Below are positions 1-64,000 of a DNA stretch of 64,000 nt, one piece after another; position 1 is the first letter of the stretch, and every line of letters starts with the position of its first letter. Position numbers and translations under genes: made by a program. Source of the stretch: Ignavibacteriota bacterium (lineage in GTDB: Bacteria; Bacteroidota; Ignavibacteria; UBA10030; BY39); contig QOQV01000005.1 in NCBI GenBank assembly GCA_003327435.1, positions 21,222-85,221 on the forward strand, given 5' to 3'. The notes under the pieces are model-generated. The model was not told the DNA's origin, made no database searches, and saw only the letters and a program-made list of their open reading frames with translations.

Positions 1-257
1 ATGGTGGTGACATTGTAGGGATTTCCATAGGCTTGGGCATAAACCAAATAATCATTCAATTTGTCTTCTTTATATTATTGGTAATCAACCGAGAAATAAT
101 TATTCAAAAAATCTTCCCTGTTTATCAGGTGAAAACAAAACATTTTCTATTCAGACCTTTAATAAAATCGAAATAGCATATATATAATCAAAACACAATT
201 GTAACTATCCAATTTTGAGCTCACGATGTAATATTTTATATTTCAAATAAAATATTA

Positions 258-2318
258 ATGAAAAAACAAAATAAATTTATCAATAAACTTATCAACGAAA
301 AAAGTCCTTACCTGCTTCAACACGCACACAATCCAGTCGATTGGTATCCATGGAATGAAGAAGCTTTTACAAGAGCTAAATTAGAAAATAAACCAATCTT
401 CCTCTCGATTGGATACTCAACCTGTCACTGGTGCCATGTAATGGAAAAAGAAAGTTTTGAAGATGAAAATGTCGCAAATATTCTAAACAAGTATTTTATC
501 TCCATCAAGGTTGACCGCGAGGAAAGACCCGATATCGATATGATATATATGAATTTCTGTATGATGTTAACTGGTTCAGGTGGTTGGCCCTTAACAATTT
601 TTATGACGCCTGACAAAAAACCATTTTACGCTGGCACATATTTTCCAAAAGAAAACAAATACGGCAGGATTGGATTAGTAGAACTTCTCCTGAAAATTGT
701 CGACCTGTGGAAAAATGATCATAAATCTATTATTGATTCATCCGAACAAATTTTCAATCTTCTAAATCAACCAACTACAAAACAAGTCAAAGAAGAAAAC
801 CTGAATCCACAAATTCTTAAAGAGGCATACCATACTTTTAAAAATAGATACGACAGCATCAACGGCGGCTTCGGTACAAGTCCTAAATTCCCAACACCAC
901 ATAATTATATTTTCCTTCTTCGATATTATCACCACACGGGCGATAAATTGGCTTTACAAATGGTGGAACATTCTGCAACAAAAATGAGATTAGGAGGGAT
1001 ATTTGATCAAATAGGTTATGGATTTCATAGATATTCAACTGATGAAAACTGGCTTGTGCCTCACTTTGAAAAAATGCTATATGATCAGGCATTAATGGCA
1101 TATATGTATATTGAGTTATATCAAATAACCAAAAATAATTTTTATAAAAATGTAGTAGAAGAAATTTTCGAATATGTACTGAGAGATATGACGGGTGAAA
1201 ATGGTGGTTTTTTTTCAGCAGAAGACGCAGACAGCGAAGGAAAAGAAGGAAAATTCTATCTCTGGAAATATGAAGAATTAAAAAGTATTTTAGGAAATGA
1301 GGCAAATATCTTTATTGATGTATTCAATGTAACTGAAAACGGAAATTTTCATAGTGAATTACATTCACATGGGGAAAACATCTTATATCTGAAAAAAACA
1401 TTGCATGAAATAGCGTCTGAAAAAAAGATCACAGAATCTAAAATTGAAAAAATTCGCAAGATATTATTTGATTACAGGAAAAAACGGATTCCACCATTAA
1501 AAGATGATAAAATACTAACTGATTGGAATGGATTAATGATTGCAGCGATGGCATATGCTGCACGGGTTTTTAAATCGGAAAAATATCTTCAAACAGCATC
1601 TAATGCTACAAAGTTTATATTGGATAATATGATAAAACAAAATGGATGCCTTTACCATAGATATCGCGATAAAGATATTAGTTTCGAGGGTAATTTAGAT
1701 GATTATGCATTTTTGATATGGGGACTATTGGAATTATATCAGTCCAGTTTTGAAGTGAAATACTTAAAGGAAGCAATTACTCTGCAGGATACGCAAATTA
1801 AAAAATTCTGGGATGATACTGATGGGGGTTTTTTCTTTACAGAAAAGAAACAAACTGAAGATTTAATTCAAAGGCACAAAGTTTGTCATGATAGCGCTAT
1901 TCCCTCTGGAAATTCAATATCACTAAATAATTTGTTAAAACTTTACTATATCACTGGAAATACAGTTTATCTTGAGTACTCACATAAATTAATTAAATAT
2001 TGTGCGGGTGAGGTAAATTCATCTCCATATTACTATACAATGTTACTATCGGCTTATTTATATTTAAATTCTCCATCACAGGAAATTGTAATTGTTGGCA
2101 ACAAGAATGAAGCAGAAGCAATCATAAACATTATAAATCAAAAGTATAATCCATATCGGATTATAATTTTAAAATCTGAAGAAGAAGGTTTCGATGAAAT
2201 TGCTCCATTCACAACGGAGATGAAAAAAATCCAGAACAAACCGACGGTTTATATTTGTGAAAACTTTACCTGCAAATTACCAGTCAATACAATTGAGGAA
2301 GTGGAGAAGATTATATAA
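258..2318 (+). CDS. Thioredoxin-domain protein, YyaL/SSP411 (DUF255) family, with (alpha/alpha)6 barrel
   Basis: Family signatures [62 protein letters not shown]. Confidence 0.93.
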
Positions 2319-2319
2319 A

Positions 2320-4062
2320 TTATTTTGCTTTCGTTGGTGCTAATTTGAACGGCATATGCGGTGTCAGTTTAAACTTTATCGTATGATTTCGCTCTCCAAA
2401 ATAACTAATATCACCAGTTGATATAATTTCCTGTTCCTCAATACCTTCCACAGCACCGTTTATCTTCCGCGAAACTGGATTATAACAAAATTCAAGACCT
2501 TTTGCTTCTCCCTTGGATAAATCAAGCCAGCTATTAAAAACCATAGTACCAATCTTATAATTTTGTTTAATTGAAATTGTAATTGGAATACTCAAAGAAC
2601 TCATCATAGGAATTTTCAATTTTACTGGTGATTCAATTATGCCATCCTTATTCCAATCGGCAATTTTTTCAACAAAATTCTGTCCACCAGCATCCACAAA
2701 AATCTCAAAACTTAAAGGAGAAACATTATTTTTTTCATTCCTCGCTGTATAATTAGTTATTCCATTAATTCTTGTAATTTCTAAATATAATTCTCTATCC
2801 CTTCTTGATGGTTGGGTAATGTTCGCTGAAAATAGATTATTCCTTACATTAAAACCTTTTTCATTATTATAAAATACCAGCAGGAATTTTTTCGTGCCAA
2901 TAAGATAATCGATGTTTAAATATGCGTAGATTCTACCTTTCAAGGATTCGATTAATTTATTATATGCATTAGCTTTGTAAATATAATAACTGTTTTTATC
3001 GTTGCCTATCAATTCAATTTCTCTAAATATGGATAAAGTATCATCAACAAATTTTATTTTACCATCTATACCGGCTTCTACAATTTCAAAATCCACATTC
3101 AACGAACCTGATAAAACCAGATATATATTGGGAATCAATTTCTCGTGTAATTTTAGATTATCAGGCGTAAAAGTTTTATCCATCCCGACATTACCTGTTA
3201 TACTAAATGTACCACTAACATCAAATGGTCCAAGGGAAAATTCAATTCCCGTTTCCCACTCTAAATTTTTATAATATTTTTTCTGAACACTGCTTTTAAA
3301 GTTATCATCAATTACTTTTTCATTGAACAAAAACAAGTCCATTTGATTTTGAAAAGGTTTATTAAAAATCCTGTCCTGAAAATAAAGTGCAGGTATGTTC
3401 TCTTTAAAAATTCTAACTTTAACCTCAAATTTTGATAATGTTGAAACATAAAGAGCAGAATTTTTTTCCTCTGCATTAAGCTCCGTATTTGATAAAATCT
3501 CCAAACCAAGATTATCATCCCCAAAAGATTCAGACCACTCTTTATTATTTTTAATTGGCCATGGCTCCTGCGGTGTTCCTGATTTTAATGCAGATTGAAT
3601 TTCGTCATCTGTTAAAATACCACAGGGAGTAATTCTGAGCTCTTGAGGCATAATCTTATCACTCGAAAGTTCAAGTATTTTAGTTTGCTTCTCGATAAGT
3701 TCGTATGGATAATTAAGTTCACCAATTATTATTTCATTTTGATCATCTTTCAATGAATATCCCCATTCATTTAATTTCCTTTCGATCTCATTAACATCCT
3801 TTAAAAACTTTTCAGCAGGTATTGTTCTCCCATTCTTCAATTTTATATTATCATTGGAATTAACACGAAAATCTTCAAACGAAAAAGGAATAAACGGTAT
3901 TGGTTTCAACTTTCGGAATTTAAATTCTTTGCTATGCAAACTTATAACTTGCCTATTCTTAAATTTAACAACATCCTGAAGTTTTAACTGAGGTTGAAGA
4001 GGTTGGGCATAAATCAATGCTTCAAAAAATAAAAAGAGGAAAATTAATATTCGATTTATCAT
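2320..4062 (-). CDS. Secreted hypothetical protein (580 aa), beta-rich central region
   Basis: Long ORF with N-terminal signal peptide (MINRILIFLFLFFEALIYAQ); no family motif recognised. Confidence 0.75.
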   Translation of the reverse strand: MINRILIFLFLFFEALIYAQPLQPQLKLQDVVKFKNRQVISLHSKEFKFRKLKPIPFIPFSFEDFRVNSNDNIKLKNGRTIPAEKFLKDVNEIERKLNEWGYSLKDDQNEIIIGELNYPYELIEKQTKILELSSDKIMPQELRITPCGILTDDEIQSALKSGTPQEPWPIKNNKEWSESFGDDNLGLEILSNTELNAEEKNSALYVSTLSKFEVKVRIFKENIPALYFQDRIFNKPFQNQMDLFLFNEKVIDDNFKSSVQKKYYKNLEWETGIEFSLGPFDVSGTFSITGNVGMDKTFTPDNLKLHEKLIPNIYLVLSGSLNVDFEIVEAGIDGKIKFVDDTLSIFREIELIGNDKNSYYIYKANAYNKLIESLKGRIYAYLNIDYLIGTKKFLLVFYNNEKGFNVRNNLFSANITQPSRRDRELYLEITRINGITNYTARNEKNNVSPLSFEIFVDAGGQNFVEKIADWNKDGIIESPVKLKIPMMSSLSIPITISIKQNYKIGTMVFNSWLDLSKGEAKGLEFCYNPVSRKINGAVEGIEEQEIISTGDISYFGERNHTIKFKLTPHMPFKLAPTKAK

Positions 4063-4242
4063 ATATTCAACCCTTAAATTATTAAAAATTTACACGAATA
4101 CAGGGATAAAATTAATAAAAATTTTGAAATTTTAAAACATACATAGAATTGAAAGCGTAACGGTCGATGATTGAATAAAATTGTTAATTTTGTTTTAAGA
4201 GTTCATTTTATTAAATTAATTTCAACAAATTTATTGCCTGAA

Positions 4243-5175
4243 ATGAAAATTAAAATAACATTATTTATATTCGTCTTATACACAAACTTATTTGCGACTA
4301 ACAACAAGACATTTAATTTTTTATTGAATGATGCGGGAGCGAGATCCGCTGCTTTAGGTGGAAACACCATTATACTTGAAGATGATCCAAATGTTACTTT
4401 TTATAATCCTGCATCGATTGTACGAATTTCTAATCAGCAAATATCTTTCGGATACTTCAAACACTTACTCGATATTAACGCTGGCCATGCAAGTTATGTA
4501 AGATACATTGAAGATTTTGGATATGTTGGAGCAGGAATCCTTTACACTAATTACGGTGAATTTGATAGACGAAATGAATTTGGAGATATTTTAGGAAACT
4601 TTTCTGCTTATGATTTTTCCCTATCGGTTGCTTATGCTAATGCTTTAACTGAAAATATCTCATATGGCGGTGGATTAAAATTTATATACTCAAAAATTGA
4701 TAGATACTCTTCCACAGCTATGGCTGTTGATCTGGGGGCTCTGTACACAATCACACCAGGTAAATTTTATATTGCCGCAAGTTTAACGAACTTAGGTACA
4801 CAATTAAACCCATATGTTCACACGCGAGAAAATTTACCAACAGATTTTACAATAGGAGCAACTATTAAACCAGAGCATCTACCACTTGTACTAAATATCA
4901 GTTTTAGTAAATTATTTACTACTCGTGACAATTTTATTTCTCATTTCAAAGCATTCAGTTTGGGTGGAGAATTTACAGTAAGTCCAAATGTTTTTTTACG
5001 CTTTGGGTACAACAATGAGAAAAGACAGGAGCTTAAAATTGGTAATACATCTGGATTGGCTGGTTTTTCAGCTGGATTGGGTTTTAAACTGGAACAGTAT
5101 AAACTGGATTACGCTTACAACTCTCTTGGGAAAGTCGGGGGATATCATAGAATAACTTTGGGATTATTTTTTTAA
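4243..5175 (+). CDS. porQ: Type IX secretion system outer-membrane beta-barrel, PorQ/PorV family
   Basis: FLLNDAGARSAALGG, FYNPA, LRFGYN...R.ELK, GFSAGLG...DYAY motifs and C-terminal Phe; ATG at 4243 gives a clean signal peptide (ORF track uses TTG 4171); PorQ versus PorV is tentative. Confidence 0.75.
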   Translation: MKIKITLFIFVLYTNLFATNNKTFNFLLNDAGARSAALGGNTIILEDDPNVTFYNPASIVRISNQQISFGYFKHLLDINAGHASYVRYIEDFGYVGAGILYTNYGEFDRRNEFGDILGNFSAYDFSLSVAYANALTENISYGGGLKFIYSKIDRYSSTAMAVDLGALYTITPGKFYIAASLTNLGTQLNPYVHTRENLPTDFTIGATIKPEHLPLVLNISFSKLFTTRDNFISHFKAFSLGGEFTVSPNVFLRFGYNNEKRQELKIGNTSGLAGFSAGLGFKLEQYKLDYAYNSLGKVGGYHRITLGLFF

Positions 5176-5180
5176 ATAAC

Positions 5181-7400
5181 TTACTTTAGAATTATCTGAC
5201 CATCCTGATAAACTTTTACCCAATATCCTTTACCAGGAAGAATTATAGTTGTTGGCAAATATCCACTTTCATATCCATAAAAACTGCTACTTAATAAATT
5301 TTCTGGAATTGTCCGAATATCAACCACATTAATTTGATGATTTAAACCACCAATTAAATTCCATCCAGTTTTTACACTTATTATGATGCTATCCATTTCC
5401 AAACCATTAATATTGTATGTTCTGGCTGAATTAAATTTCAACCAGTATCCGAGTCCATTGTAAATACTATCAGATTGTACATATCCGTTATCGTATCTAA
5501 AAGCGTTCGATGTTGCATCTGGGAACAAGAAAGTTTTCCTATTGTCGATTACATTAACTGGTAAAGATATCAGATTCCATCCTGTATTTACATTAACTGT
5601 TGCGGTATATTGTTGTGAACTTTTTGCAAATGATAAAATTTGTAGGTCATCAACATAAAATCCATCTGCAGTAGTTGAACCATCACTCTTAAAATAAAAT
5701 CTTAATTGAATATTTTTATTTTGAAGATTACTTATATCGATTTCCTCATTTACCCAGGAGTTTTGGATTCCATTGTAAACGGGTTGGTTTATTGGCTGGA
5801 ATGTCCCAAAACTATTTATGGTATATTTACCTGATAATGGTATCCAGCTTGCACCATAATTTGTACTTGCCATTACCTGGACATAGTCGTAACCAAGTTC
5901 CAGGTTCCATTTTGCAGAAAATCTCAGCAATGAACCAAGCTGATCAGGCAATTGAATCGTATCTTTAAGTGTAAGTGTATTCGTTACACTATTAGGATAA
6001 TTACCACCTGGTGAATCAGTCATTGAGAATGGTGCTGACACATAGCTGCTGCTTGTTAAACCCCATAAGGAATTTGAAATCCAGTGAGAATTGTTGGAAA
6101 AATCATCTGAGAAAATGGCGGTTTGATTTGCTATAAAATAACGGAAATATTCTGATGGTGGAACTGTTCCGGGTGGATTAATCCCGCTTCCGCCAGCAGG
6201 CAATGTTTCAATCACTTTGCCTTCTTCATCTTGTACAGCAATGTAATATTCCACAATACTACCTAATTGTTGAGAAGGAATGATAAATTGATATTGTTGT
6301 CCGGATGGACCATCTGCATCGATAGCGAAAGCAAAATTACCAAAACCCTGACCTGTATTCACACGATAATATAAACGTGGTTGTGCAATACCGGTTCCTA
6401 TTCCAGAATTGCTCTGAATATTAACATTAATAGTATCAGGTAAAGTATTACTTTTTGAGGATACAGGATTATGAGTAAATTGGATTTTTAAATTCATAGC
6501 ATATTTTGCTGTGGTAATTATTGCCGATTTAGCTAACTTAAAAAAGTAATTCTGATTTATGTATTGAAATCGGTCGTTAGATGTGTGATAATTTGGATTA
6601 AAATCAAATTCATCGTCTTCAATAACAAGGATTGCACCATAATTTTTATTAAGAAAGGATTGTTGATCACTATTTGCCTGCATATTTACAAGGACCGGAA
6701 TGAGATCAATATTATAGAGATAAAGGTTCTGAATAAAATCATTTGCAATTTGATTTGTATTTGCGATATTTGAGGTATAGACAGTAATCAATTTATCATT
6801 ATCACTATCGTAACCAATCATATCCAGATTTATCACACCTAAAATTGAATCTCCTCTGGTTCTGGCTTGAGTCGCATAATAATTACTTCCTACAAGTCCC
6901 TGTTCTTCTTCATCAAATGTTATAAATTTTAGAGTATAGAACAAATTATATTTCGAAAGCACCCTTGCACACTCGATCACTGCAGCAGTACCACTTGCGT
7001 TATCATCGGCACCCGGAGCATTAGAACTTGCAGGCAAATCGTCATAATGAGAAGAAATAATATAATATCTATTTGGATACACAGAACCAGTTTTTGTGCC
7101 GATCACATTTGTACCTGTTGAACTGAAATTTTCATAAGTGGTAGTTAAACCAAATGAATTAAACTTTTCATAAATGTATTCAGCAGCCTTTTGATTCCCT
7201 GATTGCGTTTTATATCGAGAAGTGATTGTATACGGTGATCCTCCTATGACACAACTTGTATCTCCAGACAATTGCCTGATATATAATTTTAAACTATCTA
7301 AAGATACATCGTTTGCGATTTGTTGTACAATAGAATATTGGCTTAAGCTAAAGCTTTTAACAAAAACTAATATTAAAATAAATTTTATAATATTTTTCAT
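5181..7400 (-). CDS. Secreted M28 family zinc peptidase with C-terminal beta-sandwich modules, no T9SS CTD
   Basis: SSHYDD, PGADDNASG, FDEEEQGLVGS, NLDMIG, SDQQSF, YHT motifs; ends in a GWNL/GYWVKV module. Confidence 0.88.
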   Translation of the reverse strand: MKNIIKFILILVFVKSFSLSQYSIVQQIANDVSLDSLKLYIRQLSGDTSCVIGGSPYTITSRYKTQSGNQKAAEYIYEKFNSFGLTTTYENFSSTGTNVIGTKTGSVYPNRYYIISSHYDDLPASSNAPGADDNASGTAAVIECARVLSKYNLFYTLKFITFDEEEQGLVGSNYYATQARTRGDSILGVINLDMIGYDSDNDKLITVYTSNIANTNQIANDFIQNLYLYNIDLIPVLVNMQANSDQQSFLNKNYGAILVIEDDEFDFNPNYHTSNDRFQYINQNYFFKLAKSAIITTAKYAMNLKIQFTHNPVSSKSNTLPDTINVNIQSNSGIGTGIAQPRLYYRVNTGQGFGNFAFAIDADGPSGQQYQFIIPSQQLGSIVEYYIAVQDEEGKVIETLPAGGSGINPPGTVPPSEYFRYFIANQTAIFSDDFSNNSHWISNSLWGLTSSSYVSAPFSMTDSPGGNYPNSVTNTLTLKDTIQLPDQLGSLLRFSAKWNLELGYDYVQVMASTNYGASWIPLSGKYTINSFGTFQPINQPVYNGIQNSWVNEEIDISNLQNKNIQLRFYFKSDGSTTADGFYVDDLQILSFAKSSQQYTATVNVNTGWNLISLPVNVIDNRKTFLFPDATSNAFRYDNGYVQSDSIYNGLGYWLKFNSARTYNINGLEMDSIIISVKTGWNLIGGLNHQINVVDIRTIPENLLSSSFYGYESGYLPTTIILPGKGYWVKVYQDGQIILK

Positions 7401-7454
7401 TCATTTGCCTTTCAAGTAGAAAAGAACTATATAATTGATAAATTGCTGATGAAA

Positions 7455-10400
7455 CTATTTGATTAGTATAAGTTTCCTCACATTTGTGTATTCAGATGTT
7501 GACATCTTACAAAAATATATACCAGAGGGCAACCCGGCAGATTCAAACGAAACAGAATGGTATCCCTCCTGTTTAAATTCATTAACCAATGTAACTAACT
7601 CTTCGCCAAGAGGATTATAAATTTTAATTGTAACAAAATCGGGTTTTGGTAATTCATACTTTATTAGTGTAATTGAGTTAAACGGATTAGGATAATTTTG
7701 ATGCAATAAAAATTTTTCTGGTATCGATTTTTCCTTTTCCAGATAAATTGGATTTATATGCAACAAACCTGATGGAATTTGATTTATAATTGCGGTACCA
7801 CTTTTACCTTCTAAAAGTGCTACCAACGACTTTGAATCATCATATATTTCATATTTTAAGTTTTCTGGATTATCCCACGAAAGTTTTATTGGATAACTTG
7901 CATTTGTAATAATAATCATATCTTTTTTAGTATCTACTGAGCTGAAAAGATAACCACCATTACTAAATCTTACATCAAAAGCATCAGATGGTGGCAAGGG
8001 TGGTGCTGATAAATATTCCCTGATAGTTTCATCTACCTTCAAATCTGTAAAGTATAAAATTTGAACATTGCCATCGTTATCATTGATTTGCAATTTATTA
8101 ATATTGTTTAAGATTTCTTCAACGGTTTCATTTTTTGTAAAAGTTAAATTTGTTTTAATCTTCAACTTACCATTTTGATTTACCTTAACCCAATAACCCT
8201 GCGCAGGTTTGAGAGAATCACTCATGAAATAGCCGTTTTTATACCCATAAAATGCAGATGTTATTATGCCAGGTGGTTGAGATATAACTGAGGTTGTTCT
8301 TACAGGATAACTAATATTTCCAATTAAATTCCATCCACTTTTTACCTCGACACTGTCTTCATTAAAAATTGTACCAGCGATCCAGATTGTATGAGGAACT
8401 GTGAATTTTAACCAGTAACCTTGCATATAATTTAGCGTATCTTTTGCAATGTAACCATTATCAAACGCAAATGCAGAGGAGGCTGCACTCCCAAATATTG
8501 TAGATTTACGCCGATCATTTACTCTTAACGGAACTGACATAAGATTCCATCTTCCATCAACTTGATAATTAACCGCATTAGATGAATAATTTCCAAAATC
8601 AAGTACTCCACTCAGGTTACCTGAATTTATATATATAGAATAATTACTAATAGGCATCGTTTGTATCCAACCAGATTTTAACACCTGACTCACATTATAC
8701 AATCCAAATGGTATATTTTGAAAAACATACTTGCCACTTGAATCAGTTATAGCGGAATCTTTTTTTGCACCAGTTATCATTACTTTCCATCCAGCAAGTG
8801 GAAGATCAGTTTGATCCTTGATACCATTATTATTTACATCAAAAAATACAGTTCCCGAAATATAAGTTGACTGTTTATACATAATAGTGACTATATCCGA
8901 ATAATCCAGTGAGTCATATTCAACACCCGTAACAAATATATCTCCCAGATCATCAACTGCAATAGCCATTACCTCACCTGATGTACTGTAGGAATCATAA
9001 TAATAGACAACCCATTGTAAGGTACCTGTTGAGTTGTATTTAAGAGTGACATAATTATTTTTTCCAGTCGGGTTTTCAACTGTACCGGAAACATAGGAAT
9101 TTCCCCATTGATCAACATACAAATCTTCGAGATAATCATAATCATTATAAATTCCGTTATATTTTGCTTCCCATAATTTTACTCCACCTGCCGAATATTT
9201 CAATAATAACATATCACAGAAGGAAGAACCATTTTCAGTCCAAGCACCTAAATAAATATCGCCATTTGGGATCACAGAAATTTTTTTCGGGTAGTCATAT
9301 CCATTTGACGAATTATTGTATGTCTGGATCCAGCTTTGAATACCCGAAGAATTATATTTTATCAAAACAATATCTATCCCGGTTCCAAAATTAGCACTGG
9401 CAACACTCATTATAACATTACCAAATGTATCAGCAACAACTGAGGTTGGTATATCGTTATCATTATTGGGTCCATTATAATATTTAACCCATTCCTGAGT
9501 TCCAGCAGTATTATATTTGATTAACGCAGCATCATATTTCCCGTTGCTATTAAATACTTGCGCTGCAATAAATATATTTCCATTTTTATCCAGACAAACC
9601 GCTGTGGGGAAATCATCAAAATTATTCGAACTATTAAAATATCTTGTCCAGAGTTGTTGCCCCTGATTATTATACTTTATTGTTACAATATCGTACTGCC
9701 CTGTTGTTGTATAACTGTAACCAACGATAATAATATTGGAAAGAGAATCAACCATTAGTTTCAACGGTCGGTCAACACTATCGGCAGAACCATTAAATTT
9801 GGTTTGCCAAATTAAATTGCCGTTTTCACTATATTTGAGAGTTACAATATCGTCATCAGAGTTATTTGAATAACTTCTACCTGTAACATATACATTCTTT
9901 TGCTTATCCACTCCCACGGCGATTGCTTCATCATTATCGTGATAGTCCCCATCATATCGAGCGCTCCATAAAATGCTTCCAGTGTTGCTATATTTTATGG
10001 TTATAAAATCGTACAAAGTTCCGTTATCATAACTTGTCCCAACTACATAAAGATTACCTGAATTATCAACTTTAATATCATAAGGATAATCTTCAAACGA
10101 CTCATCGTCAAAGAAATTGATATTTGCTGACCACTGTTGAACGCCAGATGTATTATATTTCAAAATCACGCCATCGTTTGCATTCTGTAAACTAAAGGCA
10201 TATCCTCCAATAACCAACCCACCCAAATTATCTAATTTTAATCCAACAGCTTCAGCAGGAAATTCATTTGAGAGTGTGTAACGAATAACCCACTGTTGAG
10301 CTCCAAATGCATTGTACTTTATTGTAGTTATCTCACTATTTCCATAGATATTAAAAGATGAGCCCGTAATATACACATTTTCAGAAGGGTCTGTTGCAAT

Positions 10401-11471
10401 TCCATAAGCTAAATCATCGTAGTTACCACTACCATCATATTTGGATGCCCATTCTATATTTCCATTCGAATTAACTTTTACAGTTAAAAAGTCATAGGAG
10501 CTTAAAAAATCGTATGTATAACCAGTTATGTAAACAGCACCGGCATTTGTAACTCTAAATGCAGTTGGGATGTCTTCCATATTTAAAGGTGAATTATACC
10601 TTGCTGCCCATTGCTGAGATCCTGAATTATTATATTTAACTACTGCAAAATCAATATCAGTTGTATCTCCATAACTCGAACCAAGTACATAGATGTTATT
10701 AAAATTATCCAATCCGATAGTCACAGGAATATCCTCATCGAAACCGGTTCCATCATAATAAACCTTCCAGTGGGTAAAACCGGTAGAGTCGAATTTTATC
10801 GTCATAAAATCGATAAACGAATTTGGATTATAGCTTTGACCTGTCACAAAGATATTATTATTAGCATCAATAATGACTGCGCTGGCAAAGTCGTCATCGT
10901 TTCCAATCCCGTTTTCTCTTCTCATCCACTGTAATGCTCCAGTAGAGTTATATTTTATTAGAATAAAATCACTTTTTGTCAAAGTGCTATATTGATATCC
11001 TGCTACATAAACATTTCCACGAGAATCAATCGCAATTCCGACAGATGTTTCTTCAGTTCTCGTTCCTTTGAACCTTGCAATCCATTCTCGACTTCCTAAA
11101 CTGTTATATTTTATTGTGACAATATCATAGGTTGTATCAGGACCTAACACATTTGCTGTAATATAAACATTCCCCAAAGCATCAACTTTTAAACCCCCAA
11201 GAAAATCATCTTCGTCTATGTTTTCATAATAGGTGTTGGACCACCTTAATTCACCAAATGAATTATATTTTGAAACAAAGAACTTTGTATTAGTAAGTCC
11301 TGCGACATAAATATTTCTTGAATTATCAACTTCAAGAAAGTTAATAATATCTTCAGAGCTCGATTTGTGGCTATATTTTGCTAACCATTGTTGTGTAACC
11401 TGCGACAAAGTTATGGTTGACAAAATACCAATACAAATTAGAATTTTTATATAGTTTAGTACTTTTTTCAT
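7455..11471 (-). CDS. SBBP-type beta-propeller repeat protein with SdrD-B-like domain and T9SS C-terminal domain
   Basis: About 14 repeats of D-x2-GN(V/I)YVTG...D(I/F)xTIKYNxxGxxQW; ISGTVFFDVNNNG (SdrD-B-like); QNYPNPFN...KLILIK CTD. Confidence 0.88.
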   Translation of the reverse strand: MKKVLNYIKILICIGILSTITLSQVTQQWLAKYSHKSSSEDIINFLEVDNSRNIYVAGLTNTKFFVSKYNSFGELRWSNTYYENIDEDDFLGGLKVDALGNVYITANVLGPDTTYDIVTIKYNSLGSREWIARFKGTRTEETSVGIAIDSRGNVYVAGYQYSTLTKSDFILIKYNSTGALQWMRRENGIGNDDDFASAVIIDANNNIFVTGQSYNPNSFIDFMTIKFDSTGFTHWKVYYDGTGFDEDIPVTIGLDNFNNIYVLGSSYGDTTDIDFAVVKYNNSGSQQWAARYNSPLNMEDIPTAFRVTNAGAVYITGYTYDFLSSYDFLTVKVNSNGNIEWASKYDGSGNYDDLAYGIATDPSENVYITGSSFNIYGNSEITTIKYNAFGAQQWVIRYTLSNEFPAEAVGLKLDNLGGLVIGGYAFSLQNANDGVILKYNTSGVQQWSANINFFDDESFEDYPYDIKVDNSGNLYVVGTSYDNGTLYDFITIKYSNTGSILWSARYDGDYHDNDEAIAVGVDKQKNVYVTGRSYSNNSDDDIVTLKYSENGNLIWQTKFNGSADSVDRPLKLMVDSLSNIIIVGYSYTTTGQYDIVTIKYNNQGQQLWTRYFNSSNNFDDFPTAVCLDKNGNIFIAAQVFNSNGKYDAALIKYNTAGTQEWVKYYNGPNNDNDIPTSVVADTFGNVIMSVASANFGTGIDIVLIKYNSSGIQSWIQTYNNSSNGYDYPKKISVIPNGDIYLGAWTENGSSFCDMLLLKYSAGGVKLWEAKYNGIYNDYDYLEDLYVDQWGNSYVSGTVENPTGKNNYVTLKYNSTGTLQWVVYYYDSYSTSGEVMAIAVDDLGDIFVTGVEYDSLDYSDIVTIMYKQSTYISGTVFFDVNNNGIKDQTDLPLAGWKVMITGAKKDSAITDSSGKYVFQNIPFGLYNVSQVLKSGWIQTMPISNYSIYINSGNLSGVLDFGNYSSNAVNYQVDGRWNLMSVPLRVNDRRKSTIFGSAASSAFAFDNGYIAKDTLNYMQGYWLKFTVPHTIWIAGTIFNEDSVEVKSGWNLIGNISYPVRTTSVISQPPGIITSAFYGYKNGYFMSDSLKPAQGYWVKVNQNGKLKIKTNLTFTKNETVEEILNNINKLQINDNDGNVQILYFTDLKVDETIREYLSAPPLPPSDAFDVRFSNGGYLFSSVDTKKDMIIITNASYPIKLSWDNPENLKYEIYDDSKSLVALLEGKSGTAIINQIPSGLLHINPIYLEKEKSIPEKFLLHQNYPNPFNSITLIKYELPKPDFVTIKIYNPLGEELVTLVNEFKQEGYHSVSFESAGLPSGIYFCKMSTSEYTNVRKLILIK

Positions 11472-11509
11472 TATTAAAACCTTAGTTTATTTAATATACA
11501 CAAAATAAT

Positions 11510-12364
11510 TTAATAATTCTTGAGAGCAGCTTTTGCGAGCTGAATCACAAGTTTTTTCAATTCTGGAGGTTCAATAACTTTAACGCCGTACCCACGGCTC
11601 ACAATCCAGGCAGCTATTTCATTCAGCGAATTAACTGTAGTTTCGATAATCATCGAACCATCAGAATTCTCTTTAATTTTTTGACTTTCCATTAATAGAT
11701 TGGGTTTCAGGCGCTCAGCCCATGTTTTTGAAAATCTAATTCTGACATGATATTGTTCCTTACCTATCCAACTCCTGAATGAATTTTTAAACAATTCTGC
11801 TATTTCATCCTGTGACGTTGGGTGAAACTTTTCTGATGTTGGTTTAACAGAATTAATTTTATTTAGAATAAATTGGCGATAAGAGTTTTCATGAATACAG
11901 AGCAAGCGCCAGTAGTTATCAGCTTTAAAGATCAGCAATGGTGATACTAACAAATTCTTTTCTTTTATTAATTCAGTTTTATCATAATCGATTATTATTT
12001 TACATTTTTTTTCGATACAGCGTTGAATAGAAACAATATTTGAGAGTGCTGTATGATTAAGTTTTTTTACAATTAAATTAGTAGCTTTATCTAAGGTAGA
12101 ATTTGTAACACAGAAGCCCAGGTATTGTAAGATAAAATCTTTGATTTTGTGTAATGAAACATTTGATTCAACTACAACACCTTTATTTTTTCTTGAGTGA
12201 ATGTCTACACCATTTTTTCTGAGTTCTGATAGATCTCTTTTTATAGTAATTTCATCACAATTAAATATTTCAGCAAGATCGAATGTATCGAATTTTGAGT
12301 TTGAATTGAGTACAAGACCCAAAATTTCGATTTGTCTTTTAATTTTAATTAAGTCAAGATGCAT
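11510..12364 (-). CDS. HTH-WYL-WCX transcriptional regulator (YafY/PafBC-like)
   Basis: N-terminal HTH (LAEIFNCDEITIKRDLSEL), WYL-like SPLLIFKADNYWRLL and RQFILNKI, WCX-like WIVSRGYGVKVIEPPELK. Confidence 0.88.
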   Translation of the reverse strand: MHLDLIKIKRQIEILGLVLNSNSKFDTFDLAEIFNCDEITIKRDLSELRKNGVDIHSRKNKGVVVESNVSLHKIKDFILQYLGFCVTNSTLDKATNLIVKKLNHTALSNIVSIQRCIEKKCKIIIDYDKTELIKEKNLLVSPLLIFKADNYWRLLCIHENSYRQFILNKINSVKPTSEKFHPTSQDEIAELFKNSFRSWIGKEQYHVRIRFSKTWAERLKPNLLMESQKIKENSDGSMIIETTVNSLNEIAAWIVSRGYGVKVIEPPELKKLVIQLAKAALKNY

Positions 12365-12373
12365 ATTTGTTGT

Positions 12374-12402
12374 AAAATATAAAAAATAATCTATAAAGTC
12401 AA
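12374..12402 (-). promoter_or_regulatory. Putative sigma70 promoter for the WYL gene (near-leaderless)
   Basis: TTGACT-17 nt-TATTTT on the minus strand, ending 9 nt before the ATG at 12364. Confidence 0.5.
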
Positions 12403-12438
12403 TAAAACAAAAAACCCGTTTCTATAGGAAACGGGTTT
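12403..12438 (-). terminator. Intrinsic terminator of the rRNA operon
   Basis: 11-bp perfect stem aaacccgtttc/gaaacgggttt (12412-12438), 5-nt loop, followed by a U-rich tract on the minus strand, just after the 5S 3' end. Confidence 0.85.
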
Positions 12439-12448
12439 AAAAAATTAA

Positions 12449-12565
<117 letters not shown>

Positions 12566-12676
12566 ATATAAAAAATCCAAATGAGAAGAGATTCCAAAAA
12601 TCACAAGGAACAAGCTTATCAAAAGTCTGCTTGAGTATAGTGACAGGTAAGAAAGAAAGGGATCAATAAAAATACT

Positions 12677-15700
<3,024 letters not shown>

Positions 15701-15897
15701 AAAAATCTTTATTGATCCACAGATATTCTAAAACCTATCAGGTCTACATCAAGCAGACTTCTGATAAGTTTTGCTCTTGTGAATAATTTGGACTTTTGAG
15801 GTCTACTCCTTTAATGCTTTTGTTCATCTGGCGGTTTACTTATTCAAGTAAACACAGACAACTACTTGCATTTGGAGTAGATTTTCTCTTCTCATTT

Positions 15898-15908
15898 TTC
15901 AAAGAACA
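15898..15908 (-). promoter_or_regulatory. boxA-like antitermination element before 23S
   Basis: TGTTCTTTGAA; near-identical elements at 16685-16695 and 18456-18466. Confidence 0.5.
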
Positions 15909-15921
15909 CTTCTCACTTTTG

Positions 15922-15994
15922 TGGAGCTAACCGGGATCGAACCGGTAACCTCCTGGTTGCAAACCAGGCGCTCTCCCAATTGAGCTATAGCCCC
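15922..15994 (-). tRNA. tRNA-Ala(TGC), CCA not encoded
   Basis: GGGGCTATAGCTCAATTGGGAGAGCGCCTGGTTTGCAACCAGGAGGTTACCGGTTCGATCCCGGTTAGCTCCA folds as a cloverleaf. Confidence 0.97.
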
Positions 15995-16027
15995 ATAGTT
16001 CAGAGGTTTATCGCACCCCTGATAATG

Positions 16028-16101
16028 TGGGCCTGGGTGGAGTTGAACCACCGACCTCACGCTTATCAGGCGTGCGCTCTCACCACCTGAGCTACAGGCC
16101 C
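16028..16101 (-). tRNA. tRNA-Ile(GAT), CCA not encoded
   Basis: GGGCCTGTAGCTCAGGTGGT...CCTGATAAG...GGTTCAACTCCACCCAGGCCCA cloverleaf. Confidence 0.97.
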
Positions 16102-16108
16102 CCTTTTT

Positions 16109-16677
16109 ACTGCATAGTATCTTCTAATTCGGATTATATGGTTCACAACTACCATCTGGAGCACCATACCACTCACATCTACACTTAGGTTTTGAGCCAT
16201 CTGGACAGGTTATCTCACATGAACCAAACAAACAACTGACTTTACAAGAACCTACCGGAACTTTAGTCTCATCAAATTCTGGAGGAACAAGAGTTTTGAA
16301 AAATTCTAAAATTTCGTCTTTTTGTTTTCTGCTTAATTTCTCTAATATTTCACCAACTCGTTTATTGTAAATTACATACTTATCATAATCATTCTCTTTC
16401 ATAGCAACAAATGCAATCACATATGCATTCTTTATACTATCCTTTATCAATTTGAATGATTCCTGCTGATCAAGAAACTTTATAAAATTATTAAAATTCT
16501 CTTCCTGTTGCTTCGAAACTGTCAATCTCACATTCTCAGGTTTAATACTCTGTATTGTTTGACCAATGACCGAGCAACTCATAAAGCATATAATCGATGG
16601 AATAATTATAAAAATTAATCTCATATTAAGTGTCTTGTAGTTTATTTTTCACTCTCCGGTTATATTACCTATGCAGT
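16109..16677. repeat. Inverted repeat bracketing the ITS-embedded ORF
   Basis: actgcatag (16109-16117) and ctatgcagt (16669-16677) are perfect 9-bp reverse complements, extendable by a few pairs on each side with one mismatch or bulge. Confidence 0.7.
16124..16624 (-). CDS. Putative lipoprotein with Cys-rich C-terminus, inside the rRNA internal transcribed spacer
   Basis: 501-bp ATG-TAG ORF in AT-rich DNA; hydrophobic signal peptide ending FMSC (lipobox-like); seven clustered Cys at the C-terminus. Confidence 0.8.
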   Translation of the reverse strand: MRLIFIIIPSIICFMSCSVIGQTIQSIKPENVRLTVSKQQEENFNNFIKFLDQQESFKLIKDSIKNAYVIAFVAMKENDYDKYVIYNKRVGEILEKLSRKQKDEILEFFKTLVPPEFDETKVPVGSCKVSCLFGSCEITCPDGSKPKCRCEWYGAPDGSCEPYNPN

Positions 16678-16796
16678 GAATTATTTAAAAGAACAAATTA
16701 AAAAACTTTTTTATAAGATATAGTGTGTATGCCGCAAACCGAATTTGCTTTGAGGTTCTCGAAGTTGTCATTTCAAACTTACGTTTGAGTATGACT

Positions 16797-18366
<1,570 letters not shown>

Positions 18367-18489
18367 AAAGTTTAAACTCTATAACTTCGAGCCTGATCTC
18401 TTGTTTTTTCAGGTTGATCCTCAAAAACAAATTGATCTTTGGCCATACACACTATTTCAAAGAACTTTCATTTTTAATTTCGGGCTTAT

Positions 18490-18518
18490 AATATACAAAC
18501 TTTTTTGGTTGAAGTCAA
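18490..18518 (-). promoter_or_regulatory. rRNA operon sigma70 promoter
   Basis: TTGACT-17 nt-TATATT, followed by a GC-rich stretch (agcccg), about 125 nt upstream of 16S. Confidence 0.75.
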
Positions 18519-18627
18519 GTCTGTGAACTTAAATTCATCCAAGTCGCTGTTTATTATAGGGTTTCAATTATAATACTTTTTTCTGAAAAAAACAAATTTC
18601 TAAAAATTAAAAATAAAACAACCTATT

Positions 18628-18656
18628 TTGGATTAATTTCACATTTTATATATATT
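18628..18656 (+). promoter_or_regulatory. Putative sigma70 promoter for tpl-abgT
   Basis: TTGGAT-17 nt-TATATT, 27 nt before the ATG; same -10 hexamer as the rrn promoter. Confidence 0.5.
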
Positions 18657-18677
18657 TCGAAAAAAAACAAAATTTAA

Positions 18678-21604
<2,927 letters not shown>

Positions 21605-21608
21605 TACA

Positions 21609-22076
21609 ATGGAAAATATTATAATTCGTAAAGCAACTTTAAATGACATCGAATCAATTGCTGAATTTAATTATAATTTAGCTTTAGAGACTGAAAATAA
21701 AACATTAAACAGACAAATTCTAACCAAAGGTGTCGAGAGTATTTTAATAGACGACAACAAGGGCTTTTATGTACTCGCATTATTAAACAACAAAGTGATC
21801 GGACAATTGATGATAACATATGAATGGAGTGACTGGAGAAATGCAAATTTCTGGTGGATTCAAAGTGTGTATGTTGTACCTGAATATAGAAATTCTGGAG
21901 TATTCAAAACCTTATTTGAATATATAAAAAAACTTGCTGAAGAACATAAAGATGTATGTGGTTTAAGATTATACACTGAGCAAAACAATACAAACGCAAT
22001 CATTGCTTATAAAAAATTAGGAATGTATCAATCAAATTATTTAATGTTTGAACTGGAATTTAATAACAAAGATTAG
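21609..22076 (+). CDS. GNAT family N-acetyltransferase
   Basis: IRKAT, TYEWSDWRN..WWIQSVYV.PEYR..GVF, LRLY...N..A...Y.KLGM; ATG 21609 preferred over TTG 21567. Confidence 0.9.
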   Translation: MENIIIRKATLNDIESIAEFNYNLALETENKTLNRQILTKGVESILIDDNKGFYVLALLNNKVIGQLMITYEWSDWRNANFWWIQSVYVVPEYRNSGVFKTLFEYIKKLAEEHKDVCGLRLYTEQNNTNAIIAYKKLGMYQSNYLMFELEFNNKD

Positions 22077-22543
22077 AGTATTTCTGGATTAACTAAAAAT
22101 TGTAATGTTGCATTCTTTGGATCAAAATTTTTATTAACTTCAATACAAACCAGCGTTGATTTATTAATTCTCAAAGTATAGTTCCTACCAAAAATTAAAA
22201 TACTTACTAAGCTACCAATAAGTGGTTGATGAGTTACTAATAATACTGAACTATAATCAATTTGTGATAAATAACTTAACACCTCATCAGGTTTGCTCTC
22301 GGGTAATAATAAATCTAACTCCACAATATCATCATTAAAATTAATTTCCTTACCTATAATCATAGCTGATTGGTATGCTCTGAATAACGGACTTGAATAA
22401 ATTTTATCAATCAGAACATTTCCTTTTTTTAAAAACTCCCCAATTTTTCTAATTTCCTTTATTCCATTATCACTTAAAGGTCTTGTTCGATCGCTTTCGT
22501 AGCGCTCTACTGCTTCTCCATGTCTTAATAAATAAATTTTCAT
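22073..22543 (-). CDS. sixA: Phosphohistidine phosphatase SixA
   Basis: YLLRHGEA, RPLS..G, SSPLFRAYQSA, LLVTHQP. Confidence 0.88.
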   Translation of the reverse strand: MKIYLLRHGEAVERYESDRTRPLSDNGIKEIRKIGEFLKKGNVLIDKIYSSPLFRAYQSAMIIGKEINFNDDIVELDLLLPESKPDEVLSYLSQIDYSSVLLVTHQPLIGSLVSILIFGRNYTLRINKSTLVCIEVNKNFDPKNATLQFLVNPEIL

Positions 22544-22548
22544 ATACC

Positions 22549-23601
22549 CTATTTTTTAATTTTGCTTAAAATACTTCCATCGGGCAATGGTTCTGTCTCA
22601 CCATTTTCTCTTATAAAATTAACTCCTTTTGAACTTTCGACAATTCTACCCAATATTGTAACATCAGGGGTCAAATTTTCGAGTATTTCATATTCAGCAT
22701 CATTTAGAGTAAAAAGCATTTCATATTCTTCGCCGCCAAATAATGCATAATCTATTACATTTTCTGAAAATTCATCTGCAATTTTCTGGGTTATGTTAGC
22801 AATAGGAATATTGTGTTCCCAGATTTCTACACCGACATTACTTTCTCTACAAATTTTATGAACATCGGATGCAAGTCCATCACTAACATCTATCATAGAA
22901 TTTATCTGAACATTATTAACAATTAAATTTAATATGTCGGTTCTTGGTCGTGGCATAAGATATTTTTCAATTGCAGCTTTATATGGTTCAAGATTTGGTT
23001 TAAAGTTCTCTCTTTTTTCGAGGTAACTTTTTTTCTCTCTTTGTAAAATTCTCAATCCAGCATGTGATGCACCAAGATGTCCGCTTACACAAATCAAATC
23101 TTTGACTTTGGCTCCGCTACGGTAATAAATTTTTTCGGGATTAGCAATTCCGTATGAGGAAACAGAAACTACAAAATTACCTGCAGTTGCAACCGAATCC
23201 CCACCAATTATTTTGCATCCATAATGTGTACAAGCTTGATTAGCACCTTTATAAAATTCCTCAATCATTTCAATAGAAATTTTCTGAGGGATACAAATAT
23301 TAATTAGGAGATACATAGGGGTTCCCCCCATTGCTAAAATGTCGCTAATTGTCGCAACAACTACTTTCCAACCAAGATGTCCCAGCGAAGTAAATGTTAA
23401 ATCAAAATGAACCCCTTCAACAAAACTATCGCTTGTTAAAAGTTGAACTTTGCCAGGTATAATTTTAAAAACAGCTGAATCATCGGAGATCCCTTTAATC
23501 AAATTATCATTAATTTCCTCCGATATAAATTCAGAATCAATAAGGTTTTTAATTCTTTTTATTAAACCCTCTTCGCCAATATTTTGGATTGGTGTGTGCA
23601 A
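22549..23601 (-). CDS. thiL: Thiamine-monophosphate kinase (C-terminus possibly frameshifted)
   Basis: GEEGLI, GISDDSAV, DSFVEGVHF, SDILAMGG, IGGDS, IDVSDGLASD, GGEEYE. Confidence 0.92.
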   Translation of the reverse strand: MHTPIQNIGEEGLIKRIKNLIDSEFISEEINDNLIKGISDDSAVFKIIPGKVQLLTSDSFVEGVHFDLTFTSLGHLGWKVVVATISDILAMGGTPMYLLINICIPQKISIEMIEEFYKGANQACTHYGCKIIGGDSVATAGNFVVSVSSYGIANPEKIYYRSGAKVKDLICVSGHLGASHAGLRILQREKKSYLEKRENFKPNLEPYKAAIEKYLMPRPRTDILNLIVNNVQINSMIDVSDGLASDVHKICRESNVGVEIWEHNIPIANITQKIADEFSENVIDYALFGGEEYEMLFTLNDAEYEILENLTPDVTILGRIVESSKGVNFIRENGETEPLPDGSILSKIKK

Positions 23602-23603
23602 TA

Positions 23604-24164
23604 TTATTTAATGATTTCTTCTATTTGTGAAATAAAGAACTCTTTTGTTCTAATTCCTAAAAACTTTCTTACCACATTTCTCTTTTCATCAATTAGAAAT
23701 GTTGTTGGCAAACCGCGAACATTACCATATGCTTCTGCCAGTTTCCCATTATCGATTACAATTGGATAATCAATGTTATTCTCCCTAACAAATTCATCAA
23801 CATCTGAAATTACATTTGCACCTTTATCGGTTGAAACACCTATTACCTTAACACCTTTGGGAGCCATTTCTCTGTTTATTGCGATTAAATCTGGAATTTC
23901 TCTTCTGCAAGGACTGCACCAGGTAGCCCAAAAATTCACAATTGTAATTTTATTATGAACATTATCAAACGCTTGTAACCTTCCAGAAGAATCTTTCCAA
24001 TAAAAATTCGGAGCCAATCCTTCTCTGACCTCAATTGAATCTATGAAAGATATCTTAAATTTTGTAACATTGCTTTCATTTTTCTTCTCTTCTTGCTTTT
24101 CTTTTTGAGTACAAGCCGATAAAGCAAATAATATTAAAACAAATGAAATAATATTTTTTAACAT
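23604..24164 (-). CDS. TlpA/ResA-like thiol-disulfide oxidoreductase lipoprotein
   Basis: Lipobox LSAC; VNFWATWCSPCRREIPDL; GLPTTFLID. Confidence 0.92.
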   Translation of the reverse strand: MLKNIISFVLILFALSACTQKEKQEEKKNESNVTKFKISFIDSIEVREGLAPNFYWKDSSGRLQAFDNVHNKITIVNFWATWCSPCRREIPDLIAINREMAPKGVKVIGVSTDKGANVISDVDEFVRENNIDYPIVIDNGKLAEAYGNVRGLPTTFLIDEKRNVVRKFLGIRTKEFFISQIEEIIK

Positions 24165-24168
24165 TATG

Positions 24169-24984
24169 TTATCTCCTTTCAGGCAAATGTGAAAGTAATG
24201 TGTTTGTATCCATTTCCGCTGTAATTACATAAAGTTGACTATTATTAAGCCATAAAATAACAGAGCAACATTCAAAATCCTTATGAATATATTTACCACT
24301 TTCTTTCAATTTTTCAACAATCTTATGCTCTAAATATAATTGAGTATCTTTAAGTAAATCATTAAAATTAATCTGGGAACAGTAAATGAGTTCATCCTTG
24401 TCTTTATAAAGAGTATGAATAATTTTCTTTCCATATTCCTCTGTTGTCCAGCCACCAATTAACTCACAATTATTTAGATGTGGTATGGAAATATTCCCAT
24501 CATAATTCTCTTGTAATTTCGTTTCTAAAAATGCCGGGTTTGATGTTTCCACAGCGATTTCCTGATTCCCTGCCAGTATTTCATCAAAATGGGTATAATT
24601 AACTCTGATTAAGTTATTTTCTGATAGGTTTTTTACGAGATGATTATGTTCGGATTTTGAGGAAAAAATCAATATCACTATAATAATTGAAATTGGTAAA
24701 ATTAAATACCAATACATTTTTTTCGGATTTAAAAAAGGAATATTAAAAATACTTTGAGATTTAAAATTATTTATCTGGAAGACAATTTTTTCTTTTAGAC
24801 TGTCCGGGGGATAAACTGGATGACACACAGAACTTACGAAGCTCTTAGTAACTCGTTCAAGTTCATATTCTCTTTTACATCTCGGACAAACTTTTAAGTG
24901 TTCGTTAAATATTAATTTTTCATTTTCATTAAGTTGATTGTCGACGGCAGAACTTATAAGTTCTAAAAAATCCTTACATTTCAC
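24169..24984 (-). CDS. Membrane-anchored zf-HC2 (ZAS) anti-sigma factor
   Basis: MKCKD...HLKVCPRC (HxxxCxxC), one transmembrane segment, directly downstream of an ECF sigma. Confidence 0.88.
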   Translation of the reverse strand: MKCKDFLELISSAVDNQLNENEKLIFNEHLKVCPRCKREYELERVTKSFVSSVCHPVYPPDSLKEKIVFQINNFKSQSIFNIPFLNPKKMYWYLILPISIIIVILIFSSKSEHNHLVKNLSENNLIRVNYTHFDEILAGNQEIAVETSNPAFLETKLQENYDGNISIPHLNNCELIGGWTTEEYGKKIIHTLYKDKDELIYCSQINFNDLLKDTQLYLEHKIVEKLKESGKYIHKDFECCSVILWLNNSQLYVITAEMDTNTLLSHLPERR

Positions 24985-25037
24985 TTTTTACCTATATATT
25001 GTGTAACAAATTGACAATAAAAATTCCTTTCTAAAAT

Positions 25038-25616
25038 TTATTTAATTATACCTTTTTTCTTTGCGTATTCAACAAGTTTTGATTGCAGCATTTTTCGTGC
25101 TCGATGCAGGCGCGAGCGGACGGTACCAATTGGTATGTCTAAGAACTCGGCAATCTCTTCGTAGGTAAAACCTTCAATATCACATAGAATGATCACAGTT
25201 TTAAAATCTATTGGTAACTCATCAATAGCTCTTTGAACCTCATCTTCAAACAGATTACTGAAGATTTTTTTTGCGAGATCGTCTTCTGTTGCTATTTCTG
25301 TTTGGGATGATGTAAAAAATTCTTCTATCTCATCGAAATCAACAACTTCTGGTTCCTTTGAATCTTTCCTGTACTTGTTTATATAAGAATTTTTCATTAT
25401 ACGAAACAACCATGCCCTGATATTGGTTCCTTTTTCGTAGCTATCCCAGAACCGGTACGCTTTAAGAAATGTATCCTGAAGCAGGTCGTCGGCATCATCA
25501 GCATTACCCGTAAGATGGCGTGCAAAATTGTATAGCAAATTCATGTTTGGAATTGCTTCATCCAAAAATTCTTTTTGCTTTTTATCCTGCTGTGCTTTAC
25601 GGGATAAAAATTTCAT
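25038..25616 (-). CDS. ECF sigma factor (SigR/SigH-like)
   Basis: DADDLLQDTFLKAYRFW, GTNIRAWLFRIMKNSYIN, FTYEEIAEFLDIPIGTVRSRLHRAR. Confidence 0.95.
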   Translation of the reverse strand: MKFLSRKAQQDKKQKEFLDEAIPNMNLLYNFARHLTGNADDADDLLQDTFLKAYRFWDSYEKGTNIRAWLFRIMKNSYINKYRKDSKEPEVVDFDEIEEFFTSSQTEIATEDDLAKKIFSNLFEDEVQRAIDELPIDFKTVIILCDIEGFTYEEIAEFLDIPIGTVRSRLHRARKMLQSKLVEYAKKKGIIK

Positions 25617-25766
25617 TAAAACTCCACATATATCAATATTTCATTCATTTCAAATTAACAATTTAAATGTAATTATACAAAAATCGTGATTGAACACAAA
25701 ATTTGATTTTATTTATCATTTTGATTATTTTCAGAATAAGAAAAATGTATAATTAAAGGAATTTAT

Positions 25767-27398
25767 ATGGTATCGGAAAAAAAGGGGAATCCCTTAGAAA
25801 ATTTTGTACTTTTCCATAATGTCCCAAATGAATTAATCAATAAACTAGATATTCAACTGAAAGAATCTTTCTTCGAAAAAGATAGCACGATCTTCAAAGA
25901 AGGTAGCGAAGGGGATAATTTATACCTTATCAAATCCGGTTCAGTTAAATTATCAAAAAGCACAAAACAATCCATAGATTCCGTTATAGGAATTCTGCAC
26001 GAAGGTGATTTTTTCGGAGAATTAGAACTCATTGACGGATTACCCAGATCAGCAACAGCTGTTGCTACAACCGATTCACACCTTTTGATGATTTCCAAAT
26101 CAGATTTTTATAAACTACTGTCTAATTCAATTGAGTTAGTTGAAAATGTTTTAAAAACTCTCTCTATAAGATTGAGATCCATTAACGAAACCTTTGTAAT
26201 GGAATTTCAAAGATACATTGAATCAGTAAACTCAAAAATAGAAAAATTCAATCAACTGATAGAAGCTACAAAAGTTGTTAATTCCTCACTTGATTTAGAT
26301 GAGATCCTGTCGACAGTGTTATCTAATGCAGTGGTTGCCACAAATGCAGATAGAGGAACAGTTTACTTAATTGATGAGGATAAACAAGAACTCTGGTCAA
26401 AAGTAATTCAGGGCGAGAAAACAATTGAAATTAGAATGCCAATAGGTAAAGGAATCGCCGGACAGGTCGCGATTACTGGGGAAACTGTTAACATATCAGA
26501 TCCATATAATAACCCAATGTTTAATCCAGAAATTGACAAACTAACTGGTTACGAAACAAAATCAATTCTCTGTATGCCTCTAAAAAACCGAGAGGGAAAA
26601 ATAATTGGAGTTTTTCAGTTATTAAATAAACATAAGGGTTCTTTCAATCAAGAAGATGAAAATTTTATTAGCGCTTTTTCGATTCATGCTGCAATTGCAA
26701 TTGAAAACGCAAAATTAGTTGAGAATATGTTGATTAACGAACGCCTCGCCACAGTTGGTAAAATGGCAAGTACCATCATTCATGACATCAAGAATCCTTT
26801 ATCCACAATGAGATTATATACACAGGTCCTGAGAAATAAAGTTGGAACCGAAGAAACAACCAAAATGGCGGACGAGATCATCAGACAGATCGACCGTTTT
26901 ATTTCGATGACACAGGAAATTTTGGATTTCGCAAGAGGTGAACAAATAACAAATATTCAAGAGGTTAAGATTGATGAATATTTCGATCAACTTTTAAACT
27001 ACATTGAAAAGGATTATCAGAACAGAAATATTGTTCTTACAAGAAACATTCAGTACAAAGGAACTATTAAATTTGATCCGGACAGAATATCCAGAGTAAT
27101 GTATAATTTAGCAGGTAATGCAGCCGATGCAATGCCACAAGGCGGAAAAGTTGATATCAATGTATTTCAAGATGATAATTTCTTGAAAATCGAGTTTGTT
27201 GATACAGGTAAAGGTATTCCAGCAGATATTAAAAATAAATTGTTTACACCCTTTTTTACATACGGTAAGAAACACGGTACAGGACTTGGTTTAGCAATTG
27301 TTAAAAAAATTATCGATGAACACAAAGGTACAATAAATTTAGAAAGTGAATTAGATAAAGGCACAAAAATTACTATAAGATTGCCTATTATCGCATGA
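25767..27398 (+). CDS. Cytoplasmic sensor histidine kinase (cNMP-binding + GAF + HisKA + HATPase)
   Basis: FFGELELIDGLPRSATA (cNMP); GIAGQVA...LLNKHKGSFNQEDE (GAF); IIHDIKNPL, N/G1/F/G2 boxes. Confidence 0.93.
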   Translation: MVSEKKGNPLENFVLFHNVPNELINKLDIQLKESFFEKDSTIFKEGSEGDNLYLIKSGSVKLSKSTKQSIDSVIGILHEGDFFGELELIDGLPRSATAVATTDSHLLMISKSDFYKLLSNSIELVENVLKTLSIRLRSINETFVMEFQRYIESVNSKIEKFNQLIEATKVVNSSLDLDEILSTVLSNAVVATNADRGTVYLIDEDKQELWSKVIQGEKTIEIRMPIGKGIAGQVAITGETVNISDPYNNPMFNPEIDKLTGYETKSILCMPLKNREGKIIGVFQLLNKHKGSFNQEDENFISAFSIHAAIAIENAKLVENMLINERLATVGKMASTIIHDIKNPLSTMRLYTQVLRNKVGTEETTKMADEIIRQIDRFISMTQEILDFARGEQITNIQEVKIDEYFDQLLNYIEKDYQNRNIVLTRNIQYKGTIKFDPDRISRVMYNLAGNAADAMPQGGKVDINVFQDDNFLKIEFVDTGKGIPADIKNKLFTPFFTYGKKHGTGLGLAIVKKIIDEHKGTINLESELDKGTKITIRLPIIA

Positions 27399-27934
27399 AG
27401 ATAAATATTGACAAAAAAATAATAGAAATTATTCAGGGCGATATTACAGAACAGGATACCGAAGCAATAGTCAACGCAGCTAACAATCACCTCTGGATGG
27501 GCAGCGGTGTAGCAGGTGCAATTAAACGCAAGGGAGGTCAGGAGATTGAAACAGAAGCTATGATGCATGGTCCTATAGAAGTCGGTTCAGCTGTAATCAC
27601 TTCAGCTGGAAAACTTAAAGCAAAATATGTAATCCATGCTGCCGGGATGGGACAGGATTTAAAAACAGATGCTGAAAAAGTAAAAAATGCAACTCGAAAT
27701 TCACTTTTGCTTGCCGAAGAAAAAAACATAAACTCTATAAGCTTTCCAGCAATCGGAACGGGTGTTGGTGGTTTCTCAATCTACGAATGCGCTAAAGTTA
27801 TGCTCGAAGTCGTGATCGATTTCTTACAAAAAGCTCAAAAAATTAAATTAGTCCGCTTTGTGTTGTTTGAAAAGGAAATTTATGAGGCTTTCGAAAATGA
27901 ATTGAAATTACAATTTTCTTCCAAAAGACATTAA
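27395..27934 (+). CDS. Macro domain protein (ADP-ribose binding/hydrolase, YmdB/MacroD-like)
   Basis: GDIT, AIVNAAN, GSGVAGAI, VIHA, SFPAIGTGVGG. Confidence 0.93.
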   Translation: MKINIDKKIIEIIQGDITEQDTEAIVNAANNHLWMGSGVAGAIKRKGGQEIETEAMMHGPIEVGSAVITSAGKLKAKYVIHAAGMGQDLKTDAEKVKNATRNSLLLAEEKNINSISFPAIGTGVGGFSIYECAKVMLEVVIDFLQKAQKIKLVRFVLFEKEIYEAFENELKLQFSSKRH

Positions 27935-28030
27935 GAAAAAAGTGACATTCAAAAATCAGCCTCTTATTTCAATTTTTACAAGTTAACCTCAAAATACAAT
28001 TCGTCGGAAAAATTTTTCTTAAGGTTCCAA

Positions 28031-28852
28031 TTAATAACAATTCGTTCGGAGTTTATTTATTTCATATAAAAATATTGCACTAGCACTTGCAACATTTAAA
28101 GAATCAATTTTCTGGCTTATAGGGATATTTACCCTTTCATTACAAATAGCAATTATATCTTCTCTAATTCCAAAACCCTCACTCCCGAATACGATACAAA
28201 TATTTTTACGATAACCTATTTTTTCAGATATTATCTTTTCACCATGTGGATCAGCGGCAATGATTTCAAAATCATAAACCTGTGAGATTTTTCTTATATC
28301 TTCGTAAAGGTTATCGGATTCAAAAATTTTTAATTCGAAGACAGCTCCCATAGATTGCCGTATTGCTCGTCGCAAATATGGGCTGCTTGAAGTTTCGCCC
28401 ACAATCAGAGCATCAACATTAAAAGCAACACAATTTCTTACTATCACACCAAGATTGTCTGAATTAGTCAGTCCATCGACTGCCACAAAAAAATGAGAAG
28501 AACAATTATCATCGATTAGCTCGTCCAGTGCAATTGGTTCGGGAATTTTCCCAACAGCCATTATTCCTTGATGCAAGTTAAAACCGACTATAGATTCAAG
28601 CATTTTTTTTGTACCGATGTAAACCGGAATATCTGAGTTACATCTATTTGTAATAAAATTCTTTAAAACTTCATACCAATCTTCTGTTAATAAAAACGAT
28701 TCGATAGATAGATTACTCTCAAGTAATCTCCTCACGACTTTTTCACCTTCGGCAACGAAAATCCTTTTTTTAATATGCTCGATAGCCCTTCTTAATGTTC
28801 GATAAGGATAGAGATCGGGATTGTCAAGTGATTCAATTTTTATAATCTTCAT
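28031..28852 (-). CDS. TrmH/SpoU family RNA methyltransferase
   Basis: FVAEG, NLGVIVRN, FGSEGFG, IDSLNVASASAI. Confidence 0.92.
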   Translation of the reverse strand: MKIIKIESLDNPDLYPYRTLRRAIEHIKKRIFVAEGEKVVRRLLESNLSIESFLLTEDWYEVLKNFITNRCNSDIPVYIGTKKMLESIVGFNLHQGIMAVGKIPEPIALDELIDDNCSSHFFVAVDGLTNSDNLGVIVRNCVAFNVDALIVGETSSSPYLRRAIRQSMGAVFELKIFESDNLYEDIRKISQVYDFEIIAADPHGEKIISEKIGYRKNICIVFGSEGFGIREDIIAICNERVNIPISQKIDSLNVASASAIFLYEINKLRTNCY

Positions 28853-28857
28853 AATTT

Positions 28858-30075
28858 TTAAGATGGATATACCAACTTTCCGATAAAAACTATACTGTTT
28901 GTATTTTTTTCCTTTATCATAAACAAGAATGGTCTATCACACCGAACCACAATACGATCCCTGATTGAAGTTATTCCAATTGTAATGGATGTCACAGCTG
29001 CAGCTTCAGTTCCCTCTTCATTAACTTCCACAAAAGTTGAATGTGCAACATTTGTAATATATGCTCTTTCGGGACCTTCGTAAATTTTTGTGAAATCAGC
29101 ATTTTCTGGATCAAATGCTATACTCATCCCAAGGGATTTCAACACTGGACTCAAATCAATTTTATACTTTATCTGAAATTTTGGTAAAAATAATTTTACT
29201 TCTCTAGCTTCCATTTGATCAAAACACTGCTTTAAACTTTCTTCTGAAAGATTTTTAATGATTTGATCGATATTTTGACCAATTTTAGGCAGAATAATTC
29301 CCATACTATAAGCCCCATTGGAATACGGAAGCTCAATAACCTGAAAATTATCATTCTCAAAATATCCCGCATTAATCTCCTGGGTCATCATTTTACAAGC
29401 AACACTATCTTTTATTGATTTTTTAAACCAATCATCCCTTGTCATCGATTTATCAAAAGGTAACTTCCAATCAGCTTTGAAGTAAACAGCATTTAACAAA
29501 AACATTATTTCGTTTTCAGATATCCTTTCGACTATTATTGGAATTTTACCTTCAGTATTTTCATTTGCCCATTTATTAATTTTATTGACTGAAGCAGGTG
29601 TAGCAAAATCTAATCCTTCAATTAAAGCATTAAAATACTTTTTATTCTCATCGAAAAAATTGTTTTTGATAGTGATATTGTTTCTATAAAATATTGCATT
29701 GGCTATTTTAAACTTTACTTTAGGATCAACACCAAGCAATAAATCAGTTAGCGACTTATAAGATTGATTAATCTCAGTTTGTGATAAGTCGGTAACGAAA
29801 AGTGTTTTTTTGATGGAGTCATAAGTTTGTGAACCAGCACCGTTTAAGACCATTCCAATCGCAAACGACACACTCAAAGGTGAGATAAAAATATTTTTAT
29901 CCTTATCCCGCTCATTTATTCTTTTAAATAATTCCAGCCCAAAAATGTAATTTGATTGAATTAAATTTTTCTCAATCGTTGTAAGTTGTCGTATTTCCTG
30001 ATTTACACTATCAACTGGTGCCACTTTACAACTGCCCAAAATTATAAGAATAATCGATAAATAACGACTTAACAT
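28858..30075 (-). CDS. Serpin (probable lipoprotein)
   Basis: NIFISPLS, NAVYFKADW, hinge EEGTEAAAVT, DRPFLFMI; lipobox LGSC. Confidence 0.95.
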   Translation of the reverse strand: MLSRYLSIILIILGSCKVAPVDSVNQEIRQLTTIEKNLIQSNYIFGLELFKRINERDKDKNIFISPLSVSFAIGMVLNGAGSQTYDSIKKTLFVTDLSQTEINQSYKSLTDLLLGVDPKVKFKIANAIFYRNNITIKNNFFDENKKYFNALIEGLDFATPASVNKINKWANENTEGKIPIIVERISENEIMFLLNAVYFKADWKLPFDKSMTRDDWFKKSIKDSVACKMMTQEINAGYFENDNFQVIELPYSNGAYSMGIILPKIGQNIDQIIKNLSEESLKQCFDQMEAREVKLFLPKFQIKYKIDLSPVLKSLGMSIAFDPENADFTKIYEGPERAYITNVAHSTFVEVNEEGTEAAAVTSITIGITSIRDRIVVRCDRPFLFMIKEKNTNSIVFIGKLVYPS

Positions 30076-30130
30076 ATTTGTTTCCTTTCATAATTTTTTT
30101 CCTACACATTAGATAAACCATTTTAAACAA

Positions 30131-32149
30131 CTAAGAGTTTTCAAGTTGCTCAAAACTTGGTGGGCTTAAAAGTTCAAATGCTTTATCAATTTGTGCATGG
30201 GTGCCGATTATAACCAAGATATCACCTGCTTCTATTTTATAACTGCTTGGTGGATTTGTTAATGGTTTATTGTCTCTTAGCACCGCAATTATAGTAGCAC
30301 CTGATAAATACCGTAAATTTAGTTCAGCGATAGTTTTTCCATTTGCAGGTGAATCTTTCAGGACAAGAAAATTATCTATCGTACCGGCGGATAGAATTGC
30401 TTCAAGTTGCTCAGCAGTTGCATCTGGAAGTTTCAATCCACGCAGGATTCCATATCCGGACCTTCTTATAAGCTCAACCTGTGTTAAGATCACATTTCTT
30501 GGAATATGGTATTGTCGTAAAACTCTGGTAAATATTTCAATTGAGGTTTCAAATTCTTCCGGTATTACTTCATTTGCACCTAATTTGTACAGATCATCCA
30601 GTTCCTGAACTGATCTTGTACGGGCAATTATATACAAATCCTTGTTAAGTTTTCTTGCAAATTTCAAGATTCTCCTCATCGCATCGTTATCCGATATTGC
30701 CAGAACAAGCACTCTTGCATTTTCGATTCCCAGCGAATTTAGCATTTCACCACGAGTTGCATCTCCAAAAACAATATTTTCACCTAATTTTTTTGCTTCC
30801 TTCACCAGCTCACCATCCGAATCAATTATCACATAATTAATTCCAGTTTCCTTTAATACAGTGGCTAAATTCCTACCATTCAATCCATATCCCACAATAA
30901 TTACATGATTTTTGTAAGGTATATTGCTGATTGTTTCAACTTCTTGCTGAGTTGATTTGACTCTAATTAATTTTTTCCACGGATTCATTTTATCTAAAAC
31001 TGGAACGATTGCTTTTGAAAAATCAAAAAATATGGGTGTAAGCATCATAGTAAAAATTGTTACACCTAAGAATAATTGATAGTTGTTGTTTTGAATTACT
31101 CCATTTTCCAAACCGTTAATTGCAAGTATGAACGAAAACTCACCAATCTGCGAAAGCGAGAGCCCTACAATAATTGCTGTTCTAACCGGAAAAGATAATA
31201 TCATCACAACAATAGAAATTATAATATATTTTAACACAATTACTAAAATTGAAACAGCGATAAACAAGAAAAGATTATCGAAGATAAATTTAGTGCTTAC
31301 AAGCATTCCGATAGAGATAAAAAATAAACTACTCAAAGCATCTCTAAATGGAAGCGAAGTTGCTACAATTTCGTGAGAATATTCTGATTCCGAGAGTACT
31401 AAGCCTGCTATAAATGCCCCTAAAGCTAAAGATAATCCTGCATAGGATGTTAAAATTGCTGTTCCAATACTTATAAAAACAATTCCAATAACAAAGATTT
31501 CCCTACTTTTCATTAAAACAAGATAATCGATGATTTTAGGCATCAGATAGGTTGAGATTAAGATAAGTGCTAAAATTCCCACCGAACCTAAAAACAATCT
31601 TGAAACCACATCGAATAGACTTGTAATTTGAGTTGGAGACAAGATTGGAATAAACAACATCATTGGGATTATACAAAGGTCCTGAAACAAAAGTATTCCA
31701 AGTGATATTTTACCGTGAGGTGAGTAAGTTTCTTCTCGATCTGAGAGCAACTTCATCACAATCGCAGTACTGCTAAGAGAAATAAGAAATCCAACAAATA
31801 CCGCCTCGTTTACAGGCACATTAATTAAAAGAGCTAAAATTGAGGTCACTCCAATTGTAATTATAACCTGAAGTCCGCCACCCAAAAGCACAATTCTTTT
31901 AATTTTCTTTAACCGAGTTAACGAAAATTCAAGGCCAATAGTAAAAAGTAACAGGATAACTCCCACTTCAGCAAGAACATTAATTGCTTCAATATTTTTT
32001 ATAATTCCAAAACCATAAGGACCAATAACTAATCCGCCTATTAAAAATCCAACAAGTGGTGGAATCTTAATTTTTCTGAAAAGGGATATGATAACTATTA
32101 TAATTGCTAATATTATAACTAATTCATTCAATATGTAGATGTTATTCAT
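30131..32149 (-). CDS. CPA2 cation:proton antiporter (KefB/KefC-like) with TrkA-N and TrkA-C domains
   Basis: LLFTIGLEFS, GILLFQD, SQIGEFSF, IVGYGLNG, C-terminal RCK-C. Confidence 0.92.
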   Translation of the reverse strand: MNNIYILNELVIILAIIIVIISLFRKIKIPPLVGFLIGGLVIGPYGFGIIKNIEAINVLAEVGVILLLFTIGLEFSLTRLKKIKRIVLLGGGLQVIITIGVTSILALLINVPVNEAVFVGFLISLSSTAIVMKLLSDREETYSPHGKISLGILLFQDLCIIPMMLFIPILSPTQITSLFDVVSRLFLGSVGILALILISTYLMPKIIDYLVLMKSREIFVIGIVFISIGTAILTSYAGLSLALGAFIAGLVLSESEYSHEIVATSLPFRDALSSLFFISIGMLVSTKFIFDNLFLFIAVSILVIVLKYIIISIVVMILSFPVRTAIIVGLSLSQIGEFSFILAINGLENGVIQNNNYQLFLGVTIFTMMLTPIFFDFSKAIVPVLDKMNPWKKLIRVKSTQQEVETISNIPYKNHVIIVGYGLNGRNLATVLKETGINYVIIDSDGELVKEAKKLGENIVFGDATRGEMLNSLGIENARVLVLAISDNDAMRRILKFARKLNKDLYIIARTRSVQELDDLYKLGANEVIPEEFETSIEIFTRVLRQYHIPRNVILTQVELIRRSGYGILRGLKLPDATAEQLEAILSAGTIDNFLVLKDSPANGKTIAELNLRYLSGATIIAVLRDNKPLTNPPSSYKIEAGDILVIIGTHAQIDKAFELLSPPSFEQLENS

Positions 32150-32227
32150 TTCCCAAAATCATTTATTTAGTGTGAAGTTAGAAAAATTTTTTTTAAATGC
32201 AAAATATATGTGTATATTTGAATCAAT

Positions 32228-33181
32228 ATGAGTGATATTATTTTAGAAACGATAAATTTAACCAAAGCTTTCGGTAAACTTGTTGCGGTAAATAATCTTA
32301 ATCTTCAAGTATTGAAAGGCGATGTGTTTGGCTTTTTAGGTCCTAACGGAGCTGGGAAAAGTACAACTATCAGAATGATTCTCTCCTTAATTAAACCTAC
32401 CAACGGCAAAACTCAGATATTTGGTAAAGATTCAAACAAATTTCGTTCGGAGGTTCTAAAAAAGGTTGGGAGTTTGGTCGAAAAACCAGACTTCTACGGT
32501 CATCTATCAGCAATTGATAATCTTAGATTTATTGGAGCATTAAATGGAGGAGTATCCGATCAACAAATAGAGAAAGTTTTAGAGATTGTGAATCTAAGAG
32601 ATCGAATGAACGACAAGGTAAAAAAATACTCTCATGGTATGAAGCAACGGTTAGGTATAGCGCAGGCACTCCTGAATGATCCTGAATTGCTTATTCTTGA
32701 TGAACCAACATCAGGACTTGATCCAAACGGTATGCGTGAAGTTCGTGAGTTAATTAAAAAACTTTCTAAAGAGCATAACAAAACAATCTTTTTATCTTCA
32801 CATTTGCTTTCTGAAGTTGAACAGGTTGCAACTCGGATGGCAATTATTAATTTTGGAAACTTAATTGTACAGGGAAAAGTAGACGATTTACTACGAAGTG
32901 GTGAACAATATATTCAAATTGGTGCAGATAATTTAGAACGAGCATTTGAAATCATCAAAAAAGAAAAATTTATCTCAGACATTCTCATCGAGAATGGATT
33001 TTTGAAAATCAAGACCTCAATCGATAAATCATCCGAGATAAACGAATTACTTGTAAAAAATGGAATCAAAGTAAGTTCACTTATCCCGAAAAGAACACTC
33101 GAGGATTTTTATTTAGAGCTCACTGAATCCTCATATACAAAATATAAAAACGGAAATATTTCTCGAGCCGGTGATGTTTAA
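32228..33181 (+). CDS. ABC transporter ATP-binding protein (BcrA-like)
   Basis: GPNGAGKST, YSHGMKQR, LILDEPTSGLDP, SSHLL. Confidence 0.95.
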   Translation: MSDIILETINLTKAFGKLVAVNNLNLQVLKGDVFGFLGPNGAGKSTTIRMILSLIKPTNGKTQIFGKDSNKFRSEVLKKVGSLVEKPDFYGHLSAIDNLRFIGALNGGVSDQQIEKVLEIVNLRDRMNDKVKKYSHGMKQRLGIAQALLNDPELLILDEPTSGLDPNGMREVRELIKKLSKEHNKTIFLSSHLLSEVEQVATRMAIINFGNLIVQGKVDDLLRSGEQYIQIGADNLERAFEIIKKEKFISDILIENGFLKIKTSIDKSSEINELLVKNGIKVSSLIPKRTLEDFYLELTESSYTKYKNGNISRAGDV

Positions 33182-34010
33182 ACTTTTGATTCTCGAAATA
33201 CTTAAAACTTTTAAAAAATGGCGTACTTATATAGGTTTTTTAACAATTGGGATAATTGTTCCGCTCATAGCATCTGCAATAAAATTTAGTGGAGCTGATT
33301 TAGAAAAAGGTATGATGCGGCAATTTGAAAGCGAGTTTTTAATTGTTGGTAATTTGTTTAATGGATGGTTCTTCAGTCATATGATAATGAACAGTTTGTT
33401 CATTCACATCCCGTTCCTGATAACCCTTGTGGCAGGAGATATACTTGCTGGTGAGGCAACTGCTGGAACATACAGAATTTTACTAACACATTCTATTTCA
33501 AGAACAAAAATTTTAATAATCAAGTACATTACTGCACTATTTTATTCATTTTTGCTAATCTTATTCCTGGCATTATTAAGTTTAGGATTCGGACATCTAT
33601 TTTTTGGTGGTGGAGATCTGTTGATATTCGGAAAAGAAATTTTGTTACTACCACCTGATGAGTTGTTGTTTAGATTTATTGGAGCATATCTTTGTGCAGT
33701 GATTGCGATGTGGACCATTTCGTCGCTTGCGTTCTTTTTTTCATCCTTTGTTGAAAATGCGATTGGACCGATTATTGGAACGATGTCGGTGTTAATAATT
33801 TTTTTAATAATATCCGAGTTACCTATAGAATTTTTTGAAAATATCAAACCATATCTTTTTACAACATATACATCTGTGTGGATGAAAGTGTTTGAAGAAC
33901 CAATAAATATAAAAGAAATTTTCGCTTCAATTACCTACCTAATAATTTATTCAGCAAGTTTCTTTGCAATCACTTTATATTATTTCAAAAGAAAGGATAT
34001 TCTATCTTGA
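33171..34010 (+). CDS. ABC-2 type permease
   Basis: Multiple TM segments, GE...GT.R..L...ISR motif, C-terminal FKRKDI; overlaps the ATPase gene. Confidence 0.9.
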   Translation: MMFKLLILEILKTFKKWRTYIGFLTIGIIVPLIASAIKFSGADLEKGMMRQFESEFLIVGNLFNGWFFSHMIMNSLFIHIPFLITLVAGDILAGEATAGTYRILLTHSISRTKILIIKYITALFYSFLLILFLALLSLGFGHLFFGGGDLLIFGKEILLLPPDELLFRFIGAYLCAVIAMWTISSLAFFFSSFVENAIGPIIGTMSVLIIFLIISELPIEFFENIKPYLFTTYTSVWMKVFEEPINIKEIFASITYLIIYSASFFAITLYYFKRKDILS

Positions 34011-34693
34011 GGTTAACATTAATAATAGTTTTATACACTATTGCCAATTTTCTTTTTTCACAGGATGATAGTTTATTTTTGAGGATAGAAAAAAATTATC
34101 AAGGTATACAGAGCTTCACTGCGGAAGCTCAGATAACAGTCGAGATGGAGCGACTTAGAATTCCGAGGAAGAAGTTCACATTATATTACAAGCATCCAGA
34201 TAAATTTAAAATTGAATCTGATGGTTTTGCGATGATTCCACGAATTGGGCTCCTTATATTTCCAAATCAATTGAATTCAGAAAAGTATGAACTCGAATTT
34301 ACATCACCTGATACAATTGGTGAATATATTACAGAAAAATATTTATTGAAGATAAAGAGCGTTGATAAGAGTCGTTTACCTTCTGCGCAACAGTTCTTTG
34401 TTTGGATAGATAGAAAACATTCATTACTTAGAAAAATAGAATCATTAAATTTCAGAGGCAGAACAAGTCGGGTAAATATTGAATATGGCAAGCTTAAGGA
34501 GGGATATTATATGCCATCGAGAATTGGGGTTACATTTGAAAATATTGCAGATAGCAGAGTCGACACACTTGAATTTCCTTTGCGAGAGCGGTTTCCATCT
34601 CGAATTCCTCGTTCAGGCAGCGTAACGATTGTATTCACAAAATATTCGATAAATGAAACATTAGAGGACAAGCTTTTTGAGAAGGAAAGGTAA
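34007..34693 (+). CDS. LolA-like periplasmic protein
   Basis: Signal peptide; YYKHPDKFKIES and VWIDRK patterns of LolA-fold proteins; coupled to the ABC genes. Confidence 0.6.
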   Translation: MRLTLIIVLYTIANFLFSQDDSLFLRIEKNYQGIQSFTAEAQITVEMERLRIPRKKFTLYYKHPDKFKIESDGFAMIPRIGLLIFPNQLNSEKYELEFTSPDTIGEYITEKYLLKIKSVDKSRLPSAQQFFVWIDRKHSLLRKIESLNFRGRTSRVNIEYGKLKEGYYMPSRIGVTFENIADSRVDTLEFPLRERFPSRIPRSGSVTIVFTKYSINETLEDKLFEKER

Positions 34694-34765
34694 AGAAATC
34701 TAAAGATTTTTTGGTTAAAACCGAAAAACAACTTAATAATTTGCGATTTAAACCGAAAATTATAT

Positions 34766-34813
34766 AAAAAAAGAGGGTAATCTCTAAATTCAAGATTACC
34801 CTCCAATTTTTTT
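34766..34813. terminator. Bidirectional intrinsic terminator
   Basis: 11-bp stem gagggtaatct (34773-34783) / agattaccctc (34793-34803) flanked by A and T tracts, between convergent genes. Confidence 0.85.
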
Positions 34814-34814
34814 C

Positions 34815-37800
34815 TTATTTAATTAACAAAAGTTTCTTGGTCTCAGTATAAGTTTTACCTGAGTTTTGTTCGACTGCGTGAATGCGGTAAAAATATACTC
34901 CACTTGGTAATACTGATGCATCAAATGTTACTTCATGGTACCCTGCATCCTTCTTTTCATCTATCAAAATTGCAACTTTTTGTCCGAGTGTATTGTAAAC
35001 ACTTAAATTAACCTGCGATGCATTTGGCAATGAATATTTAATCGTAGTTAATGAATTGAATGGATTGGGGTAATTTTGGTAAAGGGAGTATTTTTCTGGT
35101 AAATTTGATTTCCCGATTAGTTTTAATAATAACTGAAAATTAGAATCAATACACTTTATTTGACCATTTCCATGTAACAATATCTCTTTATCACCAATTT
35201 TTAAGAAAGTCGAAATATTCGACTTGATTTCCCACTTTATTGTTAGAGGAAATTGAGCAGAAGAAATTCGAATTGGATATTCACCTGATATATTCTCGTC
35301 AATTACTTCGACAATTCTATTTGAAGCAAAACGTACATCAAAAATACCCATAGGTGGAGTTGGTGGAAGGTCAAATTTTTCTGAAATGAATTGCCTATCT
35401 AACTTTTTATCAAAATATATTATTCGCTCTTGACCATCCGATGTTGTAAATATTAACTTGTTGAAATTACTAAAGTCAACAGAGGAATATACTTTTGATG
35501 ATTTCACAATTGTCTCAAAAGATAATAAAAGCTTACCTGATTCACTTACCTTCACCCAGTATCCTTTACCTGGTTTAATAGTATCGGATATAAAATAACC
35601 AGAATTATAACCATAAAAATAACTATCTATAATAGTGGAAGGCTCAGATATTATTGATACAACTGGAACTGCATAACTTATAGAACCTATTAAATTCCAA
35701 CCCTCAGATAGATAAAAAGTATCAGCATTAATAAAAGATCCTCTAATGTCATTAGTTTGATCATCAGAAAATTTTAACCAATACCCTAATTTATTTTCTA
35801 ATGTATCTTCCAAAATATAACCGTTTTGAAATTTAAATGCTGATGAAGATGAACTCGGAAATAATTTGTCTTTATAGTAATCTTTTACTTTCATAGGTAC
35901 TGATACGATATTCCAACCTTTACTGGTTGGAATCGTAACCTGTGAAAGAGTTGTAAAGATACTCGCCTCAGAAAAACTGCTTTGCAATCCTCTATGTAAC
36001 GCTTTTACTCTCCAAAAATATTGTTTATCAAATTCAAGACCTATAATTTGTATAAAAGTATCAGTGATAGTATTTTGATAAATAATATGAACCGGATCAA
36101 AATCATTTGAAGTGGATAATTGAACCTCATAATTAATAGCACCATAAACTTTGTTCCAAATCATTACAGGATTTACAGATACCTCTAACGAGCTATCTAC
36201 AGGATAAATAATGTTCGGTGGATCGAGATGCGTAAGAACTTCAACTGGAACGAAAGACAAATTATTTATTTCGTCCATTTCAAAAACTTGGTTATTGGCA
36301 TCTACATAAACATAAAAATTTCTTAAACCTTGTTCATTTATATTAGGTATTACAATTTTAGTTTTAATGGAATCTCTTCCTAATGCAGGAAGATTTATAA
36401 AAAAATCGTTTCCTATTTGATTACCATTAGCTCTTGGCCATTCATCATAAAACCTGACTAAAATATCCGTTGAGGGGATTGAATCAATTTTCTGAAAATA
36501 TGCATATACATTTATTGTATCACCTGGATATGTAATATTTGGTTGTACACAAAAATTATCTACTAGCAAATCCATGCGAGAAGCAATAATATTTGTATAC
36601 GCAGTTCCAGAATCACCGTATGTATCAAAAACACGTAAACCTATAATTCCGTGATAAACATAATTATAACATATTGTAAGAGTTTCATTAATTGCGTCTG
36701 TAAAAATTCCATCTCCATTTAGATCCCACTTATATTGAATAATCGAATCACCTTCATCAGGATCATATGATGCACGACCATCGAGAAATATGCATCCAGG
36801 TATAGAAGTCGTATAGAAAAAACCTCTTACAGGAGGAATAGGTACAGCTACTGGTGGATGATTCCCTAATGTAACAAAAATCGTTATATTCTCTTCATCG
36901 TATTTTGGAGGGTTACTATTATCTTTTACGCGTAGTCTAATTTGATATATGCCAGTATCAGGATACCCAGGATTAATAGGTCTAGGTCCATATGCATCAG
37001 GAGAATTCCAATCAATTCCATCTGATGTATTAAAGTCCCATCGCCATTCTATAATAGCACGAGTTGGATCAGTGTGCCATGACCGAGAACCATCTACTTG
37101 AAATGCATAATTAGGTGGTACGGAGCCAATAGGTTCAATTTTTGCCACTGGCACAGATTGAACAACTCCGGGTGTTAGTGTAAGAATCGCAAAAGCTGTA
37201 GAAAGTGGTGGTGAATTTGCATAGCTTGAGCTTAAAACATAACTACCATTCCAAGAACCATCAGGTTTCTGGCCCCAAGTTGCATTTGTCAATAAATGTG
37301 TAATATATTCCCTATACCAGTCATGAGCTCCAACGCTATCAATTCCTTTTCGATTATTAATAAGACGCATTCCTTTCATTATTGCATATAAAGCATAAGT
37401 ATTTCCTGTAAATTGGCCAGTTATTTCTGGATGAGAAAAACTGTTAGCATACCAATAATTATTTAGGTAATTTAGGGCATTAATAATCTTTGAACTATCT
37501 GTGGTGTAACCTAGGAATGCATATGTACTTATACCCGCTCCTGTTTTTGCAAGATCAATATATTCCGAAGAAGTTGTATATCCGAATCCACCATTAGATG
37601 AATTCTGGCTATTATTCAACCACACTTTTAATTCATTTTTTACAAATGTAGGTATATTCATTCCCCATACATTTTGGGCTACTTCTAAAACCAATACGGG
37701 CCATTGTACTGCAGAGTTATCACTTGATCCATAACTTGCACAATTTACACAATACCTCCAACCACCACGACCTCCTCCAGCATCAGTTTGAGAATAATAA

Positions 37801-39218
37801 ATCATATCAAGTGCGTCAACAATAAAGTCATAGTATGTTTGACCAATAAAAGGAGCGACTTTAATCGTATCCATTTGTGCGCTTTCGATATTTCTATGTG
37901 CACCTAAAACTGCTAAAAGTGCGATACCATTTGCATACTGCTCTTTTGATGAATTTGAGGTAAAATAAACCCCAATTCCATCGCCATCTGTATCTGGATT
38001 ACCGTATGTTTGCATACTTATAAAATTTCTTGATGCTTTCTGGCTAAACAAATAATTCAATCCATTTGTAACCGGTTCAGCGTAAATGTCGTATGAGGGT
38101 TTATTCGTCGGCAAATGTCCATTTTCTTCGAATGCTAAAATTGACATCCCCGTTGCCCCAGTATTTCCATACGCATCATACCAATATCCACTTGGATATT
38201 GGTTTTTATACAGATAAAGAAGTCCTTTTTCTATTGCGATATTCACTCTAATAGTCGTGTCAGCATTTGCAGGTGAAAATACTAATATTTGTGATTGACT
38301 GCTTGCGGAATTCCCTAATGAATCCCAAACTGTAAGTGTTATAAGTTTTAACCCACTTGTATTGTATGTATGCGTTGTACCAATAAACCTTGGATTTGTA
38401 ACAATACCTGTAGTATCAGTGTCATCACCAAATTCTAATTTAAAACTAAATTTCCAATCACCGCCCGACGCACTTCCCCAAACTGTAATTGGTTCACCAA
38501 CAACAGCATTAGCATAACTTTCACTTATGTAATAACTTGGCATTGTTCTTACCTCAAGTGGAAGATAAACCGGATATAATTGACTCTTAGGAACAATGGT
38601 TTTAATAGTAGACGGACTACTCCAATATAATCTAGCTGTAGCACTTCCTGTGGCTTCATAAGATTCAATTTTAATTTTATACCTTTTTCCTGCGATCAAT
38701 CTTATGCTGTTGTTATATTCTCCTGTAGTCCCCCATTTATCAATTAATAAATTATTATCGATCCATAATCTCATACCATCATCTACATTAACATAAAAAG
38801 TATAAATTTCTGAATATTGAGCTTCAATTTCACCAATCCATCGGACACTAAAGTTGTCAGCATTAATTCCAGGTCCTGGTGACCCTGACCATGTAAAATT
38901 TATTACTGTATCAATACGAGTTAATAGAGGATTACCATTTAGATTTGTATTATTATAATAAAAACCGAATAAACCAGTACCAGATGAACTTTTAGGGTAA
39001 ATCTCATAGCTATTTTTTTCACGTTTTTCTTTAAAAAACTTTTGCCAGGCATCTTCTGGGGTTTCTAAAGGATCATTGAACTGCCCTTGTGGAGGTGAAT
39101 AATTTTTTAACAAATCCTCTGCCTTTTCAATGATTCTATCTTGTGAAAAAGTAAAATTAATCATAATAAAAAATATGAACACACTTAATTTTAAAAAAAT
39201 TGTTATCAAGTTTTTCAT
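34815..39218 (-). CDS. Large T9SS cargo: PA14 + PKD + prenyltransferase/terpene-cyclase-like (alpha/alpha) barrel + PKD + CARDB + FN3-like + CTD
   Basis: DNFSVRWIG...VDDGMRLWID (PA14); AIEKGLLYLYKNQ, GGWRY, SDNSAVQW, QKPDGSW (QW-type repeats); YKWDLNGDG (PKD); VDANNQVFEMDEINN (CARDB); QNYPNPFN CTD. Confidence 0.82.
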   Translation of the reverse strand: MKNLITIFLKLSVFIFFIMINFTFSQDRIIEKAEDLLKNYSPPQGQFNDPLETPEDAWQKFFKEKREKNSYEIYPKSSSGTGLFGFYYNNTNLNGNPLLTRIDTVINFTWSGSPGPGINADNFSVRWIGEIEAQYSEIYTFYVNVDDGMRLWIDNNLLIDKWGTTGEYNNSIRLIAGKRYKIKIESYEATGSATARLYWSSPSTIKTIVPKSQLYPVYLPLEVRTMPSYYISESYANAVVGEPITVWGSASGGDWKFSFKLEFGDDTDTTGIVTNPRFIGTTHTYNTSGLKLITLTVWDSLGNSASSQSQILVFSPANADTTIRVNIAIEKGLLYLYKNQYPSGYWYDAYGNTGATGMSILAFEENGHLPTNKPSYDIYAEPVTNGLNYLFSQKASRNFISMQTYGNPDTDGDGIGVYFTSNSSKEQYANGIALLAVLGAHRNIESAQMDTIKVAPFIGQTYYDFIVDALDMIYYSQTDAGGGRGGWRYCVNCASYGSSDNSAVQWPVLVLEVAQNVWGMNIPTFVKNELKVWLNNSQNSSNGGFGYTTSSEYIDLAKTGAGISTYAFLGYTTDSSKIINALNYLNNYWYANSFSHPEITGQFTGNTYALYAIMKGMRLINNRKGIDSVGAHDWYREYITHLLTNATWGQKPDGSWNGSYVLSSSYANSPPLSTAFAILTLTPGVVQSVPVAKIEPIGSVPPNYAFQVDGSRSWHTDPTRAIIEWRWDFNTSDGIDWNSPDAYGPRPINPGYPDTGIYQIRLRVKDNSNPPKYDEENITIFVTLGNHPPVAVPIPPVRGFFYTTSIPGCIFLDGRASYDPDEGDSIIQYKWDLNGDGIFTDAINETLTICYNYVYHGIIGLRVFDTYGDSGTAYTNIIASRMDLLVDNFCVQPNITYPGDTINVYAYFQKIDSIPSTDILVRFYDEWPRANGNQIGNDFFINLPALGRDSIKTKIVIPNINEQGLRNFYVYVDANNQVFEMDEINNLSFVPVEVLTHLDPPNIIYPVDSSLEVSVNPVMIWNKVYGAINYEVQLSTSNDFDPVHIIYQNTITDTFIQIIGLEFDKQYFWRVKALHRGLQSSFSEASIFTTLSQVTIPTSKGWNIVSVPMKVKDYYKDKLFPSSSSSAFKFQNGYILEDTLENKLGYWLKFSDDQTNDIRGSFINADTFYLSEGWNLIGSISYAVPVVSIISEPSTIIDSYFYGYNSGYFISDTIKPGKGYWVKVSESGKLLLSFETIVKSSKVYSSVDFSNFNKLIFTTSDGQERIIYFDKKLDRQFISEKFDLPPTPPMGIFDVRFASNRIVEVIDENISGEYPIRISSAQFPLTIKWEIKSNISTFLKIGDKEILLHGNGQIKCIDSNFQLLLKLIGKSNLPEKYSLYQNYPNPFNSLTTIKYSLPNASQVNLSVYNTLGQKVAILIDEKKDAGYHEVTFDASVLPSGVYFYRIHAVEQNSGKTYTETKKLLLIK

Positions 39219-39239
39219 ATATCACCTACCATATTATTG

Positions 39240-40379
39240 TTATTTACTATTTAAGACATGTTCCATTGCTAAAATTGTGTAAGCTGTAACTAACTCTTTT
39301 TTATTTTCCCACCAGCGGTTGTTTTTATTTTGCCAAAAACCTTCACCATCCTGCAAGCTAATTAATTTCTCTAAAAGCTCTTTACGCCAGTTTCTTTTTG
39401 TACCTGTTGTGTCTACTATAAAATCCTCACCGTAAGCCGTCAAAGCTTTTGCCATAGTGTGGTAGTAGTAAAACAAACCCTGCTCGCCAAGTTGAGGATT
39501 TTTTTCCACAGTAAAATTCTTTCGAATCCAATTATAAGCAGCTTGCACACGTTTGTCTTTATTGTCAACTCCTGCATATATGAAACTCTTCATTCCTGCA
39601 TATGTCATACTACCATACGATGTATAATTACCAGCTTTACTTTCACTTGGACTATAAATAAATCCACCGTCATCACCAGCCCATTCTTGGTCATTTGAGG
39701 TTTTTAGATTCTGGCATCTTTGTAAAAATATAATCGCACGATCCCAAAACAGTTCTTTACTTGATGCAACCGCAACACTCTTACCTGTACCAGAATGTTG
39801 ATGAGGTTTTCCGTTTTCTTCACCAACTTTACGATACTTCTCTGATTCCTTCAGAGCCTCGATAGCCCATTGTAAATTTGAAAGATCTGGTCGCTCTTTA
39901 TCTTTATACCCTATACCACCATAATTAATATTATTTCTTTCTATCCCAGAAGTTTCATCAAATTGAAGTGATAATAGAAAATCACGAGCGCGTCTTATTT
40001 CATCATCATAATCAGGGTTATTTGTAGCAACTAATGCCATAATACAAATAGCTGTGTTATATCCTGCAAGGTCATCAATATAAAAACCCCCATCTTCTTG
40101 TTGGCATCTTAAAATAAACTCAACGCCTCTTGCGACTGTAATGCTATTAATCTCTGAATACCCTTGAGCACTTTTCAAAAAAGCCGTTACCACTAAAGCA
40201 GTAACAGCTGGATAATGAATCCAGGAACCATCTTCCTCTTGATGTCGCTCTAACCACTTTAATCCAAACCGAATTGAATGTTCAGCTTCCTTACGTAATG
40301 AAATATCAATAATTTCTTGACTATACCCAGTTAGATTAATCAATAATAATAGTATTAGTATTGAAATTAATGTTTTCAT
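39240..40379 (-). CDS. Secreted prenyltransferase/squalene-oxidase-repeat protein (single barrel)
   Basis: Signal peptide; WLERHQEEDGSW, CQQEDGGFY, PDLSNLQWAIEAL, DGGFIYSP, SYGSMTYAG, LQDGEGFWQN. Confidence 0.85.
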   Translation of the reverse strand: MKTLISILILLLLINLTGYSQEIIDISLRKEAEHSIRFGLKWLERHQEEDGSWIHYPAVTALVVTAFLKSAQGYSEINSITVARGVEFILRCQQEDGGFYIDDLAGYNTAICIMALVATNNPDYDDEIRRARDFLLSLQFDETSGIERNNINYGGIGYKDKERPDLSNLQWAIEALKESEKYRKVGEENGKPHQHSGTGKSVAVASSKELFWDRAIIFLQRCQNLKTSNDQEWAGDDGGFIYSPSESKAGNYTSYGSMTYAGMKSFIYAGVDNKDKRVQAAYNWIRKNFTVEKNPQLGEQGLFYYYHTMAKALTAYGEDFIVDTTGTKRNWRKELLEKLISLQDGEGFWQNKNNRWWENKKELVTAYTILAMEHVLNSK

Positions 40380-40603
40380 AATTTTTTCATTTTTATTTTT
40401 TATATTTTTACCTAAAAATATTTTAATTATCTTTAATCTTACGTAATCTCTAATAGAGATTTTGCATAAATTGTTAGGTTCTATAAGGGATTTAATCTTT
40501 AATAGCTATATTTAGATTTTCACTTCAAGGAATACAATCTCATTTAATTCGTATATTTTCATTCTATTTTTAAAGTGACATTTTCAGGTAAATTATTTAT
40601 AAT

Positions 40604-40653
40604 GATATCTATACAACATAATAAAATAATATTCTGCATAACCAGCTATTTCA
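40604..40653 (-). promoter_or_regulatory. Copy 4 of the GGTNA-N25-TRTAGATA motif
   Basis: tgaaatagct GGTTA tgcagaatattattttattatgttg TATAGATA tc, right after the YdjY-like stop and upstream of 40379. Confidence 0.5.
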
Positions 40654-41382
40654 TTTGTATTTTTTTAATATTAATTTTACTGCGGTACCTTTAGATGGAA
40701 CAAGTTTATCATTTATTCTATATACTTCATCATCGGAACCAGTAGAAAGAGGATTATCTATAATTGTATATGGATCATGATATGTTGTAATAATTGATCT
40801 TTCAACATCAGCCATATATTTTCCATTAATAATTTTAGAACCACTGAATATCCAACAAGTATGTTGCATCGTTTGATTATTTTTTATATCCCATATACAA
40901 TCCTCAAGCCGCACAACTGTGTCTAGGCCATTATACTTCCACATTACATATATTTCTAAAGAATCACCCTGAGGAGTCGTTGAATCACCCTGATACTCTA
41001 CTCCTCCTTTATAATCCAAACCAATTAGTAAAAGTGCCACATGTAAATAATATGGAACTATATTTAACAGGAAAATACTTTCATGTAATTTCCCACCATC
41101 TGCACAAGCAGCTAATTCAATCATTCCTCTTTGTAAATTAACAATTCCTGGAATATGAATTTCTTTTGTCTCACTATTAATATATATATTATCCAATAAA
41201 TATATATTATCAGAAATTTTAATTAAAGGAGATGAATTCGAATCTTTTTTCGTATGTATATGTTCCAGAAAGTTTAAAGTTTCATACAAATTAAGCTTAT
41301 TACTAGTAAAATATTCTGATTGGAAAATTAAAATATTACCTCCAATTAATACAAACATATATATTTTCTTTTTAAACCCCAT
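40651..41382 (-). CDS. YdjY-like domain protein
   Basis: IELAAC...GKLHES, PYYLHVALLLIGL, PQGD.LEIYV.W, WIFSGS...YMAD match the YdjY-domain pattern as recalled; start uncertain (41382 or 41358). Confidence 0.7.
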   Translation of the reverse strand: MGFKKKIYMFVLIGGNILIFQSEYFTSNKLNLYETLNFLEHIHTKKDSNSSPLIKISDNIYLLDNIYINSETKEIHIPGIVNLQRGMIELAACADGGKLHESIFLLNIVPYYLHVALLLIGLDYKGGVEYQGDSTTPQGDSLEIYVMWKYNGLDTVVRLEDCIWDIKNNQTMQHTCWIFSGSKIINGKYMADVERSIITTYHDPYTIIDNPLSTGSDDEVYRINDKLVPSKGTAVKLILKKYK

Positions 41383-41471
41383 GAGCTTTTTTTAAACATT
41401 TGGTTAATTATCTATAATACATATTCCCACAATCCATACCTTTACCAGAATATTTTAGGAAAAATTTTGTA
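41368..41471 (-). repeat. About 105-bp duplicated leader, copy A (contains motif copy 3 at 41407-41456)
   Basis: Aligns by eye with 44971-45076 with scattered substitutions and a 2-nt indel. Confidence 0.9.
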
Positions 41472-41518
41472 TTAATAATCACATAAAAAATCGCAAAATA
41501 CTATTTATTTTCTTATTT

Positions 41519-44500
41519 TTACCTATTCTTAAATAATTCTGATGGATCTAATTTACCATATAAAATCCTGGTCATTTCTACTGGTTTTACTCCTTTTTTA
41601 ATTACAAAATCTTCACTAAATTTAACCTCTCTTTTAGTTTCTATTAATATATCTGCACCATACCTAAATAATATTAAAGCAACAGGTAAATTATTATTGA
41701 ATATACTCCAATGTAATGGTGTCCAACCATTGTCATCTTGTTCATTAATATTTGCACCCGTTGTTAATTTATACCTTATAATATTACCATAGTGTGGAAT
41801 GTACAGACAAATATTAGATAATGTTAATTGTACATTTTTCATAATATTGCTATTTACAGTATCTAATAAACTCTTGATCACAAGGGAATCATTATTGTAA
41901 GTAGCCAGGTGTAGTGGAGTTAATCCATCACTTGTTTTTATATTTGGCGATTCTCCACTTCGTAACAATGATTGTACAACACTACTATTACCTGAATATG
42001 CAGCAATATGAATGGGTTTCCATCCAGTAGAATAGTTATTTGCAAATAATAAATATAAGGCTTGAAAACCTGCAATAATGTCTGGTGTATTGAAGGAATT
42101 TAAACTTCTTATTCTTTCATACCTATCCCACAATTTAATTTTTGCATCAAGTTGTTTTGCTCCAAATCTCAATAATAATTCTACTACATCTACTTTTCCA
42201 AATAATGATGCAATATGTAACGGTGTTAAGTCATACGTATTCTCTTTTACATCTATATTGGCACCATATTCAATTAATATTTTAACAATCTCTGTATCCC
42301 CAGTAGCAGCTGCTATATGTAGTGGAGTCAAATTTGCATTTTTAAATAATGGTAAATTGAACAAATTCGATTCATTACAAGTGTACACATCTAATTTAGC
42401 CCCATTGTTTAATAGTAACTTTACATTTTTTCTATCACAATTCAATGTAACAAGATGTATAGGACGAATGCATTTATTGCTATAATTGCAATCAACATTT
42501 TTTGTTTTCAATAATAGTTCTAAAATGTTTTCATCTTTCATATATGCAGCATAATATATATGCCTTCCTGTTACTTTTGCTCCATTTTTAAGCAATAGGT
42601 CAACCATCTGTATATCTTTTTTAATCACAGCAATCTCCAATGGGGTAAAATCGCCAACAGCTTCCAATTCATACTCCGAACCAAATAAAAAGAATTTTCC
42701 TACAATGTTACCTGTTCTATAATAAAATGTATAAGAACGAGCTGTTTCATCAGGCTTATTCTTGATTATATATTGAATTAATTCAAGGTCATTGGTTAAA
42801 ACAGCAAAAATCAAGAGAGGAACTCCATCGTTCAATAACTTGTCAATTAAATTCTTATCTTTTTTTATAAAGTTCAATAACTCATTAGTTACAAATATCA
42901 TAGAATTATATGAATTGATTAATTCCAATGAATCGGTTTGATCTTCTACTCCAATTTTTCTTATGAGTGGATCTAATAATAGATCAAACACTGTTTGCCC
43001 ATTGACATTTTTGTCACTTATGTTAATCCCATAATCTAAAAGTAATTTTATACAAGAAGTTGAAAAATTTAAAACAGCCAGATGTAAATAATTATCATCA
43101 TAATCATTTTTAAGTTTAAAATTCACTCCAAGTTTTACTAAGTATTCGACTACCGCTGCTTGATTACCTTTAATTGCTGAATATAATGGTGATTTCTTAA
43201 AGTCACTTATATTTACCTGTAATCCTTTTGAAACTAAATATTTTAATATGTCTATTTCTCCATTATATGCAGCAACATTGACAAGTGGAACACTGTAATT
43301 CCTAAATTTCGCACTTTTTTCGACAATTAATTCTACAATATCTAATTTACCTTCACTAACAGCATAATGTAAAGCTGTCCAATCATCACTATCTGTTTCG
43401 TCAATATCGATACCTTTATCGATAAGTAATCTTACAACATCAATACAACCATTTTTTGCAGCATAATGCAAAGCTGTCCAACCATAATTATCTTCTTCAT
43501 TAATATCGGCACCATTTTTTAATAATAATTCAACTATTTTAATATTACAGTTATTAGCCGCTATATGTAATGGAGTTATACCTATTGTATCCTGTACATT
43601 TGTTTTCGCCTTTTTCAATAATAATAATTCAACAAATTCTTGATTATCTTTAGCTACAGCTAGGTGTAGTGGTGTATAACCTCTATTATTTTCTGTATTT
43701 ATTTTTGAGCTATGTTTTATTAATAATTTTATGATTTCATTTTGTTGTATTAAGAAATTGTTTGATAATGCTATATGCAAAGGTGTATCTCCTTCAGAAT
43801 TTTTCACATCAACATTTGCACCATTTTCTATTAATAGTTTGATGATATCTATATATCCATTCTCAACAGCAATGTGTAATGGAGTCATTTTAGAATCTAA
43901 TAATTCGATATTTGTTCTTACTTTTTTACTCAATAAATTTTTCACTAAATCAAGATTATTGTACTCAACTGCTAAATATAATGGGGTAATTCCAATTTTA
44001 TTTCTACTATCCGTATTTGCATTCTTTTCTATTAAATAATTTACAATATCAAAATGCTTATTATAAATTGCAATAAGAAGAGGACTATTACCATCCTTAT
44101 TATAAACATTAATATCTGCTCTTTTTTCAAGTAATTTAATAACAAATTGAATGTCACCTAATTCCGCAGCATAATGTAATGGTGTAAAACCATCCCGATT
44201 AACTTTATTTACCTTAATGTCATAATTTAATAATAAACTTGATGCATCTACTCTATTATTAACCAATGCTAAATGAAGTGGTGTATTTCCATCCTCATTT
44301 TGAATATTCAAATCTGCTTTATAGTCCAAAAGCAACTTAATCAAATTAGTATCAGCATTTACTACAGCAATATGTAAAGGCGTATTACCGTATATATTTT
44401 GATCATCAATATCCAATTTATATTTAATTCCAATTTTTATTAAATCAATGTCATTTAAAGCTGCACCAAGATGTAATAAATTATTTTTAAATTGATCTTC

Positions 44501-44971
44501 TTCATCTATTGTATTGGCTATCACTTTCCTATCCATTAAATCAAGTAAATAATAAACTATATCTTTTCTTTTTTGCTCACAGGCTAATAAAAAAGCTGTT
44601 TTCCCATCTTTTGTTCTTATTTTTGTGTCGACCTTTTTGCTTATAAAATATTCTATTATTTCTCGATATCCCTCTTGTACAGCAATATGAAAAGGAGTTA
44701 AATTAATATCATCCCTTGAGTCAACAAGTGCACCGTTTTCTACAAGATATTTGACAATCTCAATATTACCTCGAAATGTCGCAATATGCAATGGAGACAT
44801 TCCATTTTTATCTTTAATTAACAAATTCATGTTTTTAATATCTAAAGATTTCAACGCATTAAAATTACCATTCCAACAGTATTCAAATAACAACTTTTCA
44901 CTTTGATTTTGTGAATTTGAAAAATTAAATAGATTAACTAAGAAGAAAAAATAAAAAAATATTTTTTTCAC
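41519..44971 (-). CDS. Secreted ankyrin-repeat protein (1150 aa)
   Basis: More than 25 G-x-TPLH-x-A...LL-x2-GA-D/N-x-N repeats; N-terminal signal peptide; GTG start. Confidence 0.93.
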   Translation of the reverse strand: MKKIFFYFFFLVNLFNFSNSQNQSEKLLFEYCWNGNFNALKSLDIKNMNLLIKDKNGMSPLHIATFRGNIEIVKYLVENGALVDSRDDINLTPFHIAVQEGYREIIEYFISKKVDTKIRTKDGKTAFLLACEQKRKDIVYYLLDLMDRKVIANTIDEEDQFKNNLLHLGAALNDIDLIKIGIKYKLDIDDQNIYGNTPLHIAVVNADTNLIKLLLDYKADLNIQNEDGNTPLHLALVNNRVDASSLLLNYDIKVNKVNRDGFTPLHYAAELGDIQFVIKLLEKRADINVYNKDGNSPLLIAIYNKHFDIVNYLIEKNANTDSRNKIGITPLYLAVEYNNLDLVKNLLSKKVRTNIELLDSKMTPLHIAVENGYIDIIKLLIENGANVDVKNSEGDTPLHIALSNNFLIQQNEIIKLLIKHSSKINTENNRGYTPLHLAVAKDNQEFVELLLLKKAKTNVQDTIGITPLHIAANNCNIKIVELLLKNGADINEEDNYGWTALHYAAKNGCIDVVRLLIDKGIDIDETDSDDWTALHYAVSEGKLDIVELIVEKSAKFRNYSVPLVNVAAYNGEIDILKYLVSKGLQVNISDFKKSPLYSAIKGNQAAVVEYLVKLGVNFKLKNDYDDNYLHLAVLNFSTSCIKLLLDYGINISDKNVNGQTVFDLLLDPLIRKIGVEDQTDSLELINSYNSMIFVTNELLNFIKKDKNLIDKLLNDGVPLLIFAVLTNDLELIQYIIKNKPDETARSYTFYYRTGNIVGKFFLFGSEYELEAVGDFTPLEIAVIKKDIQMVDLLLKNGAKVTGRHIYYAAYMKDENILELLLKTKNVDCNYSNKCIRPIHLVTLNCDRKNVKLLLNNGAKLDVYTCNESNLFNLPLFKNANLTPLHIAAATGDTEIVKILIEYGANIDVKENTYDLTPLHIASLFGKVDVVELLLRFGAKQLDAKIKLWDRYERIRSLNSFNTPDIIAGFQALYLLFANNYSTGWKPIHIAAYSGNSSVVQSLLRSGESPNIKTSDGLTPLHLATYNNDSLVIKSLLDTVNSNIMKNVQLTLSNICLYIPHYGNIIRYKLTTGANINEQDDNGWTPLHWSIFNNNLPVALILFRYGADILIETKREVKFSEDFVIKKGVKPVEMTRILYGKLDPSELFKNR

Positions 44972-45076
44972 TTTTTAAACCCCATAAGCTTTTTTTAAAC
45001 ATTTGGTTAACTATCTACAATATATATATTTCCACGATCCACCCATTCACCAGAAAATTTTAGAAAAAATTTTATA
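44971..45076 (-). repeat. About 105-bp duplicated leader, copy B (contains motif copy 2 at 45010-45061)
   Basis: ctttttaaaccccat.agcttttttt.aaacatttggttaa.tatcta.aata...accagaa.attttag.aaaaatttt shared with 41368-41471. Confidence 0.9.
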
Positions 45077-45154
45077 AAAATGTTTTTGTTGTGAAAATTC
45101 TTTAAAATTTAATTGTTTTGTGGGATTTTTAGGGAACTGAGAAGTGTTATTTCA

Positions 45155-46639
45155 TTACTTCTTAACGGTCTGATTACCGCTTAATTCTCTATTCATCTTT
45201 TCCAAATACCGTTTATTCATTGTCGGTGTGTAAACAAATGTCTCACCGTTCCAGTATTGAATGCCTCGCCTTAAATTTTCCAGGTATTGCTGATCTATTG
45301 CCCCTTTTAATCTTCCTTCCTTGACTAAACGATTCCTGAAGTTAGCAAATGTATCGCTTACATCTGTTTTATAACATTGCATTGTTGAATCAAAATAATA
45401 CAATGCAAAACAATAATCGTTATGCGCAATGGATTCAAATATATCTATATTAAATAACTTATCATTAATAGGTTTCATTATCCTTGCTTCATTCCTTTTA
45501 TGTAATGCATAATTTTTAATATCCGGTCGATCTACTAATAGATAATATTTCTCCATACCAGCAGTTACATTGATTGGAGTGTAATTTAAAGGTGCTGGAC
45601 TGTGCCCAATTATAAATTTAGGGTCCAAAACCGCAATAGATGCAAGGTCATAACCATTATTCAAACCGATTGCAAATATTTCTTCTATTCCGTCATCATC
45701 AATATCTCTATGGTCTATTTGATATATAACACCTGAATGCCAATATTCACTTATTAATTTTCCATCTGAAGCATTTAGCAAGAATATGCAAGTAGGATAT
45801 AGATTTTTATGTACTGCAACAACAACAATTTCCTTTTTCCCATTCTTATCAAAATCTCCAACACAGAATCTTGGGATAACATAATTATCCTCAAATTTTT
45901 CATTTCCAAATTTCATTTCACGATTAAAAGTATATACCCATTTCTCCTTACCTGATGCATCATAACAATAAAGCTTGTTTTTATATTTCCAGTCAGAATA
46001 ACTAAATGTGACTATAACTTCTCTGGTCCCGTCACCATCAATATCTTCGGTGTTTAAATATGTTTCTGGTTCCACATATTGATACTGATACCTTTTAATT
46101 ATTTCAAGATAATCGAAACCTGTCCCTATTTTCTTCCTCCATAATTCATTTCCATCTTTGTTATAAACAACGAGGAAATCATCCTTTGCTTTTGCAAAAT
46201 CTGGATTCTTATCACCGCATGCCCTAAAGAAGAATGTTATAATCATAAGCAAACATGCCGCAATGGCAAATCCTCCTACACTCTTTACAGGATGAACTTT
46301 CACATAATTAACTATCCGTTGTGGAAGTGGACGTTTAGGTTCTATTACTTCAAAAAATGTAGAGATTGCATCTTCAACTTTTTTTTGCTTAACAATGCTC
46401 CTATCCTGAGGAATCATTTCATTATAAAAGAATTTTAGAGCTTTTCCCTGTACCTGCTCGCTCTGACCTTCTGCGACCTCCTTTTCAAAATTTTCATAAA
46501 ACTCCTTAGCTAATTCAAAATAGTCACGGCAGTAAGCACAGGATTTAAGATGCTGCAAATATTCTGATTTTTGCTCTGAATTCAGCTCTTCCGGGGCAAA
46601 AATTAGCTTATCTAACTCTTTTGTATCTATATGCATCAT
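45155..46639 (-). CDS. Putative ZAS anti-sigma factor with TM helix and extracytoplasmic FG-GAP/VCBS-like beta-propeller
   Basis: MHID..EL...L...EYLQHLKSCAYC (HxxxCxxC); TM VGGFAIAACLLMIITFFF; repeats DIDGDGTREVIV, DFDKNGKKEIVV, DIDDDGIEEIFA. Confidence 0.72.
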   Translation of the reverse strand: MMHIDTKELDKLIFAPEELNSEQKSEYLQHLKSCAYCRDYFELAKEFYENFEKEVAEGQSEQVQGKALKFFYNEMIPQDRSIVKQKKVEDAISTFFEVIEPKRPLPQRIVNYVKVHPVKSVGGFAIAACLLMIITFFFRACGDKNPDFAKAKDDFLVVYNKDGNELWRKKIGTGFDYLEIIKRYQYQYVEPETYLNTEDIDGDGTREVIVTFSYSDWKYKNKLYCYDASGKEKWVYTFNREMKFGNEKFEDNYVIPRFCVGDFDKNGKKEIVVVAVHKNLYPTCIFLLNASDGKLISEYWHSGVIYQIDHRDIDDDGIEEIFAIGLNNGYDLASIAVLDPKFIIGHSPAPLNYTPINVTAGMEKYYLLVDRPDIKNYALHKRNEARIMKPINDKLFNIDIFESIAHNDYCFALYYFDSTMQCYKTDVSDTFANFRNRLVKEGRLKGAIDQQYLENLRRGIQYWNGETFVYTPTMNKRYLEKMNRELSGNQTVKK

Positions 46640-46650
46640 ATTATTTTTCT

Positions 46651-46700
46651 ACTATCTATATATATTATATCAACATCTTATACCTTAACCGTAAAATTTT
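46651..46700 (-). promoter_or_regulatory. Copy 1 of the GGTNA-N25-TRTAGATA motif, between the sigma-like and anti-sigma-like genes
   Basis: aaaattttac GGTTA aggtataagatgttgatataatata TATAGATA gt; 33 of 50 positions identical, ungapped, to 41407-41456. Confidence 0.6.
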
Positions 46701-47731
46701 CACAATTCTTTCATTAAATGTTTCTTAAACTCTTCGATTGCTATTTTCTTCAAATATTCCATCTTTGACTTATATTTAATCTCATATTGATTTTCATCAA
46801 TTGGTAAATAAGTTTTCAAATATTTATAAAGCGATTCACATTGTTCAAAATTACTGCATAAGTCGTGAAACATATCACCAAAAGCTTTTATAAATGCCTG
46901 AACCTCTTCAAGATTTAATTTTCCCTGATAGTAATATGTAAATATAAGTTTCTGTTTAATAATTAATTCAACATCTGCACGTATCCTATCAATGTCATAT
47001 TGAGTCAATCCATCGCAATCGAATACCGGATAATCAGTTTCCACAACAATTTCATATGATTGAATTTTTTTAAAGATTTGAACTAAATCAATCAAAGGTA
47101 CAGAAGTTCTGTAAATTTTATGTTCAACAAAAATGGAATGTAAGATATCCATCAAATAAGGTGTGTTCGTGTTGCGATGATTTAGACGATTTAACATTTC
47201 TTTTTCGAGTAATTCGATTGGAAACTTCTCGAGATATTCGTCTGAATCACCATTTTTTAGTGAAACAACACAACCCCTATAATCTTTTATTAACTTTAAT
47301 TTAGGTGAGTTTTTTAAATATGCAACCAAATTCCTGTGAATTTTCGCGCCGATTGGATCAGCTATTGCGTATTGTTTTGCAAGTTCGTTATCTGCTAAAC
47401 GAATTAAAAATCCCTTGTATATTAAAAATAATTCGCCACCAAGAATATCATCAAGCTTATCCTGAAATTTCGCGACAAAATCCTGCAACCTTACGAATTG
47501 ATTCTTAATGTTGCGTTCATAAATTTTCTCAAGGCACAACCCGACAAGGTCATCCAGTGTATAGTCGAGCTTCAACATTATATTCAGTAACGAGCGTTTA
47601 AGTGTAGTAAGATAGGATTTGATAATTGCACAATTTATCCCATGAAACTCTAAAAACTCGGAATAAGATATGCTTTCTCCATTCCGAATCTTGTTCAATA
47701 TTTTTTTTATATATAAAATATTCGGGCTCAT
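46700..47731 (-). CDS. Hypothetical cytoplasmic helical protein, possibly a highly divergent ECF-like sigma factor
   Basis: The ORF is clearly coding (343 aa). The sigma call is inference from TLDDLVGLCLEKIY and KGFLIRLADNEL (sigma2-like), SLYKYLKTYLPI...KSKMEYLKKIAIEEFKKHL (sigma4-like) and its position upstream of a ZAS protein. Confidence 0.55.
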   Translation of the reverse strand: MSPNILYIKKILNKIRNGESISYSEFLEFHGINCAIIKSYLTTLKRSLLNIMLKLDYTLDDLVGLCLEKIYERNIKNQFVRLQDFVAKFQDKLDDILGGELFLIYKGFLIRLADNELAKQYAIADPIGAKIHRNLVAYLKNSPKLKLIKDYRGCVVSLKNGDSDEYLEKFPIELLEKEMLNRLNHRNTNTPYLMDILHSIFVEHKIYRTSVPLIDLVQIFKKIQSYEIVVETDYPVFDCDGLTQYDIDRIRADVELIIKQKLIFTYYYQGKLNLEEVQAFIKAFGDMFHDLCSNFEQCESLYKYLKTYLPIDENQYEIKYKSKMEYLKKIAIEEFKKHLMKEL

Positions 47732-47858
47732 TTTCTAAAAACAAAACTCCACCACCAGTCCCGTGAAAACTATTGAACACTAAACTCAGGGTCTTTAAAA
47801 ACAAAACTTCAAGTTATAGAACCACAAGGATCAGATCGGAAGCATAATTACCATATGA

Positions 47859-47887
47859 AATATAAAAAAACCACTTTATATTGTCAA
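47859..47887 (-). promoter_or_regulatory. Near-consensus sigma70 promoter for the 343-aa gene
   Basis: TTGACA-17 nt-TATATT, implying a 5' leader of about 120 nt. Confidence 0.7.
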
Positions 47888-47902
47888 GTTTTGGGCGAAG
47901 AT

Positions 47903-50689
47903 TTATTTTATTAGCAAAAACTTCCTTGTTTCTGAGAAGGTTTTCCCTACCCTTAATCTGTAGAAATAAACTCCGGAAGGGAGATTCAGGGCATCAAATC
48001 GTTCTCGATAAAAGCCAGGTTTTCTATAATCATTTAAAATTTCCCTTATTTCCTGCCCCAGAATATTGTAAATTTTTATATTTACCCAGCCCTCAAAAGG
48101 GATTTCATAACTGATTGTGGTACTGAAGTTAAATGGATTTGGATAGTTTTGATATAATTTTGGATTTTGATGGAAGAAAGGATTTGGTCCAAGTATCCCG
48201 GTAATGGTAGCAGGTTCGGTTGTTTTTATGATTGTTCCCGAAACTCCAGCAGAGATACCATAAGCTGAATTTAAAAAGTCAATTGCATAAAGATCATTCG
48301 AAATCGCAGTATACTGCGAATACCAGTTTTGTCCACCATCATTGGTAAAATAAATTTTCCCGTTCTCACCAGCAACATACAAATTATCTTCATCCATTAA
48401 ATATAAATCATACAACTTAATTTTTATTGGGATATTTATCAGGATCCAATCTACTCCACCGTTTGAGCTTTTAATTACAACACCACTATCGCCAGCAGCA
48501 AATATGATATTGTCATTTAAAATTTGTACACAATGTAGTTTAGCATTTATGCCTGAAAAGATTTCCTGAAACGATGAGGCGTTTCCTGAGCTAATGAATA
48601 TCTTTCCTCTATCTCCAACCAGAATAATTTCTCCATTTAAGAAACAATCAACATCAGTAATATTTATTGTAGAATCAACAATCATAATATTCCATGTATT
48701 CCCACTATCATTCGATGTTGCAAATAATCCATCATCTCCGATAATAAAAATATTCCCATCAGGATTTATTTTTACAGAATTTAATTTTGATGCAAAATTA
48801 AATTGTATTTTTTTCCAGCTTTCACCTTCATCTGTTGATTTAAAAATTGAGCCATGCTCTCCAACAGCGATTAAGTTATTAAGATTGTAATAAGAAAATT
48901 TATAAAATGGTAAATTCACACCAATCGATTTTTGTATCCAGCTATTTCCACCATCAAAAGATTTTAGAAATAAACCATCTTCACCGACCGCACAAATTCT
49001 CAACGAATCCAGGATTTTTACATCAAAAAGCTTTTGCCATAATGAGGTTGGTTTTATGAACCATTTTTGTGTGTAATTTTCCGGAATTGCGGCTGTAAAA
49101 TATTTATCCCACCCCACCATACCATCCGTGATATTTTCAATCGTTATAAAGTTACCGTAGGTATTTAGCTTGCTTTGCAGGATCTCAATGTTGTTACCAT
49201 TATAATATACTGTTTTCAAAAGATGTTCGTCCTGAACACCTTTACCGACTTCAGTGTAATTTGTGTAAATATCCTGATACATAAATTGTAATTTTGCATT
49301 AAATATCGCATTTTCAGGATATGGAATTATTTTCAAGAATCGTTTGATATACCTTTCTGAGATGTCATTGGAAAAGCATGGTGGTATCGAATCAGGATAT
49401 GCATATATTGTGATGCTATCAAGATTTTGGAAGTATTTAAACCACATTGTTGCAATTGTTCGCCCATCATAAGTTACAAAATGATATGGTATATTTGTTT
49501 GTGTGATCGGTAATGTAACTATATTGTAAATTCCTGATGGTTCATTTATAAAAGTTTTATAAAGATAATTTCTTCTGACTGTGACATAATACTTAAGAGC
49601 TTCAATATGTTCATTAAAATCATTAACAGTACCCCACTTATAAAAATCATTAGCAACTTCTGTCTCTATTATATTTGCAATACTATCTATTTTATGTTGG
49701 TATCTTACTTCTGTAAAAATTGAATCAAGTGTGCGTTTTAAATACAATCTAAATCTTTCACGAAGTTCAGGATTCGACATCCAGCGATCTTTAAGTACAT
49801 TCGATGGACCTGAAAGCGGTGGGAATGTATATGAAAAACCATCATTTAAAAGATCAGCTGGAAATGGAATTGATGGATCCCCATTTCTGCCAAAAGACAA
49901 ATCATAATCCCACGGAATTATTATCCATTGTTGAGTGCTTCTTGTGGTGTCGCGATATAAATTATAATTTTTATTGTAACTATCGCCCATCATTGTTATA
50001 GTATTTACCGTAAACCAATTCAACACACTTAATGTATCAAAAAGCTGAGTTACAACCTCTTCAAATTTTTCATCAGGTGTATTATTTAGAATTGAAATTA
50101 ATTCCTTTAAATCAGAATAACCTGAGCCAATGCCAAGGTCATAATAAAGTGCAAGTAAGCTATCAGGTTGTGGTGTGAGGTCAGCCATTGTGTAAGTATC
50201 ACTGGCTTCATAAAGCGGAGCGGGAGTAAAACCTCGATTAATTAGAAAGTACTTATCAACTTTATCTAAAACTACAAAAAGGCCCTTTGGATTATTATTT
50301 ATAGTAAGTTTAGCGTGATAACAAAAGGGTGCGAGTGCATTTAAATCAGCGAACAAATCCCAGGCAAGCTTCTCCCTCATCATCGATTTATCCGTATACA
50401 TTGCGTTAAAATTCAAATCTCTAATTCCGTTATAAAGTTGTGTTGTGGACATTCTGATTCGGTACGATTTTTTAGGAAAATAACGGGTGGAGTGCCCTTT
50501 GAAACGAATCTTAGAAGTTGGATAAATAGTATCGTTAGCATTAAAAATTGCATTCAAATAAACATCGCTCCAGATACTTCGTGTATAAAGCGACTCATAA
50601 TCAGCTGAAGTCATCGTGACTTTGTAATCTGGTAATTGAGAAAAGAGTGGATAATGGAGCAAAAAAAATAATAGAAATTTCTTTTTCAT
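47903..50689 (-). CDS. CotH kinase family protein with YCF48/BNR-like propeller and T9SS CTD
   Basis: RFKGHSTR..PKKSY, DKSMMREKLA, KNYNLY, IPWDYDLSFG; repeated VG..G...KS.DGG.SW; QNYPNPFN. Confidence 0.9.
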   Translation of the reverse strand: MKKKFLLFFLLHYPLFSQLPDYKVTMTSADYESLYTRSIWSDVYLNAIFNANDTIYPTSKIRFKGHSTRYFPKKSYRIRMSTTQLYNGIRDLNFNAMYTDKSMMREKLAWDLFADLNALAPFCYHAKLTINNNPKGLFVVLDKVDKYFLINRGFTPAPLYEASDTYTMADLTPQPDSLLALYYDLGIGSGYSDLKELISILNNTPDEKFEEVVTQLFDTLSVLNWFTVNTITMMGDSYNKNYNLYRDTTRSTQQWIIIPWDYDLSFGRNGDPSIPFPADLLNDGFSYTFPPLSGPSNVLKDRWMSNPELRERFRLYLKRTLDSIFTEVRYQHKIDSIANIIETEVANDFYKWGTVNDFNEHIEALKYYVTVRRNYLYKTFINEPSGIYNIVTLPITQTNIPYHFVTYDGRTIATMWFKYFQNLDSITIYAYPDSIPPCFSNDISERYIKRFLKIIPYPENAIFNAKLQFMYQDIYTNYTEVGKGVQDEHLLKTVYYNGNNIEILQSKLNTYGNFITIENITDGMVGWDKYFTAAIPENYTQKWFIKPTSLWQKLFDVKILDSLRICAVGEDGLFLKSFDGGNSWIQKSIGVNLPFYKFSYYNLNNLIAVGEHGSIFKSTDEGESWKKIQFNFASKLNSVKINPDGNIFIIGDDGLFATSNDSGNTWNIMIVDSTINITDVDCFLNGEIILVGDRGKIFISSGNASSFQEIFSGINAKLHCVQILNDNIIFAAGDSGVVIKSSNGGVDWILINIPIKIKLYDLYLMDEDNLYVAGENGKIYFTNDGGQNWYSQYTAISNDLYAIDFLNSAYGISAGVSGTIIKTTEPATITGILGPNPFFHQNPKLYQNYPNPFNFSTTISYEIPFEGWVNIKIYNILGQEIREILNDYRKPGFYRERFDALNLPSGVYFYRLRVGKTFSETRKFLLIK

Positions 50690-50696
50690 TTAGAAA

Positions 50697-52040
50697 TTAT
50701 TTTATTCTTTTAATAAGTTTTTTTAGCTCAATTTTCGATTTATGCAGAACCGATTCTTCGTCTATGGACACAAATTCTTTCTTACGATAAACCCATTTAC
50801 CGTCGATCATCACTGAATCAACATTTGCAGGACTTGCTGAATAAACAATAGAGGAATAAATATCATTATCATTATTTCGTAGTAAAGGATTTGAGGTATC
50901 TTCAAGATTTAAAAGAACAATATCAGCTTTCTTACCAGCTTCTATGCTTCCCACTTCGTTTGCGATCCCCAATGCTCGAGCACCATCGATTGTTGCCATC
51001 TGGAAAATTTTTTTAACAGGCATTGCTTTGGGACCGTGAATTGGTTTCTGAATCAATCCTGCAAGTCGCATCTCCTGAAACATATTCAAATTATTATTGC
51101 AAGGAGCTCCATCTGCACCAAGTGAAACTGAAATACCTTCTTTCAGATAAAGTGGAATATTAGCTATGCCTGAACCCAATTTCAGATTTGAACTTGGACA
51201 ATGAGCAATATGTGCTTTTCTGTCGCGCATTATTTTTATTTCTTTTTCACTCAAATGTATACAATGGGCAAGCACAGATTTTTCGGAAATTACACCTAAA
51301 TGATTTAGATACTCGACATTATTCATCTTACATCTTTTCCGAACTGCTTCGAGTTCGCCCCTGTTTTCAGATGCATGAGTATGAAAAAGCATTCCATCAA
51401 AATCCTGCAACATTTCGTGCGCTTCGATCATACATCTATCTGTACAGGAGAGAATGAATCTGGGAGCGGGTGCATACTTTACTCTGCCGTTAAAAGAGTT
51501 ATGATATTTTTCAGCCAGTTCTCTTGTGGATTTTATAGCAGAACTTGTTGGTTCTTTTAGTTTTGAATAAGCGTTGTTAATATCCATCATTGCTTTGCCG
51601 GTAAAAGCGCGGAAGTTAGTTTCGGCGATTGCTTTAATAATTTCTTCGTGATGATTTACGCTTCCCATATCTAGAATTGTTGTGGTTCCGCTTTTAACTA
51701 ACTCGGTGATACCTAACAATGCCGAATAGTAGATAGATTTTTCGTTGTGAGCTGCTTCGAGCGGAAAGATTTTTAACTTGAGCCAATCGAGGAGTTCCAT
51801 ATCTTCAGCCATACCGCGAAAGAGTGTCTGGCAGAGATGGATATGAGTTTGGATAAAGCCGGGGATTGCGATGCAGTTCTTAGCATCAAATATTTGGTAT
51901 TTTTTGTTATCAATGAGATTGAGGTCTCGAGCATTTAGAATTTTTCTAATGTAGTTATCTTCGATTAAGATACCTGCATTTTCGATCAGTTCGGGGTTTG
52001 AGTTTGTGATTATTTTATCTACTAAAATCAGTTTAAGCAT
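50697..52040 (-). CDS. Metal-dependent amidohydrolase (5'-deoxyadenosine / MTA-SAH deaminase family)
   Basis: PGFIQTHIHLCQ, HTHASE, AHCPSSNLKLGSG, GADGAPCNN, GSIEAGKKADIV. Confidence 0.88.
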   Translation of the reverse strand: MLKLILVDKIITNSNPELIENAGILIEDNYIRKILNARDLNLIDNKKYQIFDAKNCIAIPGFIQTHIHLCQTLFRGMAEDMELLDWLKLKIFPLEAAHNEKSIYYSALLGITELVKSGTTTILDMGSVNHHEEIIKAIAETNFRAFTGKAMMDINNAYSKLKEPTSSAIKSTRELAEKYHNSFNGRVKYAPAPRFILSCTDRCMIEAHEMLQDFDGMLFHTHASENRGELEAVRKRCKMNNVEYLNHLGVISEKSVLAHCIHLSEKEIKIMRDRKAHIAHCPSSNLKLGSGIANIPLYLKEGISVSLGADGAPCNNNLNMFQEMRLAGLIQKPIHGPKAMPVKKIFQMATIDGARALGIANEVGSIEAGKKADIVLLNLEDTSNPLLRNNDNDIYSSIVYSASPANVDSVMIDGKWVYRKKEFVSIDEESVLHKSKIELKKLIKRIK

Positions 52041-52128
52041 AGAAGTACCTAATTATTAAGCAAGCGGTATAAAAGATAGAAATTATTTATGAGGAAAGCA
52101 AGAAATTTGTTTTTTGGGGTAAATTTAG

Positions 52129-52202
52129 CACACCCGGAGGGAGTCGAACCCCCAACCCTCAGATCCGAAGTCTGATGCTCTATCCAGTTGAGCTACGGGT
52201 GC
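52129..52202 (-). tRNA. tRNA-Arg(TCG), CCA not encoded
   Basis: GCACCCGTAGCTCAACTGGATAGAGCATCAGACTTCGGATCTGAGGGTTGGGGGTTCGACTCCCTCCGGGTGTG; anticodon loop CT-TCG-GA. Confidence 0.95.
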
Positions 52203-52228
52203 GTTGTAAAAGCTAAAAAAGCTATTGA

Positions 52229-52257
52229 AATTTAAGAAAATTATAGGAACATTGCAA
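52229..52257 (-). promoter_or_regulatory. Putative sigma70 promoter for tRNA-Arg
   Basis: TTGCAA-17 nt-TAAATT, 26 nt upstream of the tRNA. Confidence 0.55.
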
Positions 52258-52455
52258 TAATGAAGTAGTTATATAATTAATTTTGTGTAAATTGCTTGTA
52301 CAAAGATAAACCGTTTTTTTAAATTCTTGATTTGATAAATTTTAAATCTATATGATTATTATTACCCACCTCTCTCAACTTGATTTTTTATAAAATTTAA
52401 CTAATATTAAAAACAAATATATTAAAATTACTAAATATTTTAAGAGGAAGAAATT

Positions 52456-53016
52456 ATGAAAGCAAACCTCGAGTTTTCTAAATCTGAATTATTACAGGCA
52501 TTTAAATCTCTAAAAATTGCTCTCCCTAAAAAGAAAGATGAAGCAGCGGCAATAAGATTAGAAATCGATGTTTTTTCTGATACAGCTAAATTAAGTCTTA
52601 TTGGGGCATCTTACACAATTAATTGTAAATCTAACAACTATCTAAAAATAGTAGTCCATTATTTATATTTTACGGAACTGGTAAGAAATTCAAAATCTGA
52701 TAATATACAAATAATAATCGAAGATGACAAAGTATTTGTCGGCTCGATAATGGTCCTCTCACCAATATTTAAAGTTTGCCATCCAGAAGAACAAGGGGAT
52801 GTTGATTTGTCAATCAATTATTCTAAAATAGATTTACTGAGGTTACGAAAAAATTTAACGCTAGAAGAACTTGAAACCATGAATCTGCTTAAGAAAATTA
52901 CTGAGGTTGAAGAATTATTACATACAAATCTAAAAAAAGCTGAACTTTTACTCAAGGACTTTGGAGTAAATTATAAGGATTTAAAAAATTTGGTTACGAG
53001 TAAAATAAATGGTTGA
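52456..53016 (+). CDS. Hypothetical protein (186 aa)
   Basis: Stand-alone ORF with GAGGA upstream of the ATG; no confident family. Confidence 0.75.
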   Translation: MKANLEFSKSELLQAFKSLKIALPKKKDEAAAIRLEIDVFSDTAKLSLIGASYTINCKSNNYLKIVVHYLYFTELVRNSKSDNIQIIIEDDKVFVGSIMVLSPIFKVCHPEEQGDVDLSINYSKIDLLRLRKNLTLEELETMNLLKKITEVEELLHTNLKKAELLLKDFGVNYKDLKNLVTSKING

Positions 53017-53108
53017 AAGAAAATGTTTACAAATACCTGGGGATGAGTTAGAAAAGAAGAAGGTATACATTAAAGGCACTTTATAAATAAAAGACATATT
53101 AAAATAAT

Positions 53109-54350
53109 CTACTCAATCATATGTATCACAAGTCCATCCCTCAGTTTGGGTTCGAACCAGGTGGATTTTGGAGGCATTATCTTGCCAGCATCTGCCACTG
53201 CAATCAGCTCCTCTATTGAAGTCGGATACAATGCAAATGCAACTTTCATCTCACCCGAATTGACTCGTCGCTCAAGCTCCTCCAATCCACGAATTCCACC
53301 AACAAAATCTATCCTCTTATCAGTTCGTGGGTCTTTTATTCCAAGTATTAAATCAAGTACATAATTCTGTAGAATCGAAACATCTAACTTCGAAATCAAA
53401 TCCTCACCTACCTTCAAATTCTTTGATACGCACAAGTGATACCAGTCACCTTCAAGATACATTGTGAACTCACCTTTACCTGCCGGTTTCATCTTCTGTT
53501 CTAATTTTCTGACTTCAAAATTTTCTTTCAACTCATTCAAGAACTCTTCCTTCGTTCTACCATTCAGGTCTTTCACAACACGATTATAATCTAATATTTT
53601 AAGTTGATTGTGTGGGAAACAAACTGCAAGGAAATAATTATACTCTTCCTCACCTGTATGATTTGGATTTTTTTTCATCATCTCCTGCGCAACTCTCACA
53701 GCTGATGCAGAACGATGATGACCATCAGCAACATATAAAGCTGGAATACTTTTAAATATTTCAACCAAATCGTTTACATCTTTTCGATTCGAAATTACCC
53801 AGAATTTGTGTACAACACCATCCGATGCAATAAAATCATAAACAGGTTTCTGTTGAATAATTTTTGAAACAATTTCGTCTACAGAAGAAGATGCTTTATA
53901 AGTTAAAAAGATTGGTCCGGTATGAGCATTTGTGTATAAAATGTGTTTCGTTCTATCATCTTCTTTATCTTTGCGTGTGAGTTCGTGTTTTTTAATTTTA
54001 TCATTTAAATATTCCTGAACAGAAACACACCCCACAATCCCATATTGAGTGTGATTATTCATAGTTTGGGAGTAGATGTAAAGATAAGGTTCGGGATCCT
54101 TCCTGAATATTCCTTTTGTGAGAAACCTTTCTAAATTTTCTTTTGCCTTCTCATAAACGCGAATATCATATATGTTTATTGTGGGATCCAGATCAATTTC
54201 TGGTTTACCAACATGCAAGAAACTGAGCGGATGACCTTCAGCTTCTTTTCGAGCTTCATCTGAAGAGAGTACATCATAGGGTTTGGCTGCAACTTCAGCT
54301 ACAAATTCCGGTAGTGGTCGCCAGCCACAGAAAGGTCTTAGTATTGCCAT
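53109..54350 (-). CDS. DUF1015 family protein (ParB/Srx-like)
   Basis: PYDV, IKKHELTR..KEDDR, YVADGHHRSASA, MPPKSTWFEPKLRDGL. Confidence 0.92.
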   Translation of the reverse strand: MAILRPFCGWRPLPEFVAEVAAKPYDVLSSDEARKEAEGHPLSFLHVGKPEIDLDPTINIYDIRVYEKAKENLERFLTKGIFRKDPEPYLYIYSQTMNNHTQYGIVGCVSVQEYLNDKIKKHELTRKDKEDDRTKHILYTNAHTGPIFLTYKASSSVDEIVSKIIQQKPVYDFIASDGVVHKFWVISNRKDVNDLVEIFKSIPALYVADGHHRSASAVRVAQEMMKKNPNHTGEEEYNYFLAVCFPHNQLKILDYNRVVKDLNGRTKEEFLNELKENFEVRKLEQKMKPAGKGEFTMYLEGDWYHLCVSKNLKVGEDLISKLDVSILQNYVLDLILGIKDPRTDKRIDFVGGIRGLEELERRVNSGEMKVAFALYPTSIEELIAVADAGKIMPPKSTWFEPKLRDGLVIHMIE

Positions 54351-54361
54351 ACATTACCTGT

Positions 54362-55267
54362 CTATTTAAGTGCGTTAATTACTTTTTGTGCAATTTCTTC
54401 GCCAACTCTTTCCTGTGCTTCTACAGTAGATGCACCAATATGTGGAGTTGCTGAAACATTTGGGTGATTGAGTAACTCTTTTTGAGCTTCCGTTGGTGGT
54501 TCGTTCTCAAACACATCAATACCTGCAGCTGCAACCTTACCACTCTTTAATGCCTCAAGCAAATCTTTCTCTGAAATCACACCACCTCTTGCACAATTGA
54601 TCAAGATGACACCTTTTTTCATCATATCAAATTCTTTTTTTGTAATCACCGCACCAACTTTTTTATCGTAAGGTATATGAAGTGTGATAATATCCGATTG
54701 AGTTAAAACTTCTTCCTGTGAAGTTAGTTTAACCTGCAGGTCGGTTTGTTTTACTATTGGATCATAAGCAATGACTTTCATTCCAAGGCCAATTGCTCGT
54801 TTTGCGACTTCCCTACCAATATTGCCAAGGCCAAAAATTCCTAATGTTTTACCGGTAAGTTCAATACCTTTTGAATATTCTTTCTTGGGCCATTTCAGGT
54901 TTCTCATTTCTGAAGTTGAAACATGCAGGAAGCGGCATAGAGCAAACATATGAGCAATTGCAAGTTCCGCAACTGAAATAGCTGAAGCACCTGGTGTATT
55001 AAGAACTTTTATTCCCTTACTTTCAGCGTAAGCAACATCAATGTTGTCAAGTCCAACTCCACCACGGGCAATTACTTTTAAATTTTTGCCTGCATCAATA
55101 ACTTCTTTTGTAACTTTTGTTGCGGAGCGAACAATAATTGCATCATAATTCGGAATTTCTTTCAATAATTCTTCGGGAGTAAATTTTTTATCTACAACAT
55201 TATGACCAGCTTCTGTTAATATTTTTTTCCCAATATCTTCAATACCGTCACTGACTAAGATATTCAT
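54362..55267 (-). CDS. serA: D-3-phosphoglycerate dehydrogenase, short form without ACT domain
   Basis: VRSATKV, RGGVGLDNID, GIFGLGNIG, INCARGG, TPHIGAST.EAQ; context with DUF1015 and an aminotransferase. Confidence 0.82.
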   Translation of the reverse strand: MNILVSDGIEDIGKKILTEAGHNVVDKKFTPEELLKEIPNYDAIIVRSATKVTKEVIDAGKNLKVIARGGVGLDNIDVAYAESKGIKVLNTPGASAISVAELAIAHMFALCRFLHVSTSEMRNLKWPKKEYSKGIELTGKTLGIFGLGNIGREVAKRAIGLGMKVIAYDPIVKQTDLQVKLTSQEEVLTQSDIITLHIPYDKKVGAVITKKEFDMMKKGVILINCARGGVISEKDLLEALKSGKVAAAGIDVFENEPPTEAQKELLNHPNVSATPHIGASTVEAQERVGEEIAQKVINALK

Positions 55268-55274
55268 AACGACC

Positions 55275-56351
55275 TCACTTTAAGTTTGGTAATATTTTTT
55301 CAATTGCCTGTGTAACTTCTTTTAAATCGTTTAGAGTTAATTCACCCATATGAGCAATTCTGAATGTTTTTTCTTTTAGATCTCCATAGCCGTTTGAGAT
55401 TTGCATTCCTAACTTACCCAATTCCGAGTTAAGGTTTGCAACAGAGATACCTTTTGTGTTTGTAATTGTGGTTAAGGTTACGGAAGCGTATTTTTCTACT
55501 GGAAATAGTGCGAAGTGTTCTTTTGCCCAGGCGCGGGTATATTCAGCCATCTCCTGATGCCTCTTGAATCTATTTTCCATACCCTCAGCAATAATTCTAT
55601 CAAGCTGATAATTCATTGCAAACATATGCGAGAGTGAAGGTGTAAAAGCATATTGGTGATCTTTTGTTTCGATGTATTTATAAAGTTCGAGCAAATCGAG
55701 ATACATACCCCGATGTTTTACATTCTTTCCATATTCAAGTGCACGAGGAGTTATCGAACATATTGCCATACCAGGTGGTAGTGCAAGGCATTTTTGTGTT
55801 GAAGTGATGCACACATCAATTCCCAATTTATCGACTTCTATTTTTGCTCCTGCAAGCGAGCTTACAGCATCAACGAGCCAGAGAACATCAGGATATTTTC
55901 TTTTGACTTCAGCAATTTCTTCGAGATTGTTCATCACGCCTGTGCTGGTTTCGTTGTGTGTGATAGTCATTACATCGTATTTACCAGTTGAGAGATATTT
56001 ATCGACTATCTCTGGAGTAGTGGGATGACCTGGTTCTGCTTCGTGTTTATCGGCTGGGATTCCGTTTGCTTCAGCCATTTTGAACCAGCGGTTGCCAAAT
56101 GCACCAACTGAAAAAACAACGGCTCGTTTTGCTGTCAACGAACGAATTGAGCCCTCCATTAATCCAGAACCCGAACTTGTAGATAGCAAAATCGGGTTTT
56201 GTGTAAACATTACTTTTCGTAATTTTTCAGTAATCTCCCGCTGCAAATTTGATGCATCTTTGGTTCTATGACCAATCATAGGTGTAGCCATTTTAGCTAA
56301 AACCTCTGGGGCTACTTCTGTTGGACCAGGGATAAAAAGTTTTTTATGCAT
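55275..56351 (-). CDS. Class V PLP aminotransferase (serine-pyruvate/alanine-glyoxylate type; probable SerC substitute)
   Basis: LFIPGPT, HNETSTG, VDAVSS, TSTQKCLALPPG, FRIAHMG. Confidence 0.88.
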   Translation of the reverse strand: MHKKLFIPGPTEVAPEVLAKMATPMIGHRTKDASNLQREITEKLRKVMFTQNPILLSTSSGSGLMEGSIRSLTAKRAVVFSVGAFGNRWFKMAEANGIPADKHEAEPGHPTTPEIVDKYLSTGKYDVMTITHNETSTGVMNNLEEIAEVKRKYPDVLWLVDAVSSLAGAKIEVDKLGIDVCITSTQKCLALPPGMAICSITPRALEYGKNVKHRGMYLDLLELYKYIETKDHQYAFTPSLSHMFAMNYQLDRIIAEGMENRFKRHQEMAEYTRAWAKEHFALFPVEKYASVTLTTITNTKGISVANLNSELGKLGMQISNGYGDLKEKTFRIAHMGELTLNDLKEVTQAIEKILPNLK

Positions 56352-56576
56352 ATGGTATTAATCCTTTCTTTTATGTTAATGGTTAGTGATTTTTCGATTT
56401 AAGAACGGGGGATTTGAACAATTGCCGCTATTTTTTATTAATTACTGGGATATTTTACTTAATTTTTTGAAGATTTCCAAATAATTAAAGAGATTTGATT
56501 TAGTAAGTTTTTCGAATAATTGACAAGTAAAAAACCTGAATTATTGTAAACGACATAGATTATTCTCCTTCATATA

Positions 56577-57527
56577 TTATCCAATCCACTGATTTAAGAT
56601 TTTTAAATCGACATTCCCTCCCGATATTATCGCACAAACATTTTTATTTTTTAAAGATAACACATTTTTCAATAAAGCGGCTGATGCAACTGCGCCTGTG
56701 GGTTCTACAACAATTTTCATCCTCTCCAGAAAGAATTTCATCATTTCAATCACATCATCATCTTTAACTGTGACAATATCATCAACATATTTCATTATAA
56801 TCTCAAAATTCCTCCTGCCAACTGAAAGCGTTCTCATTCCATCTGCAATCGTGTTCGTGGAATTAAGTTTTACCAATTCCTTCTTCTTGAAAGATTGATA
56901 ACAATCGTTAGCATCTTCAGTTTCAACTCCAATCACTTTTGTGTTTGGAGAAATAGACCTTGTTACAATACTGCACCCGGAAATCAACCCCCCACCACCG
57001 ACTGGTATAAAAATGTAATCTAAATCTTTTAATTCATCAAAAATTTCCAGTGCAACCGTTCCCTGACCTGCAATAATAAAATCATCATCGTAAGGGTGTA
57101 CAAAAGTATATCCATACTTATCAATGAGTTCCTGAGTGGCTTTTTCTCTGTCGTCGGTAGTTTCTCCGCAAAAAATTACCTCAGCACAGTATGATTTCAC
57201 GGCTTCAACTTTTTTCTGCGTTGAATTTGAAGGCATTACAACATAAGCTCTTGTGTTCAAAATTTTGCAGGAGAGTGCCACACCCTGAGCATGATTTCCT
57301 GATGAATGTGTAATAATACCAACTTTTCTTTCTTTTTCATTAAGAGATGAGATTTTATTATAAGCTCCCCTAATTTTAAAAGCACCAATTTTCTGAAAGT
57401 TTTCCGATTTAAAGAAAACATTTAAACCAGTTAAATCATTAAATGTACTTGAGGTTAATATTGGAGTTTTATGAGCAACATTTTTAATTCTGCTTTGAGC
57501 AATCAGGATATCATTCAATGTTACCAT
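56577..57527 (-). CDS. Serine/threonine dehydratase or serine racemase-like PLP enzyme (no regulatory domain)
   Basis: KSENFQKIGAFKIRGA, SSGNHAQG, PVGGGGLISG, VEPTGA, SGGNVD. Confidence 0.9.
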   Translation of the reverse strand: MVTLNDILIAQSRIKNVAHKTPILTSSTFNDLTGLNVFFKSENFQKIGAFKIRGAYNKISSLNEKERKVGIITHSSGNHAQGVALSCKILNTRAYVVMPSNSTQKKVEAVKSYCAEVIFCGETTDDREKATQELIDKYGYTFVHPYDDDFIIAGQGTVALEIFDELKDLDYIFIPVGGGGLISGCSIVTRSISPNTKVIGVETEDANDCYQSFKKKELVKLNSTNTIADGMRTLSVGRRNFEIIMKYVDDIVTVKDDDVIEMMKFFLERMKIVVEPTGAVASAALLKNVLSLKNKNVCAIISGGNVDLKILNQWIG

Positions 57528-57528
57528 T

Positions 57529-58476
57529 TTAAAATTCCAATTTTATCGTTCCATAAGTTATAGGAATGTTTCCAAAAATTGTGGGTTGTTCTTTATAATT
57601 AGCTTCGAGTTTAATTTTTCTGTTGTAGCTTAAAACAGTAAAGTATGCATCAAAGGCACTGATAACATGATTTACTAAAGCAACAGTTGCTGCTGTTTTT
57701 GCTTTATAATAATAGTCGTTTGCCAGTCCACGCATTTTTGAATATTCTTTAAATGTAGCAGTAAGCTGATCACCATAAGTAAAATTGTAACTATCAGCAT
57801 CGAACCAGCCCTGATTATATTGTGGATATTTTCCAATCAACTCATAATACTGCTGCTCACCATAATGATGTAATGTATGCGAATACCATTTACCGATTGC
57901 ACGTTCAAGAGCATTTAAACTCTCCCAATCAATTCTTTCCCAGGGCGGTAGAGTGATATCGTTATTTATGATTGCGTTTGAAATATCCGAAAAATCACCC
58001 TGAGGATTAATTATTGATTTGTTAGCATAAGACCACTCGTAGTATCTAATTACGTCCCATCGAGTTCGATATCTCTCTGGTTCATTAGTATCCCAGGTGG
58101 GTCTCAAATCAGTTCTGCCATCAGCAAAATTTTGAAAGAAGTTTGTTTGGTCATCTCCTTTTTTTAAATATTTAAAATAAAATACCCAGGCACCAGCTTC
58201 AACTGCTAAAAACAACCCTGCTTTAATATAACTTCCGGCATAAATCTCGCCAGCTCCTGGCACAAGAAGAGACATTCCTCCTGCAATAAAAGGAGATTTT
58301 TTCTGAGTAATCTGATTTTCCTGACTATCTGAATTCAAAACAGATTCCGATTGAAAAGTCATACTCTCATTAAACAAATCTACCTTTGGGTTACCTGTAA
58401 AAATCTTTTTATCTATAGAAAAAACAGATTGAGAAAAAAGCAGAAATAATATGAGAAAATTAATTCTGATTAACAT
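57529..58476 (-). CDS. Hypothetical exported/membrane protein (DUF5683-like N-terminus)
   Basis: Signal peptide; KSP..A...SLLVPGAGEIY motif; NHVISAFDAY. Confidence 0.65.
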   Translation of the reverse strand: MLIRINFLILFLLFSQSVFSIDKKIFTGNPKVDLFNESMTFQSESVLNSDSQENQITQKKSPFIAGGMSLLVPGAGEIYAGSYIKAGLFLAVEAGAWVFYFKYLKKGDDQTNFFQNFADGRTDLRPTWDTNEPERYRTRWDVIRYYEWSYANKSIINPQGDFSDISNAIINNDITLPPWERIDWESLNALERAIGKWYSHTLHHYGEQQYYELIGKYPQYNQGWFDADSYNFTYGDQLTATFKEYSKMRGLANDYYYKAKTAATVALVNHVISAFDAYFTVLSYNRKIKLEANYKEQPTIFGNIPITYGTIKLEF

Positions 58477-58491
58477 AAATCATCCTTTCTT

Positions 58492-61400
58492 TTAATCAAG
58501 TTCAAAACCGAATAATACTCCAAAGTAAAATCGCCACTCTTTTCCGTATGTAACCATTTCTTTTCCATCTCTGACAATTTTGTTAAACTTATCGAAGCCG
58601 TAGGACGCATTGAAAAATATTCGTGTTGGAAAAGAGTACCAGGAAAAAGATTCCAATCTGAGTTCAAATCCAGCATCACGTTTAAATCTCACATCTTTCA
58701 ACTTACCGCCCGTCCAGGCATTACCGATGTCGGTGTAAATTGAGCCATAAAGTTTATCGAAATAAAGGTGTAATATTTTGAAATCTATTTTCGAAAAAAT
58801 TGGGAAGCGGTATGTTAGGTTAGTATGGAAGTATTCGTTACCGCCCAATGAATAGAAGGGATATCCCTTCATTCCGGTTAACCCACCAATATAAAAATCA
58901 AAGAAATTATCGACTGGTGGACCGAGTATACTGCCAGTATTAATTTGAATCCCCAATGAATGTTTGCGAATTGGAAGTTTGAAATATTCTTTCCAGTTTA
59001 ACTCAACACGGTGGAATTTGAAATAGTTGTATTTAGGAAGCAACATCCCATTCTTTACTTCATATTCACCTTCAGAGTTAAATTTATTGAATTCATAATC
59101 ATACTTTAACTTAATTTTTCTGCCTATGGGATTTATTTCGCTTGTAGTCGAAGGAATTACACCGTCAAGAGATAGGGTTGAACTGAGTACATTTCCGACT
59201 AAATACAACTCGTTTGAACCTGGAATTAAAACTGGAGTGTCGTTAATTCGTAAAACAAAACTTTCGATACCTGCGCTATAACGACTGTGTGAAAAACGAA
59301 TTTCCCAATTTATATTTTCTTTAAATACCTTTTGTTGTAATACAATATCGGCTTGGAGTAAGTTATAATTTACATCCACACCTATTGAATCTTCAGGTAG
59401 AGTAATTTTTGATGATGCTTTTCGTGTAATATTGTAAACTTCCAGACTTGTTTTAGGTTCCAATCCTAGCTGATAAAAAAGTGGTAATTTACCTGAATAA
59501 TCAAAAATTAAAAACAGGTCGCGTTCAAACTTTCTATTTATCGCAGCTCCAGCAAAAAGTCCAACTTTTTCCAGAACATCCCGTGAAAAAGCATACATTC
59601 CTGGTTTTACAATATCAATACCTTTATTGCGAGGATTATAATTATCAACCCTGAACACAGGAACAAATGTTAAACTTGTAAAAATATTTTTGTATCGTCG
59701 ACTTGTTTTGACATCGTACTTTGTATCATCGTAAAAATTCAGCTTTTGCCAATCGAACTCTACATTGTTTGATGCAGACGCTAAATGCGAATATTTAGCA
59801 GGTATGACTTTTGTTTCTTTCACATAAAAAGAATTTTCTACTGGCTGAACATTTTTCATTAAAGCAATTTTGTAACCTGTGGATTGATAGGTTGCATACA
59901 CTAACTCATTATTCTGATTGATACTGGGCATGAAAGCCCCACCTAAAACGTTTGTCAGTTGTGTTTTCTGTTTTGTCTCAAGATTATACTTATAAATATT
60001 AAAAATTCCGCTTTCATCAGAAGAATAAAGAATATTTTCCCCATCGATTGTGTAAGTAGCTGAGCGCGTATCTTCGGGACCTGAGAAGATAAAATCTAAT
60101 TCTTTAGTAACAATATCAATTATTGCGATATCCCTACCATCTTTAATTGAATAATCAAATATAATCTTCTCACCATCTGGAGACCATTTTGGATTATAAA
60201 CCTGCTCACCATTTGAAAAATTCGTAAGTAAAATTTCTTCTTTTAATTCTTTTAAAGAATCATCATATAATGCAATTGCAAGATTGGTTGTACCATCTTT
60301 GTTAACCACATATGCGATTTGTTTGCCATCAGGTTTAATGGCAGGATAACTTGCTCTTCTGCCTTTTGTTATACGTATCTCTTTTTCAGTTTCTAAATCA
60401 TAATAATAAATGTCGTAAACATTTGACCAATGTTTATTATCGCTGGTGTTCTTTGAATAAAATATTTTCTTTCCATCCGGTGACCAGCTCAAACTTGAGC
60501 GTACACCTTCTTTTAATTTCTTCTCCTGCTTTTTTTCTAAGTCATACACATAGAGAGAAGATAGAAAAAAGTAATCGGCTTCTTTGTTTGAAACATAAGC
60601 AACTTTTTTACCATCAGGAGAGAATGTTGGATAAAAATTTCCAAAACCAACATTTGCAATTTTTTCCCCCTCGACCAAATTATTCTTTATTGATTGAACT
60701 CTCAGGTTATATTCCTCTTCTAAACTTTTTCGCCAGTCGTTGTACAAAGTTTTCCCATCGACACCTATGGCACGTTTTATAGCACCATCAATACTGTATT
60801 CAGTCAAACTTGAAAGGTTTCTCGAAATTTCCACAACTTTATCGATGCCATATTTGTTCGCGATATAACTTACAAAAGCAAATCCAGCGTTGTATGAAGA
60901 TTCGTTTCCCAAGCTTGTTTTACCAAATACCGACATTTCTTCCCAGCTCAACATATTTCCATCAAGTGCGTACATCCTTAGAATCATATCACGATGAGTA
61001 TCCCAGAAATCATATTCCAATTCTGCTCGATTAAATTGAGCAGTGCCTTCAGCAAACCAGGCAGGCACCACAAAACCAGATAATGGATAGGAGACAATAA
61101 CATTTGGAAAACCGTACAAAACATCAGGTCTGCGTTCTGCTTCATAACCCAACCACTGGAAATAAAATGCTGGAATTCTTCTACCAAACTTCATCGATGT
61201 TTGAATTTGAATGATATGTGTAAATTCGTGAGTGAGCACATTGCGTAACCAGTTGTGAGTCCCCCTGAGATCAAAATCCATTGAAGTTGCCCATATTTCA
61301 ATTTTATTATCATAAAAATATGATGCACCATTTGAGTAATCATCATAATCTTTTATTATCCAGGATACTTTCTGATCCGGTTTGTGATTGTATAACGATG

Positions 61401-61590
61401 TAACTGGTTCATATATTTCTTCTGCGATTTTTGCAGTTAGCTGTGCTGTTCGCTCCGCACCTTTATGATAATGTACATAAAAATGTTCTGTCTCAATTGT
61501 ATACCATTCCAGTTCAGGATGTGGTGCTTCTTCCTGCGCAGTAACAATTGTAACAAACAAAAATAAGAATAATAATTTATGAAATTTCAT
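58492..61590 (-). CDS. Outer-membrane protein: HEXXH peptidase-like domain + PD40/TolB propeller + Omp85/BamA-like barrel
   Basis: LTHEFTH and WFAEGTA; repeats FSPDGK/WSPDGK; C-terminal MKGYP...GGN...D.GNAW...DAGFELR...FYFGVLFGF. Confidence 0.8.
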   Translation of the reverse strand: MKFHKLLFLFLFVTIVTAQEEAPHPELEWYTIETEHFYVHYHKGAERTAQLTAKIAEEIYEPVTSLYNHKPDQKVSWIIKDYDDYSNGASYFYDNKIEIWATSMDFDLRGTHNWLRNVLTHEFTHIIQIQTSMKFGRRIPAFYFQWLGYEAERRPDVLYGFPNVIVSYPLSGFVVPAWFAEGTAQFNRAELEYDFWDTHRDMILRMYALDGNMLSWEEMSVFGKTSLGNESSYNAGFAFVSYIANKYGIDKVVEISRNLSSLTEYSIDGAIKRAIGVDGKTLYNDWRKSLEEEYNLRVQSIKNNLVEGEKIANVGFGNFYPTFSPDGKKVAYVSNKEADYFFLSSLYVYDLEKKQEKKLKEGVRSSLSWSPDGKKIFYSKNTSDNKHWSNVYDIYYYDLETEKEIRITKGRRASYPAIKPDGKQIAYVVNKDGTTNLAIALYDDSLKELKEEILLTNFSNGEQVYNPKWSPDGEKIIFDYSIKDGRDIAIIDIVTKELDFIFSGPEDTRSATYTIDGENILYSSDESGIFNIYKYNLETKQKTQLTNVLGGAFMPSINQNNELVYATYQSTGYKIALMKNVQPVENSFYVKETKVIPAKYSHLASASNNVEFDWQKLNFYDDTKYDVKTSRRYKNIFTSLTFVPVFRVDNYNPRNKGIDIVKPGMYAFSRDVLEKVGLFAGAAINRKFERDLFLIFDYSGKLPLFYQLGLEPKTSLEVYNITRKASSKITLPEDSIGVDVNYNLLQADIVLQQKVFKENINWEIRFSHSRYSAGIESFVLRINDTPVLIPGSNELYLVGNVLSSTLSLDGVIPSTTSEINPIGRKIKLKYDYEFNKFNSEGEYEVKNGMLLPKYNYFKFHRVELNWKEYFKLPIRKHSLGIQINTGSILGPPVDNFFDFYIGGLTGMKGYPFYSLGGNEYFHTNLTYRFPIFSKIDFKILHLYFDKLYGSIYTDIGNAWTGGKLKDVRFKRDAGFELRLESFSWYSFPTRIFFNASYGFDKFNKIVRDGKEMVTYGKEWRFYFGVLFGFELD

Positions 61591-61595
61591 TTTTT

Positions 61596-62249
61596 CTATA
61601 GTGTTATACTAACTTTTGTGACTTTATTTATGTTCAAACTCACATAACCTCTTTTGATTATGTTTTTGTATTCAAGTTCCAGTAGAACTGTTTCAACAAT
61701 TTTATAAGTGCCAATGTATCTGTTCAGGTAATCGTATCTATCATAAACTTTTCCTATGGGCAAGTTTTCATTAAATATAAAAAACTCACCTTTTTTGTTG
61801 CTTTCTGCTGTTTTGTTACCTTCAATTACAATAGGATATTCTTTTACCTGCTGGTTATTAAAATAAATAACCACTTTATAATAGCCTGATGGTACAAAAT
61901 TGTTTGAATCAATTTCACCATCCCAGTTGTATCTGGGAACTGGTCCAACTGGTAGGTTACCTGTAAAAATGTTGGCTACAAATTCATTTCTAATATTCAG
62001 AACATCAACGCTAACATTAATATTTGGATCTGAAATGTACAACGGCACCGTGTCAAGAGGTATGGATGAAATTTTTATTTTATCGTACGACAGGTAAACT
62101 TTAACGCTTTCAATTGGGTTACCGCTCGCATCCGTTACAAAACCATTAATCTGGTAGCCAGAAATATTCTGTTCTTCTTCGACTGGTATTATTTCCCTGC
62201 ACCCAAAAAAGGTTATTGAAAAGCAAATAAAAAATAATCTTAAGAACAT
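61596..62249 (-). CDS. Lipoprotein with transthyretin-like and FlgD-like Ig elements
   Basis: Lipobox FFGC; INGFVTDASGNPIESVKV; WDG...VPSGYY. Confidence 0.65.
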   Translation of the reverse strand: MFLRLFFICFSITFFGCREIIPVEEEQNISGYQINGFVTDASGNPIESVKVYLSYDKIKISSIPLDTVPLYISDPNINVSVDVLNIRNEFVANIFTGNLPVGPVPRYNWDGEIDSNNFVPSGYYKVVIYFNNQQVKEYPIVIEGNKTAESNKKGEFFIFNENLPIGKVYDRYDYLNRYIGTYKIVETVLLELEYKNIIKRGYVSLNINKVTKVSITL

Positions 62250-62251
62250 AT

Positions 62252-64000
62252 CTATTTGATAACAGCAATTTTTATTAGAGTAGCATTTTTATTTGAACTA
62301 CTTTCCGCATTTATGTGTGCATAATAAATTCCACTTTGAATGTTCGAGACATTCCATACGACTTCGTTATCTATTCCACCTGTAGCGTTAGTTTTAATTT
62401 CATCAACAAGTGTTCCTGATACATCAAATATTTTAATTGTAATGATAGAATTTTCACTCACATAAAAGCGTATGTTCGTTTCGTTTCCATAAACTGGATT
62501 AGGCCAGTTGTAAGCACGATTTGATGGCAAATACTCGCTTATCGGAGAACCTATCAATTCTGAATCATCAAAAGAGGAATGGAGGATGTCTCTCTTGAAA
62601 TTTCCCCACAATAGATTTTTGGATTCAGGTAATTGCCAGGTGTACAGATCACCATCAGAATTCGTTAAAACCAAAATAGCACCGGAATCATTCTCTCTAC
62701 TCGACAAACCTAAATGACTCATCGCACCTGTGCTTGCTGAATATGGAAAACCGCTTACATACTTACCACTTGCTGAATATGCCGCTATCAAATTATTTTT
62801 GCAGGCAACAAGCACATCTAAAACATCATCGCCGTTAATATCTGCAACGATAGGAGAACTTACCGCAGTGTCAGGCAGTGTTATAGGGAAATTATCTAAG
62901 GTTACACCTTCATAATTAAATGCATACAATTTATTACCAGCACTTATAATTAAATCTCTTGTTCCGTTTTTATCAACATCAGAAATTGCAAACCCTATTA
63001 TATTTACATCTGATATTTTTAGATATTTAGATTTAATATTTTCCAGATCGCATACTACAAAATCAGAACCATTTTGTTCAACAGATACCACAAAATCATT
63101 ATGCAGCTGACTTCGCTTACCAGAAAATAGAGACCATTTATCTGATGATTTTGATAGTTTAAAACCTGTGTTCTCCGAGAAAATTTTTAATGAATCAGCT
63201 GATACAACTAAGATATACTTATCAGAAATTGCAATATCACTAATTTTTGAGCTGGTAATTTTATTTGATACACCTTCATAAACACTAAGAATGCTTCTGA
63301 TTATATGAAGATTTCCATTGTGATCACCTGCATATATAATTACCGGTGTAATTAACGAGGGTGATAAAGACACTGAAGCTGGTGTAGTAATCGTTGCATT
63401 GGTTTTATATTCATAAACAACAAATATCGAATCATATATTTCATCAGAATTAAAATCTTGAGCATTTAAGATTAAGATTGAACTATCCGAGGTGAGTACG
63501 AAATTTTCATTTTCAAACGCAGACAACGGATATTTTCCCCCTGCAGGGAAAAACAGTCCATTCGAATTTCTTGTAGCACTTTTCCCATCAACAAAAAAAG
63601 CAAACACTGAATCACCATTTGTGATAAATATTTTATCTCTAAAAACCTGTGGTGGATGTGGAACACTTTTGAAATTAACTGCTTTTAAAACTCTTGCAAT
63701 AGGTTTGATGACATCGCTTCCAAAATAAACTTCTGAAGTCATTACTGGAGAGCGTTCTGAAAAATTTTTAATTGTGATGTGTGTTTGAGCAAAATCATTA
63801 CTAAGAGTGTTTGGGAAAGTTTTGCTGGAAAACTCGTTTTTATACACAGGAGCGGAATTATCCTTAAACCAGAAATCCAAACTTGTTCCGTCTTCACTTC
63901 CTGAACCTGGACTTAAAAATCCATATGATTGTCCGATGTCCTGTGAACCATCTGCTTCTTCGAGGTCAACACCCCGTCGCTTCGGATCAGCGTTAATTGT
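62252..64000 (-). CDS. T9SS cargo protein, 5' truncated by the window edge; FG-GAP repeats, probably with an M6/InhA-like peptidase upstream
   Basis: Frame open to 64000 (TINADPKRRGVDLEEADGSQDIG...); DVDKNGTRDL, DINGDDVLDV; YNWPNPV...SGIYY...KIAVIK CTD; the catalytic motif is outside the window. Confidence 0.75.
   Translation of the reverse strand, partial: TINADPKRRGVDLEEADGSQDIGQSYGFLSPGSGSEDGTSLDFWFKDNSAPVYKNEFSSKTFPNTLSNDFAQTHITIKNFSERSPVMTSEVYFGSDVIKPIARVLKAVNFKSVPHPPQVFRDKIFITNGDSVFAFFVDGKSATRNSNGLFFPAGGKYPLSAFENENFVLTSDSSILILNAQDFNSDEIYDSIFVVYEYKTNATITTPASVSLSPSLITPVIIYAGDHNGNLHIIRSILSVYEGVSNKITSSKISDIAISDKYILVVSADSLKIFSENTGFKLSKSSDKWSLFSGKRSQLHNDFVVSVEQNGSDFVVCDLENIKSKYLKISDVNIIGFAISDVDKNGTRDLIISAGNKLYAFNYEGVTLDNFPITLPDTAVSSPIVADINGDDVLDVLVACKNNLIAAYSASGKYVSGFPYSASTGAMSHLGLSSRENDSGAILVLTNSDGDLYTWQLPESKNLLWGNFKRDILHSSFDDSELIGSPISEYLPSNRAYNWPNPVYGNETNIRFYVSENSIITIKIFDVSGTLVDEIKTNATGGIDNEVVWNVSNIQSGIYYAHINAESSSNKNATLIKIAVIK

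What the first reader, a model, noticed from the sequence alone, without database searches (positions are those of the whole stretch)
16103..16695. Protein-coding gene inside the rRNA operon spacer, closed by an inverted repeat
Seen: between 16S and tRNA-Ile lies an intact 166-aa ORF on the rRNA strand, stretching the ITS to about 1.1 kb. It is bracketed by actgcatag/ctatgcagt, so in the pre-rRNA the ORF would be looped out on a stem that ends 7 nt before the tRNA-Ile 5' end. A boxA-like TGTTCTTTTAA sits just upstream of the stem. No separate promoter, terminator, transposase or nuclease motif was noticed. Established: ORFs in rrn operons are rare and are mainly 23S IVS four-helix-bundle proteins or homing endonucleases; this looks like neither. 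Inference: an IVS-like cassette in the spacer that uses the strongest promoter in the cell and is released as an mRNA by RNase III/RNase P processing.
Basis: partly seen in the sequence, partly recalled or inferred. Interest (0 to 1): 0.85.

Follow-up and report, generated by a model that had tools for sequence, protein, structure and literature searches.

The report
Secreted-protein gene inside the rRNA operon
A real, selectively maintained gene for a small exported cysteine-rich protein sits between the 16S rRNA and tRNA-Ile genes of the only ribosomal RNA operon of a hot-spring bacterium, so it is probably transcribed as part of the ribosomal RNA precursor.

Summary
The window carries one rrn operon on the minus strand, in the order 16S, 166-aa ORF, tRNA-Ile, tRNA-Ala, 23S, 5S, with a 1102-nt 16S-23S spacer.

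- **Real arrangement.** A second species of the genus has a 56%-identical ORF at the same spot. A DNA contig from a public run covers tRNA-Ile, the ORF and the first 20 nt of 16S.
- **Real gene.** dN/dS is about 0.19 (0.10 in the Cys domain). Seven cysteines are invariant across relatives, and the AlphaFold model is confident. It has a signal peptide, a four-helix domain and a small Cys-rich beta domain. No Pfam, PDB, phage or defence match was found.
- **Derived position.** Relatives elsewhere are ordinary chromosomal genes. 26 other same-order genomes have 87-312 nt where this genus has about 700. The insert lies after the 16S processing stem and a native boxA-like motif, 22 nt before tRNA-Ile.
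- **Transcription.** The genome's only 23S, 5S and tRNA-Ile(GAT) genes lie downstream. No promoter or terminator was found in between. A metatranscriptome contig joins the ORF to tRNA-Ile.
- **The bracketing stem fails.** The 9-bp inverted repeat is marginal by chance, absent in the sister species, not predicted by folding, and short for RNase III.

Verdict: a cellular gene embedded in a linked rrn operon, most likely co-transcribed with pre-rRNA. It is not an IVS-like cassette. Transcript ends, translation and function are untested.

The parts
18455..18465 (-). Leader boxA-like motif (GTTCTTTGAAA), 89 nt upstream of 16S. It is directly followed by the 5' strand of the 16S processing stem.
16803..18366 (-). 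16S rRNA gene, the only copy in the assembly.
16721..16781 (-). Spacer nt 22-82, predicted to pair with the 16S leader. This is the 3' strand of the 16S processing stem and the likely RNase III substrate. It ends in the order-wide conserved GCACACTAT motif.
   Evidence: RNAduplex; motif conservation. The cleavage itself is inferred.
16684..16694 (-). Spacer boxA-like motif (GTTCTTTTAAA). It is native to the spacer and also present in ORF-less relatives.
16669..16677 (-).
   Evidence: I5. Not conserved and not predicted to pair.
16625..16683 (-). 59-nt A-rich 5' untranslated stretch between boxA and the ATG. It has no Shine-Dalgarno motif next to the start.
16124..16624 (-). ORF of 166 aa. It has a hydrophobic signal peptide with a possible lipobox Cys17, a four-helix domain (residues 38-109) and a Cys-rich four-strand beta domain (residues 126-162).
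16139..16246 (-). Cys-rich C-terminal domain (residues 127-162). Seven cysteines are invariant in 10 relatives, and dN/dS is 0.096 against the sister species.
16109..16117 (-). Downstream arm of the 9-nt inverted repeat, 7 nt before tRNA-Ile.
16027..16101 (-). tRNA-Ile(GAT), the only one in the genome. It begins 22 nt after the ORF stop codon, and its 5' end is the expected RNase P site.
   Evidence: RNase P cleavage is inferred from general knowledge.
15921..15994 (-). tRNA-Ala(TGC), the only one in the genome.
15897..15907 (-). Third boxA-like motif (GTTCTTTGAAA), ahead of the 23S processing stem.
12676..15700 (-). 23S rRNA gene, the only copy, downstream of the ORF.
12449..12565 (-). 5S rRNA gene, the only copy.

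Best explanation
**What it is.** An ordinary cellular gene for a small exported, cysteine-rich protein of an unnamed, rare family. It became lodged in the 16S-tRNA-Ile spacer of the single rrn operon in the ancestor of this genus and has been kept there by purifying selection.

**How it most likely works.**
1. RNA polymerase starts at the rrn promoter and passes the leader boxA-like motif (inferred).
2. It transcribes 16S, the spacer boxA-like motif, the ORF, tRNA-Ile, tRNA-Ala, 23S and 5S as one precursor (inferred).
3. 16S is cut out at the leader-spacer stem, which ends about 100 nt upstream of the start codon (stem predicted; cut inferred).
4. RNase P cuts at the tRNA-Ile 5' end, 22 nt after the stop codon (inferred).
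5. This leaves a fragment of about 620 nt holding boxA, a 59-nt A-rich leader and the ORF, which serves as a monocistronic mRNA (inferred).
6. It is translated by the Shine-Dalgarno-independent initiation that is typical of this genome (inferred).
7. The product is exported, and perhaps lipid-anchored at Cys17, to the cell envelope (inferred from sequence).

The gene's RNA would therefore be made in step with rRNA synthesis.

**What is shown and what is not.** Shown: the position, conservation, selection, protein fold confidence, absence of detected signals, and an RNA-library contig joining the ORF to tRNA-Ile. Inferred: the transcript start, the processing cuts, translation, and the protein's function, which is unknown.

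**My odds.** A functional protein gene, about 0.85. Read-through from the rrn promoter as the main source of its RNA, about 0.7. The whole chain, about 0.55.
For: **Arrangement is real.**
- The same order, 16S-ORF-tRNA-Ile-tRNA-Ala-23S, is found in the same-genus genome G001.
- Upstream synteny with G001 is kept.
- DNA run X1 has a 772-nt contig over 16051-16822.

**Selection.**
- Across 165 aligned codons, differences at codon positions 1/2/3 are 40/35/79.
- pN is 0.234 against pS 0.644, giving dN/dS 0.19 overall and 0.096 in the Cys domain.
- All 3 population variants inside the ORF are at third codon positions: 2 synonymous and 1 M15I.

**Protein family.**
- 4 relatives at E<=1e-3 among 17 candidates in the 5.8-billion-protein index.
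- 88 clusters at E<=1e-3, 28 at E<=1e-10 and 12 at E<=1e-30 among 1.84 billion representatives.
- 7 Cys are invariant in 10 sequences.
- AlphaFold mean pLDDT is 85 and pTM 0.75.

**Position is derived.**
- Homologues in the 9 other loci are not in rrn operons.
- 26 other same-order genomes have 16S-to-tRNA-Ile spacers of 87-312 nt, against 702 and 690 nt in this genus.
- A sister genus has a 130-nt spacer with the same boxA-like motif.

**Transcription must pass here.**
- The assembly (98.6% complete) has one 16S, one 23S, one 5S, one tRNA-Ile(GAT) and one tRNA-Ala(TGC). All but 16S lie downstream of the ORF.
- No minus-strand promoter-like or terminator-like site lies between 16S and the ORF.
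- Only 22 nt separate the stop codon from tRNA-Ile.

**Insert spares the processing signals.** Spacer nt 22-82 pair with the leader, and the insert lies downstream of that stem and of the boxA-like motif.

**RNA libraries.**
- Run X5 has a 610-nt contig over 16051-16660. It bridges the tRNA-Ile/ORF junction, with 51 nt on the tRNA side.
- X8 (same study) and X9 (a second study) hold ORF pieces.

**Start context.** It is A-rich, like other genes here; only 6 of 31 crude genes have an SD-like 4-mer.
Against: - There is no transcript-start or end mapping. Contigs cannot show starts, ends, strand or level, and the RNA libraries may carry DNA. I could not lay a silent control stretch.
- The promoter scan only knows sigma-70-type consensus. 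The Bacteroidota-type -7 motif TAnnTTTG is at chance level in the window (99 found, 96 expected), so it cannot exclude or show an internal promoter.
- The two species differ in translation signals. G001 has GGAGG 8 nt before its ATG and the window has none.
- The mean unpaired probability around the start codon is only 0.40.
- A processed RNA with a 5' monophosphate is usually short-lived (general knowledge).
- Nothing shows that the protein is made.
- dS is saturated (1.47), so the dN/dS value is rough.
Confidence: 0.55

Rival explanations
1. **Split or dual-promoter operon.** A promoter inside the spacer, overlapping or just downstream of the boxA-like motif, drives ORF-tRNA-Ile-tRNA-Ala-23S-5S. 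The ORF would then be the first gene of a second transcription unit, with or without read-through from 16S.
For: - The T-rich stretch before the boxA-like motif resembles the Bacteroidota -7 box. It is TAATTTG here, one base short, and a perfect TAATTTTG in the ORF-less sister genus G006.
- A TATAAC hexamer is shared by both species between boxA and the ATG.
- Split rRNA regions with separate transcripts exist. In Borrelia burgdorferi there are three rRNA-region transcripts (PMC3037291, abstract seen in the listing).
Against: - No sigma-70-like site was found on that strand in the spacer.
- TAnnTTTG is at chance frequency.
- The spacing between the candidate hexamers differs by 8 nt between the two species (read).
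- There is no terminator after 16S.
- The same motifs occur in relatives whose spacer is only about 130 nt, where they are best read as boxA.
Confidence: 0.2
2. **First reader's model.** An IVS-like, once-mobile cassette is bracketed by an inverted repeat. The stem loops the ORF out of the pre-rRNA and is cut by RNase III.
For: - The 9-nt perfect repeat sits exactly in the two short flanks, and 23 of 2000 shuffles reach it.
- The ORF-less sister genus has a weak 4-bp hairpin (TACA-GTTC-TGTA) just before tRNA-Ile.
- G001 has an 8-nt repeat overlapping its start and stop codons (I16).
Against: - The G001 repeat has a different sequence and place and is at chance level: 317 of 2000 shuffles reach its length, and 1803 of 2000 reach its energy.
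- The window's stem has under 0.2 probability in the partition function. A different long-range pair (spacer nt 58-64 with 671-677) is predicted instead, and none is predicted in G001.
- It is single-copy in the genome.
- There is no transposase, nuclease or intron signal.
- The family is chromosomal elsewhere.
- 9 bp is short for RNase III (recalled).
Confidence: 0.07
3. **Transcribed passenger that is not translated.** The ORF is a relic carried along in the spacer and has no present protein function.
For: - The S23p ORF of the Coxiella 23S IVS is reported as probably not synthesised (PMC4990558, abstract seen in the listing).
- The window copy has no SD next to its start.
- The window copy has lost the eighth cysteine that most relatives have.
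Against: - dN/dS is 0.19 over a divergence with saturated synonymous sites.
- Both species keep intact frames of 166 and 172 aa.
- The Cys domain is nearly unchanged (7.0 nonsynonymous against 12.0 synonymous differences, Nei-Gojobori counts).
- All 3 population variants are at third codon positions.
Confidence: 0.08
4. **Assembly artefact.** The ORF was wrongly joined into the rrn operon.
For: rRNA operons are common break and mis-join points in metagenome assemblies (general knowledge).
Against: - Two separately assembled genomes share the arrangement.
- A separate contig from run X1 covers 16051-16822, though only 20 nt lie on the 16S side, below the tool's 31-nt bridging rule.
- The spacer's first roughly 120 nt align with those of G001 and run straight into the ORF leader. 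Their predicted pairing with the 16S leader was computed for the window only.
Confidence: 0.01

Closest known systems
23S rRNA intervening sequences (IVS) carrying an S23p ORF, e.g. Coxiella burnetii helix 45 (PMC4990558, abstract in the listing); Leptospira and others recalled
   Same: An ORF on the rRNA strand lies inside an rrn transcription unit and is removed from the precursor by processing.
   Different: - IVSs sit inside 23S helices and are excised at a long stem by RNase III, which fragments the 23S.
- They encode a four-helix-bundle S23p protein, are regarded as selfish, and the protein is probably not made.
- Here the site is the 16S-tRNA spacer and no conserved stem exists.
- The protein is an exported Cys-rich protein with chromosomal relatives and is under purifying selection.
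Homing-endonuclease ORFs in group I introns or insertion sequences of rRNA genes (CPR bacteria PMC11270868; cyanobacteria PMC1995217; both seen only as abstracts in the listing)
   Same: A protein is encoded within the rRNA precursor.
   Different: - No intron or other Rfam family matches the spacer.
- No nuclease domain was found.
- The insert lies in the spacer, not inside an rRNA gene.
Unlinked or split rRNA gene regions with protein genes between 16S and 23S (Borrelia burgdorferi, PMC3037291, abstract in the listing; Brewer et al., bioRxiv 10.1101/705046, passages read)
   Same: Protein-coding DNA lies between 16S and 23S.
   Different: - Those spacers exceed 1500 bp, and in Borrelia the rRNA genes are transcribed as separate units.
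- Here the spacer is 1102 nt, 'linked' by Brewer's 1500-bp rule though far above their mean of 418.7 +/- 169.7 bp.
- The operon keeps all its signals, and no terminator or promoter was detected.
Spacer tRNA genes, the normal passengers of the 16S-23S spacer
   Same: A useful RNA is carried in the spacer and freed by the precursor's processing nucleases. The ORF would use the RNase P cut of its neighbour, tRNA-Ile, as its 3' end.
   Different: The passenger here is an mRNA, not a structured stable RNA.
Secreted Cys-rich proteins with sorting signals: IPTL-CTERM (TIGR04174) and 'midcut-by-XrtH' (NF033207); 'bacteriocin fulvocin C-related protein' as an Atlas lead
   Same: - A remote relative, P0021, carries an IPTL-CTERM signal (23.2 bits, cutoff 20.5).
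- P0021 also has a sub-threshold midcut-by-XrtH match over its Cys domain (25.1 bits, cutoff 45).
- The window protein's nearest Atlas feature clusters score 0.83-0.84, and one is named fulvocin C-related.
   Different: - The window protein itself matches no NCBIfam or Pfam model above threshold.
- Atlas scores under 0.9 are leads only.
- No PDB fold match was found for the whole protein or the Cys domain: 0 of 44 and 0 of 12 hits at E<=1e-3.

Membership tests
23S rRNA IVS with S23p ORF | Located inside a 23S rRNA helix (helix 25 or 45) | tested here: not met
   The ORF lies between the 16S 3' end (16803) and tRNA-Ile (16101). 23S is matched end to end at 12676-15700.
23S rRNA IVS with S23p ORF | The ORF encodes the S23p four-helix-bundle protein family | tested here: not met
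   Pfam scan at E<=10 gave only ABC2_membrane_3, T4_baseplate and VAPB_antitox, all below their cutoffs. The family name is recalled from Pfam and from the abstract of PMC4990558.
23S rRNA IVS with S23p ORF | A conserved long flanking stem that is the RNase III substrate | tested here: not met
   The stem is 9 bp, absent in G001, and has under 0.2 pairing probability.
Group I intron / homing endonuclease insertion | Intron ribozyme core | tested here: not met
   No Rfam family matched 16090-16810 at E<=1. Nothing besides rRNA and tRNA passed gathering thresholds in the window.
Group I intron / homing endonuclease insertion | LAGLIDADG, GIY-YIG, HNH or similar nuclease domain | tested here: not met
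Unlinked rRNA genes (Brewer et al.) | 16S-23S distance above 1500 bp | tested here: not met
   The distance is 1102 nt. The criterion was read.
Transposable element / MITE in the spacer | Transposase, terminal inverted repeats with target-site duplication, and multiple copies | tested here: not met
   No transposase domain was found. The spacer is single-copy in the genome. No direct repeat flanks the arms (read).
Co-transcribed member of the rrn operon | Same strand, with no terminator or promoter between it and the neighbouring rRNA and tRNA genes | tested here: met
   (sigma-70-type consensus only), and the 22-nt gap to tRNA-Ile.
Co-transcribed member of the rrn operon | One RNA molecule spanning 16S, the ORF and tRNA-Ile | tested here: inconclusive
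   An RNA-library contig joins the ORF and tRNA-Ile (X5, 16051-16660). Contigs do not prove a single transcript, and DNA carry-over was not controlled.
Exported protein / lipoprotein | N-terminal signal peptide with a lipobox cysteine | tested here: inconclusive
   - The N-terminus is hydrophobic and modelled at pLDDT below 50 for residues 1-23.
- A Cys lies at the end of the hydrophobic stretch in the window, G001 and G046, but not in the other aligned relatives whose N-terminus is present and complete.
- No signal-peptide predictor was available. FMSC and SFNC are poor lipoboxes (my reading).
Unnamed helical + Cys-rich-domain family (this protein's own family) | A helical domain with the QxE-NF motif, followed by C-x3-C-x4-C-x3-C-x7-C-x-C-x9-C | tested here: met
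   Alignments A3 and A4 and the profile search.

The most novel reading that the evidence does not exclude
A non-selfish cellular gene has no promoter of its own. Its mRNA is carved out of the ribosomal RNA precursor by the same cuts that mature 16S rRNA and tRNA-Ile. An envelope protein is therefore made in fixed step with ribosome synthesis in a bacterium that has a single rrn operon. This arrangement has been held by selection since before two species diverged to saturated synonymous distance.

A bolder side reading has low odds, about 0.05. The family may have a recurrent tie to rRNA genes, because a metagenome contig (L020) shows two tandem paralogues ending 30 nt before a 5S rRNA gene.
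Probability: 0.45. Interest if true: 0.75.

Novelty: new variant of a known kind. Interest (0 to 1): 0.6.

Why it matters
- **A test of textbook assumptions.** rrn operons are taken to hold only stable RNAs. The polymerase there runs in an antiterminated, fast mode that is uncoupled from ribosomes. A conserved, selected protein gene in a linked spacer would show that an mRNA can be produced and used from that context. It would give a natural system for asking how translation starts on a processed pre-rRNA fragment.
- **A regulatory consequence.** The protein's supply would follow growth-rate and stringent control without any regulator of its own.
- **Practical points.**
  - Spacers of this kind lengthen 16S-ITS-23S amplicons.
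  - The deposited gene call is truncated to 133 aa (P0001).
  - The protein family has no name, no Pfam model and no structural relative.

Tried and rejected
**Function searches that gave nothing usable**
- Pfam and NCBIfam gave only sub-threshold hits.
- PHROGs and PADLOC gave 0 families each.
- A PDB sequence profile search gave 9 hits, all E>=0.23.
- Foldseek against PDB gave 0 of 44 hits at E<=1e-3 for the whole model and 0 of 12 for the Cys domain.
- The Atlas structure rows all have TM<=0.38.
- The 'fulvocin C-related' name is kept only as a lead. A literature search with 'fulvocin' listed no paper holding that word among the 8 shown.

**Promoter hunting**
- The TAnnTTTG count is at chance level.
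- The one spacer match (16774-16781) is part of a CAAAC-GTAA-GTTTG hairpin or of the 16S stem, so I dropped it.

**RNA runs**
- I looked for an RNA contig bridging the 16S/spacer junction and for cover of 16680-16787 and 15708-16031 in X5, X8 and X9. None is listed.
- The X5 contig stops at 16660 and the X8 contig at 16101. These come from a single study, so I make no claim about RNA ends.
- In X1 the depth is 41.5 on 15653-15976 and 22.6 on the ORF contig. The tool says summed depths are not copy numbers, so I make no claim of a second, ORF-less copy.
- Joints that skip 699-1113 nt between 16S and tRNA-Ile or 23S have sides under 31 nt and unknown letters between them. I read them as other organisms' short spacers.

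**Weak protein matches**
- The matches in G049, G009 and G006 (E 0.003-0.008) were not treated as family members.

**L020 and the 5S gene**
- L020 is a 2.9-kb metagenome contig. It departs from its near relative L016 right after the first paralogue, so it may be chimeric. I keep it only as something noticed.

**Literature**
- Seven searches did not list a paper describing a conserved cellular protein gene inside a linked bacterial 16S-23S spacer.
- This covers only the held library and my search terms.
- I did not ask for supplements, which are closed.
- Brewer et al.'s supplementary datasets of spacer lengths could hold similar cases.

Full report
**1. What is in the sequence**

The window holds one rRNA operon on the minus strand:

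| Feature | Coordinates |
|---|---|
| 16S | 16803-18366 |
| tRNA-Ile(GAT) | 16027-16101 |
| tRNA-Ala(TGC) | 15921-15994 |
| 23S | 12676-15700 |
| 5S | 12449-12565 |

- Between 16S and tRNA-Ile lies an intact ATG-started ORF, 16124-16624 (-), 166 aa.
- The stop codon ends 22 nt before tRNA-Ile.
- The 16S-23S distance is 1102 nt.
- The ORF's G+C is 32%, against 34% for the window and 33.9% for the genome.

**2. It is not an assembly error**

- The assembly has 2.63 Mb in 23 contigs and is 98.6% complete. The operon lies in the interior of a 197.6-kb contig.
- A second species of the same genus (G001) has the same order: 16S, then a 172-aa ORF, then tRNA-Ile, tRNA-Ala and 23S.
- The genes upstream of the operon are syntenic at 69-78% nucleotide identity. 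The G001 contig ends at the start of 16S.
- In a public DNA run, a 772-nt contig covers 16051-16822 with 5 differences. Only 20 of its letters lie in 16S, below the tool's 31-letter bridging rule.
- The stretch is held, at least in part, by 12 run rows from 8 studies, labelled hot-spring or microbial-mat metagenomes. I laid four of them.

**3. It is a real gene under selection**

| Region compared (window vs G001) | Identity |
|---|---|
| 16S | 99.2% (1551 of 1564) |
| tRNA-Ile to 23S stretch | 95.2% |
| 16S end to ORF start | 83.5% |
| ORF, nucleotides | 68.5% |
| ORF, amino acids | 56% |

All figures are; the amino-acid identity is also shown.

- The ORF's divergence resembles that of the surrounding protein genes, at 69-78%.
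- The 165 aligned codons differ at positions 1/2/3 in 40/35/79 cases.
- pN is 0.234 and pS 0.644. dN/dS is 0.19 overall, 0.14 in the signal-peptide part, 0.17 in the middle and 0.096 in the Cys domain.
- Synonymous sites are saturated (dS 1.47), so the ratio is rough. The direction is still clear.
- The three variants inside the ORF that the run contigs show are all at third codon positions: two synonymous, and one M15I in the hydrophobic N-terminus.

**4. The protein**

- The family is small.
  - 4 relatives at E<=1e-3 among 17 candidates in the word-indexed search.
  - 88 clusters at E<=1e-3 among 1.84 billion representatives, of which 28 are at 1e-10 or better and 12 at 1e-30 or better.
  - 3 of 401 sampled genomes of the phylum, the window's own included.
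- Ten aligned members share seven invariant cysteines in the pattern C-x3-C-x4-C-x3-C-x7-C-x-C-x9-C. They also share a QxE-NF motif at the start of the helical part.
- AlphaFold2 with that alignment gives mean pLDDT 85 and pTM 0.75.
  - The N-terminus (1-23) is unmodelled.
  - There is one strand, then four helices (38-109), then a four-stranded Cys-rich beta domain (126-162).
  - The Cys domain alone gives pLDDT 83.8.
- Neither model has a PDB fold match at E<=1e-3. The profile has no PDB sequence relative.
- No Pfam, NCBIfam, PHROG or PADLOC family passes threshold.
- The hydrophobic N-terminus, followed in three members by a Cys, points to export and perhaps lipid anchoring.
- Remote relatives support an extracytoplasmic location.
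  - Some have the two domains in the reverse order behind a signal peptide (P0032, P0038, P0039, P0041).
  - Others end in a hydrophobic anchor. Of the 8 relatives scanned, 1 (P0021) passes the IPTL-CTERM model.
- What the protein does is unknown. A language-model neighbour cluster named 'bacteriocin fulvocin C-related' scores 0.83, below the level that means anything, and is only a lead.

**5. Its place in the spacer is derived, and it spares the operon's signals**

- Homologues in the other loci are not in rrn operons. Their record titles name Chitinophagales, Kapabacteria, Kryptonia/Kryptoniota and a bin called 'Bacterium HR20'; the rest are untitled metagenome contigs.
- I fetched 30 tRNA-Ile loci from the same order.
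  - The two of this genus have 702 and 690 nt between 16S and tRNA-Ile.
  - 26 others have 87-312 nt.
  - In 2 (L067, L076) no 16S end was found upstream.
- The sister-genus genome G006 has 130 nt there. These include the conserved GCACACTAT motif, a T-rich run, TGTTCTTTGAAG, and 29 nt up to tRNA-Ile.
- So the boxA-like motif is native, and the ORF was inserted between it and tRNA-Ile.
- RNAduplex pairs spacer nt 22-82 (16721-16781) with the 16S leader, directly after the leader's own boxA-like motif. This is the usual 16S processing stem. The insert begins downstream of it.
- The motif GTTCTTTKAAA occurs three times in the operon: in the leader, before the ORF, and before 23S. The whole window has 4, against 0.40 expected.

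**6. How its RNA is probably made**

- The genome has one copy each of 16S, 23S and 5S, one tRNA-Ile(GAT) and one tRNA-Ala(TGC). 46 tRNA genes were found.
- Every 23S, 5S and tRNA-Ile(GAT) molecule of the cell must therefore come from polymerases that have crossed the ORF or started within or just before it.
- No sigma-70-like promoter and no terminator-like hairpin lies on that strand between 16S and the ORF.
  - The two promoter-like hits inside the ORF are not conserved in G001 (read).
  - The regional count is at shuffle level.
- That scan does not cover Bacteroidota-type promoters, and their -7 motif is uninformative here.
- In an RNA library, a 610-nt contig (X5) runs from inside tRNA-Ile across the whole ORF to 16660.
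- A second run of that study and a run of another study hold ORF pieces.
- This fits co-transcription with tRNA-Ile. It does not prove it, because contigs do not show single molecules and DNA carry-over was not controlled.
- The start codon sits in an A-rich context without a Shine-Dalgarno motif. That is normal for this genome, where 6 of 31 crude genes have an SD-like 4-mer. G001's copy does have GGAGG 8 nt upstream.
- My reading is one precursor. 16S is removed at the leader-spacer stem, and RNase P cuts 22 nt after the stop codon. A fragment of about 620 nt is left as the mRNA. The cuts and the translation are inferred.

**7. The bracketing stem**

- Between the two flanks of the window (178 nt upstream, 25 nt downstream), a 9-nt perfect complement is reached by 23 of 2000 shuffles. 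Its duplex energy (-14.2 kcal/mol) is reached by 88 of 2000. The shuffles preserved mononucleotide content only.
- In G001 the best complement is 8 nt, of another sequence and overlapping the start and stop codons. It is reached by 317 of 2000 shuffles. Its energy is worse than that of most shuffles.
A different 7-bp long-range helix (nt 58-64 with 671-677) is predicted at about 0.95. G001 shows no long-range pairing of the flanks.
- The stem is therefore a real repeat of doubtful meaning. I do not build the mechanism on it.

**8. Comparison with what is known**

- **23S IVS elements.**
  - They lie inside 23S helices, are excised at long stems, and carry an S23p ORF that is probably not expressed in Coxiella (PMC4990558, abstract from the listing).
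  - The location, the protein family and the stem were each tested here and not met.
- **Intron or insertion-borne homing endonucleases** (PMC11270868 and PMC1995217, abstracts from the same listing). No ribozyme and no nuclease was found.
- **Unlinked rRNA genes.**
  - Brewer et al. call genes unlinked above 1500 bp. They report a mean linked spacer of 418.7 +/- 169.7 bp (bioRxiv 10.1101/705046, passages read).
  - At 1102 nt this spacer is 'linked', but about four standard deviations long.
- **Borrelia burgdorferi.**
  - It has a long 16S-23S gap and three separate rRNA-region transcripts (PMC3037291, abstract from the listing).
  - That the gap holds protein genes is my recollection.
- **Novelty.**
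  - None of my seven literature searches listed a conserved cellular gene in a linked bacterial spacer.
  - That is a limited search of a limited library. Supplements were closed and I did not ask for them.
  - I therefore rate this a new variant of a known kind (ORFs within rRNA transcription units), not a new category.

**9. Verdict**

- Best explanation: a selected gene for an exported Cys-rich protein, embedded in and most likely co-transcribed with the single rrn operon. Confidence is 0.55 for the whole chain.
- Rivals:
  - an internal promoter, 0.2;
  - an untranslated passenger, 0.08;
  - an IVS-like cassette, 0.07;
  - a misassembly, 0.01.
- Interest is 0.6. The arrangement is unusual and makes translation from a pre-rRNA context directly testable. 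Transcript ends, translation and protein function remain open.

Noticed in passing
L020:1-1000: A 2.9-kb metagenome contig carries two tandem paralogues of this protein family. The second ends 30 nt before a 5S rRNA gene (748-864) on the same strand, followed by gatB. Its near relative L016 diverges right after the first paralogue and has no rRNA within 3 kb, so L020 may be chimeric or a second rRNA-adjacent case.
   Followed up: partly
window 12449-18366 versus L005/L010 and L049: The two species share 99.2% of 16S and 95.2% of the tRNA-Ile-to-23S stretch, while flanking protein genes are only 69-78% identical at the DNA level. The rrn operon, non-coding spacer parts included, is far more conserved than the rest of the genome. 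The ORF inside it diverges like an ordinary gene.
   Followed up: partly
window 16124-16525 (P0001): The deposited gene call for this ORF is a 133-aa protein that starts at an internal TTG (codon 34) and lacks the signal peptide. The alignment with G001 and dN/dS of 0.14 in the first 30 columns support the ATG at 16624.
   Followed up: yes
window 12676-15700: The 23S gene spans 3025 nt against a 2925-position Rfam model. Relatives (L010, L032) show a similar excess within the 5' part. The place and nature of the extra roughly 100 nt were not examined.
   Followed up: no
L034/L026 (G007:C69:1-1719): A contig start with the last 74 nt of 16S is followed after about 70 nt by tRNA-Ala(CGC) and then an SRP RNA, with no tRNA-Ile or 23S. 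This is either an unusual arrangement or a mis-join.
   Followed up: no
window 50908-50918 (-): A fourth exact match to the boxA-like pattern GTTCTTTKAAA lies outside the rRNA operon.
   Followed up: no
proteins P0032, P0038, P0039, P0041 and P0021, P0025, P0027, P0030: Remote relatives have the Cys-rich domain before the helical domain (reverse order). Others add a C-terminal hydrophobic anchor with an IPTL-CTERM-like motif. The two-domain pair seems to be a mobile module of surface proteins.
   Followed up: partly
L057, L075, L082 (spacers of other same-order genomes): The few long 16S-tRNA-Ile spacers among relatives (192, 210 and 312 nt) are filled with short tandem repeats or a tRNA-like piece, not ORFs.
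   Followed up: no
window 16102-16802, spacer nt 58-64 and 671-677: Folding predicts a strong 7-bp long-range helix (AATTCGG / CCGAATT, probability about 0.95) joining the 16S-stem region to the ORF's last codons. It is not seen in G001.
   Followed up: partly
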